A stretch of 47,104 bases of DNA from Craspedostauros australis. Lineage: Eukaryota. Where the stretch lies: positions 1 to 47,104 of the forward strand of contig JALAGF010003164.1 in the NCBI GenBank assembly GCA_030167865.1. The letters are read 5' to 3'. This document shows positions 1 through 47,104 of the stretch, one piece after another (the stretch's first letter is position 1; each line of letters begins with the position of its first letter). Below the pieces are notes generated by a model. That model was given only the letters and a program-made list of their open reading frames with translations, was not told the DNA's origin and searched no databases. A program made the translations under genes and the position numbers.

Positions 1-420
1 TGGGCCGTCCTGGTGGCCTTTAACCCATCTCCACTGAAGAGAACACTGAAGCAGAGACTTGACGTGCTCGATTTCCGACAGGATGTCCCAGTCGCGATGC
101 ACAGGACGAGAAGAACCGTCTCTGGCACGGTTGAGCGCCTGTTTCCCGTCGAGCGCAAGGGTGATGGCGGGGATCGACACGTTGTGGTCCTGTTCTAGCA
201 GGAACACGTAGATGAGGGAGGCTAGCACGCCCATGAGTTCGCTTCGGTAGGAGCTTTGCATGTGTGTAACGCCTGGGACCGTCGCCAACACCGAGACCGA
301 CTTCTGAGTGCGTGTGTCGTAGATGATGGAGGCTGATGTACCTCTACCGTCTTTGTAGGAACCGTCGCTCACCGCCACTAGCGTGCCCTCGGTTGCCGCG
401 AGATGCGCGTCCTGCGGTGA
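1..420 (-). mobile_element. Non-LTR retrotransposon fragment encoding an RNase H domain (5'-truncated, continues beyond left edge)
   Basis: Manual translation of the minus strand (absent from the ORF track because it runs off the end) gives an open frame ..LVAVSDGSYK..QSSYRSELMG..LALDGKQAL..DWDIL..WRWVKGHQDGP, i.e. the D-E-D and WVKGH motifs of RNase HI as seen in LINE pol proteins. Recognisable sequence ends near 420, next to simple repeats. Confidence 0.8.
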
Positions 421-1118
421 GACATACACGTGCGCGTACATGTGCGCATGGAGTGGAGTGGAGTGGAGTAGAGTAGAGTACACGCCCATCCACAAATGCA
501 TGCACACATGAACGGATAAACGATTGATGGCACAGTGCTCTCAGCGATACAGGCTATGAGTATGCTGGCAGCGCAACATTCCAGCAGCCCTCGCCTCTCA
601 CAAGACAAATGCAGCCCCAAGCGCACTCATACTCTCTACTCGTAGAGCAGTAGAACACCGTGATCAGCATCTTCATGATGAATCAATCAACAATAGAGTA
701 CTCTACTATGTACTCTGGTAGCAATGGCAGCGCATGGCCTCTGTGTGTGTATCTGTGTGCATGCTGCCGTTCCTGTTTGGCAAACCATCCGTTTCCTCCA
801 CAATCTCGTGCTACGAGTGTCATGCGGATCACACCACCGACGGCATGGTCGCGAAAGTAGAAGAACTGCACGTTCTATCATGCTCGCGTTCCAAATTGGG
901 CGTCGCCCCCCAGCACTCGTACACACAAGCAGAGTGTCATCTTTGGCGTCTTCTTTCCGTGGTTGTAACACAGAGATGCCTCCGACCACGGAATTGGCGG
1001 CTCTCCTGCATTTGACAATTGGCACTCTGGGGTCCACTCATCCTTGGCGTTGCCTGCACTACCACCTCACTCTCTTCCACTCCATTCCGCGCACTACGCA
1101 TTGCATTCTGCATAATGC

Positions 1119-2492
1119 TCACTTGATGTTGCCTGTTGCTGGAACTTCCCGTTCTTCGTATTCCAGCAGGTTGGAACGCTTTCCTCCCGTGTTCAAGTAG
1201 GAAATGAGGAAGAAGAGCCCCCCATACGTCACCGCTCCTTTCAACATGCCTTGTGGTCCCTCTGTGGCGATTGTGTTACGATTGCATTCGGATTGCGCCG
1301 TCATGTTTCGTCGTCATTCGCGCATACATTCAATGCAATGCAATACAAGGAACGCGAAAGAATTGCAAATGTGAGCATGGACAACAACATACGCAACCGG
1401 AGTAATGTGGGAACGACGGCGAATGCAACGGTATGCACAAACAATAGTCAAAGGATCATCAAACGATAGTTCATCAACGACGAGAAGTTTTCTGTTGGCA
1501 GCCCAAACATCTGACTCCTCCAATCCAATGCAAATGCCGACACCTTCCACACACATACACAGACACAAACTCCCCCGCGCCGCTGGATGCAATGTGAATC
1601 CAACCGATGACTCACCCTTCCTGGCAAACCAGGCACCTGCGAGCGCGCTTGAGAAGATGGAGTTCCAGGCGTCGTTGTCCTGCTGTTGCGGACTGCGGAA
1701 CATGACGACGACGGCTTCCGATCCACCAAAGACGGCGCTGACGCTGCCCCAGCTCTTGGCCCATCGGAAGGACCTGCCGTTCATCCGCTTGAACCGGGAG
1801 GTGGATTCCTGGATGAAGCGGTTGGACATGGACGCTGCGGCTGTGGACGGCCCCGCCGTTGGATTGAAGATGAGCCCGGGCAAACCGACGATGGTGCCGA
1901 GCGTGTACGCCATGAGGAATCCCGTGGCGTATTCGAAAATAATGGTGAAGCCCACGTTCGCAACTCTGTACACAGTGCGACTGATGGGACCGAGATTGGA
2001 AAAGTCGACCTCCTCTTCGTCGGAATCGGGGTCGGTGGCAGCAGTCGGCACAGCCCTCTTTCGTTTGGCGACCTTGCCATCGCTCGCAGCAGGCTTCTTT
2101 GACTTGCGCGCCACCAGAAGGACTTCCGGCGCTGCGTTGCCGACGCCGTACCGCGACGAAGCAGCCGACGAAGTGAATCTTCTGCGTCCTCGCTGATGTC
2201 CTGTCTGTTGCCATCCTCGGGAAGATGACCCGCCGGAACCCCACTGCAGCTGCCGTTGCAACTCTTCCGATGCGCGCGTCCGTGTCAACCCGAGCACGGG
2301 GGCCGTCGTGGAGGACGCAAGCGACGCCGATCGGGCTTCGCACACCGGTATCGTCATGATGCCATGCGTGGAGAGCATCAGCAGGATGGCGAGCATGCCT
2401 CCCAACAATCCTCCCGGTCTTCTGTCTCTTGATGTCATGCGAGAGCCTGGTCTTTCGGATGATGCCTGCCGCATTCTTCCCATCATGGTCAT
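1119..2492 (-). CDS. Tim17/Tim22/Tim23 (PRAT) family translocase-like membrane protein; exons 2492-1616 and 1261-1119
   Basis: Motifs AKSWGSVSAVFGGSE and DAWNSIFSSALAGAWFARK. A GTGAGT donor at 1615 and a CAG acceptor at 1262 join in frame to EGPQGMLKGAVTYGG (877+143 nt = 340 codons). True start among several Met codons is uncertain. Confidence 0.85.
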
Positions 2493-2596
2493 CGTTGGTG
2501 CCTTCGTTGGTGCCTTCGTTGGTGCCTTCGTTGGTGCCTTCGTTGGTGCCTTCGTTGGTGCCTTCGTTGGTGCCTTCGTTAGGTACCTTCGTTAGG
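2492..2596. repeat. 12-nt minisatellite (TCGTTGGTGCCT) x7 plus 2 degenerate units
   Basis: Directly visible; abuts the first ATG of the Tim17-family gene. Confidence 0.95.
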
Positions 2597-3239
2597 TGTG
2601 ATGAAAGATAGAGTAGAGTATGCACTTCTATTACTATGCAGATTCACAACACCGTGCTTGTTATTGCACGAGTAGATCGTATTATAGGTGTGTGCGACTG
2701 CCAGTGTAGCCTTTGAACAGAGTGTAATAGTAGACTACTACTACGATCTATGACGCGTAAGTATACAACCTAGGTAGGCAATTGCGGCTACTCCTCCCTC
2801 TGTGCGAACTTGTGTGCTTTGTCAGGCTTTGGTGGCAACACGCCAACAGAGGTGTCAAGAACACCCCACCACAACCAACCACCGCCAACCACCAAGCGTC
2901 CGTATCTTTCTACAGTTCCCGTCTGGGTCATGTTTCAACAGGAACAGTCTACGCCATCATCGAGCGACGAATCTAGAGAGACAAACAAGAGAGATGGAAC
3001 ACTTGCGACCCTACCAGAGCAGTATTATATCATAGAATACGAGATACTAATACACCATGCTTTACCATACCTAACCATACCTACTCGTAATATTGCTTGT
3101 ACTATTGCTTGTACCATTAATATTCGTGCATACCGTGCGTTCGTATTTACAGCATGCTGAAAACAATGCTGAGAGAAGCAGAACCGAACAATGATTATTG
3201 TGCACACTGCATACTGGACATGTAGTCGTAACAGCGCCC

Positions 3240-4391
3240 TCAGAGCAGTCGGCACTTGGGAAGATCCACATGGAAGGCATGATCGGGGGAGTCCGTACCG
3301 CTGTCGGATTTGTCCTTGACTCCTCGTGCGTTGGGAGGCACGCGGTAGCAAATCTCTTCACCAAGCCGCTTGCGTTCGTGAGCGTGGAATTCCACATTCA
3401 ACGTCTCCGTTGTCTTTGCCCACCGTTTCTGCATGCAGATCATGATCCCCATGGCGCATGCGCCAGCAACGCCTAGCGCGGCATTAATACGCAAATAGAC
3501 TTCAAGGATGACAAACTCCAGCAAGGTTAATGTGAGCATCGTTCCCGCATTTCCGTACAAAAAAGAACATGCGAAGTCAACGCGATGTGGTAACCAGATC
3601 AAGCAGAAATTGACTGCTGCCACCTGGCGCAACAATACTCGTACGTTGCGAGTGAAGCTGTTGATCTGCTGGCTGTGCCAGACTCCTGTGGCGCACCACG
3701 TTGCCATGGCTTCACTGTTGCACACACAGAATCCACGCGCAACTGTCTCCAGATCTTTGCTGAGGTACAGGAGGAAGTGGGCACGGCGAATGGCCATTGC
3801 GGGGTCCGACCATTCGAACCCAGAGATGGTGCTGCGCGACCGAATCGCAGCTCTCATGTCAGGAATCCTGTGCGTTGGCTTCGAGTAGTTCGCCAAGTCT
3901 TCTCCCTTGTACTTGTTCACCGTGATTATCATTCCGGCGAGCTTGGGTGGGGCGATGAAATTCGCAAGAATGGCCATCGTCATCTGCGCATCCTGAAGGA
4001 AACTGCTTCCATCGTCGTCACGACCATTGTCGCCATGGCTCTTGCTTTGACGACCGTTGCAGTACTGCTTATGGTAGGTGCTGAGTTCCATGACATGATA
4101 CGCCACCTCGGCGTCATCGACCTTTTTGTCGTATGGGCAATTGCGATCGTTGGAATCCACTCCCTCCACCTTGACGACTACCACGTGATGATCGAACGGA
4201 AAGCCGTGCTCGGCTGATGATCGGTGGCAGATCTGGTCCCCCGGCTGGAACCGGGAATTGTACAGTCGGTGATGAGATTGCGTGCCCGTACCTGAGGTGC
4301 TTGAGACTCTGGAGAGAGTATCGAAGGCATCGTACTTGGTGTGTTCGAAGTCTTCCTCCACTTTCATCTTCATCGTTGCTTGGTGTTTCAA
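3240..4391 (-). CDS. LRAT-like / NC-domain (permuted NlpC/P60) protein with C-terminal hydrophobic segments
   Basis: FQPGDQI...FDHHVVVV near the N-terminus, and AIRRAHFLL...CNSEAMATWCATG matching the LRAT NCEHFxxWCxTG motif. Confidence 0.7.
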   Translation of the reverse strand: MKHQATMKMKVEEDFEHTKYDAFDTLSRVSSTSGTGTQSHHRLYNSRFQPGDQICHRSSAEHGFPFDHHVVVVKVEGVDSNDRNCPYDKKVDDAEVAYHVMELSTYHKQYCNGRQSKSHGDNGRDDDGSSFLQDAQMTMAILANFIAPPKLAGMIITVNKYKGEDLANYSKPTHRIPDMRAAIRSRSTISGFEWSDPAMAIRRAHFLLYLSKDLETVARGFCVCNSEAMATWCATGVWHSQQINSFTRNVRVLLRQVAAVNFCLIWLPHRVDFACSFLYGNAGTMLTLTLLEFVILEVYLRINAALGVAGACAMGIMICMQKRWAKTTETLNVEFHAHERKRLGEEICYRVPPNARGVKDKSDSGTDSPDHAFHVDLPKCRLL

Positions 4392-5492
4392 TAATGTCTC
4401 CTGGAGCAGAGTTGCTGTGCCTTGACTTGGTTGAACTTGAATTGCGAGATGCTCGTGTGGTTGAACCAGGAGGAAGATGGGGCTCTTCAGAATGTATGGT
4501 ATCGTGCCTGCGAGTGGGATGCACGAGAGATTTCATTTGGTGGTCTGGACCTTGGTCATCCCTCACGATAGCCATGCTGCATCATCGCGTGGTACTCGTA
4601 CATGATGATCGACAGCACCGCGGATACGTAGAGTACGATCTACTGCAGGGAACATCACGGTGCGATCTTCGTTGGAGCTGTTTGGTACGCATGGATACTC
4701 GTGGAGCCGGCCAAGAGAATTCTGGGGTTTACTTGCATCCCAGCGGCTGGCACATCCACCTTGGAGGGAGCTGAGAGTGCCTTTGTAGTCATACCGTGCG
4801 AGTACTATACGCGTGCATACCGCGAAGATCAATATCCATCTCCGCTGAAATTTCATCTCGTAGGAATCATTACGGATCCATTGACAAACACGCTCGTTGC
4901 ATGAGCACCAGCAACCCTCTCTCCACCCTCCTCGTTCTCGTCATTCCAACCAACTTCAAATGCGCTGGATGTTGTGAGAGAGGAGAAGTCTCCAATCCTC
5001 TCCACATTCGAGAGAGGATGTCACCCCAGCCACCAACATGTCACGGTCTGAATTCGTCTCCACAGGCATCGTGGTGGTTCCGAAACATGACTTCCATTCA
5101 CGAACAATCACTTGAATCTTGGCATAATAACGCTTATTTAACGTAAACGGAACACATTCAATAGATATAGCGACGGCATGCGACAAGCCATGTATAAACA
5201 TAATAAATAACGTATTACCGCAACTCCCAATAACATCATCTTTCCTTTTCGACTGTGCCGAAGCACAACGCAAGCAGCTGCAGATCTATCCCGGTCCCGT
5301 GGATGCCCTTGCCATCATCAGCATCGCATGTGTGATATGTATCATGCCCCATGTCATAATAATCTGCTAAGGTGTGCACATTAATCTTAAGGTTGGTATT
5401 CTACTGGACTATACCAATGTTGACTGGACATACACACACACACACACACATCCGCACGTGCACGCACTTGGGCACCCGCGCAATTACGCCAA

Positions 5493-8400
5493 TCAGTACC
5501 CCCAGCGTTGCAACTCTTTGGCTGCTTGGTGGTACCGTTCCAGCCGTTTGCCAGATGGCACGTCCAGGTACGTCGCGATCATGCGCGTCCACTCCAAGGA
5601 TGTTTCGAAGCCGTGGTTGAGCATTGGCAGTTGGCACGGTGACGACGTCGTGCTGCCTGTGTTCCCCTCGCTTCCGATCGCTCCGTGCTTGTGGACCCCG
5701 CAGAGGAATTGGCCGACGAAGACGTGGTCGAGCTGCAGGATGGATTGGATGTGACTGCTCAACCGGACGATGAACTCGATGCCTCTGCATTCGAGGTCCG
5801 TCATCACCATGGGCTTGGGATCTGGACGATGGCCCAGTGCCATGACGACCACGTCCATATCATTGCGCAAGTTGCCGGAGGCGAAACGAACCAGCTCGCC
5901 TCGGGATTCCACCATCTTCAGCATGAACTTCTTGTCGCTCGTTTGCTCTTCGCTGGCCATGTATTCAAAGTCCATCCAGTTGGGGGATTTGGCGAGAGCG
6001 GCCAGGAGATCGGGGTTGGTCTGGAATTCGGGGTTGAAATCGTCGTGCACCCATCCACCTCCTCGGCACATCCAGGCCTTCACGGCTTCCAGCGAGGACC
6101 ACCAGATGGTCGCATGGACCGAATCGAACAGATCCCACAGATCCGAAATGGGGCAGTTCTGGATGGCTTGGACGACGATGTCTGGATACATGGTCTGAAC
6201 CTCGATGGGCACGAGGTAGAGCTCGAAGGTGGGATGCCTGACTGCCTCCCGCACGATGCGGATGTCCTTCTGCAGCGCTTCGCTGCAAAATCCAAAGCAT
6301 TCCGGATCATGGCGGACGCCCTGGAGCATGATCTCCAGGTTGCCAGTGATGGATGGAGGCGAAAACTGTATCGTTTCTGGCATGATGTCCAGATCGTGGT
6401 GCTTCGCGAGATGCATCATCACATCCGGATTGGATAGCAGCGTTGGCAGAACATCGAAGGCGTCCAGCACTACCTCATCGTCCACTTCCTCTTGGCAGAC
6501 CGCCGTCGATGCTATTTCGTAGTTGGTTTGTAGACGGTGTGGCAGTTGCAGGTAGAGGCGGCAATTGTGCCGCAGTGCGCGCTTGCAGAATTGAATGTTG
6601 TCTTGCAGCTTCCTGGGTACTTCGTTCCACCGGAATCCGTGCTTGATGGCCTTGCAGAGAAGCTCGGTATCATGCAGGTACTTTGGCCGGGTGGGTGCCA
6701 CCCATCGCATCATCTGAGCTGGCGCTGATCGGAAGCAGTAGTTCCGCAACAGCGCATCATCCGCAAGGATCTCTGTCTTCGTTGGACCTGGCAGGCAGTA
6801 CTTGAAGGCGAAGCCGTTGTTTCGACATGCCTCGCGGACGATGTCGCGATTGCGACGCAATCGGTACGATGCGTGCAGCAGATTCAACCCGCAGCGCTTG
6901 ACGGCTGCAAGGACCACGCCTTGGTCATCCTTGAGTCGGTGCGAAGCATACTTCAGGACTGGCGTGAGGTGCTTCGATGGCATGGGTGCCAGACTGGTCG
7001 CTGCTTGTGGCGTTGCTGGTGTTGCCGATTCTGCTGGCGCCGCAGATCCATCTGTGACCGCGGATACGCTGATACTTGATTCTGTGTTCGATCCCTTGGT
7101 TGTGCTGTTACTTCCATCTGTACCTGTACCTGTATCTAAACATGTATCAATATGTGTGCTTGCATCCGCGCCTGTGGAACCTCCCTGCCGGAATGCTTCG
7201 ATGGGTTGATAGTTGCCAATGATGCTCAGGACGAAGGCTCGGTGATTGCGCAGCTGCTTGGAAACGAATTTCATCTCTCCCACGTACCCAGGCGTGCAGA
7301 GAACGTGATGCATGAAGGTGCGATTGCGCCGCATTCGATCGCTGAAGTTCTGGAGGAAGTGAGGGAAGAGAAGTTCCGGCGGCGGAAGTTTGCCTGGATT
7401 CGTTGGTGCGCTTTGGTTAGCCGCTCCTTCCGCATCAGTAGTATCATCGTCGGATGCGGCTTGCCGTTGTGGTCGCTGTTGCTGTTGCTGCTGCTTGATC
7501 TGCATGGAGCAGATGCTTTCGACTGTGGCCATAAGAATGTCCTCATCGTCTCTGAGGGGCGTGGACATTTGCTCAATGATGATCGGCTTCTTGCGGATGG
7601 CGGCCAGGATGACTTCCTTGTCGCCTCGCAGCTTTGGTGGAACGGTGAACCGCACATCCTCGTGCCGTTCTGCAAAGTCGGGGCGGTTGATGTAGGCCAG
7701 GATGACGTCGCGATCGTTGCGAAGCGCCTGGCAGACAGAACCGTTGGGGAAGTTGGTGTCGAAGGATGATGGAAGCTTGGGACTCTGCAACGCCGCCAGG
7801 ACAAAATCTTTCTCATCCCGCTCTTGGCGGCTGATGCGTTTCCAGATGCGCTTGGCGTCGACCGACAAACGCGTGAGCTTGACGTGCCTGATCTGATCTT
7901 TCTGCAGGTGCTTGAGATGCTCTCTCCAACACTGGATCTGCTGGAGGCATTGCAAGATCTGCTGGCATCGACTGGGTTGTTTGGTGGGCTTTTTGTGCTG
8001 GTGCTGGTTCGCATGAGCGTTGCTGCTGCTATTGGCATCACCGTTGGCGTTAGCGTTAGCATTGTCGGCGCCGTGATCGTCTTTGCCGTCGGTGATGATG
8101 TCGCTTGTGAGGAAATGAGTTTCCGGCGTGAAGAGGATCGGGGTGATGATGTCCATTCTTGACGATGCAGCCATCGCAGAACCAACGCTGGATGTATCAT
8201 CATCATCATCGTTCCACTCCTGCTCTCCGAAATTGGCTTCCCAATCGGCTTGGAAGAATGACCAGCTTCGGATGGTTTCATCATCTTCGTCGTCGTCATC
8301 ATCATCATCTTCTTCACTGCTGCTGCTGCTACTATCGTCGTAGATCCCGCTGATGCGATCGCCATAATCGTAGTCAGCGTGGACGTTGTAGACGGGAGTT

Positions 8401-9506
8401 CTGACAGTGTCGAAGGTGTCATCGGAGGTATATGAGATGCTGGAGGATGACGATGACGACGATGGTGAAGACGACGACGACGATGATGATGAAGATGACG
8501 CAGAAGAGGAAGAAGATGATGACGCCACCGACGATGAGGAAGAATCCGAGACGGAGTTGATCTCATCTATGATCTCATCCTCAAGAAATTCCTCTTCGAA
8601 CTCGGAATCCGAGAAACTGACAAAGACCCCCGTATTGCGGCTGTGGGCATCGGCCAGCATCCTGCTGATCTGATGCGCGTTGAGATGCGGGTTGTCATGG
8701 TGATCTTCGTGAATGCCGTGGACATCGACATCATCGTCGCTGCTGCCGTTGATGTTGATGTTGCTGCTGCTTCCGTGATGATGAGTATGGTCTGTGGCAG
8801 CGTAGTGATTGGCCTCATCATCGCTGACGGCGAAGGGACTTGGACGACCGTACCTGGACGATCTCTCGGCACGACCGTTGCGAGCACGGAAACGGCGAAG
8901 ATTGCCCAATCGAGAATGGGCAGACGAAGCACTCTCCTCGTCCAACAGTCTCTGCCAATCGTGGGAGGACGAAGATGTGATTCGGAAGACGTCATTGTCG
9001 CTCTGATCGTCGTCGTCGTCGTCATCATCATCATCGTCGTCGTCTTGGGAGAAAGCCGAGTGGATGGTGGTATCGAGGGTGGTATCCAGCGTGGTATCGA
9101 GTGTGGCATTGAGTGTCGAGTCAACAGCAGTGTTGACAGCAGTGTTGACATCGGTATCGGCAGTGTTGACATCGGTATCGGCAGTGCAATCCGCGGTGGT
9201 GGCGGTGTCATCCAACCGGAATCTCTCCACGAAGTCAGGACCCGACGCGGAGCTGTCGCTGTCGGCATCGTTCGTGTGGCTGCTTGTCGCGAGCCGCAGC
9301 GCGACCATGCCCTTGCCTTCTTGGCGGCGCGCCGCGAAGTTTTGGTTGGCCGCCTTGTGGTTGCTCATAGTTTCCGTCGTGCTCATTGGCGAAACGCGAT
9401 CGATGTCGATGCGTGCATGCATGCTTGTGTCGAGGGTGCCCGTGCGATCGCCATGGTCGTTCGCCTTTGGGGAGAGCCCCGCTTGGGGCTGATCTCTGGC
9501 GCTCAT
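5493..9506 (-). CDS. DUF4116 repeat-containing protein with long acidic/Ser-rich disordered N-terminus
   Basis: 1337-aa ORF with many LRxDxxVxLAA repeats (LRNDRDVILA, LRGDKEVILAA, LKDDQGVVLAAVKRCGLNLLHASYRLRRNRDIV, FASGNLRNDMDVV). Confidence 0.85.
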   Translation of the reverse strand: MSARDQPQAGLSPKANDHGDRTGTLDTSMHARIDIDRVSPMSTTETMSNHKAANQNFAARRQEGKGMVALRLATSSHTNDADSDSSASGPDFVERFRLDDTATTADCTADTDVNTADTDVNTAVNTAVDSTLNATLDTTLDTTLDTTIHSAFSQDDDDDDDDDDDDDQSDNDVFRITSSSSHDWQRLLDEESASSAHSRLGNLRRFRARNGRAERSSRYGRPSPFAVSDDEANHYAATDHTHHHGSSSNININGSSDDDVDVHGIHEDHHDNPHLNAHQISRMLADAHSRNTGVFVSFSDSEFEEEFLEDEIIDEINSVSDSSSSSVASSSSSSSASSSSSSSSSSSPSSSSSSSSISYTSDDTFDTVRTPVYNVHADYDYGDRISGIYDDSSSSSSEEDDDDDDDEDDETIRSWSFFQADWEANFGEQEWNDDDDDTSSVGSAMAASSRMDIITPILFTPETHFLTSDIITDGKDDHGADNANANANGDANSSSNAHANQHQHKKPTKQPSRCQQILQCLQQIQCWREHLKHLQKDQIRHVKLTRLSVDAKRIWKRISRQERDEKDFVLAALQSPKLPSSFDTNFPNGSVCQALRNDRDVILAYINRPDFAERHEDVRFTVPPKLRGDKEVILAAIRKKPIIIEQMSTPLRDDEDILMATVESICSMQIKQQQQQQRPQRQAASDDDTTDAEGAANQSAPTNPGKLPPPELLFPHFLQNFSDRMRRNRTFMHHVLCTPGYVGEMKFVSKQLRNHRAFVLSIIGNYQPIEAFRQGGSTGADASTHIDTCLDTGTGTDGSNSTTKGSNTESSISVSAVTDGSAAPAESATPATPQAATSLAPMPSKHLTPVLKYASHRLKDDQGVVLAAVKRCGLNLLHASYRLRRNRDIVREACRNNGFAFKYCLPGPTKTEILADDALLRNYCFRSAPAQMMRWVAPTRPKYLHDTELLCKAIKHGFRWNEVPRKLQDNIQFCKRALRHNCRLYLQLPHRLQTNYEIASTAVCQEEVDDEVVLDAFDVLPTLLSNPDVMMHLAKHHDLDIMPETIQFSPPSITGNLEIMLQGVRHDPECFGFCSEALQKDIRIVREAVRHPTFELYLVPIEVQTMYPDIVVQAIQNCPISDLWDLFDSVHATIWWSSLEAVKAWMCRGGGWVHDDFNPEFQTNPDLLAALAKSPNWMDFEYMASEEQTSDKKFMLKMVESRGELVRFASGNLRNDMDVVVMALGHRPDPKPMVMTDLECRGIEFIVRLSSHIQSILQLDHVFVGQFLCGVHKHGAIGSEGNTGSTTSSPCQLPMLNHGFETSLEWTRMIATYLDVPSGKRLERYHQAAKELQRWGY

Positions 9507-10628
9507 TGTCGTTTGCGTACGCTACGATTACTCGCACGAGTGTGCGTGTTTGAGACAGAGTATCTTGCTTGGTGTTGCCTGAATAGAGTCTTGTTTGTGT
9601 GCGGATATGCTAGAGTGGGAGCGTCCGAGGCGCTCAGTTGGTTGCTCAGCTGGTTGCTTGGAGTATAGAGTAATATTATACGTGTAGGTCACACGTGTAG
9701 GTCACACGAGCAGGTTGCAATAGAATAGTTTGGTCGGATGGCGGATTGTGAGGGCAAAAGTGGAGGCGAAGGCTGCTTCAAACTGTTGGTGGGAGAGAAT
9801 CCTCTGCTTGCCTTGGATCGGGGATGTTGCCCCACGGCGTTCCGTTGCGAGGGTCGCGTTGCACTTTGCCACCCTTGCGTTGATGAATGCCACAAGACCT
9901 TCAGAGTAGGTATTGGCAGGCAGAATACGTTGGTATAGCTCCTGATAGTAATCGGTTGTACTACTATGCGCTCGACTCTGCTCAACTCCCAAGCAAACCT
10001 TCGTTGGGATTTCGTTGCAACAACTCCAATCAACTGTCGTCAATGACCAACCGCAATCAGCACCCGCCAAAAAGAAGATGATGTGACAACGAGCAAGGGG
10101 AATGAGAAAACTTGCGCCGAAGATTTGGCGTCGTGCTCCACCCAACCTCGTTCAACGTTCAGCGCGCACCCATCCGCGCTGCTTTCCGCCTAACTATTTC
10201 ATGTGCCTCCATGCGTTGGACGAGCCATCCCATTGTGCACATGGTACGGGACTCCTTAACTGCGTCCAGTGATGTCTTCGTGTCGGTGTCACATAAGTGA
10301 TGTGGTCGACTGGATCAAATCGAGTCATTCGATTCATGTCACAACGAGAATCGTATCTTTGTTCGTGCTTTGCGTCTGAATCGTGGTGTTGTGTTGTGTC
10401 GTGTTGTGTTGTGTGGCCACGATCGTGGTCGTGTCTCTTCCTGTTGCGCTCTCCACACACCCACATCAACGTCCCATGTGCTGTGTGGATGTGGATACCT
10501 ACGCATGCTCCATGCCATGCCATGCCATGCCAATGTCCATGAACACACTCGCGCACTTGCACAAGCACGTCTGATACTCCTATACTTGTCTTCCACTCCA
10601 CGAATACTCGCAGCAGCACGATCGAAGG

Positions 10629-11333
10629 ATGAAGTCGCAAAAGGAAACGAATCAGGAATGGAACGCCATGGCGGGAGATTGGGATGATCTGGCCAGCAGC
10701 TACCGCAACTCCTTCTGCGGTTGGCTCGACAAGGAGAACATCCTGCCGTCGTCATCATCATCGTCGCAACCGATCACGGTGCTGGACTTCGGATGCGGCA
10801 CGGGCCTGCTCACGGAGAAATTGAGACAGGACCATCCCAGCGCCACCTTCCTCTGCATCGATGCAGCATCGGCGATGGTGGATGCGGTCCAGTCCAAGAT
10901 CCGCAGCGCGGAATGGGACAACGTCCAGGCAATCTGCGTATCCTTGGCGGATTACGATCGCGGCCAGCAGCTCGCCAACAACCTGGAGCAATGGAAGGGC
11001 ACGGTCGACGTGGTGCTCGCGTCATCCGTGCTCACCTTCATCCCATCCTCGGATGTTCCTGGCACCATGAAGGTTCTGGGTGGCCTGCTCAAGCCGGGCG
11101 GGTTGCTGTGTCATTCGGATTGGCCGGAATCCTCGTCACCAGACGATAGCAAAGACGGTGACGACGCAAAGGAAAAGGCAGAGGAGGAGGATGGTATCAT
11201 GACCGAAGCCAAGGCCAAGAAATACTACGAGCATGCTGGGTTGGAATGCGAGAGGATTGAGCCGTCGGTCATGTTCCAGATGGGTCCCAACCAGACTGCG
11301 ACCGTCATCATTGGAATAGCGAGGAAGAAATGA
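10629..11333 (+). CDS. Class I SAM-dependent methyltransferase
   Basis: Motif I VLDFGCGTG, IDAASAMV, VDVVLASSVLTFI, LLKPGG. An upstream exon cannot be excluded. Confidence 0.9.
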   Translation: MKSQKETNQEWNAMAGDWDDLASSYRNSFCGWLDKENILPSSSSSSQPITVLDFGCGTGLLTEKLRQDHPSATFLCIDAASAMVDAVQSKIRSAEWDNVQAICVSLADYDRGQQLANNLEQWKGTVDVVLASSVLTFIPSSDVPGTMKVLGGLLKPGGLLCHSDWPESSSPDDSKDGDDAKEKAEEEDGIMTEAKAKKYYEHAGLECERIEPSVMFQMGPNQTATVIIGIARKK

Positions 11334-11701
11334 AGCAAAAACACAATAGAGTGTACTGTACATGAACAATGAGAGCATTCTACACCAGCAACAATTGCAA
11401 TTATCTAATGGAATGGCAGGAGTGTATGGATTGCTTGTTTTGTTCATTTGCGCTCAAACGCAGGCAACGCTTCATCGTGAGCGTCAGCGTGTTTGTTGTT
11501 TCTCCGCTTGTTCCCGCGTGGTTCCTTGCCTCGAATCATCTTTCCACTCAACCGCAGCATGAAAAGCGTATGCACGAATCATCGCTTGTTGGATTTCTCA
11601 TCAACTCCAGTATCCCATCAGAAGAGAAGACAGAGAATGTGTTGACATCAGTGCGGAGTGCAGCTATGCCATTCACGCAACGTATCCAAACGCGGACACA
11701 T

Positions 11702-12883
11702 TCATGGGTTGGAGTTGCGCGGCGATGCCGATTTCTTTGTGGATGGCCGTTTGAGAGAGCTGGTGACCGGGACAGCCTGCGCGGGGGATGTGTACAGCGG
11801 CAGGAGTCCGATCTTGCGTTTGGACTGGACTTGTCTCGTGGGCTGCTTTGGGAATGGCTGGCGGTCCTGAAATCTGTTGACATTGGCATAGGCAGCGTTC
11901 ATATTCATGTTCGCGGCGGTGTTGAGAGCAGGACGCATTCTTCGCGTCAGGGATGATCTGTGATCGGTGGCATGTGCGTTGTGGTTGGCATTGGTCAACG
12001 GGAGGTCGTTGGAGGCCGTTGATTCATCGAGCGAGATGAGGGAGGAGCTGGATGACGAGGTGGAGATGACCGTGGAGTTGCTCATCCTTCGTCTGGGATA
12101 GGGGTTGTACAGGGCGGAGCTGTGGTTGTAATTGGAGTTGTAGTTGTGGAAGCTGGATGGTTTGGGGAGGGTGACGTTGCCGTGCAGCCCCAGGTTGGTA
12201 GTATTGCTGCCATGGATGTTCCCATTGATGTTGTGCATGCCGCGCTTGGACGCTGAACCGAAGCTGTTGTTGGAACCGAAGGAAGAGACGGAGAGGTCAA
12301 CGGAGGCGCGTCGCATGGGGACTGTGGGACAATCGAAGCTGCCAGCAGAGTTGTTGGCAGCCACGTCTGACCATCTGCGCTGCTGGCAGACGTCCTGGAG
12401 GAAGGCCTCCGATGGGACGCGCGCGTTGTCCACAACCAGCTCCAGATCTGCGCAGGCGAAGGAATTCTGGGAATCTCCAAGGCCATCATCCTCCTCGTCT
12501 TCGTCCTCATCTTTATCCTCGACATCCTCATCATGGTGATTGCTGATACTCTTGCTGCTCTTGCCACTCTTATGACTTTTGTTGCTCTTACTACTCTTGG
12601 TGCTGTGGTGGCTGCCACGACGAACTTCGCTGCAGGAGTCATGGTGGCTGCTGGTGCTGAGCTTGGAGTTGCTGACCTCGCGGAACAGCCGCAGGTTCTG
12701 CGTGAAGAAGGAGTTGAGCGCCGGCGAGGAAGGAGCGTCGCCGCATGGCATCACCGCCACCTTCGCGGTCGTCGGAGGAGACATGATCGTGTGCTGCTGC
12801 TGCGTCGTCACAGGAGCCAGCGCTGCTGTCTTCACGCGCACGGGTCCATCCGCTGAGCTTGCTGTGTTGCCTCTGGCTGTCAT
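11702..12883 (-). CDS. Intrinsically disordered Ser/Asn/His-rich protein, VxDN / RW / PxxPxR motif family (copy A)
   Basis: Long ORF with first ATG at 12883; motifs LVVDNARV, QRRWS, PTVPMRRAS, PKQPTRQVQS. Confidence 0.75.
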   Translation of the reverse strand: MTARGNTASSADGPVRVKTAALAPVTTQQQHTIMSPPTTAKVAVMPCGDAPSSPALNSFFTQNLRLFREVSNSKLSTSSHHDSCSEVRRGSHHSTKSSKSNKSHKSGKSSKSISNHHDEDVEDKDEDEDEEDDGLGDSQNSFACADLELVVDNARVPSEAFLQDVCQQRRWSDVAANNSAGSFDCPTVPMRRASVDLSVSSFGSNNSFGSASKRGMHNINGNIHGSNTTNLGLHGNVTLPKPSSFHNYNSNYNHSSALYNPYPRRRMSNSTVISTSSSSSSLISLDESTASNDLPLTNANHNAHATDHRSSLTRRMRPALNTAANMNMNAAYANVNRFQDRQPFPKQPTRQVQSKRKIGLLPLYTSPAQAVPVTSSLKRPSTKKSASPRNSNP

Positions 12884-14869
12884 GGTTCCTGTTCGTATGT
12901 GTGCGGTGCCTTGCCTTGCCTTGCGGAACTGTAGTGTAATGTTATGAGTCTCGTGGCAGAGTTCGGTGGTGAGGAACCCAACGACGCGAAGAAGCACGGG
13001 AGCAAGTGCGAGAACTTGGGCGACAACAGGTGACGATGTTCATGTGGACACAACACAACACCATACACGACGAGAGGCGACCATGATCCCCGTGGCAACA
13101 TTCCGATTCAACGCTCATACCATACATTTCATAGTCGTACCACAACCGTATAGAACCAGTGATCTTCCGCCATCGGAAGTGGAAGAAGGTAGAAGGCATG
13201 TTGGTGCGCCAACAAGGGCTACATCACCAAGGGAGAGTACCACACAGCCACCAAGAAATAGCCGCAATTGCTGTTTCGCTCATCGTTCCTCTGCCCATGC
13301 CGAATGAGCAGTTGGCGCGGAGTGAATGCGACAACGCACTCAAAAGTGCTCGACGAAGCCAGAGGGCATGTCACGTCCTCTGTGCATGGCCCACTCATTG
13401 GCGCCCACACGGCGTCAATCATCACATGCCACGATCATGATAGCGCCTCTCAATCAATTCGACATTCGGAGCGTGGAGACGTGAACCGCGTGAGGATGTA
13501 ACATACTCACGAAACACCACGCCCACTCCACTTCAAATTCTTGTTGTGGTTGTTGTTGTGCACGGTTGCTGGGAATCGCACACGACTTGGGCACAACCCT
13601 CATTTCCCGAAAAATGAGATTTGGGCGCATCTCAACAAGAACGTCCATGTCGCATGAGCGTCACTGATAAATACATTTATGTCGCACATGGCATAAGTCT
13701 CAACAGCCCACCAACAGCACCACGCAAGTGAGACAGAAACGGAACTCGTCTGCGCTGGCACGCTCACATTTTCGCCGGAGAAAATTGAGTCCCGAAACGA
13801 ATGAAAACACGAACATTGCCGCAATTGTGGTGTGCGCAATTCGCGCGTTTCGCGTTCGTGTGGATGACATCTCGGGAAGTACTCACGTGGTTGCGGATGC
13901 TACCGTCCGCATTTCCGTCATTGTGGCAACGATTGTCTCATCTCCTTTCATCGATTGTACTTTCCATTGCTCTATCTGCCTCCGAGATACGAGTATGGTA
14001 CAGAGCCGGAGCTTTCACTTTCAATACTTCATGTTGCTGATCCTAATGCGTTTTGGGTTAACTATCGTTGCTGCCGAGTGATGATTTGTGTCGTCCATCG
14101 TGGTGCATGGCAGTCACATGACAACATTCAAAACATGTCTCTTGTTTGCGTGGAAATGGTTCGTTGCTCTCTCTCTATTGGTATCGTTGTTACTATCGTT
14201 GTTGCCTGCGATTGTGATGATTTGTTTGATGCGGGATGCTGAACTCAACCTGGCAACGTGTGCGGAGACACACATGGCAGAATGAGTTCTTCGGGTGATC
14301 GGCTTATCACGAGTAAAGCCTCTGGAGTATTGCTGTCTCGCATGGCGAGATGATTGCACTGGTGGGCACCGCTGTGTCGTGGCGTGACATCATGGATGCG
14401 TTGCCCGCTGTGTTCGTTGTTCCCCATTCATCATCTCTCTCTCTCTCTGACGTTGCGGCAACCGCGAGGTCAATTGGCCGGTCGTTCGTTCGGTATGCAA
14501 GACGTTTCATTTGTCTCGCGATCTTGCGCTAAGCCCCGCTGCTGGAGGCTGTTTCCGACTTGTGTGCGGAGAGTGAAAGCGGCCACTTCCAATCAACTGA
14601 AGGGCGTATGGTGGATTTGTGCCCAATGGTGTAATTTTGCATCTGTCACCGGATCAACCTTCTTGCGCAGATTGGGAAAGGCTGTACGTTGCGGCGTTCC
14701 GGGCGCTTTTGTCAAAGGGCACCACGTGAGAATGAATCGGCCCTCTGCCCAACCTCCTGTTTCGAGTGAATCTTGTAATAGGCAGAGCACCGTTTGTTTG
14801 CTCCGGCGACGTGATGAGATCAATTCAATTCAAATCGAACCAAGTCAAGTCAAGAAGGAGTTGTCTTGT

Positions 14870-16147
14870 TCACTGCGTTGCGACAGCTCCCGTGGTCATG
14901 AGATCATGTACTTGTCGCTGTGGCTGCTGTTGTTGTGACAGCGAAAGCCCCGTTCGGTGCTTTGCCAGGCCCATGGATCGTGGGTCGATGGTGGAATCGT
15001 CATCGAGGAGGACATCGGCGAACCCTTGCTGATGCAGGGACTCATCGATGGTGCGGCGTGCGCTTCGCAGCGACATGGCCTCCTCCTCCGCGACTTCGAT
15101 GGCCTGCACGACGAGCTGACGCAGTTCGTCGGCCATGCCCACCTGGGCGCAACGCTGCTTGGCCAGGCCCAGCGCCTTCTGTACGGAGAGCACGGACTTG
15201 ACCGTGGCGTTGCGGTTGATGGATGGTGGTGGGGACCGCTTGCGTCCTGAAGATGTGCTGCGCGAAGATATGAGTGGCGGCATCTCCATCGCTTGGCTGG
15301 ACATGGCGGTCTTGCGGCTTCTGCCATTGGAAGATGAAGAAAAGGAGGACGAGGAAGATGTCGAAGGATCAGTGCGGATGGTGCACTTGGAAGATGTTTG
15401 CGATGGAATGGACGATGTGCGCGAGTAGAGCGATGACTGGTAGCTGATGCTGTCCGTGTCGTAGCCACCGTCGATGGTGGAGTGCTTGCTGAGGGTTGAC
15501 AACCGCCTGTGCTGCTCGTTCAAGGCTTCGAGCACCATGGTCGGCTGTGGGTTCAGCCGCAGGTTCTCGCGGTTCACCATGTCCTTCAGCTTGTGCTGCG
15601 GTGGCGTCTTCTTGCGGATTGGCATCATCGGCAGCCTGCTGTCGTTGTCACCCCTGGCCATCTCCTCCAGCACGTGCTGAGGTGGGGTGTTCTTGCGCGT
15701 GGGCATGGTGGGCGATTGCTTGGTGATCATGGAACTGTTGGGGCTGCCGATCGAGCGGCTGGAACGGTCGGACATGGAGCGATGGGAGCTGGTGGAGTGC
15801 GGCGACTGATCGCCCGGAGGTGGTGGGATGCTGCTGTTCATGTAGCAGCTGCTGTCGGCCGACGAGGACTCGGTCCAGCGGCAGTTGTTGTTGGCGTTGG
15901 AGGACGGCGATGATGAAGGCGAGTTGGGGCTGCCATGCAGGGGTGGCCTTCCATTCATTCCCATGGCCATCATCATGTCCGTCCTTCTGTGATGCGATGA
16001 TCCTGACTTCGAGCTCGTGCGCCGGCGGAACTGATGGCTGCCATCGTGCGTCCTGGCGTTATCCATCACGATGCACATCGGCAGCTTGTTCTCCGCGAAC
16101 TGCAAGGAGAGGTAACGGTGGAGTGGTGAGGCTGTGACGGCGACCAT
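14870..16147 (-). CDS. Intrinsically disordered Ser-rich protein, same motif family (copy B)
   Basis: ATG at 16147; motifs IVMDNARTH, CRW, PTMPTRKNT, PMMPIRKKT. Confidence 0.8.
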   Translation of the reverse strand: MVAVTASPLHRYLSLQFAENKLPMCIVMDNARTHDGSHQFRRRTSSKSGSSHHRRTDMMMAMGMNGRPPLHGSPNSPSSSPSSNANNNCRWTESSSADSSCYMNSSIPPPPGDQSPHSTSSHRSMSDRSSRSIGSPNSSMITKQSPTMPTRKNTPPQHVLEEMARGDNDSRLPMMPIRKKTPPQHKLKDMVNRENLRLNPQPTMVLEALNEQHRRLSTLSKHSTIDGGYDTDSISYQSSLYSRTSSIPSQTSSKCTIRTDPSTSSSSSFSSSSNGRSRKTAMSSQAMEMPPLISSRSTSSGRKRSPPPSINRNATVKSVLSVQKALGLAKQRCAQVGMADELRQLVVQAIEVAEEEAMSLRSARRTIDESLHQQGFADVLLDDDSTIDPRSMGLAKHRTGLSLSQQQQPQRQVHDLMTTGAVATQ

Positions 16148-18835
16148 TGTGTCTACTATGTGTGTGTATAGTGTGGTATGTGCAGAGTTGAAATATGCGA
16201 TTTGGTGCGATCCGCGAGGTTGCAAACTTTATGAGACAATCTGGTGACAACAATGGCGAGGATGAATTGCGCGCCTTCTTGTGGCACCAACGCAACGCAA
16301 CCCGCACTTGCACGACAATCCCCACAATTTCCGCATTCGATGACGGCTTTTGGCGTCATTCGCGCAGATGAGACACTTTGGGCACCAGGAGGGCCACAAT
16401 GCGTTTGTCCCCCGTGTTTCGCGGCTTTCATCCAGGGGTACTACCTGAACGAGCGCTCGCGTGCGTTCTGCACCAGCTATCAGCGTTCGTTGCTGTTCCC
16501 ACATAGGCGAAACACGAAGAGCAGGCCCTGGGGCATAAAGCGTCCAGGAAAGAGAGTTCCTCCAGAACCCTTCGTTTCTTCATGACCAACCAATTTATCA
16601 TCCGACCGCCGCCACAACCGACGGAAGCTGTCCCGTATCGGTGAAGTTCGGTTCTGCGCAACAGAAGCGCAAATGTGGCGAAGGCAATAAACGTTGCGCA
16701 ACGGCCGGAGTACATTGGATTTGTTTGGGCCAATTTGGGTTTGTCTCCGACGACCCGCCACTGCGATTTTGGCGAGACTGAAACGCTATTTCGATATTTT
16801 GCAAGAAGTAGTCGCTTTTCCAACCGTTTCCAACAACTAGTACTCCAAAGGGGACCAAATCGCCACGCTTTAGCAATCTGCGGCTCCAAAATCCACAACG
16901 CCGAAACCGTTTTGTGAAATGGGACAGCAAACATGACTCAACCGCAACGCTCATGAATGCCTGTGAGCACCAGTCAGTCCCTACGAAAGCAAAGGACAAC
17001 AAACGAGACAAACCATCTCACAAAACTCCCTCGAACTCTCACACCCCTGCTCTCATCGCATCGAATCACATCACATCACATCACCACGTAACACAACGAA
17101 TTGTGCAACAAACCATACTGGTATTATATTCTATGACATTGAGAAATTGAAACAATCACAGAGCACGTGCTCTATGAGTCCATGTTCCATCCATATCACT
17201 TTCCCAGAATACTATTCTGGTGCGGAGCGCTTTCGTCCATTTGACGCTGCCTCGAAACAGCAGTATTGCGCGCATCTTCTGCTTGCTTCTTCCCTTGCCT
17301 TCGCGCCTCCTGTTCCTCTCTCTGTTGCAAACAACCCGAGTCGTGAAATGTTGCCAGTTTCATCTATCCCACCCACCGCAATTGCATCAATGATCTATCC
17401 GTCAACCATAATGAAAAATAAACTTTATCCGCAGCCTTCGTATTCCTATCTGCGGCAGGTGGGGAATGTCTCGCCGAAGTGTAATTGCAAGGAGTAGATT
17501 ACAAACACGAACGCAAGCAGAGGTGCATGCGGCGATCGCCTCACCAGATCACACGCGTGCTCGTTGATGCACACGCCATCATCACACACACGAACACAAA
17601 CATCCAACGTCATCACTCTCTTCATGCCTTCACTTCCCGCCCAACACAAAGCAGCAATCGTCGTCCTCCTTCGCTCGGACATCATTTTGTTGACCAACTC
17701 AACCGACGTAAATGAGCATGCATAAGTATTGCTCTCAACCTCTCCAAAGAGACACATCGAGAGATGTGAAGGTCGAGGCAGAGAGGTGCCGAGGGATCAA
17801 TCCGCACTTGTTCTCCAACTCCGCTCTCCGCCCATCAATCCTCCGCATCCAAAGAGCGCACTTTCTTTTCCCCACAAACCAAATCGCTGCCGGAGGAACG
17901 TCCGTGTCCACAATCTCGCTCATCAACACACCCACCCGTGGACACCATAGCCACAAACATGTTGGGGGTCGGCGATGTTGTCGGTAACTGGTCTGCTGTA
18001 TGCAAATGCAACACCCAACGCAGAATGAATGCAAGCCCTTTCCACGAAAAGAACACCTCGCTTTTGCCGAAAGGGATCGTTTGGGTTGTTGTTGGCATCA
18101 TCGCGCGTCTTGCGACATCATTTGCCCACACCCAAGGCCATTCATATTTCGCCGTAATTCACCGAACCATGACCAAGACAGTCCCACGTACGGACGTCAT
18201 CAGACGTATTATTTTCCATTCTTTGTTAGTCCAACGAATCACACCATCAAGTCGTGAATATGAAAGAAGCAGCGGTAGAATAATTTTGGTTTACATTTAA
18301 TCCACCAACGAACACAGAGATTGAAGTGGAAACCGCATGGATCTTTTCGTCGTTCGTGTTCGTCGCTCTCCCCATCTGTCATCTGTCAATGCGCCACGCC
18401 GATCACCCCACCCATCCTCGAGTCCAAGTCGAAGTCGAAGTCGAAGTCCAAGTCTAACTAGATTAGAGTAGAGTAGAGTAGAGCAGAGTGCTCTCGGTCC
18501 ACATTCACGTGTTGTTGTTGCTTGTGTTGATGACTTCGCCGATGTCTGCGCTTGGCGTCAACAAGAGTGTCTGTTGAAATGAGGCGTCATCGACTACTGG
18601 TCTCCTCCAACGCAACAAGCTTCGGCAACCTCACCTCCCAGTGCTCCGATCTATGGCGACTCTGTTTGCACGTACGGCGTGGATAGCGAAGGAATCAATC
18701 TCTATTTATTGTTGTTGTCTACAATAGTTGGTTGGTTAGCTGGTCGTTGGTGTTAATGCGTGGCCGTATGGTATCAAAGTGGGTAGGCAGGTGATATCCC
18801 ATGCTCTACACAGTAGCCAGTCGCCGGGTCATTCT

Positions 18836-20245
18836 TCAAAATGCACCGTTCTTCATCGATCTGGACTTCTTCATCCTTGAGGAGAGCTGCGATGACGCCG
18901 ACGATGGCTGCAGAGACGGTGCTGCTGACGACGAGGAAGCCGACTTGGTGGACAGGCCGAGCAGGTCTTCCCTGCTCTGCGCCAGACGCTTCATTCTCTT
19001 GTCTTGGGAGCTGGCGTTGAACGTCTCGTTCGTGCTGCCCCAGCGACCATTGCTATTGCTGTCACTATTGTTGTTGTTTTGCTGCCGCGCGCTGCTGCGA
19101 GAGGCGGTGGTCCATCGATGAGACTGGAGGTTCATCTCGGACTGTGTGTGCCCCAGCCTCGGGCCCTCCGAGGAGGTCTTGCGTCGTGGAAGGGAAGGGA
19201 AGGCCGACAGCCCATCCCTGAGTCTGGGAGTGCTTGCGGCAGAGTCGCCGTTGCATTGGGCGCCGAAGGCCGTTGCGTTGCTGCTGTCGGCGCCGGCATT
19301 GTACTCGTTGTACAGCTCCTCCTGGACTTCCTGCAGCGAACGCATGGGAGGCAGACGCAGGCCGAACTCGGCGTTGCCGCCTTGCTTCTTCCCGCCGCCA
19401 TTGAGGTCCGGCAGCTGTCCGCGTCCATGTGACGACCACTGTTGTTGTTGTTGTTGTTGTTGTTGTTGTGATTGAGAACGCGATTGGCGCCTCTGATCAA
19501 AGTTCCAGTTGGCGTTGTGCTTGGGGCGGCCCGGTGAGAGGCAGCGCACCGGCTTGTTGAGGACGGAGTCGCTGGCCGCGTGCTTCATGGTCGACGAATC
19601 GAACGACTTGAGCGACGACGAGGTGAGAAAGTGGAACTGGGTGGCCGTTCGGCGGCTTCCGCTGCCATCCCTCGTGGTGATGATGCTCTTCGAAGGCGAG
19701 TGGCTGAGCAGGCTCTCCAGCGAGTTGTTGGAGAGGTTGGAGGCACCGGACCATCGGCACGGGGTCTGCTTGGGCGCCATCAACGCCATGGCGAGCACTG
19801 CGGCCCGTGAGCTCGATGATGACAATGACGACGCTGCGGATGACGATGGCAACGCGCCCGACGGCAGGGGAGCGGCTGCCAGGGACGATGCCAGCGAGGG
19901 AGACGCGAGGGGATCGCTGCTGTACGAATGGGAGCATGCATCCGATCCAACCGACGGGAAGTCCGAGACCAACGGCGGTGGCCCTCCTTCCGTGGAGATG
20001 GCGACGGCTTGGGCCACCGCACGCGACACGGCTGTGTTCGGGCGACCGTTGGGTGACAGGGCATCGTTGGCTGAGCCGCTGCTGTGGGAAGAACCGCTCA
20101 ACCGGCTCTTCGTCTTCTCGCGCTCCTGATTCGCCTTGCGGTAGTTCTCGGGCATCAGCTGGTGGTTGTCGCTGACGATGACGACGTCGCTGACCGAGAG
20201 ATCATGCGTTGAGAGGATCTTGTTCAGGTGGCTTGTGAACATCAT
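18836..20245 (-). CDS. Intrinsically disordered Ser/Gln-rich protein, same motif family (copy C)
   Basis: 469-aa ORF; motifs IVSDNH, PCRWS, LNKPVRCLS, PSLPRRKTS, HRW, GRW; polyQ tract. Confidence 0.8.
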   Translation of the reverse strand: MMFTSHLNKILSTHDLSVSDVVIVSDNHQLMPENYRKANQEREKTKSRLSGSSHSSGSANDALSPNGRPNTAVSRAVAQAVAISTEGGPPPLVSDFPSVGSDACSHSYSSDPLASPSLASSLAAAPLPSGALPSSSAASSLSSSSSRAAVLAMALMAPKQTPCRWSGASNLSNNSLESLLSHSPSKSIITTRDGSGSRRTATQFHFLTSSSLKSFDSSTMKHAASDSVLNKPVRCLSPGRPKHNANWNFDQRRQSRSQSQQQQQQQQQQWSSHGRGQLPDLNGGGKKQGGNAEFGLRLPPMRSLQEVQEELYNEYNAGADSSNATAFGAQCNGDSAASTPRLRDGLSAFPSLPRRKTSSEGPRLGHTQSEMNLQSHRWTTASRSSARQQNNNNSDSNSNGRWGSTNETFNASSQDKRMKRLAQSREDLLGLSTKSASSSSAAPSLQPSSASSQLSSRMKKSRSMKNGAF

Positions 20246-21804
20246 GGTGGAAGTGTTATATAATAGAATATTGTATTATGGAGTGTGTGTGTGAATTGGA
20301 CTCTGCAGAGCTTGGCTTGGTGGTGGCTGGTAGTGGGATGTTGGGTGGAGTACTATGTTGTGGTGCGGACTGTCTTTCGCTCCGCGCTGATCGTAATCGT
20401 TTGCGGGACGGAAAATGCAGAGAGGAATAACAGGAATGAGCGCTTTCGTTTTGAACGCTCTCGCATTTTATGATGAATCTGGACAGAGCAAATCACGACA
20501 ACAACAACCACGACGATGGTCTTCACGCGGTGCCTCTGAATTCGAGGCTGTGCCATTTCACGCCTTTCGTTGGTTGTTGGTCGTTCTTTGCCTTCGTTGT
20601 GGTGTCCATTTGCGACTTTCGCGCTCTTTACGCGACAAAGTAGGCACCCGCTTTGTGTTCGCGGGACTTTTGGTCTTGCGACCACTGCGACAGTGCAACA
20701 AATGACCAATCACAACCAACGAACACGACAACAACCCGCCAAAGAAGCCCACTTTCGGGTTTGTGGATTTTCTCGTTTGCTTCCAGTGCTGTGATGACGT
20801 CTCCATTCCTGACACGCCGACAGGCTTCTTTGTGAGTGTCACTATCTCCTTGGTGTTCGTTGAAACGCATGGGGACGTACAAGACAATGACATTGTTGAG
20901 GGTCGCGACCCTTCCTACGCAGAGCTACCAACACATATTGCGCACCTTGAATAATTGTTGAACCGTGTTCCGCGTGCTATGACTGTGGATCGACAAGAAG
21001 ACCAACCCCACTTAAGATGCTTCGGCGACAGAACTTCGCTGCACCTACGCCCTCTGGTCGTTAAACTAAGATTCGTGCCACACTCACCACCACTCAAAGA
21101 AAAGTATCAATGTTGCTACTTCGCGCTTCTTTGCGATACCGCTCGAGGCTCCAGTTGCAACACAATGGCTCTGTTTCGCCATCACGTCTGCTAGTGTTTC
21201 TGTCTGTCCGCATTTCGGCCCACGAATCTCTCCTCCATCCACAACGAAAGCGGAGCACAGGAGAAATAACCGAATAAATGAAGGCAACGAGGAATGCAGA
21301 AAACAATGATGGGAACGAAGGAACGAGAGAGGAAGAACAGTCCCACCTCTTCGTCGCCGCAGCCTTCACCAAGGCATCATGGTGTGAAATGGTGTGTCAC
21401 ACGACCATGGCCATGGCCATGAGCACGACTACAAACGGTGAGGATGTGATCATTGGCGCGAGCATGATTGTGTTGTTGGAGGCGTGGCGAGTTGGAGCAG
21501 AAACAATGAATGGCCGGTCTCTATGTCCGCCATCGCCATGGCCGTCCATTATCTCCTTCCCTCTCCAGGCGGCGTCAGTGCCAACATAGGCCATCAACGA
21601 CCTCCTTTCTTTCCCACTGGTTATCTGCATCCGTTGCCTTCTTCTGTTGGAGGCCTTGTGACGGACGTCATTCTGCTGTGTTGGATGACAATCGCCTTCG
21701 TTTCTGTCTTGTGTGCCTTCTCTCTCTGTGGAGGCGTTCCAACCAATCCTCATGGGAACTGACAACTGTTGCTGTTGGGTATATATATCTCACTTGTACC
21801 GAAC

Positions 21805-21890
21805 GTGTCAGGAGCGCTGGGACGCGTGAAGTACTGGATTTACTTTTGTCCTCCCCGGGAGGGTGCGGGTTCGATTCCCGCCCTGGCACG
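21805..21890 (+). ncRNA. tRNA-like RNA: non-canonical class II cloverleaf, 8-bp acceptor plus 5-bp T stem, GGA at anticodon position
   Basis: Acceptor GTGTCAGG/CCTGGCAC+G; T arm GCGGG-TTCGATT-CCCGC (perfect B box); variable arm CCTCC-CCG-GGAGG; anticodon-like arm GAAGTA-CTGGATT-TACTTT; D-like arm GCGC-TGGGAC-GCGT; TATATATAT about 25 nt upstream. Confidence 0.6.
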
Positions 21891-23051
21891 AACAAGTGAC
21901 GATTTGACAGGAACGATCAAGTGTCCACGTTCACCAGCCGCCGTGTCCGTCGGTCTTGCACCGATTCTTGGGGTCTTTGCTGTTGCGGATTGCTGCTTGT
22001 GTCTTGCTCTTGTGCGAATGCCATTCAAGACCCGCCTCTCAAGTGTGTCTCTTGGTCGTGACATCTTGTGATAGTCGGAGAGCGCATCACGCTGTTTGGA
22101 CTCTTGTTGCAGAGTGTCCATCGCAATCGTACTTGTGTGTTTGTGTGCATCGAACAACAGCCCATGGGATTGGGATCGCCGTGTCGTATCATCCGTCAAC
22201 GGCTCTCTGAATTGCCCTTCCATTTTCGCCGGAGTCGAAGGACCATCCCACAACGAGCTGCGAGCTGAGGGTAGAGTACATTGAGTATTTGGACATGACT
22301 CTTCCAACCATCTCCCATCCTTCTCCGCTCTGTACCGATGCAAAAGGACCGCAGACCGGAGCAACGCGAAGAGGATGGGAATGTAGGCGAGGTGAACAAC
22401 AATCCGAACCTGATCGCGAGCCCAAGCGAAGTTGCCGATGCTGCTGGTACCGTCTCCCTCTTTTCTCGTATTCTATGTATCTCTCTATCTTTCCTTGCTT
22501 TAGTCGTACATTGATTTGACACTGATTTGACATTGATGCTTCACCATTGACTGAGTCAAAGCGGCTTCCAAGTCTCCCACAATACCGCTTTGGGAAGCCG
22601 CTAATTCACAGAGGAGAAGCAGGTCAGAGCAGTTGCATCCGTGATGACCTGAACACCGATTGCTCCACAGGCCGTTGTTGCGAACGAACTAATCATCCCC
22701 GCGCATCGATCTCGATCGGTAGCTCGTTCATGTGCCATCACCTGATCGCGACCTGACCATCACCATCAACAACACCAACACCAACAAGACGCATCAACAT
22801 CCATGAAATGAGCGTGGCAGAAGTGCACACAGACATACATTCGTAGATACAGAGACATACAGACACATGCAAGTCAAACAACAAACAAACTGACAGACAC
22901 ATACACGAAGACATGCACACACGCACGCACGAATCGCAATGTTGTGCTCTGTTGGTACTTCTGCTCTATTTACATCATGCTCTACTTGCTCTATTCTACT
23001 CTATCATACTCGCACTCGCACCCGAAATCGCACTTACACGATGGTGACCAA

Positions 23052-25682
23052 TCACATCGTCAGAGACATGCCACCATCCAACACATCGGCCTGCTTCATC
23101 GGGCACTTGCGTCGGAACAGCGGAACATCCAAGCAGGGATGCTGGACCATCAGTTCGCACATCTCGTCGTCGAATGTGCTGTAGAATTCGTTCAGGTATT
23201 GCCGCGTCGTATCCAGCATGGCATCGTACGAGGCCTTGTTCATGGGATTCTTGTCGCGTCGTTTGCCAAAGGAGGCGGCTGCCGTTGTATTGGATTGCAG
23301 CGCGTACGTGTTCCGTGTCGCTTCCTCTGCGGCTGCCTTGTTGGGCATGCCCACAAAGTCATAGAGGCGTTCCACCTCAGTGCGCGGGTCGACGGAGACA
23401 TCGAAGAGATGGACCTGGGAGCATTGGAAGTGCGACAGCCACTCGGAGAAGACCTTGGAGTACATCGCTCGCGACAGCCAGCCGCCGGCCTGGACCATGT
23501 CGCTTGGCAGGCACTTGCGGTAGTTCGCGGCCGTGCATCCATTCTGCGTCCATGTGGCAATGACGCTGCGGATGTACGTGTCAAAGTGGGCCGGGCCCTT
23601 CTGGACGCCGTCGCTGTTGTTGTTGCTGCCTTGATTGCTTGCGCTGGCACTGTCTTGGGATGCGAAGACTCCGAAGTGGTTGTATGCCGAGTACGTGACG
23701 TCGACGGAATCGCGGACGGTGACAAGGAGATTTGCCTCCGGTTGCATGCGGCGGAAGACTTCCGGCAGCGACACACCACGGATCTTGTCAAAGCTGTGGT
23801 CCCAGATGTTCATCTCATCGAACAGCGGCTTCTCCTCCTCTGGGAAGTACGGAACCGCGGAGATGGCAGCATCTTCGTCGCTGCCACCGCCACCGACATC
23901 AGAACCACCAACTGTGGCAACAGCAACAGCAGGACCGGAACAGACACCGTTGGATACCTGACCGTTGAGCAAGGCGTAGTCATCGAAGCTGCATGTAGAC
24001 ACGACCCTCGTTTTTGGTTTGTGAAGGAAACTGGGTGTGTGCGGTGCGGCCGTCTTTGCCATCGCAGCGCACTTCTGTTCCTGCGTCTTGACGGTCTTCT
24101 CCGTCAGCCATCGCGTGGAATCCTCAATGTAGCCTGTGCTCGCCAGACCTGGATGTCCGCTCAAGTACCGCAGGATGGATTTGGTGCCGGCCTTGTGAAC
24201 ACCGACAACGTGGTACGATGGCAGGCAGCTGACGCTGCTGGATGGCGTGTCAAGCATGTCACCGTCGATGAAGCTTCCAGCAGCATGGTTGCACCAGCAG
24301 TGTCCGGTGCGCGATGCCTTGCCCTTGGCTGGGAGAGGGAAGGAGAATCGTTCCTGAACGGGCGGGATCTCACTCGCGAGGCCCTCCTCTTCGAGAAGGT
24401 CGAGCATCAAGGAGTACTTCTTTCCCGACGCGAAATGGGCGATGAAGTCACCATGCTGCCATTGTCCGTTCTCCTTCTTGTCCGCGCTGCTGAAGGTTTG
24501 CTCGCGTCGGAAGGAGTTCATGGTGCGCTTGGCAACGACGGTGACATGGGCGCCACGTTCCAGCTCCGTCTTTGGCGGCCACTGCAGCTCGTTCTGAGCA
24601 AGCAGCACGGACATCTGAAGCGGCTGGTCGATGAGGGTTCGGCCGAGGAAGCGGGTGTAGGCGTAGTTGGCGGTGAATATGTCGAAGCAATGCTGCAGCG
24701 ACCATTCGTTGCTCTTGAGGAGGAAGATTCCGTTGTTGATGCCGTGCACGTGCTTCCAGTTTCCACCACGTGTCACGATCAAGCTGGTGGTGTTGGATGG
24801 CTGGGTGGTGTGGATGAGGGAGGGCAAGGTGATGTCCATGTTGGTGAAGAGGGCGTCGGCATCCAGCATCATGACCCACTTGTAACCGCGTTGCACGGTC
24901 CATGCCAGGAGGAGGTACTTGAGCATCTTGGGGTGGATGCCATCGACGTTGGTGGACATTGGCAGGTAGTCGTAGCCGTGGGTGTTGGCGTAGTGCTGGT
25001 GGTTGCGCTTGGAGATGTCGCACAGATCCATTGCGACGCAGATGCTCACGATGGCGTACTCCGGCGAATCTCTGCCATGCAGGTTGTTCTGCCGTTGAAG
25101 CTGGGACGATCGTGCTTGGAGGGAGCGGCCGATCTCGGAATCGTCGAAGATGGTGCTTGCGAGCTTGAGGAATTCCGCGAGCGTGTCCGGTATGTACTCA
25201 CCCTGGAAGCCGGTTGGCAAGGGAACGACGGCCATAGGCTGGGCGATTTCGGTCTTCGTGCTGTAGGTCTTGCGCACGGTCTCGAAGGATCGAGCGGAGA
25301 TGGGAGTGCCGCCGAAGATGAGATCGCTCTGAGGAACAAGCGAGATGCCTGCGTCTGCTTTGCCAAGGTTCGCAGCATCATCCGGCCTGCGCTGTTGATC
25401 AATCTGAAGGGCATCGGCATCAGCCGCAGTCTCGTTGCTGATGGCGCCATCTTGGCAGCAGCTGGCCTGAATGTTGAGCGCCCTCGCACTGAGCGTGGGA
25501 TGCTGATTCAGAACGTGGTCGCTGGTGCCGATCGCGTTGATTCCTCGGAGGTCGTACTGTCCTGGCAGTGGGATCTTGCAGAGGATGGAGTTGGTGCGCA
25601 CAAGGTAAAGGATGCTGGCCACAGTTAACGATGCAAACATCAGTGGTCGGAAACCTCCGCTTTTCCTCGTCATATTGCTCAT
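23052..25682 (-). CDS. Type II membrane GT34 (GMA12/MNN10-like) glycosyltransferase fused to a PAPS-dependent sulfotransferase
   Basis: N-terminal hydrophobic anchor. GT34 motifs: NHQHYANTHGYDY, WVMMLDADA (DxD), INNGIFLLKSNEWS, WQHGDFIAHFA. Sulfotransferase motifs: 5'-PSB CLPSYHVVGVHKAGTKS and 3'-PB VTVRDSVDVTYSAYNHF. Single 876-aa ORF. Confidence 0.85.
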   Translation of the reverse strand: MSNMTRKSGGFRPLMFASLTVASILYLVRTNSILCKIPLPGQYDLRGINAIGTSDHVLNQHPTLSARALNIQASCCQDGAISNETAADADALQIDQQRRPDDAANLGKADAGISLVPQSDLIFGGTPISARSFETVRKTYSTKTEIAQPMAVVPLPTGFQGEYIPDTLAEFLKLASTIFDDSEIGRSLQARSSQLQRQNNLHGRDSPEYAIVSICVAMDLCDISKRNHQHYANTHGYDYLPMSTNVDGIHPKMLKYLLLAWTVQRGYKWVMMLDADALFTNMDITLPSLIHTTQPSNTTSLIVTRGGNWKHVHGINNGIFLLKSNEWSLQHCFDIFTANYAYTRFLGRTLIDQPLQMSVLLAQNELQWPPKTELERGAHVTVVAKRTMNSFRREQTFSSADKKENGQWQHGDFIAHFASGKKYSLMLDLLEEEGLASEIPPVQERFSFPLPAKGKASRTGHCWCNHAAGSFIDGDMLDTPSSSVSCLPSYHVVGVHKAGTKSILRYLSGHPGLASTGYIEDSTRWLTEKTVKTQEQKCAAMAKTAAPHTPSFLHKPKTRVVSTCSFDDYALLNGQVSNGVCSGPAVAVATVGGSDVGGGGSDEDAAISAVPYFPEEEKPLFDEMNIWDHSFDKIRGVSLPEVFRRMQPEANLLVTVRDSVDVTYSAYNHFGVFASQDSASASNQGSNNNSDGVQKGPAHFDTYIRSVIATWTQNGCTAANYRKCLPSDMVQAGGWLSRAMYSKVFSEWLSHFQCSQVHLFDVSVDPRTEVERLYDFVGMPNKAAAEEATRNTYALQSNTTAAASFGKRRDKNPMNKASYDAMLDTTRQYLNEFYSTFDDEMCELMVQHPCLDVPLFRRKCPMKQADVLDGGMSLTM

Positions 25683-25699
25683 GTGTGTGGATGCTTTGT

Positions 25700-25771
25700 G
25701 TGGTGCTCAGCGTGGTGCTCAGCGTGGTGCTCAGCGTGGTGCTCAGCGTGATGCTCAGTGTGGTGCTCACT
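25700..25771. repeat. 12-nt minisatellite (GTGGTGCTCAGC) x6, last two degenerate
   Basis: Directly visible, about 18 nt upstream of the GT34-sulfotransferase ATG. Confidence 0.9.
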
Positions 25772-27453
25772 GCGATGGTGAGAGTGTTTGGCGGTGCCTT
25801 TCGTTGCAATGTCCTTTCCAGAAATTGTGAGGAGGATGTGCGCGAACGAGCGTCAGGAGCGACAGGTGGGTACAACCATCCCACCAACTCATCAGCGCCA
25901 AAGGGGTATCGTGTGGTGACTCGTGCCAACGGATGGACGGGAGGGACTGATCATTGTGCCGATTGCCATCCCCGCTACTGTACTGCACTCGTGCGAGTAC
26001 GGCGATTGGCACCAGTATCGTGTGCGCACTCGCATTGCGTTCCGTCGCGTTGCGTTGCAGCATAGTAGTAGTAGTAGTGGGTCATACTCAATGCGTGGAC
26101 AGCCTGTGTGGGATTCACCGCGATGTCGGTACTGGTGTGATTTGCAGCCAGGATGAATGCCCGATTCGGCTTCCTCCTTGTTCGCGATCGCATCTGCGCG
26201 CTGGAAAAGATTCATTGCGCACTCCGACTCTGTTCCATCAAATTTCAGCCACCACGCCGGCCACGCCCAACGGACGGAGCAGCGGGGAAATAAAATATCC
26301 ATATTAATGTCTCCTTTTCTTCCAAAGGGAACAATGGATCCAAGTTCTTTGCTTCATGTCACCCCAACCCCAACTTCGGTTTCAGTTCTATTCGTACTTT
26401 GCTGCGTGACTCTGCTTCCTTCCCACCCTCTGGTCGTTGCTCCTCTTTGCCATGGTGCATCATCATTCTCAACTTATGTTGCCATTGCGATTCGTCCAAC
26501 ACCCATGTGGTTCTCAAACATGTGCTGGCTGTGCGTTTTGCGGTGTGCAGTGTGCATTTCACATATTGCAAAGTGGCAGAGTAGAACAGTGGTCTCTGCC
26601 TTGTGTGTCCTTTTCCTATCTACACTACCTGCATCCTCCTGAGATGCAAAATCCGTGTTGCGTTTGCTTAGCTTGCACCATCACTATTGATGCATGCGCC
26701 TGTGTTGATAATCAGCAATTACACACAGGACAAGAAGGGGAGCACCAAACACTGCACTTACTACGCCGCCAGGGTGATCAAGCCAAGAGGTGGAGTTGGT
26801 GTGTTTGGTGTTGTTGTTGTTGCTATTAGTTGGTGTGTCAATTGATGATTGAGTGTGAATTATGAGATGATGATCTCCTATTTCTAATGATGGTGCCTAA
26901 TGCACGGTTGCTAACGTGCTGCTCGATTACCTCGTGGTTTATCTCGCAGTCTTTCCTAAAACATTGCCCAAGATGGCATGTTGATTTACACGATATCCCG
27001 TGTTATTCTCGCCCTTGGGTCTTTCTCAATCTCTCCTGGTCTTGCCTAATCTTGATCTCTGTTTGATCATATATGGATTGATCCGTCTACGTCGACAAGG
27101 TGCATGCATCACCTCTGACGATGTTGTTCTGGATCCTAAGTATTGTTGCCACGTGCTCGATGATGCACTNGGCATGGCTAGACAGNTCAGNGTACCATGA
27201 CTAAAACATAATCTCGATTCCGAGGATCACAATGACCGATCCTCTGACGTCATACGATGATGTCAGTGCCTACGTCAGGTTCGATGACAGTAGTGACTGA
27301 ATCTCAATCGTGTATCAAGACTCACTCGACTATACTCTCAAAATCGAGTCGAATCAAAATAATGAATCACGTTTCAGTCATGGGAGATGGGTACCTAATT
27401 TCGATCTAGATGTTGATATGTGTCGTCGCTGCATCACAAGAGCCATAGAGACG

Positions 27454-28760
27454 ATGACGACAAAAGTTCGAAAGAAACGGAATGATTTGTCAGCAGATCA
27501 AAAGGTAGAGATACTTGCAATGCTCACGTTGTTGCAAATCAACGGCCTCATGGCAGCAGGTGTCATCAATCGAATTGTCAAGGAGTATGATATCTCATGA
27601 GTCGTCTTGAAGGCTCTTGCAACAGTTGCACGAAGCATGAAAGCAGGTCAATCCATCTGTTCGTCGGTCTTGTTTCCACAGAAAAGCAAGTGTGGCCGAC
27701 TGCGCAAATGGGATCGCGACAAGCTGAAGCACAAGTTGCTCAAGCTCAGCAGCCAAGATGCATCGACCATTCACTCAGAAGCTGCTGCTGTTGGCGTGCC
27801 ATCCTCCACCCTCCACGACATGAAGATTGTCCAGAAGCGCACCCTCAAGAACAAGTTTGGATTATCAGATGTTCACAAAGCAAATCATCTGCAGTTCTGT
27901 CTTGGCCACATCGCTGATGATGGCAAGTTCCAGAGCTTGGACAATATTGCACATGTGGACAAGAAGTGATTCTTTCTGCACAAGCCATCTTCAGGCAGAT
28001 GGTGCATGACCAGAGAGGCTCCACTGTAACATTATGGCAATACCTCCACCACAACCGCCCAAAAGATGATGTTCCTTGCTGCTGTTGCAAAACTGCACAT
28101 GGATCCCATGCCTGGAGAGTGATTTGATGGGAAGATCGGTTGCTGGCCGATCGGAGAAGAGAAAGCAGCTCTACGAACCTCCAAGAATCGCGAAAAGGTA
28201 CCCTGCTTTGGCATTCGACATCAGTCACAAAAGAGACATACACCGACCTGTTGTTAGACAAGGCTGTTCCTGCTATTCTGGAGAAGTTTCCAGCTGGCCA
28301 ATATTCGGTACATATCCAGCAAGATGGTGCCTCGTCTCATTTGCCTGGGAAGGACTTTGCGACCATCTGGGAATCTCACAAGGCGTTCTTTGTTGACACA
28401 TACAACAAAGAATGGGGGGACAGGTCAATCGAGCTCGTCACCCAGCCTGCGAAGAGTCCTGACCTGAATGTGTTTGACCTGGGCTTGTTCTGCAGCTTGC
28501 AATCTATCCAATTGCAGGTTCAAACCATGACCGTTGATCACCTCATTGCGCACATGGAGGAAGGGTTTGACGCATATGAATCCTCCACACTCATGCGAGT
28601 CTTTGTGAGTCTCCAAACCATGATGAATCAAATCATCGAACATGAAGGAGACAACAACTGCGAAATCCCACACATGAAGAAAGAGCAATTGGAGAAGCAG
28701 GTGCTGCTTCCAGACCGCATGGAGGCAACACCCAGGGCGCTTGAGATCAAGCAACCGTAC
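27454..28760 (+). mobile_element. Decayed Tc1/mariner transposase of the plant-mariner (DD39D-like) type
   Basis: Motifs HVDKK*FFL, KMMFLAAVAK, FDGKIGCWP, SKNR, PAILEKFP, IQQDGASSH, QPAKSPDLNVFDLGLF, IPHMKKEQLE. In-frame stops at 27598, 27967, 28027 and 28120; frameshift near 28195. No TIR pair identified. Confidence 0.9.
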
Positions 28761-29008
28761 ATGCATCGTCCCATATTTGACCCACCATCTGTGGCTTTGC
28801 ATCGCACACCTGCGCACCAGGCAGGACGGCCACGGACACAACACAACAGAATCCTCTACCCGAGATCACAACTTGCGCAAAAACAGTAGCCACAACAAAA
28901 AGCCCACTGGAGGCAGCAATCAATGAAGTGGCAGTAGCAAACAGAAGCAGCAGTGCAAGAAGCAGCAGTATCCATCCTATGGCAGCCACTGCAACAACCA
29001 CAAGCATT

Positions 29009-29584
29009 CTACTGGCAACCACCACAAGCAGCAAACAACAGAGGTTCCATGTAGAACAAAAGAACAAGGAGAATAGCAGCAATAGTGATGTTTCCTGAGA
29101 TACACGCATGGACCAGCGCATCAATGTTATTGGTATCAGAGAGGTTGATGCCACAGTCATGGTTGGACGCAAGGTACAAGGCAACCTTGGTCAGTCCATT
29201 GCAGCACATGATGTGGATGGACAAGAAGCCATCATGAGAGGGCAGGAGTAGATTGCTGCCAGGGTTGAACACAAGGTATTGGACAATATCCAACTTAGTA
29301 CATTGACAGGTGAAGCAGAGAGCACTCATCCCATCTTTGGAAAGGGCATCTATATCACCACTGCGTTGTTCAACCAGGAATCGAACGACATTGAGCATGC
29401 CAGAGCAACATGCCCTCTGGAACAAGGATCTGCCACTGCTGTTGACAAGTTGGTTGACATCAGGGTCACCTGCATGTTTCAGATGGTCCTCTAGCAATGG
29501 AACAACTCCCACAGTGACCACGTGGAACAATGCATCTTTTGTGTGGCAGGAGGAAGGGCATGGCAGGCCTTGTGTTTTGGACAT
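29009..29584 (-). pseudogene. Degenerate ankyrin-repeat coding sequence
   Basis: About 4 ankyrin-like units (GRSLFQRACCSGMLNVVRFLV, GMSALCFTC..KLDIVQYLV, GFLSIHIMCCNG, ALVHACISGN) with eroded TPLH motifs, inside a CpG-poor tract. Confidence 0.65.
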
Positions 29585-31332
29585 GGTAGAAGCAGCACAA
29601 TGAATACAGGGGTCAAACTCTGCTGTTGTGGATACAGAAGGGTTCAGAAATAAATCAAGAACAGCTCACACATGGTTGACAGCAAAAGCACATGCAGGCA
29701 CAGCCAAAGCCAGCACCAATGCCAATGCCAGTGACAAGCACAGCAACAATGGCGATAGTGATGATGGTGAGCAATCAAGACAATGCGGTCAGGATCATGG
29801 ATTGACATACAGCAAGTAAGTTCAGCAATCAGATGAATCCAATGCAGAATCACTGCATGTCATGAACAGCACCACTTCAAAGACAGACAGCAACCCATCA
29901 ACACATGCACTGGCTTACGAGAGGCTTGGATTGAATGCAACTCTGAATGATGAGCATGGAGGGACAAAGAGAGAGAGAGAGAGAGGAAGACATAGGCATG
30001 CAAACTTGAGAGCAGTATTCCAAGCAGCAACAAAGGGAACGATGCAAGAACAGTGACCAGCAACTACAAGATGAATCAACACAGACACAACAAGATGCCA
30101 ATGGAGATGGATAGGAAAGCATCAGAATGCCAAGAGCAACCTGTTTGGTGGAAGTGCCAGAAAGGCACATGAGCACGTTGTCGAATGAGTGGACTAGAGT
30201 GCATGCCCAGTGCGCGAAGTTCACCCAAGTTCACCCCAGGTCGTGATTGTGTGTGGACCGATTTGCTGCAAAGCATAAGATCATGTGAGTGAAGGAGAAC
30301 ATGCCAGGAGATGACACAGACAACCATGAAATGGGGGTTGGACACAACCATAGTACCAACGACGATGGTATTGCACAAAATCTACGATCTCTACAAATAC
30401 CATCAGGGTCCTTCAGACGTTCTTCTTTTTTCGGCGAGAACTTGATTGCGTGAATTGGAATTTCTGCCGCAGCTTCCCGCATTGGCGGAACGACATGAGA
30501 CAGACCAGGGTCTCGCACTTCTGGAGCCAACCGCGGAAGCGCTTTTCCAGCAGGTCATTGTCTGCGTCGCTCTTCAACTTTCGCGCCTCTCGTCGGAACC
30601 AAGTGTGATACGACCTGCTCCGCCATCATCCGAATCCTTCAATTCCTGTTGGTGAACGTGTGGGCGATCCCCCAACATCGCCACCATTCGTGTGATTTGT
30701 GAAATTGAAGAGAGCGGGTACCGGAGAGCACCACTCGTGCAACCTACTGAAGTCGTATGCAGGGTACCATCCATCTCACTCACTCGGACGACCTACTAAA
30801 GTCGTATGCATGGAAATCCCGCCAGTACCGACCCAACATCCGCCCAAATCATCCAATCTCTTCACACATCAACTTCTATGCTATAATTAAGGAAAGCGCG
30901 TCACGATATCCTGCATGGAGGCGTGTTCGAGCGTGGTAGAACAAGATTAGCTGGCTGGACTAAGAGAGGATTGATCGAGGAGGTGCCGATTGCATGGCTT
31001 CGAATCTCTCTATCTTTCACTGTTGGCGATACTATCACCGTCATCACCATCGCTGGAACATTCTGAGCTTCGTCACGAAGCATAGTGGAGTATTCCAGTG
31101 TGCAGGCACTCTGTACTCGTCGAGAGAGAACCCTCTCTTCCCTTCCCAGCGCGAATGAACATCACGAACTGAATCCTGTTTGTCCTTGAGTGTTTGCAAG
31201 TGTACGACTATGGTACACGCATGGAATTATATGAGATGCCAGAGAGTGACCCAGTGCTCCATAGCTCGTACAGAGTGCACAATACCTCCATGCGTACGAC
31301 TAGGAGTACAAGCTACGTATCTGCCCACCGCC

Positions 31333-32532
31333 CTACTTGCCAAATTGCTTGGCCACGAATTGGCGGAAGGCTTGATCGTCACGCGTCGATCGACGACGAT
31401 ATCCACCGCGACCCCCGCCCCGACCTCCATTGTGCGGCCTCGATCCCGACCTCGAGTTGGATGCATCGCCACCGGCCTTGCCATCCGCACCGTCCTTCTT
31501 GGACGCCATCATGGCCTCGAATCCGACGCGGTCATCATCGACGTTGTCATTCTGCTTGGCGGCCTCCTCCTCCGCGCGTTCGTTCAGCACGCGCTCGCGT
31601 TCGGCGCGGAAGTCCGCTGTGGCACTGCGCGATCCCGTCGTCATGCCGCGGCTCTGCGCGATGCCGCTGGACGTGGCGTTGAACTTGGTGGGCAGCAGCG
31701 ACCCGGTGTTCATGTTGAGCGGCTTGCTCATATCAGATGACAGCGACGGAATGGCAGAAGACGAATTCTCCGACTTTCCGAAGCGATGGCGTCGCAGACG
31801 CAGCGTGTCGCTGCCACCCTCGCGCCGTTGTGGCTTGCCGCCCCTGTGGCGATTGTGGGCGCGTCCGCCGGGACCCTGGCCCATGGTTGGCGGGAGCTCC
31901 ACTTCGGCGATGCCCGTGTTGCCGCCCACCAGCACGGATGAGGAGCCTTGGTCAGGATCCAGCGTGGAGTTGAGCGCCGACGAGTCATCGGCTGACGTCG
32001 CCTGGACCTGATCCGCCAGCTCCTGATACAGCCTGCTCTCCTCGTCCTTGATGCTGGCACCCGTGGTCTTCTGAGCAGCCGCGCTGGCATCGGCTTTGGA
32101 GGCAGCATTGGCGCCTCCCATCTGGTCGTCGATGTACTCCTGCATCGCCTCCTGGTGCTTCTTGCCCAAGGCCGACAGCTCGGGGCCGTCCTTGCCCGTC
32201 GACAGTCCCGACCGCTGCTGGTCGTTGGCACTGCCGCCCTTTCCACCATTGTCATCGTCGCCATCGCCATCCTTGCCGCGCGTGGCCCTTCTGCCAGAAC
32301 CGCGCCCGACTCCATCCGCCGTGGTCGACGCCAAAGGAATGCTCGACAGCAGCTTCTGCTTCTTCTTCGTCCTCTGGATGGCCTGCAGCACGCTGCCGCC
32401 TGCCGATGCGGAAGTCGGCTCCCCCTGATCCCCCGCGACTGTCACGGTTGCGCCGTTCTCCTCCTCGTCATCGTCGTCGGTCCTGCGCTTTCGCACGGCC
32501 GCTTTCTTCACATTCTTCCTCTTCTTGAACAT
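31333..32532 (-). CDS. C9orf78/Tls1-like spliceosome-associated protein (HCA59 family)
   Basis: Basic NLS-like N-terminus (FKKRKN..RKRR), AMQEYIDDQM, RLYQEL, TGIAEVELP and C-terminal STRDDQAFRQF, matching the order of family blocks MxxYIE, GIPEVDL and ATDD..F. Confidence 0.75.
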   Translation of the reverse strand: MFKKRKNVKKAAVRKRRTDDDDEEENGATVTVAGDQGEPTSASAGGSVLQAIQRTKKKQKLLSSIPLASTTADGVGRGSGRRATRGKDGDGDDDNGGKGGSANDQQRSGLSTGKDGPELSALGKKHQEAMQEYIDDQMGGANAASKADASAAAQKTTGASIKDEESRLYQELADQVQATSADDSSALNSTLDPDQGSSSVLVGGNTGIAEVELPPTMGQGPGGRAHNRHRGGKPQRREGGSDTLRLRRHRFGKSENSSSAIPSLSSDMSKPLNMNTGSLLPTKFNATSSGIAQSRGMTTGSRSATADFRAERERVLNERAEEEAAKQNDNVDDDRVGFEAMMASKKDGADGKAGGDASNSRSGSRPHNGGRGGGRGGYRRRSTRDDQAFRQFVAKQFGK

Positions 32533-34845
32533 CTTGCTGTTGTTTCTGCTGCTGCTGCTGCTGTTGTTATCGCTGCGGTATAGTATGCTGTGTCAAGATC
32601 GTCCAAGTGCAAGAGCATCGGTGCCGGGGACACCGCTGAGGTTGTTGGAGGCAACAAGAAAGAAAAAGTGTGAGCATGGATGATGTTGATGGGGTTTGCT
32701 TTCTCTTTGGTTGGTTCGGCAACTGCGTCTTGCAGGCGTCCGTAGTCCAATACCGAGAAAATCCAAGGTACATCCAAAGTCTCGAACAACAACACGATCG
32801 ATACGAATTGAGATGAGAGCTCCCGCTCGTGTTCATGTTACAGACCTCGCATATCCCGCTTGGCTTCAATGTGTACATCATATATTATACACGTCCTTCG
32901 TACGGGTTTTCCAAACGCTTCGCGGTTTTTCTTGTGGTGGGAATCCAACAGCCAAAATCTTCGAGCGCCCACAAGGCTTCTCTTGTGGACGTTCGGAGGA
33001 GCCAAAATCATCTTCACGCAAGGAACGAGCCCGTGAGCAGAAAGCGATGACACAAACAGCTCCCGTTCGAGCCACCTCCATGGAGACTTGCACCACATCG
33101 AGTGCAATGGCAGAGTCGGGAGGATTGTACCTCGTCTCCATTCTCTGGAGAGGCAGAGAGCGCTCCTCCTACGCTCCCAGTTCCTCTATCGCCGTTATTG
33201 AAAGGGTACCGTCTCGGTGAGGCGCATCAATTGGGAGACGGCTCGGTGATGGGCCCTCAACTCCCTTTCTCTCTCTTCCGTTCTTTGGTGGGACCGGCGG
33301 GGTGGCGGCGCACGAGTGCTTGCTTGCAAGCAAGAGTGGAACGGCGGCGCTATCTCTGAAGTTTGCCGGCGAAGCCTTATCCTTCGTTCCGTCACAACAT
33401 CATGGAGCGGCCACCGGCCTCTTGTGCCCTTGCGCGTTTACTGCAACTGCACCATACGATAATAGTGGTAGCACACCATTGTTCGTGCACATGTGATCGG
33501 AGGCTTGTTTCATGTGTTTCTCGCAACTGAATGGAGGGTCTCACGTCTCCCAAGATTGCGTGTGTGCAAATGCATACCACGGCTCATAGAGCACACCGCA
33601 AGGTGACTCCCTGATTCCGTTCCTTCGGTGAGGGCCATTGAACATCCTCGGGCAGTATTGCCTTCTCCGTCTTCATCACTGTTCTCTACTCCGTCCTAAT
33701 GTTCCCTTCTTCATCTCGTTGCGCTTCTCTTCTCTGCACGCCGTGGTAATGGCACGATCCACTCGTGTTGCCATCTCGCCCTTGTTGGCATGGCGGCATG
33801 TCGATCCGACGGCATGGGCCAACAGTTGACACTCAACGATGCAAGGACTCAAACGAACATCACTGGATCCAACCTGTTCCAATGCCAAACCTGCACCAAC
33901 CGCATTGTAAAACCCAACATGTGCGCGTTGACATTGAGGAAGGAACGTCCGAGACCACATGCGCGACGTTGATTGCGCACACATCTGGTGGGAAGACATG
34001 AGTGTAGTGCTCTATGGCAGAGTACAAGTGCACCAATCCACGAAGGGGGCTTTCGGCGCAGATGTCATACCCACAAACCATGCAGATCATGCAGATCGCA
34101 CGCAGGGATCGCAAAGACTGATGGAGATGCCTTGGGAAGTCTCCTTCGTGGGATTTGACAATAATCAGGAAGCCAGGCGGAAGTGGACGAAAGGAACAGC
34201 CAAGGGCGGGAACACAACCGCGAGATTGAACACAGTCCGTGCTCCCTTGCATGGGTGGGCAAAGACAAAGTCATCAACACTGCCCTCACACAACACGCCT
34301 CACATTTAGCAGCTCGTACCACACCGACGACCCAATGCAACGCATCACATTGTAAGCTCAACCCAACGCAATCCAACCCAACCCAACGCAGCTCGGGTGG
34401 AGCAAACAACGACGGCGAAAAGGACAAAAACCGCACTCCATCTTGTATCACACCCAATACGAGGACTCCCAAGAGGACTTCCTTGTGCATTTCCAAGAGA
34501 TTGTGACAACCTCATCAGTCGCCCTTCCGGAAAGAACAATCAAATTCATTTGAAGTGGCGAGGAGCGTGTTCGGGTGCCCCTGGGTCGTTCACATCCCAT
34601 AACTGCGCACTTGTTACACCACGGGCTGCAAGCACAGTGGCGGCGGAGCAACCTTGTGGCCGCGCCCATCTCATCAACTCCAACCACACTCAACTGCCTT
34701 CAACCACCTTCAACCCAGTGACGGCGAAGCTCACAAGACAAAAGCAACAACTCCGAAGTCGCCACCACACATACTTGTGCCGCTCTACCAACAACCTATA
34801 ATACAAGCATCATAGTTCAGCAATTGCATCTGCGACAACACCAGG

Positions 34846-35400
34846 ATGGTACAAGCACAGCATTCGGTGTACACCCGAAACAGCGCCAACGCCAACGCCA
34901 GCAGCAATACTTCTACCACAATAGTCAACACTGCCCCACCCGCAACAACCGCAACGATTCCACCCAATGCACCAGCGCCATCATCGCCGCCGCTAGCGTC
35001 ACCACTACCCAATAACCAAGCCGACAAAATGCAACGTGAACCAAACGACATGGCGCAACCATCGCTGCTGAGCCTCTTCCTCGACGGCGTCATGAGCGAA
35101 CGCATGCAGCAGCACGAGTACCGCCCTGCATCCGACAAACTGAGTTGCGCACCCGCCGTCGTATCTCCCATCCGCAGCTGCCATCCTCGCAAAGCCCAGT
35201 CACCGTTCCTCGATGAACACAGACGACCGGCGTATCAGATCGTGATGGACAATGCCAAGACGCATCATGCGTGCACCGAGTGCCTGCATCACGTCTCGCA
35301 AACGGTATGGCCGCACATGGAGACAACAGCGGACGACGATGATGATGCCCAGCTGCGCTTGGCTGCGCACGACAGTCCCCACGCCGGTCATCATCAATGA
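34846..35400 (+). CDS. Short member of the VxDN motif family (copy D); start may be a downstream Met
   Basis: Contains LLSLFLDGVM and IVMDNAKTH, nearly identical to IVMDNARTH of copy B; lacks the RW and PxxPxR tail. Confidence 0.5.
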   Translation: MVQAQHSVYTRNSANANASSNTSTTIVNTAPPATTATIPPNAPAPSSPPLASPLPNNQADKMQREPNDMAQPSLLSLFLDGVMSERMQQHEYRPASDKLSCAPAVVSPIRSCHPRKAQSPFLDEHRRPAYQIVMDNAKTHHACTECLHHVSQTVWPHMETTADDDDDAQLRLAAHDSPHAGHHQ

Positions 35401-35746
35401 CATGCGAAACGGGACGGCAACTGTCTCCGAGCTCCCGCACACAATAGAGTGTATGGTAGAGCAGTCGGAGAGTACTTGTATGGCACTGGTACACGTGGTA
35501 GAATTGCCATAACATCATGGTAGAGTTACATTCATGAGCAATAACTGCAACTAGAATACAAATGCATATATTGGAAGATATTATAGTATTGTATTGTACG
35601 AGCAATACATCAATCACAAGTGTCATATACGAGTACTACTCGTTTTGTGCAGTGTGCTCTGCTCCAACGAGAGCGAGCAAGAGAGACGACCGCGACACTC
35701 CGTGGTCCGCAATTGTATCGTATTGGTGCTGGCGGTGTTGTTAAAT

Positions 35747-37024
35747 CTATTTTCTGAGTCTTGGAAAAAGATCGCCAGTTTCAACGAGCATGGAGTAGAT
35801 GTAGGTCGGATTGGTCCGGATACGTTCCTGTCGCATCATGCAGTTGAGGATCCACAGCTTCTGCTCGTTGCCGGAGACCCAGTTGGTGCAGTACCGCAAC
35901 AGCTGGAGGAACTTGTTGGCCTTGAGCATCTTGTTGATGACATCCTCCCAAGCCGACGACTCAATGTGCTTGCGGCCAAAGACGAGTTCGGTGACGTTGG
36001 AGTTGTCCGAGAGGGCGGCCTTGATGCGCGCTGTGAAGTCCGTCTTCTGATCATCCGTGATGTTGTCCGTCGTGTCGAGCTCGTAGCGGATGATCTGGAG
36101 GTGCTTGGTCCGGATGAGGGCCTCGAAGTGCTTGATCCACTGCTCGCCCACAAGGCAATCCTTGCCGTGCAGATGGATCTCCTGGATCTTGGACTTCGGG
36201 TTGACGCGCGAGGTCGATGCGACGGCGTTGATGCAGGAGGACATGCATTCCCCGACGTCGGATCGGTAAAAGAGGTACTCGAGCGTGGTGCTCTTGGTGA
36301 TGGCGGGCTCCATGTACTCCCAGCTGATGCTGGGTGTGTCGATGAGGAGGTTCTTGACGGTGCAGTTGTTGTTGTCTTCCATGATGGCCGCGAACGACTC
36401 TCCGCCGTCCTCAAACGTGGTGCCGGAGATGACCGTGATGTGCTTGCAGTGCTGCGCCAGCCAACCGGAGACCTCCGGTGAGACGTCGTCGCAGGCCATG
36501 AGGCAGATGACGTCCCATTGGTTGTTGAGGTCCTTGAGGATCGTGGCCCAGGCAGCCGCCTTCCAGATGTCGCAGCGCTTGTTCGCGCTTGGGTCGTTCG
36601 TGGCGTAGTAGAAGGAGACGATGGGAGTGAGAGCGGCAACGAGGTTGGCGGTGTTGGCGTCGGTGTCGGCGTCGGACATTTTGTCCTCTTGCTGAGAAGC
36701 GGTGATGTACACCTCCCCCAGCAACATCCGGGCACCTGTGCGATTGTTGATGGAGGCGGAGCTGAGCAGCAGGCCGCCATTGAAGATGGAGATGCACTCG
36801 TTGTTGGCGATGAACTGGGTCAGGTTGGACCAGGTGAAGCCTTTGTCCTTGAGTATGCCCCAGTGCTCGCTGAGGAGGCCTATCTCTCTGGCATTCTGGT
36901 GTTGGTGTGTTCGCTGGAAGGCGAATCCGGGGCCTCCTCTTGCACCCTCAGCCCCACGGTGTCCCGTCTGTTGCAGGACGCGCCACACTGCCTCGAAGGC
37001 TTCATTGTCTGTTGCTACCGTCAT
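35747..37024 (-). CDS. Hypothetical protein with RNI-like leucine-rich-repeat C-terminal half
   Basis: 425-aa ORF from ATG 37024 with GC3-rich codons; repeats such as NCTVKNLLI, TTLEYLFY, KIQEIHL, ALSDNSNVTELVF, followed by INKMLKAN. Confidence 0.65.
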   Translation of the reverse strand: MTVATDNEAFEAVWRVLQQTGHRGAEGARGGPGFAFQRTHQHQNAREIGLLSEHWGILKDKGFTWSNLTQFIANNECISIFNGGLLLSSASINNRTGARMLLGEVYITASQQEDKMSDADTDANTANLVAALTPIVSFYYATNDPSANKRCDIWKAAAWATILKDLNNQWDVICLMACDDVSPEVSGWLAQHCKHITVISGTTFEDGGESFAAIMEDNNNCTVKNLLIDTPSISWEYMEPAITKSTTLEYLFYRSDVGECMSSCINAVASTSRVNPKSKIQEIHLHGKDCLVGEQWIKHFEALIRTKHLQIIRYELDTTDNITDDQKTDFTARIKAALSDNSNVTELVFGRKHIESSAWEDVINKMLKANKFLQLLRYCTNWVSGNEQKLWILNCMMRQERIRTNPTYIYSMLVETGDLFPRLRK

Positions 37025-37895
37025 CTTGTCCTGTTCTGAATTGAATAGATGTGGATAGATGTGGATAGAACTGAATTGAATGGATGTGGATAGAATGGAG
37101 AGCACTTGATCTGACTTCTCTGCTCGCAGCTTGGGTATGTGTGGTCGCACCCCAATCCAAATCGAGCCAAACACGCTCTTGTGGTTGCGCTTGACGTTTC
37201 TCTGGACAGCTGTGGCTGCTGGTCTTGCAATTGCAGTCTTGGAGATGCTCTGATGCAGGCGGCGGGGGGATGTTATCGAGAAGTGAAGGCAAAGGGCGAG
37301 GGTCAGTCAAACTTGAAGTTATGGCAATGAATGGAATGGGTTTGTCAGGACCGTGGATCTATGAGTCTGTTTGTGTTGCTGCCGCGACGAGCGCCAAGAC
37401 CGCACTTGTTGTTGTTGATGCGACGGTGTGCGTCCAAACCGAAACCACGCACAAAACCACGTTCTATCTTGCCGTGGAGATGTTCCTGTTCCACGATCTG
37501 GCGAAACGTGGGCTTGTGATCGCACACAAATTCGTGTCTTGGAACGAACTTTTTAGTCAATGGGGTCAATTAGGGGCATGAACAATAAAAGGGGGACCTT
37601 GTTTGGCCCCCGTGTTTATGGGTACCTAACCCCCAAATAACTGGTTCAACCACACGATCTTGTGAAACGACATCGGCGTCAGAACAACTCACCATCACCC
37701 ACTCATTTCGTCCATTGCCTGCATTCTTCGGATCTTGCTCCACTCACAACCTTGGGCGTTTGAGATGTTGGTGACACACAGACACCATTAACATCGACAT
37801 TAACATCAACATCAACATTGACATCAACATCAACATTGACATCACAACAGATTAGGGTGGAACAAAGCAAAGAAGTTTCACTGAATTGCAGAATA

Positions 37896-39023
37896 ATGAA
37901 GGCCTGCCTCTTCTTGACATCCGCGGTGGTGGCCATGCTGCATCCAACAGCAATCACACGCACCATCGGCTGCGATGCGTTCGTTGTTCCAGCATCCATC
38001 CACGCATCGCGTCGATCTGGACATGCCATGTCTATCGCATACCCAGGTTTCAGCCAGTTAAGCGGCAGCGGCAGCGACAGTCACAATGCTAGTGATAGTG
38101 ATAGTGACGGTGAGAGAGGCAGGAATCATGTCAACGCTCCTCTGTCAAAGCCAACGCAAGCATCGCAGAAATCTCGTCGCCGGTTGTTCAATGATGCAGC
38201 TTCGATCGCTCTGGCTGCAACGCTGATGGTGCCACAGGCCGCGTCTGCCGCCACCGCAGAATCAGCAACGGCCGCAACTTTCTCCGACATCGTGCTGCGC
38301 ACCAAGAACATCCCCACGTTCTGCATCGTCACATCCGCCGGCATCCCCTACATGATCTTCAACGGCAGCGCATCTGCGACGGGATACTTCTTCCTCTCCT
38401 ACAACCTCGCTCAGCAGACTCTGCAGGATGCCATCGGCAAGGACACGTCCGAAAATGCCGCCGAATGGAAGCAGGCCAAGATCCTCGTCATCCCGCTCGC
38501 CATCTCCCTGCAGCTCGCATTGCGCAACACGCAGCGCAAGGCCGTCAACAACGGCATCCTCTTCAGCACGTACAATGACATCGTCGCGTCGGAGGAGGGC
38601 ATCAAGGACGCCAGGATCTACGAGGAGCAGCAGAAACGCGGAGCGCTCACGGGCATCACCGCCAATACCGACAAGTGGAGCCAGAAGGGACGCGTGCCCA
38701 TCTTCTCCATCGAAGGTCTCACGATCACGAAGCCCGATGGCACCGTCAAGTCTCCGCGGTACTTCAATCGCCGCGATCTCATCTCGGAATGGCTGCGGCA
38801 GCGCGGCGGCGACGAGGGGGCCGTGGAGAAGCTCATCCAGGTCACGGATCTCGTCGATCTCTTTCGCAAGTCCATCGCCAGCAACAATCTGGCCGTGTTG
38901 GATTCGATCGAGCTTGTCCCGGTGGCGGAAACCAACGAGGTGGCCAAGTCCGTGGCCAAGGCGACGCCTTCGGATCTCAGGTATAACTTCAAGGAGGTCG
39001 TCTTGGTGCAGTCGTCGAAGTAG
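37896..39023 (+). CDS. TIC22: Tic22-family plastid protein-import chaperone with plastid-targeting presequence
   Basis: NIPTFCIVTSAGIPYM, GYFFLSYNLAQQTL, ILVIPL, RVPIF, PRYFNRRDL, IQVTDL match Tic22 blocks; signal peptide ending CDA/FVVP (ASAFAP-like Phe). Confidence 0.8.
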   Translation: MKACLFLTSAVVAMLHPTAITRTIGCDAFVVPASIHASRRSGHAMSIAYPGFSQLSGSGSDSHNASDSDSDGERGRNHVNAPLSKPTQASQKSRRRLFNDAASIALAATLMVPQAASAATAESATAATFSDIVLRTKNIPTFCIVTSAGIPYMIFNGSASATGYFFLSYNLAQQTLQDAIGKDTSENAAEWKQAKILVIPLAISLQLALRNTQRKAVNNGILFSTYNDIVASEEGIKDARIYEEQQKRGALTGITANTDKWSQKGRVPIFSIEGLTITKPDGTVKSPRYFNRRDLISEWLRQRGGDEGAVEKLIQVTDLVDLFRKSIASNNLAVLDSIELVPVAETNEVAKSVAKATPSDLRYNFKEVVLVQSSK

Positions 39024-39729
39024 CTCGCATACTATTATGCGTCCTACGAGTACTCGTACTCGTACTCGTATGAGCGGAGTGGGGGTGGAGCGAAATGGGA
39101 TACGAGTATCGTTGCATTCGATCAAACGGACAATCCGACACGAGTGCCACCAACAATATGTCCTGAGTTGTTTCCATGGAATCGCATCATACCGTGGTTG
39201 GCTGCGATCTTTTGCACTGTCAAGACCAAATGCGGAGATGAAGAAAGCGTTGAAACTGGCGCAGTAGAGCGTGTGAAGATATAATCGTATTCAAAAGTAC
39301 TCTATTCGTTGCGACCGTTTTAACATTCGCCTCGGGGACGTTTCACTTGATCGATGATTGGTGTTTGAATGGGGGTAGACACGGATGCAGAGCAAAGGGA
39401 GCTTGCCATTTTAGTGATGTTGTTGTACTCCAACGAAAAGGAGCGGGCTGGATGTTACCACCCAGGTATCCTCACTGGTATTGCTTGGCATAATACGAGG
39501 ATAGTATATGCGGTGATCAATGCCAGCACGAATTGGCTTCGTCAGCAACCACGTTCAATTGGTGATCACGCAAATGGGTAACTGCGCCATTGCATGTGCC
39601 GAATTGGCCACATTCCGAGACGTTCGCCGGTCACTTCTTTCCGACCCCTGCACCTGCGTTTCATTGCGATCCATTGCAATCCACCCCCATGCACTGCACT
39701 CTCTTGCCCCTTCCGCACTCCGCGCATCT

Positions 39730-41049
39730 TCAATGACCATGGACGGCGGACTGAGCGATGCCGCGATGCAGCGTCGTGAACATGGACTGCGACTTCTTGT
39801 AGATGCGACGCGCCTGGAGGAGGTTCTGGTCGTTGGCGAAGGTGAGGGCGCGGAACTCACATTCCATGGCCATGTTCCACGTTCTGTGGTACTGCGGGAT
39901 GCTGGTGGCGGCCACTTCGATGTAATCTCGCAGCAGGATGGTGATGCGCTGCTGCAGGAGATCGAGCGAGAGAGAGCGGCCGGGCACGACGCATTCCTTC
40001 TGGTAGGCGCGTTCGTAGGTCGTGCCGCGCTGTTGCAGGATGATGGATCGGCGTGACTGGCTCAGGAACTGCAAGGCCTGGAGGTAATCCTCCCTTGGGT
40101 TGACTTGCTTGTGCTTCTGGAGCTTCTTCTTCTTTGCGTTTCCGTTGTTCGTTGCGATGCTGGTGATGGAATGGAGGGCGGAATCGGTCTCGCCGTCTGC
40201 CGCTGTTGCCTCCGCGGCAGCCTGAATGCCACGCTGCCAATGCGCAAGGCCCAGATAGTTCATGGTCCAGCTGGTTTGCTGATGCGATTCGCCGAGATGC
40301 GTCATGTGTATCTTGTGCGCCAGTTTGAGACGCTCGATGGCCGACGATGCATCCTGGTACTCCCAGAGGTACTTGTAGGAGTGTTGGACGTAGTGCTCGG
40401 CCTGCTGCAGGGCTTCCCTGGGATCATCGTGACACTGATCATCATCATCTTCGTCTTCGTCGTCGTCGCTGTCCGTGTCTTGCGTGACGAGGCTGGTTGC
40501 CGGGGCATGCTGTTGGTTGGCATCTTCGTCGGTATCATCATGGCCGTGATCATGATCGTCACGGAGGAAGGCGTCGATGCGAGCGTTGGCACCATCGTCA
40601 TCATCTTCATCATGAGAACCTGTAAAATCAACAGATATCTCATGTCTACCGACAGCTTCAGCTTCAGCTCCAGTTTCAGTGTGACGGTCCATCACATCGA
40701 CTGTGATGTCTGTTGCGATATCTGGCGTCATGTCGCTGTCCTGTTTGTTGAAGAGAATAGGTGACACCTCCCTCGATCGCAAGACCACCGGTGGTTGCTG
40801 ATCGCCATCTGCAGCGGCCCCATGCGACGATGCCGTGGACTTGTGGGAATGGACGGAGACGAACGATTCTGCCGGACTGTGTGTTGATGTGGTTGTTGAT
40901 GTTGACGCTGCGGTTGCTGCAGTAGCTGTGCTGATGTTGCTGCTGCCTGTTGCGACCCCATCTGCCAATGAAGTGCTCTTGGCTGGAAGAGATGAGGACC
41001 GCACCAGGTCCCTCCTTTCCTCCGGTGTTTGGCTGACGATGGAGTACAT
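39730..41049 (-). CDS. TPR-containing protein (kinesin-light-chain-type repeat) with disordered acidic N-terminus
   Basis: AIERLKLAHKIHMTHLGESHQQTSWTMNYLGLAHW is a typical TPR_12-like repeat; further helical repeats follow. Confidence 0.7.
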   Translation of the reverse strand: MYSIVSQTPEERRDLVRSSSLPAKSTSLADGVATGSSNISTATAATAASTSTTTSTHSPAESFVSVHSHKSTASSHGAAADGDQQPPVVLRSREVSPILFNKQDSDMTPDIATDITVDVMDRHTETGAEAEAVGRHEISVDFTGSHDEDDDDGANARIDAFLRDDHDHGHDDTDEDANQQHAPATSLVTQDTDSDDDEDEDDDDQCHDDPREALQQAEHYVQHSYKYLWEYQDASSAIERLKLAHKIHMTHLGESHQQTSWTMNYLGLAHWQRGIQAAAEATAADGETDSALHSITSIATNNGNAKKKKLQKHKQVNPREDYLQALQFLSQSRRSIILQQRGTTYERAYQKECVVPGRSLSLDLLQQRITILLRDYIEVAATSIPQYHRTWNMAMECEFRALTFANDQNLLQARRIYKKSQSMFTTLHRGIAQSAVHGH

Positions 41050-42301
41050 GGTCCTCTGTGTCTTCAGCTTCTGCTGCTGCTGTTGTTGTCTCCGCTGCCT
41101 CCAATTGCTTTGATACGGTGTGCAGGGTACGACCTACAAAGGGTAAGACTCTGGAAGTGAGTAATACAATAGAATGTGATTGGAGAGCCACTGAAACAGG
41201 ATGATGCTCTGCGTCTACGCTCACTCTATTGCTGTCTCTTCACTTGGCTCTGCCCCTGGAGTGAGTGAGTGAATGAGTGAGTTGCAGACTGAGCGTCACT
41301 GTGGGGAAGCACCAATCACTATCGTCTCCAATCTGTGAATTGGCGGAACGCAAACTGGGCAGCAATCGAACTGCCTGTGGCTGGCAGCTTGTTAATAGTA
41401 TTATGAGATCTACTACTATTGATGCGGAGTGCGTTGCTTTCCGAGTGGGAATTGGTTTGAGTCCTGCTTGCGATGGCTCTGTTGGAGCAATGGTGATGCT
41501 GTCTCTCCGCAGATACGGCCTCCTGACACGATCAATGTCAAGACAAGGACCTGTGTGCAAGCAGATGAGGTTCACGGAAGAACTTGGCGAAGGACGGATG
41601 GCTTCTTGCGTTCGGTGGACCCTTCTCTCCAACGCGTGTTGACTTTTCACAAAGTGACCTCTGTGGCTTTGGTTGTCAACGCAATCACGATCGTTTGCAA
41701 TTATGCCAACTTGGTTTCTTGCTTGCTCACATTCCTTGCTTTGCTTTCCTTGCTTTGCTTTCCTTGCTTTGGTTGTCTTGGTTGCTTGCCTTGTGGTGAC
41801 GGGTATCAGTACCAGTGTTCCGCGCACACAGTGCCTCCGACCGCATTCACACCATTCCCACCAACAAGCATTCGCTCTTTCTTCTTTCCTTCTCGCGCCA
41901 TCTTGTTGCGTCGCACCTCTCGCTCTTCCGCGATGTTTCGTGTTTCTTGGCGTCTTGGTTGATACCACTGGGGACTCAATTGAAACACGGATAAACACAT
42001 GGACTTGAGAAGGCTCAATTTCATTGAATTCGGTTGGTACGATAAATGGGGGAATCAAGACCCCTTTATTTAGGGGGAGCCCCTCAGTATGTTGTTTCGA
42101 TTGTGTTGTGGCCACGCACACATCCAGGCTCTGCAGACAACGACAACGACAACGACAACAACAGCCACAGCCAAAACAAGAGAGGACCACACCAACAACA
42201 CCAAGAACGACACCGCCAACGAACGCAGCAACGGCGTTACGTCACAGCCAATTCAGCACACCACAACAACACGCAGCACTGCACAACAACAGACCATCAC
42301 C

Positions 42302-43411
42302 ATGAGCAAGGTTGCAACATCCGCCCGCCGATTCATGTCCACAGCGGCCAAGGTCGACTGGTGAGTCGCCGTCCTCTTCATGCCGCGATGCAGCTGGCTT
42401 TGGATCCAGCCTCGTTGCGCATCCATCGATGCTTTCGTCATGGTTCCTCCAGCGGCATTGCGGAAGCATCCTTGCTTTGAGACTCTTTCAGTTCCGCATC
42501 CTCTCGAGGCTGCTCTGCTGTCGTCGCAGATGTTGCGGGTGTCTCCATCACATCGTATCAACATCCAGGGCAGTATCCAGGGCAACAGGCCAAGTGCAGC
42601 ATCATCTTGGAGAACAACAACAACGCTCCCACAACCATGATGTTCACAAGGCTGCAATGCAATTGGGAGGAGGCATCTCTGGTTGTGGACGACGTGCCGA
42701 TCATTTTCCATCGTCCCTTTTCTTTCTCTCCACCACCATCACCTCTCTGGTTGCTCCGCCAGTTCCTCACAAACAACAGAATCTCGTCATCTCACAATTT
42801 CATCACTCCACCACTCTTTTCGCGGTTTGTTCGTATTGCTCATGTTACAATACACATCATGTCCAATCAAACATGATGCAACCAATTCAACCCAACCTCC
42901 ATTCATAATGGTGTCACTCACTCTCTCTCTGTCTGTGTTCATACATGCGCGCAGGTCCGCCGATGTGTGGAAGGCAGCACCAATTGTGGCCAACGTGAAC
43001 AAATTCCGTTCCTGGGTTGCCACCGCCGACGCGCAGGCTGAGAAGTACCAGACCGCACCAACGCCAATCGACTTCGACGGCGCCAAGTCCAAGATCCGCG
43101 ACACCGAGCTCGTCGACAAGATCCAGGCATTCTACTCCTCCGCCGCCCTTCCGGCCGAAGGACACGAGTGGGACGCTGAAGACAAGGCCAGCAAGGAGGC
43201 GCACTTCGAGCAGGTCAAGGAACAGGCTGCCCTCTACCAGGACCTCAAGGACGATATCCACAAGGAGATCGAGTTCCTCAAGTCCACCCGAACCACCGAG
43301 GACACCACCATCCACGACCTCATGTGCAACAACCCAACCATCCACGAGGAGATCGAGAACGAGATCGAGAACCGCGAATGGTTCAAGGACATTGGTTTGA
43401 ACGCCAAGTAA
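42302..43411 (+). CDS. ATP5PD: Mitochondrial ATP synthase subunit d; exons 42302-42360 and 42955-43411
   Basis: Presequence MSKVATSARRFMST..KVDW; GTGAGT donor at 42361 and CAG acceptor at 42954 give 516 nt in frame (171 aa); motifs PIDF, LVDKIQAFY, NPTIHEEIENEIENREW. Confidence 0.9.
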
Positions 43412-43442
43412 GCAGTCAGCTGGGAAGCCAGTCCAACAAATG

Positions 43443-43470
43443 GTAGGGTAGGGTAGGGTAGGGTAGGGTA
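43443..43470 (+). repeat. (GGGTA)5 pentamer repeat just 3' of the ATP synthase d stop
   Basis: Directly visible; five G3 tracts. Confidence 0.9.
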
Positions 43471-44057
43471 GAGGAGCTTACTAACGCAACGTACTCGCAC
43501 TTGTACCCAAACTCGTGCCACACTCCAATAGCAACGGCCGCGGCAATCGCTGCAATTTCGAATTAGTCAACTACCATTGTGTTATCAGTACATTCGCTTG
43601 TGTTTGCGCTTGCGCTTATTGTCAGCTGGTTGCTTCCATACTTCCTGCGGGTACTCGGAGATCCAGAGGTTGCATGATCGGCCATGCGTACTGCCGAATC
43701 CCAGTCAGCGCAGAGATGCAGACGCCCAATTCAACCTTCCTGCGTCGACGGAAGGATCTGCATGCGACGGGGGATGATGCTCTCTCGACCCTCCAGAGAG
43801 AGTGGAGTACCCAGAGTACTCTATGCCGTTTCGATCATGCCAATGTAGATACCATTGCGAGAGCATTCTCCATTCCCCATCAATTGCAGCATCACGACCA
43901 TGTCATTCAAGGTTTCATCATTGCGCCTGTTCTACTCTCTGCTGCCAAAATTTTCACTTGATCACATCTCGTTGGGATGCCAAAGAAGGAGACATCGGCA
44001 TAGTTCATGCTCTGTTCTGCCCTACCACGCTGTGTCAGGCTCAACCATCAGACTGGA

Positions 44058-44861
44058 CTACAGCTCATTCTTCCTCCTTGCCTCCTCTTCTTCTTCCTCT
44101 CGTCGCCTTCTCTGTTGCTCATCAATCTCGCGTTCACGCTGCTCCGCAAGAAGTCGCATCCTGCGCTCCAACTTGCGTTTCCGCTGATCCTCGTTGAACT
44201 TCTCCACATTCCTCCGGACCTGCTCGCGGCGTTCTCGATTCTTCTCTTCTCGTATGCGCTCCTTGCGTTCGTGCTCCGCTTGCATGGCGTCGATCACATC
44301 CTGGGGCTTGCGCTGGAATCCCAGAGAACGAAAGAGTTCGTGCAGCTTGTCGTACGAACGGAACTTGCGCAGCTCCACGACCTCGGTGGTTGTCACGGTT
44401 TTTGTTCTGGTGCTTGTAGCCCGTCGGCTGTTCTCGTTTCTGTATTCGGCGTCGGGAATGTAATCATCATCGTCTCCGATGAACTCGTCGTCGTCGTCAT
44501 CGTCGCCACCCGCGTATTGGTTGTATCCATCGTATCCATTCCCATCCATGCCCAGGTCTTCGTCGACTTCCGCCTCAACTTCCACCTCCTCTTCGTAGTA
44601 CACCGTGAGAGTGACCTTCTTCGGCCCTCCTTTGATGAACTCCGTCTCCACATTCTCCCATACGCCCAGACCGTCCCAAGCCGTGAGGTACTTCTTGAGC
44701 TTGCCGAGCGTCTTCAAGGCTCATCCCTTGCAGGATGTGATGACGCCGCGCACGAGTCGGCGGTTGCCGAGATCGAGTTCCTCATGCGCGACCACTGACG
44801 ATAGAAGTAGTAGTAGCAGCACTAGCACTTGCGACAGTATCCACTTTCCGAATCGGCTCAT
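44058..44861 (-). CDS. SELENOM/Sep15-family ER selenoprotein, 267 aa, in-frame UGA read as Sec (CKGU)
   Basis: ORFs 44721..44978 and 44058..44717 are in the same frame, separated only by TGA GCC: GVITS-C-K-G-*-ALKTLGKLKKYL. Signal peptide, EFIKGG, LHELFRSLGFQRK and C-terminal KNEL. Confidence 0.85.
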
Positions 44862-47104
44862 GGTCTTGCGTGTCGTTGTTGGTGTATTGTGCGAGTGCAA
44901 GGTGGGATCTTTTTGTCTCAGCCAGGTGTTGGTATGCGAGTATGTGCAGGCAATGTAGGTATGCGACAGTCCAGACATCCACCATGTCGCAATGTGATGA
45001 TGATGATGATGGTGATGGTGAAAGAAGAAAAGTCATTTTGATGTGTTGGGTGCAGAGCGTGACAGAAAGAGATTCCAGTCATGCAAAGAGATCATAGTAG
45101 ACGTGTGGCGTAAACTAGAGAGACAAACAGATACCAACACAAACCAAGGAGACAGACTCATCCAAACCCGCAGGAACTCAACAACGAACCCGTAGATCGG
45201 CATGATTTGATGCGTCCCTCACTCTCCTCCATCTTACGAGCTATTCCACTATAATCGTAACTGTCTTTGTCCGTTCTTGTGCTCCACGATCACTCTCTCA
45301 TCGTTGCAAGTGACCAGCCATCCATTGTTGCATAGTGGCATCGCATTACATTGCATTGCATGTAAGGAGGTCATCGCAAGAAAGGGTTCACTCATGCGTT
45401 CTCTCCAATTCTGTTTCTGGATCATACGACACTTCCGCGGATGGCTGTCCTGCACCCGTGAGAAGATTGCACACGAGCGAGGACCGCAACAACGAAATGA
45501 ACTGAGCAGACAAACCACAACCTTGTGGAGGCGACCAACACGACATCGGTGGCCACTTGAACCTTGCAGCGGTACTCGTACCGCTGTTTGGCATCCTCCG
45601 CCCACGGGCTCCTGGCGCAGATCGTAGACCATCTTTTGTCCATCGCCCTACACGCGCTGATGTACTCTATGGAACCCAGTCCACGACACACGCATAAGAG
45701 CAATGATTGTGCATTGACGACAACAAGCCGAGGGCAAGGTTGGGAACATTGGTTCGATCACACTTTCACGATCACCACCTCAAACATGGAACATGCTCTG
45801 TACCGATGTTCAAGGAGAATCTCGTTGGTGAGGGCACACGATGTCAGACGATCGAAGTCAATTGTTGCTCCAGTTCAGCTCCAACCCAAATTCAAGTTCC
45901 ATTTCCGATTCAAATGAGATGACTTCAAGCTCTGTCCTCGTAGGTACGCTTGCCATGGTCGAGCTGCGAAGTCGCGAAGCAGCGAACACAAGTCTCAGGA
46001 GCGAAAGAGTGATCGTAGCGAACGAATGAAGAGAGGGAGGAGGCTGTGAAATGATCGCTTGTGACGCTGTTGCCTTTGAGTGAGGCGAGGCGGCCTGAAA
46101 GGAGGGCAACTGGGATAGTCGTACATTGAAGTAGACGGGGCGACCGCAATGGTGATCGCCTCTTCTAATCATGAAACAGAAAACGAGCCCGCAGATCGAT
46201 GTCGCCAGTATGATCACGCTTGTAATGTTCACAGCATGGCGTAGAAAGATCATGCGTACTCCACCAAGGCAAAAACGTTGGACCATTGTTTCGATCACGT
46301 TGATGCGAATGTGTTGGATCACTCTTCCTTGGTTGCCTCCTCGCCTACTTCCTTCTGCGTCGCTATTGTGTTCATTGAAGCAGTTTGAAGAGCATTTCCA
46401 AGACCACCAAGAGAGAGGGAGGGAGAGAGAACAGCGCAGACTCTACTCGTACTACCATCGTTCACTACGTATTCCTGCCAAGCTGCATTGCATCATCTGC
46501 ATCCATAATCTGTTTCAGACAAGCATGAAGGAAGCAAGCGACAACGAGACATAGATCTACAGTACGAGCACGAGTACGAAGACGAGTCCGAGTACGCAAC
46601 GAGCGAAAACCAAGTTCGCCCAGCCAAGAAGGAAGGAGGAAGGGAAGATAGATGTGGAATAACAACATCACGATGCTCGCATACTCGTACAAGAACATTC
46701 ACGGCCACGATAGTTGAATCTGGAGGATTCACATGTTGCATAGGAGAGTAGTGCGGCATGAATATCCATGAGGACAGATTCTGTCTGGGGAGACCAAAAA
46801 TGGCCATTTTGGGCTCAGGAGACAAAGTTACCCGGAGGTTCGCCAAAATCCGGTCTGAGGAGACAATTTTCAGTTCCACGTGATAAATCTCCACAATAGG
46901 ATTTTGCGGTCGAATACTTCGACTAAAAGAAACTCTACCAGCTCTTCGTTCTGACATCTTCTCCTCCAAGATTTTCTTCATCGTCATTGTTTCTTCGCTT
47001 TCCTCCAGATGGCAACAACCCTCTCTCTCCAACCTCCTTGCCTGCTGTGGTTCATTTCATTCCATCACCAACCTCGCACCTCCTTGCTTGTCATTCGCAG
47101 CATC

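What the first reader, a model, noticed from the sequence alone, without database searches (positions are those of the whole stretch)
21780..21899. Non-canonical tRNA-like RNA: 8/5 acceptor-T stack, long variable arm, G discriminator, GGA loop
Seen: an 86-nt cloverleaf (21805-21890) with 8-bp acceptor, only 1 nt before a 4-bp D-like stem, 6-bp anticodon-like stem with loop CTGGATT, 5-6-bp variable stem, canonical T arm, no good A box, and a TATA at about -25. Established: a 13-bp acceptor/T stack, 6-bp anticodon stem, long variable arm, G73 and an upstream TATA are tRNA-Sec-like or SerRS-substrate traits. However, the triplet is GGA rather than UCA, position 37 is not a purine, and eukaryotes normally lack tRNA-Ser(GGA). 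Inference: an undescribed tRNA-like ncRNA (allo-tRNA-like, a processing module, or a SINE head). The intact stems argue against simple pseudogene decay.
Basis: partly seen in the sequence, partly recalled or inferred. Interest (0 to 1): 0.75.

Follow-up and report, generated by a model that had tools for sequence, protein, structure and literature searches.

The report
Diatom solo LTR with tRNA-like cloverleaf
The odd tRNA is not a cellular RNA gene but the middle of a 150-base end repeat left by a small, recently moved jumping gene in a diatom, a kind of element described in 2024 in other organisms, here with an unusually complete fold that resembles the selenocysteine tRNA.

Summary
The cloverleaf is real, but it is the core of a 150-bp mobile unit (21760-21909) with TG...CA ends and a 5-bp target duplication. 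The assembly holds 6 copies, 94.7-100% alike; 6 of 6 have their own perfect 5-bp duplication, and one interrupts an AAA-ATPase frame whose empty allele is also assembled. That is a solo LTR. No two-LTR copy is assembled, but depth arithmetic on one run's contigs implies an LTR end joined through about 91 unseen letters to an LTR start, i.e. a ~390-bp TRIM. Closest known: Helenus/TRIMp3 (Kojima 2024), not found reported for diatoms in my paper searches; this scan has noted Helenus-like TRIMs in other diatom genomes. Differences: no A box, a TATA run, a complete 8/5 tRNA-Sec-like fold, and an internal TTTTG like this host's Pol III terminators. Descent from tRNA-Sec is suggestive only (about even odds). 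Best reading: a promoter module in a Copia-mobilised TRIM; an RNA-level role (processing, self-priming) is not excluded. PBS, PPT, polymerase and partner element were not seen.

The parts
21755..21759 (+). Left target-site duplication GGAAC
   Evidence: Sequence; each of 6 of 6 copies has its own 5-bp duplication
21760..21909 (+). 150-bp solo LTR, TG...CA ends (TGACAA / TTGACA, 5 of 6 inverted match)
   Evidence: Homology among 6 genomic copies stops at these ends
21780..21788 (+). TATA run, 25 to 17 bases before the cloverleaf; candidate promoter element
   Evidence: Sequence; function inferred
21790..21797 (+). 5' arm of an 8-bp outer stem enclosing the cloverleaf
   Evidence: Fold; invariant in all copies
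21805..21890 (+). 86-nt tRNA-like cloverleaf, 8/5 fold, long variable arm, G discriminator, no A box
21836..21838 (+). GGA at the anticodon position, followed by U at the position normally a purine; probably not a decoding anticodon
   Evidence: sequence; inference
21843..21848 (+). Internal CTTTTG, the form of this host's tRNA-gene terminators
   Evidence: 45 of 47 downstream T runs are followed by G, 0 of 7 internal runs are
21868..21878 (+). B box / T loop GGTTCGATTCC
   Evidence: Sequence; invariant in 6 of 6 copies
21892..21899 (+). 3' arm of the outer stem
   Evidence: Fold
21910..21914 (+). Right target-site duplication GGAAC
   Evidence: Sequence

Best explanation
It is the LTR of a small non-autonomous LTR retrotransposon (TRIM) that carries a tRNA-like sequence in its repeats, a Helenus/TRIMp3-type element of a pennate diatom. 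Shown: a 150-bp TG...CA unit has inserted recently at 6 unrelated sites, each with a 5-bp duplication. Inferred: the full element is LTR - about 91 bases - LTR (about 390 bp); RNA starts inside the first LTR and ends inside the second; reverse transcriptase and integrase come in trans from one of the host's many Copia elements; the assembled copies are solo LTRs left by LTR-LTR recombination, or two-LTR copies collapsed by the assembler. The cloverleaf most likely acts at the DNA level as a promoter module (TATA + B box without A box, the layout of tRNA-Sec/U6-type genes) and does not decode codons. Which polymerase reads it is open: the internal TTTTG argues that plain Pol III read-through would be cut short, so a TATA-driven Pol II start is about as likely. 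Odds: LTR of an LTR retroelement 0.9; TRIM with a short interior 0.75; promoter-module role of the cloverleaf about 0.55; descent from tRNA-Sec about 0.5.
For: 6 matches in G000, 94.7-100% identical, all 149-150 bp with the same ends; three independent patterns (3' end, 5' end, T arm) return the same 6 places (the 7th hit is unrelated). 6 of 6 perfect, different 5-bp duplications. Empty allele of the C3821 site in C3646: one GTTTC and an uninterrupted frame that scores as AAA_16, 62.1 bits. In run X1 (8 contigs laid) the loose-end consensus is explained in 30 of 30 columns by the flanks of C5188, C3934 and C4513, and a fourth contig bridges the LTR into the window's own flank; the piece that the table did not show fits best as 30 letters (21881-21910) at the depth of record 1, whose letters 121-213 are the LTR start: LTR end, 91 letters, LTR start. 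That LTR start has a 2-base deletion found in none of the 6 assembled copies. At least 152 Copia RT matches in the genome. Helenus: LTR 120 bp + interior 85 bp in Selaginella, 5-bp duplications with Copia partners, families with solo LTRs only (PMC10886601).
Against: No two-LTR copy in the assembly (0 of 6), so PBS and PPT were never seen. The 91-letter junction is deduced from rounded depths, not read; a tandem or circular form would fit too, and X1 is only guessed to be RNA. No autonomous partner: 0 of 32 Copia-bearing loci share more than 12 letters with the LTR (32 loci from at least 152 hits). No A box, unlike most Helenus LTRs and 50 of 51 host nuclear tRNA loci. The internal TTTTG speaks against the Pol III promoter model. 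No homologue outside this genome, so conservation could not be tested.
Confidence: 0.75

Rival explanations
1. Same TRIM, but the cloverleaf works as RNA: a Pol II transcript carries a tRNA-Sec-like fold that RNase P / RNase Z / the CCA enzyme recognise, to set the RNA ends, to yield a self-encoded primer, or to help packaging; the outer stem, which can form only in the copy transcribed with its U3, would protect one copy.
For: Whole cloverleaf paired, 150 of 151 cells; one both-sided change G-C to U-G in the acceptor stem of the C4513 copy; A box lost and a terminator-like TTTTG inside; the host's tRNA-Sec gene also lacks an A box and has no T4 run until 114 bases downstream, and trypanosome tRNA-Sec is a Pol II transcript (PMC2943599, abstract). 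Self-priming was suggested by unchecked notes on other diatom TRIMs.
Against: Covariation is not above shuffles (139 of 500); the C4513 copy has a broken T-stem pair and loses the cloverleaf in its centroid fold; no site complementary to the element's or tRNA-Sec's CCA end follows an LTR end in 18 of 18 genome hits or in 32 Copia loci; Kojima found no such complementarity in Helenus. Cleavage of both copies would destroy the genomic RNA.
Confidence: 0.2
2. Solo LTR of a full-length autonomous Copia whose body is missing or unlinked in this fragmented assembly.
For: 5-bp duplication and TG...CA fit Copia; at least 152 RT hits, many on short contigs; only 32 loci were compared.
Against: No LTR end or start lies beside other element sequence anywhere in the assembly; the inferred junction gives an interior of about 91 letters; Copia LTRs seen here are longer (379 and at least 499 bases).
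Confidence: 0.1
3. A stand-alone 150-bp unit (MITE-like DNA element, or one-LTR unit) that moves as such and was never half of a two-LTR element.
For: 6 of 6 assembled copies are single although 3 are identical.
Against: Terminal inverted repeat is only 5 of 6 bases; young solo LTRs are common in TRIM families (PMC13570524, passages); the inferred junction.
Confidence: 0.08
4. A functional cellular tRNA-like gene or SINE.
For: ARAGORN call and Sec-like geometry.
Against: Fixed TG...CA ends with 5-bp duplications, 45-base leader, no tail; insertion into a coding frame with an empty allele; a genuine tRNA-Sec (76.6 bits) and Ser AGA/CGA/TGA/GCT genes exist elsewhere; no terminator after the cloverleaf.
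Confidence: 0.03

Closest known systems
Helenus / TRIMp3 (Kojima 2024, Biology 13:119, PMC10886601; parts 1-4 of 6 of the text read, passages of the tables, supplement searched by terms only)
   Same: tRNA-like sequence inside a short TG...CA LTR; B-box GGTTC kept; 5-bp duplications as in fungal and plant Helenus; families known mainly as solo LTRs; inferred size (150+91+150) close to Helenus-1_SMo (120+85+120); gives false tRNA calls.
   Different: Host is a diatom (0 occurrences of diatom or stramenopile in the text, 0 of diatom in the supplement); no TRGCY A box; TATA run upstream; complete 8/5 cloverleaf with long variable arm, Sec-like; internal terminator-like TTTTG; PBS and PPT not seen. 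Sequence homology to Helenus families was not tested.
Cassandra TRIM (as described in PMC10886601)
   Same: Small-RNA-derived module in the LTR of a non-autonomous element; transcription thought to start inside it.
   Different: Cassandra carries 5S rRNA sequence and has shown Pol III transcription; here tRNA-like and untested.
Eukaryotic tRNA-Sec (Rfam RF01852; PMC5330540, passages)
   Same: 13-bp acceptor+T stack, 6-bp anticodon stem, long variable arm, G discriminator, no A box; shares GTGT start and GCACG end with the host gene.
   Different: 8/5 rather than 9/4; D stem 3-4 bp rather than 6; GGA rather than UCA; 27.4 bits against a cut-off of 47 and 76.6 for the host gene.
allo-tRNA (PMC5389517, start of abstract only)
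   Same: Non-canonical acceptor/T geometry and long variable arm.
   Different: allo-tRNAs have 12 bp as 8/4 or 9/3 and were found in bacteria and phages; this has 13 bp as 8/5 and sits in a eukaryotic LTR.
CoDi Ty1/copia elements of diatoms (PMC2806351, passages)
   Same: TG/CA ends and short target duplications; likely source of RT and integrase.
   Different: No coding part and no sequence shared with 32 Copia loci of this genome.

Membership tests
Solo LTR of an LTR retroelement | TG...CA termini shared by dispersed copies | tested here: met
   6 of 6 copies
Solo LTR of an LTR retroelement | 4-6-bp target duplication of fixed length; empty site has one copy | tested here: met
   6 of 6 with 5 bp; empty allele for 1 of 2 sites searched (none for the window site)
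Helenus / TRIMp3 | tRNA-derived sequence inside the LTR | tested here: met
Helenus / TRIMp3 | Two LTRs around a short non-coding interior, under about 1 kb | tested here: inconclusive
   0 of 6 assembled copies; a 91-letter interior is inferred from the depth table of one run, letters unseen
Helenus / TRIMp3 | PBS and PPT in the interior | not testable with these tools
   Interior absent from the assembly; the one read-laying run does not print it
Helenus / TRIMp3 | B box conserved (GGTTC) | tested here: met
   Invariant in 6 of 6 copies
Helenus / TRIMp3 | A box conserved (TRGCY ... YGG; typical of most, not all, families) | tested here: not met
   No TRGCY or TRGYNNAR
Helenus / TRIMp3 | Pol III transcription from the LTR | not testable with these tools
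   Indirect hint against: internal TTTTG
Helenus / TRIMp3 | Sequence kinship with described families | not tested
   Supplement searched by terms only; Repbase not available; the paper itself argues for multiple origins
tRNA-Sec | UCA anticodon | tested here: not met
   GGA
tRNA-Sec | 13-bp acceptor+T stack and G73 | tested here: met
   8+5 and G; eukaryotic form is 9/4
tRNA-Sec | 6-bp D stem with 4-nt loop | tested here: not met
   4 bp and 6 nt
tRNA-Sec (descent from) | Sequence closer to host tRNA-Sec than to other host tRNAs | tested here: inconclusive
   Top raw score of 63 tRNAs for both variants; 9 and 2 of 2000 shuffles; but ranked by own-shuffle z it is 4th of 71 for the window copy (Arg-TCT first) and 1st of 71 for the C4513 copy; only 20 nuclear isotypes held
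allo-tRNA | 12-bp branch as 8/4 or 9/3 | tested here: not met
   8/5 (definition from the listing)
tRNA-derived SINE | tRNA head at the 5' end, A-rich or simple-repeat tail, variable-length duplication (recalled definition; head/tail also in PMC10886601) | tested here: not met

The most novel reading that the evidence does not exclude
A diatom TRIM has captured a tRNA-Sec-type fold not as a Pol III promoter but as an RNA device: a TATA-driven Pol II transcript from which the host's tRNA-processing enzymes cut and CCA-tail the cloverleaf, giving the element its own RNA ends or its own reverse-transcription primer, in a host whose own tRNA-Sec gene (no A box, no adjacent T-run) may likewise be cut from a Pol II transcript.
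Probability: 0.12. Interest if true: 0.75.

Novelty: new variant of a known kind. Interest (0 to 1): 0.4.

Why it matters
It explains a false tRNA-Ser(GGA) call and extends small-RNA-bearing TRIMs to diatoms, where four paper searches found no report; Repbase and most subscription journals were not searched, and this scan has already noted such elements in other diatom genomes. The family is young and mutagenic: one copy breaks an AAA-ATPase frame against an intact allele. The variant is useful because it lacks the A box, has a TATA run and carries an internal terminator-like run, so it is a direct test of the untested assumption that Helenus tRNA parts are Pol III promoters; if the fold acts as RNA instead, it would be a new way for a retroelement to use tRNA processing.

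Tried and rejected
No RNA holder listed as such for the stretch; X1 is a guess at RNA and X2, X3 gave 0 laid contigs. In X1 no contig covers the window's upstream flank and the LTR's 5' part is covered by one record only; this would fit a start inside the LTR but contigs cannot show starts, so it is not used as evidence. Homologues elsewhere: 0 hits for a variable-arm/T-arm pattern in metagenomes; 21 metagenome and 2 viral hits for a B-box + outer-stem pattern, 0 of 23 related, most being ordinary tRNA or tmRNA-like 3' ends; no look-alike in earlier scan notes. No empty allele for the window site. Diverged sister families in G000: none by DNA or pattern searches; a covariance model was built but no search was made with it, so diverged families remain open. 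Autonomous partner: 0 of 32 Copia loci; Gypsy elements were not searched. PBS complementary to the CCA end of the element or of tRNA-Sec: 18 hits against 6 for the control pattern looked promising, but 0 of 18 follow an LTR end and several lie in coding sequence; none in 167,834 Copia-bearing bases. Covariation across 4 distinct copies not above shuffles. Descent from tRNA-Sec weakened by the fairer test. Rows dropped before the 51-locus counts: loci under 40% GC and L041 (organelle-like); 4 of 51 had no T run, among them one beside a gap and one at a contig end; mis-parsed the tRNA-Sec 3' end, corrected. The ORFs overlapping the site were not pursued; 21843-22472(-) has no Pfam match.

Full report
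Observation. The 86-nt cloverleaf is at 21805-21890 as described. ARAGORN calls it tRNA-Ser(gga), it is the MFE and centroid fold (z -1.87, 11 of 200 shuffles as good), and Rfam's best clan match is tRNA-Sec at 27.4 bits, under the cut-off of 47. Window proteins place the host among pennate diatoms (Pfam scan). The genome has a genuine tRNA-Sec (76.6 bits, C6529) and Ser genes with AGA, CGA, TGA and GCT, so nothing requires this RNA for decoding.

What it is part of. A DNA search of the own genome gave 6 matches. Homology runs over exactly 21760-21909, 94.7-100% identical. All 6 begin with TG and end with CA, and 6 of 6 are flanked by a perfect, different 5-bp duplication (GGAAC, GAAAC, TTGAT, CTATC, ATCAG, ATTGG in element orientation). 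Patterns for the 3' end, 5' end and T arm return the same 6 places; the one extra hit is unrelated. For the C3821 copy the empty site is assembled in C3646, with a single target 5-mer and an open frame that scores as an AAA_16 ATPase; the occupied copy splits that frame into 217 and at least 500 codons. No empty allele was found for the window site. Fixed TG...CA ends with fixed 5-bp duplications are the marks of a solo LTR (established knowledge; also PMC10886601 and PMC2806351). Three copies are identical; the most diverged differs at 8 places, 4 of them CpG transitions, so the family is young.

Is there a two-LTR element? Not in the assembly. Run X1, guessed to be RNA, gave 8 contigs on the stretch. 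One bridges the LTR into the window's downstream flank; the consensus of three loose ends is explained in 30 of 30 columns by the flanks of C5188, C3934 and C4513, with the same agreement (0.62) that the tool reports, so X1 carries the same insertions. Record 1 (213 letters) has the LTR start at letters 121-213, with a 2-base deletion in the TA run that none of the 6 assembled copies has, and its first 120 letters were not counted as loose. The depth table is reproduced by the 8 listed pieces except in two bins; the best fit for the unshown piece is 30 letters at 21881-21910 with record 1's depth (largest error 0.07; next fits 0.13-0.19 use records that have no spare letters or are already counted as loose). 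Inference: LTR end, 91 letters, LTR start, i.e. an element of about 150+91+150 bases. The letters were not seen; a tandem or circular form would look alike. The six assembled singles may be true solo LTRs or collapsed full copies (inference from the fragmented assembly, 6734 contigs).

How it moves. The genome holds at least 152 Copia reverse-transcriptase matches. None of 32 Copia-bearing loci compared shares more than 12 letters with the LTR, so the partner is unidentified; Kojima notes that LTR homology is not needed for mobilisation in trans. A Copia partner is inferred from the 5-bp duplication; Gypsy was not searched.

What the cloverleaf does. Best reading: a promoter module. B box and TATA run are present; the A box is absent, whereas 50 of 51 nuclear tRNA loci held have one, the exception being tRNA-Sec. 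Against a plain Pol III model: 45 of 47 T runs behind host tRNA genes are followed by G, 0 of 7 runs inside host tRNAs are, and the element has CTTTTG inside its cloverleaf. A TATA-driven Pol II start is therefore about as likely; neither is shown. The rival, an RNA-level role, rests on the complete fold (150 of 151 cells paired, one both-sided change in the acceptor stem, but 139 of 500 shuffles reach this), the outer stem, and the host tRNA-Sec gene's lack of A box and nearby terminator, which recalls Pol II transcription of trypanosome tRNA-Sec (PMC2943599, abstract). The C4513 copy has a broken T-stem pair and folds less well. Self-priming, a lead from unchecked notes of this scan, found no support: no primer site for the element's or tRNA-Sec's CCA end follows an LTR in the assembly, but the element's own interior could not be read.

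Donor tRNA. Geometry is Sec-like (13-bp stack, 6-bp anticodon stem, long variable arm, G73; features from PMC5330540, passages) but 8/5, with a short D stem and GGA. Host tRNA-Sec has the top raw score among 63 host tRNAs for both variants tested (9 and 2 of 2000 shuffles). Ranked against each tRNA's own shuffles it is 4th of 71 for the window copy and 1st of 71 for the C4513 copy, and only 20 nuclear isotypes were held. About even odds.

Comparison. Kojima 2024 defines Helenus as TRIMs with tRNA-derived sequence in their LTRs, in fungi, animals and Selaginella (parts 1-4 of 6 read). This element works like one and meets the LTR, duplication, tRNA and B-box features; the two-LTR structure is only inferred, PBS and PPT are unseen, and the typical A box is missing. 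Diatoms are not named in that paper or its supplement (supplement searched by terms, not read whole, and its figures may bear on the donor question). Searches for Helenus/TRIM in diatoms and for tRNA-Sec-derived mobile elements showed no such report in the listings; Repbase was not available. Solo LTRs are common in young TRIM families (PMC13570524, passages). PMC13578239 (passages) added nothing on diatom tRNA-Sec transcription. allo-tRNAs are 12-bp 8/4 or 9/3 (PMC5389517, start of abstract), not met. No homologue was found in metagenome or viral contigs.

Verdict. A real feature, explained as the tRNA-like core of a young diatom solo LTR of Helenus/TRIMp3 type; a new variant rather than a new kind. 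Interest 0.4. The bold reading (Sec-type fold used as an RNA device in a Pol II transcript) has about 0.12 probability and would merit 0.75.

Noticed in passing
L013 (G000:C6529:105908-105993, minus strand): The host's tRNA-Sec gene has no A box, no TATA-like box by my scan and no run of four T until 114 bases downstream, unlike the other nuclear tRNA genes; it may be transcribed or processed differently (Pol II as in trypanosomes is a possibility).
   Followed up: partly
51 nuclear tRNA loci of G000: Terminators are short: the first downstream run is T4 in 28 of 51 loci and is followed by G in 45 of 47; T4 inside tRNAs (7 cases) is never followed by G.
   Followed up: partly
L110:658-807 (C3821) and L124 (C3646): A copy of the element interrupts an AAA_16 ATPase reading frame; the intact allele or paralogue is assembled separately.
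   Followed up: yes
L114:4036-4185 (C1444) and L111:456-605 (C5188): These copies also sit in long open frames (202 + 257 and 127 + 64 codons on the two sides), possibly coding exons.
   Followed up: no
L090:1468-8461 (G000:C5725): A full Copia element with LTRs 99.2% alike over 379 bases that appear to end in GA rather than CA, a 5-bp duplication, and a primer site of the half-tRNA-iMet type (motif recalled) directly behind the LTR.
   Followed up: partly
window 23052-25706 (-): 884-codon frame with a glycosyltransferase 34 domain and a sulfotransferase domain, the nearest long gene-like frame to the insertion.
   Followed up: no
window 5493-9521 (-), 1314-2591 (-), 42641-43411 (+), 31333-32592 (-): DUF4116 repeat protein, Tim17-family protein, mitochondrial ATP synthase d, weak Hep_59 match.
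   Followed up: no
G000:C5790, C2472, C1217, C5055: Low-GC contigs dense in tRNA genes, probably plastid and mitochondrial DNA within the assembly.
   Followed up: no

What the first reader, a model, noticed from the sequence alone, without database searches (positions are those of the whole stretch)
44058..44861. Hidden selenoprotein: CxxU SELENOM/Sep15-like protein with an acidic insertion and charged tail
Seen: a single in-frame TGA (44721-44723) three codons after Cys, between a signal peptide and a continuous 220-codon frame ending in KNEL. Established: SELENOM has CxxU at this position followed by xLxxL and a C-terminal LGFxRK, and UGA is recoded to Sec via a 3'UTR SECIS. Unusual: a roughly 70-aa Asp/Glu-rich insert between VTLTVYY and VVELRKF, where SELENOM has a short hairpin loop, plus a long E/R helical tail. 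Inference: an ER redox protein with an added Ca2+-binding or client-binding region, likely mis-annotated by gene callers. I could not find a canonical SECIS by eye in 43412-44057, so it may be non-canonical.
Basis: partly seen in the sequence, partly recalled or inferred. Interest (0 to 1): 0.8.

Follow-up and report, generated by a model that had tools for sequence, protein, structure and literature searches.

The report
Diatom selenoprotein M, unusually long SECIS
A diatom gene whose internal UGA "stop" very probably encodes selenocysteine makes an enlarged form of the known ER enzyme selenoprotein M, and its recoding signal appears to be an unusually long RNA hairpin that the standard family models miss.

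Summary
In detail: a 267-codon frame with one in-frame TGA in C-K-G-U, a signal peptide, a 71-aa acidic insert, a charged tail and KNEL. It is a SELENOM-family gene. Two paralogs in the same diatom genome have TGA at the same position, a homolog has Cys there, and profile and fold searches rank mouse SelM first, spanning the insert. tRNA-Sec, SecS and SBP2 are present.

It has two nested AUGA/GA cores, 159 and 185 nt core to core, and no apical AA. The same post-hoc rule finds such a core in 9 of 10 selenoprotein genes of this genome (27-185 nt) against 1 of 39 control genes; Rfam found none in the seven Sec loci scanned.

The insert site and an approximately 80-residue helix are shared with one paralog and the Cys homolog, but the acidity is not, so calcium binding is unsupported. 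No RNA covers the TGA, and the SECIS is untested by covariation or experiment. Verdict: new variant of a known family; the RNA element is the more interesting part.

The parts
44058..44861 (-). Coding sequence, 267 aa with Sec at codon 47, no intron needed; TAG stop at 44060-44058
   Evidence: no TGA-removing intron; 42954-44658 covered without gaps
44787..44861 (-). Signal peptide, about residues 1-25 (cleavage site read by eye, no predictor run)
   Evidence: hydropathy
44721..44732 (-). CxxU redox motif (C44-K-G-U47); TGA at 44723-44721
   Evidence: same position is TGA in paralogs L002 and L005 and Cys in P0004
44595..44759 (-). N-terminal half of the SELENOM thioredoxin-like domain (residues 35-89)
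44382..44594 (-). 71-aa insert: lengthens the beta-hairpin at both ends and carries about 54 low-confidence (probably disordered), acidic residues at its tip
   Evidence: composition; strands 59-71 and 126-138 of the mature model, pLDDT about 50 between them
44307..44381 (-). C-terminal half of the SELENOM domain (VVELRK to GFQRK, residues 161-185)
   Evidence: second piece aligns to 2a2p 70-98; alignment spans model 8-167
44073..44306 (-). Charged tail, predicted as one helix of about 80 residues; single-alpha-helix-like rather than coiled coil
   Evidence: H162-241, pLDDT 94-98 over most of it; 25 i/i+4 opposite-charge pairs, best a/d hydrophobic fraction 0.25
44061..44072 (-). KNEL, a KDEL-type ER retrieval signal
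   Evidence: matches the pattern [KRHQSA][DENQ]EL, recalled from PROSITE
43719..43929 (-). Long SECIS-like hairpin, 211 nt; outer helix I pairs 43929-43923 with 43725-43719
   Evidence: -78.6 kcal/mol, z -2.25, 4 of 200 shuffles as stable
43730..43918 (-). Outer core: A-UGAA at 43918-43914 with UGAA at 43733-43730, closed by five Watson-Crick pairs; 185 nt core to core; fits the published UGAN/KGAW consensus
   Evidence: (helix pair probability 0.95); consensus from PMC3753652
43744..43908 (-). Inner core: GA-AUGAC at 43908-43902 with CGAC at 43747-43744; 159 nt core to core; matches the 5' context shared by 9 of 10 Sec genes of this genome; its helix I is the outer core's helix II
   Evidence: (pair probability 0.75)
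43654..43708 (-). Alternative short hairpin with C-UGAC and CGAG; a one-base bulge next to the core puts it out of register; kept as the rival SECIS

Best explanation
This is an expressed SELENOM-family selenoprotein gene of a diatom. Shown by sequence and computation: family membership, TGA or Cys at the same site in relatives, Sec machinery in the genome, and a 3' hairpin with in-register AUGA/GA cores. Inferred, recoding: SBP2 binds a kink-turn core (outer, inner or both) about 800 nt downstream of the UGA and directs Sec insertion; the long apical part is tolerated and no apical AA is used. Inferred, protein: it enters the ER, is retrieved through KNEL, and uses C44/U47 as a thiol-disulfide reductase or isomerase on secretory clients, as proposed for SELENOM. 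Inferred, added parts: the lengthened hairpin and the roughly 80-residue charged helix act as a docking surface and rigid spacer, on the side of the thioredoxin fold away from the active site (from fold topology, not measured). The acidic tip is a paralog-specific disordered loop. Odds: Sec gene of the SELENOM family about 0.93; the long hairpin is its SECIS about 0.65; spacer or docking role about 0.4.
For: Paralog P0003 has CRGU at the same column and scores over the Pfam Sep15_SelM cut-off (45.8 bits). A third paralog has CGGU. P0004 has Cys there and the same architecture. The profile of A2 hits mouse SelM 2a2p at E 3.2e-6 in two pieces either side of the insert. The AlphaFold model (mean pLDDT 78.9) ranks 2a2p first in Foldseek (E 0.048) and VIA-align (Z 8.4, rmsd 3.5, 88 aligned). 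A paralog model built without animal rows shows the same elements. tRNA-Sec scores 76.6 bits with a UCA anticodon; SecS E 8.5e-70; SBP2 E 1.7e-17 to 7zjw_B. SECIS: the unconstrained fold leaves the outer GA/GA unpaired in register. The strict rule hits 6 of 6 training genes and 3 of 4 independent held-out Sec genes, against 5 of 39 controls whose helices all have pair probability 0.0. The relaxed rule hits 9 of 10 against 1 of 39 and 2 of 128 background tiles, none long or nested. GAATGACR is expected 0.034 times per 646 nt from its genome count.
Against: No RNA read or contig covers the TGA; the one holder is a single run that is only guessed to be RNA and cannot show strand. The window protein alone misses Pfam, and its N-terminal part scores only E 0.22. 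The SECIS rules were set after seeing the candidates. 52 of 300 shuffles pass the strict rule and 8 of 300 with fold support. The hairpin loses to pairings over 400 nt when the whole 646-nt spacer is folded at 37 C (probability 0.11-0.14) and in 2 of 11 trial 3' ends. There is no ortholog DNA for covariation. The outer helix II is only 5 bp, and the inner 3' core departs from KGAW. eEFSec, PSTK and SPS2 were not searched. No tool result bears on catalytic activity or clients.
Confidence: 0.7

Rival explanations
1. The gene is a Sec-recoded SELENOM, but the working SECIS is the short hairpin at 43708-43654 or an element not found; the long hairpin is incidental.
For: The short hairpin has canonical size, strong helices (-25.7 kcal/mol with flanks) and a type II-like mini-stem. 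Most of its helix keeps probability 0.72-0.96 in four of the folds tried. The long hairpin is context dependent.
Against: It has C in place of the A before UGA, a one-base bulge that breaks register at the core, and no AA. All 9 other Sec genes have A-UGA cores in register, 8 of them GA-AUGAC, which the long hairpin's inner core shares.
Confidence: 0.2
2. The TGA is a real stop, a sequencing error or a fixed nonsense mutation; the product is absent or is the 163-aa frame from Met106.
For: No RNA evidence over the TGA; no Rfam SECIS; divergence from the Pfam model; the genome holds broken gene copies such as L065.
Against: The TGA sits exactly at the family's Sec or Cys site, and two paralogs have TGA there. 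The 220 downstream codons are intact, covered at depth 238, and end in KNEL. Rfam also misses six other Sec loci.
Confidence: 0.05
3. The acidic insert is a dedicated Ca2+ buffer or sensor that couples ER calcium to the redox site.
For: Net charge -21 in 71 aa; Asp runs of 5 or more occur in only 1 of 15 long ATG frames of the window; mammalian SELENOM is linked to Ca2+ homeostasis (PMC10668967 passages). Low-affinity binding by acidic ER segments, as in calreticulin, is recalled knowledge.
Against: None of three EF-hand-type patterns matched, and acidity is not kept in P0003 or P0004. The loop is low-confidence in the model.
Confidence: 0.15

Closest known systems
SELENOM (selenoprotein M; Pfam PF08806 Sep15_SelM; PDB 2a2p)
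   Same: Signal peptide, CxxU between strand 1 and helix 1, minimal thioredoxin-like fold, GFxRK at the end of the domain, ER retrieval-type C-terminus.
   Different: CKGU instead of CGGU. A 71-aa insert where human SELENOM has about five residues. An approximately 80-residue helix before the last four residues; 267 aa against 145 aa.
Thalassiosira pseudonana SelM1 and SelM2 (PMC2375036, supplement 2)
   Same: Diatom SelM with IESCSGU, and the same sequence style through strand 3 as P0004 and P0006. The published SelM1 model also turns K/E/R-rich after strand 3.
   Different: The published models are about 120-145 aa and lack a recognisable GFxRK end and xEL; whether they are incomplete models of this long subfamily was not tested.
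Algal SELENOM fusions (pVHL in Aureococcus, ShKT in Emiliania; PMC7539508 passages)
   Same: Algal SELENOM proteins carrying extra parts.
   Different: Those add folded domains; here the additions are an internal hairpin extension and a low-complexity helix.
Eukaryotic type II SECIS with long mini-stem (Ostreococcus, Chlamydomonas, Dictyostelium deiodinase; PMC2375036)
   Same: Helix I, internal loop, AUGA/GA core, helix II, and a lengthened apical part.
   Different: Human elements keep a 14-15 bp helix 2 and an AA or CC motif (PMC2761289), and the Dictyostelium ones keep AAA. Here the apical part is a multibranch structure of about 155-180 nt, no unpaired AA lies within 20 nt of either core, and two cores are nested. 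The text seen gave no lengths for the Ostreococcus stems.
SELENOF / Sep15 (PDB 2a4h)
   Same: Same Pfam family and fold (Z 7.2).
   Different: SELENOF has CxU and, from recall, an N-terminal Cys-rich UGGT-binding region; this protein has CxxU and only one Cys.

Membership tests
SELENOM | CxxU motif at the strand 1 / helix 1 junction | tested here: met
   C44-K-G-U47; lies between E11-18 and H23-26 of the mature model
SELENOM | Sequence homology to the Sep15/SelM domain | tested here: met
   Not by the protein alone (no hit; E 0.22 for residues 1-91). Met through relatives: P0003, P0004 and P0006 over the cut-off, profile to 2a2p E 3.2e-6, hhalign probability 97.8
SELENOM | Minimal thioredoxin-like fold | tested here: met
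   2a2p is the top hit in both fold searches; Z 8.4, rmsd 3.5, 88 aligned across the insert; margin over unrelated rows is under 1 Z
SELENOM | ER signal peptide and luminal retention | tested here: inconclusive
   Single N-terminal hydrophobic stretch and KNEL; no signal-peptide predictor or localisation available
SELENOM | Thiol-disulfide oxidoreductase activity | not testable with these tools
   Needs an assay
Eukaryotic selenoprotein gene | In-frame UGA aligned to Sec or Cys of homologs | tested here: met
   TGA in two paralogs; Cys in P0004, L014 and L015; U in T. pseudonana and human SelM
Eukaryotic selenoprotein gene | Sec machinery in the genome | tested here: met
   tRNA-Sec, SecS, SBP2; eEFSec, PSTK and SPS2 not searched
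Eukaryotic selenoprotein gene | UGA retained in the mRNA | tested here: inconclusive
   The RNA-like contig ends at 44658; no in-frame intron candidate removes the TGA
Canonical eukaryotic SECIS | AUGA and GA core in register between helix I and helix II | tested here: met
   Two such cores, helix pair probabilities 0.97 and 0.75; by folding prediction only
Canonical eukaryotic SECIS | Helix 2 of 14-15 bp followed by unpaired AA or CC | tested here: not met
   Outer helix II is 5 bp; the inner one is about 13 bp with mismatches and bulges; no unpaired AA within 20 nt of either core; no Rfam match
Canonical eukaryotic SECIS | Covariation across orthologs; SBP2 binding; recoding activity | not testable with these tools
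   No ortholog DNA was found
SELENOF (Sep15) | CxU motif and N-terminal Cys-rich region | tested here: not met
   CxxU and a single Cys; the Cys-rich region as a defining feature is recalled
EF-hand calcium-binding protein | 12-residue EF-hand loop | tested here: not met
   Three recalled patterns, no match; no Pfam hit

The most novel reading that the evidence does not exclude
This diatom uses a core-only SECIS grammar: a GA-AUGAC / NGAN kink-turn closed by as few as 5 base pairs, with an apical part of free length (27 to 185 nt core to core) and no required AA motif. The element behind this gene is the extreme case, with two nested cores that could each bind SBP2. If so, the apical adenosines thought essential in animals are dispensable in this lineage, and SECIS-based searches under-count diatom selenoproteomes. 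This would include a long SELENOM subfamily with an extended hairpin and an 80-residue helix.
Probability: 0.45. Interest if true: 0.78.

Novelty: new variant of a known kind. Interest (0 to 1): 0.55.

Why it matters
The protein is a modest result: diatom SelM genes are known, and this adds a subfamily with an internal extension and a long helix that a gene caller truncated. The RNA matters more. Animal work treats helix 2 length and the apical AA as fixed features of SECIS, and SECISearch3 filters out elements whose loop or helix is too long. A natural series of ten elements in one genome, from 27 to 185 nt core to core and mostly without AA, would make the question of what the apical part of SECIS is for directly testable in a reporter. 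It would also give a better search rule for hidden algal selenoproteins.

Tried and rejected
- Rfam on the 3' region and on six other Sec loci plus one Cys locus: no SECIS match in any, so absence is uninformative here.
- First loose scans with core spacing up to 65 or 140 nt pointed to the short hairpin and could not see the long one.
- A core at 43921 with a partner at 43894, seen by eye, has 3 of 10 pairs in register: rejected.
- Sequencing runs: no holder is on record as RNA; X2 and X3 hold next to nothing. The lack of cover over 44659-44861 is no evidence either way.
- Homolog searches were nearly empty. One search found only the gene's own product; one search found it plus the paralog's truncated product (limited to 8000 candidates); one search found only the query. 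One search gave 4 hits, of which P0005 is an unrelated repeat protein matched through acidic residues and was dropped.
- The metagenome scan used a pattern that cannot match TGA and returned two short canonical Cys SelM genes, so no ortholog 3' UTR was obtained.
- P0002 and P0007 begin at TTG or GTG codons after the TGA, but it is unknown whether their contigs are transcripts, so they were not used as evidence of TGA retention.
- L063 and L067 have TGA in the match, but it appears to lie in intron sequence; both were treated as controls.
- The language-model atlas look-up was not obtained, so look-alike clusters are unexamined.
- Literature searches found no paper describing a long-insert diatom SELENOM or AA-less long diatom SECIS. 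The library lacks most subscription papers, and the supplement of PMC7539508 could not be read and may list such sequences.

Full report
Observation. The minus-strand frame 44861-44058 reads 267 residues when TGA is read as Sec; the only TGA is codon 47, in C44-K-G-U47, and the protein ends in KNEL. The insert between VTLTVYY and VVELRKF is 71 aa, 37% Asp/Glu; the tail after GFQRK is 82 aa and 63% charged. The only hydrophobic stretch is N-terminal. No in-frame GTR..YAG intron of 45-300 nt removes the TGA. One contig of run X1 (depth 238) matches 42954-44658 without gap or difference and skips a 594-nt GT..AG intron of the neighbouring gene, so it derives from spliced RNA. It covers the insert, tail and 3' region but not the TGA, cannot show strand, and comes from a single study. 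The genome has 92 silicon-transporter matches, so the organism is taken to be a diatom.

Family. The protein alone has no Pfam hit, and its first 91 residues reach Sep15_SelM only at E 0.22. Its relatives settle the matter. A paralog in the same genome (P0003, 31% identical) has CRGU at the same column and scores 45.8 bits against a cut-off of 26. A third paralog has CGGU and, read by eye across one intron, no insert and a C-terminal hydrophobic helix. A search of 1.84 billion representatives returned 4 proteins: the gene's own truncated product P0002, which starts at residue 49; P0004, a 260-aa homolog with Cys at the Sec position; the fragment P0006; and one unrelated repeat protein that I dropped. 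A profile of P0001, P0003, P0004 and P0006 hits mouse SelM (2a2p) at E 3.2e-6, in two pieces either side of the insert; it was the only 1 of 11 listed hits under E 0.05. The published alignment of human, algal and T. pseudonana SelM has U at this site and about five residues at the insert position in human (PMC2375036 supplement 2, part 3 of 8).

Structure. The AlphaFold model of the mature chain (mean pLDDT 78.9, six rows including two canonical SelM) has the SELENOM elements. The strands at 59-71 and 126-138 flank about 54 low-confidence residues, and one helix runs from 162 to 241. SelM is the top hit in Foldseek (E 0.048, no hit at E 0.001) and in VIA-align (Z 8.4, rmsd 3.5, 88 residues over model 8-167), though long helices score 7.6 just below it. 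The paralog, modelled without animal rows, shows the same lengthened strands and an 82-residue helix. The insert site and long tail are shared by P0001, P0003 and P0004, but the inserts are 71, 46 and 22 aa with 37, 20 and 9% Asp/Glu, and no EF-hand pattern matches.

Recoding machinery. The genome has tRNA-Sec (76.6 bits, UCA anticodon), SecS and an SBP2 homolog (E 1.7e-17 to 7zjw_B). It also has in-frame TGA at the expected site in SelT, two GPx, MsrA, two SelU-like genes and a PDI (gene names read from the Pfam family and recalled motifs). eEFSec, PSTK and SPS2 were not searched.

SECIS. Rfam finds no SECIS behind this gene or in six other Sec loci. Comparing five other Sec genes showed a shared GA-AUGAC 5' core whose 3' partner lies up to 119 nt away. 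Widening the spacing revealed a 211-nt hairpin at 43929-43719 (-78.6 kcal/mol, z -2.25, 4 of 200 shuffles as stable). It holds two nested cores. The outer one (43918 with 43733, 185 nt) has five Watson-Crick pairs and fits the UGAN/KGAW consensus given in PMC3753652. The inner one (43906 with 43747, 159 nt) has the GA-AUGAC context of 9 of the 10 Sec genes examined, and its helix I is the outer core's helix II. The 8-mer GAATGACR occurs 3435 times on one strand of 65.9 Mb, or 0.034 times per 646 nt.

Tests of the rule. The strict rule (AUGAN, at least 5 pairs in register, U-GA, 25-260 nt) hit 6 of 6 training genes and 4 of 5 held-out loci; one of those, L065, is a broken near-copy of L061, leaving 3 of 4. 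It hit 5 of 39 control genes, all with helix probability 0.0, against 0.55-0.95 in Sec genes. A relaxed rule with probability of at least 0.5 hit 9 of 10 Sec genes (SelT missed) and 1 of 39 controls, and 2 of 128 tiles of this window, none long or nested. Of 57 loci tabulated, 8 were dropped for under 700 nt downstream and 2 as identical copies of L028. Control regions start at the first in-frame stop, which may lie in an intron. Core-to-core distances are 27, 33, 40, 49, 65, 72, 82, 109, 119 and 159 or 185 nt. An unpaired AA within 20 nt of the core appears in 2 of 10 genes, at about canonical spacing in 1.

Results against this reading. Both rules were set after seeing candidates. 52 of 300 shuffles of the window's 3' region pass the strict rule and 8 of 300 with fold support. 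Folding the whole 646-nt spacer at 37 C drops the hairpin to 0.11-0.14 (0.68 at 10 C). It holds at 0.63 or more for the outer helix in 9 of 11 trial 3' ends and whenever pair span is capped at 400 nt. A short hairpin at 43708-43654 is stable too, but is out of register and lacks the A. No ortholog was available for covariation.

How it probably works. SBP2 binds one or both kink-turn cores about 800 nt downstream of the UGA and Sec is inserted at codon 47 (inferred). The chain enters the ER, is retrieved through KNEL, and C44/U47 exchanges disulfides with secretory clients, as proposed for SELENOM (PMC10668967 passages; inferred here). By thioredoxin topology the lengthened hairpin points away from the active site, so it and the long helix more likely serve docking and spacing than catalysis (inferred, not measured). 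Calcium binding by the acidic tip is possible but unsupported.

Comparison and novelty. Diatom SelM genes are known: T. pseudonana has two (PMC2375036: passages, section 8, supplement 1, supplement searches and one part of supplement 2). Algal SELENOM fusions are reported (PMC7539508: 12 of 32 passages; supplement unreadable). Long SECIS mini-stems are reported in Ostreococcus, Chlamydomonas and Dictyostelium, the last with AAA kept. Human elements have a 14-15 bp helix 2 and an AA or CC motif, and were assayed as 103-nt fragments (PMC2761289 passages). SECISearch3 discards over-long loops or helices (PMC3753652 passages). Passages of PMC10778597 gave nothing relevant. Eight searches showed, by listing and abstract start, no description of this subfamily or of long AA-less diatom SECIS; the library lacks most subscription papers. 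Earlier scan notes list a SelM-like gene in another genome and a diatom SECIS with an atypical apical motif; both are unchecked leads.

Verdict. A real SELENOM-family selenoprotein gene (about 0.93), a new variant by architecture, probably recoded by an unusually long SECIS without apical AA (about 0.65). Interest 0.55; 0.78 if the core-only SECIS grammar is confirmed.

Noticed in passing
window 42058-43411 (+): Mitochondrial ATP synthase subunit d gene (PF05873). It has a 594-nt GT..AG intron at about 42360-42953, so the long ATG frame from 42842 is not its real start. One RNA-like contig runs through it and into the convergent SELENOM gene, suggesting overlapping 3' UTRs.
   Followed up: partly
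L008 1501-1940 (-), G000:C6529: The tRNA-Sec gene lies 62 nt downstream of an RNase MRP RNA gene on the same strand; possibly a shared transcript.
   Followed up: no
L002 1003-1818 (-), G000:C4487: SELENOM paralog with CRGU, a 46-aa insert, an 82-residue helix and SCEL; its SECIS-like core spans 119 nt, with a second candidate at 62 nt that has U in place of A.
   Followed up: yes
L005 about 961-1788 (-), G000:C1338: Two-exon SELENOM paralog with no insert and, read by eye, a C-terminal transmembrane helix instead of an xDEL signal; two adjacent SECIS-like cores in its 3' region.
   Followed up: partly
L006, L012, L013, L022, L027, L028, L061: SelT, two GPx, MsrA, two SelU-like and one PDI gene with in-frame TGA, each with an in-register AUGA/GA core; L028's is only 27 nt core to core.
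   Followed up: yes
L028, L029, L030; L061 and L065: One SelU-like gene is present in three copies identical over the protein stretch printed; the Sec PDI has a near-copy with an in-frame TAG. Either duplications or assembly redundancy.
   Followed up: no
G000, many contigs: 92 matches to the silicon transporter family, many partial or with stops; an unusually large set.
   Followed up: no
window 37896-39023 (+): 375-aa frame with what looks by eye like a bipartite plastid-targeting start and no Pfam hit.
   Followed up: no
window 43434-43481 and 44987-45031: Simple repeats (a 5-base unit in the spacer between the two stops; CAT repeats upstream of the gene) flagged by the read tool.
   Followed up: no
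window 43654-43708 (-): Second stable hairpin directly behind the long one, with a SECIS-like outline but out of register.
   Followed up: partly
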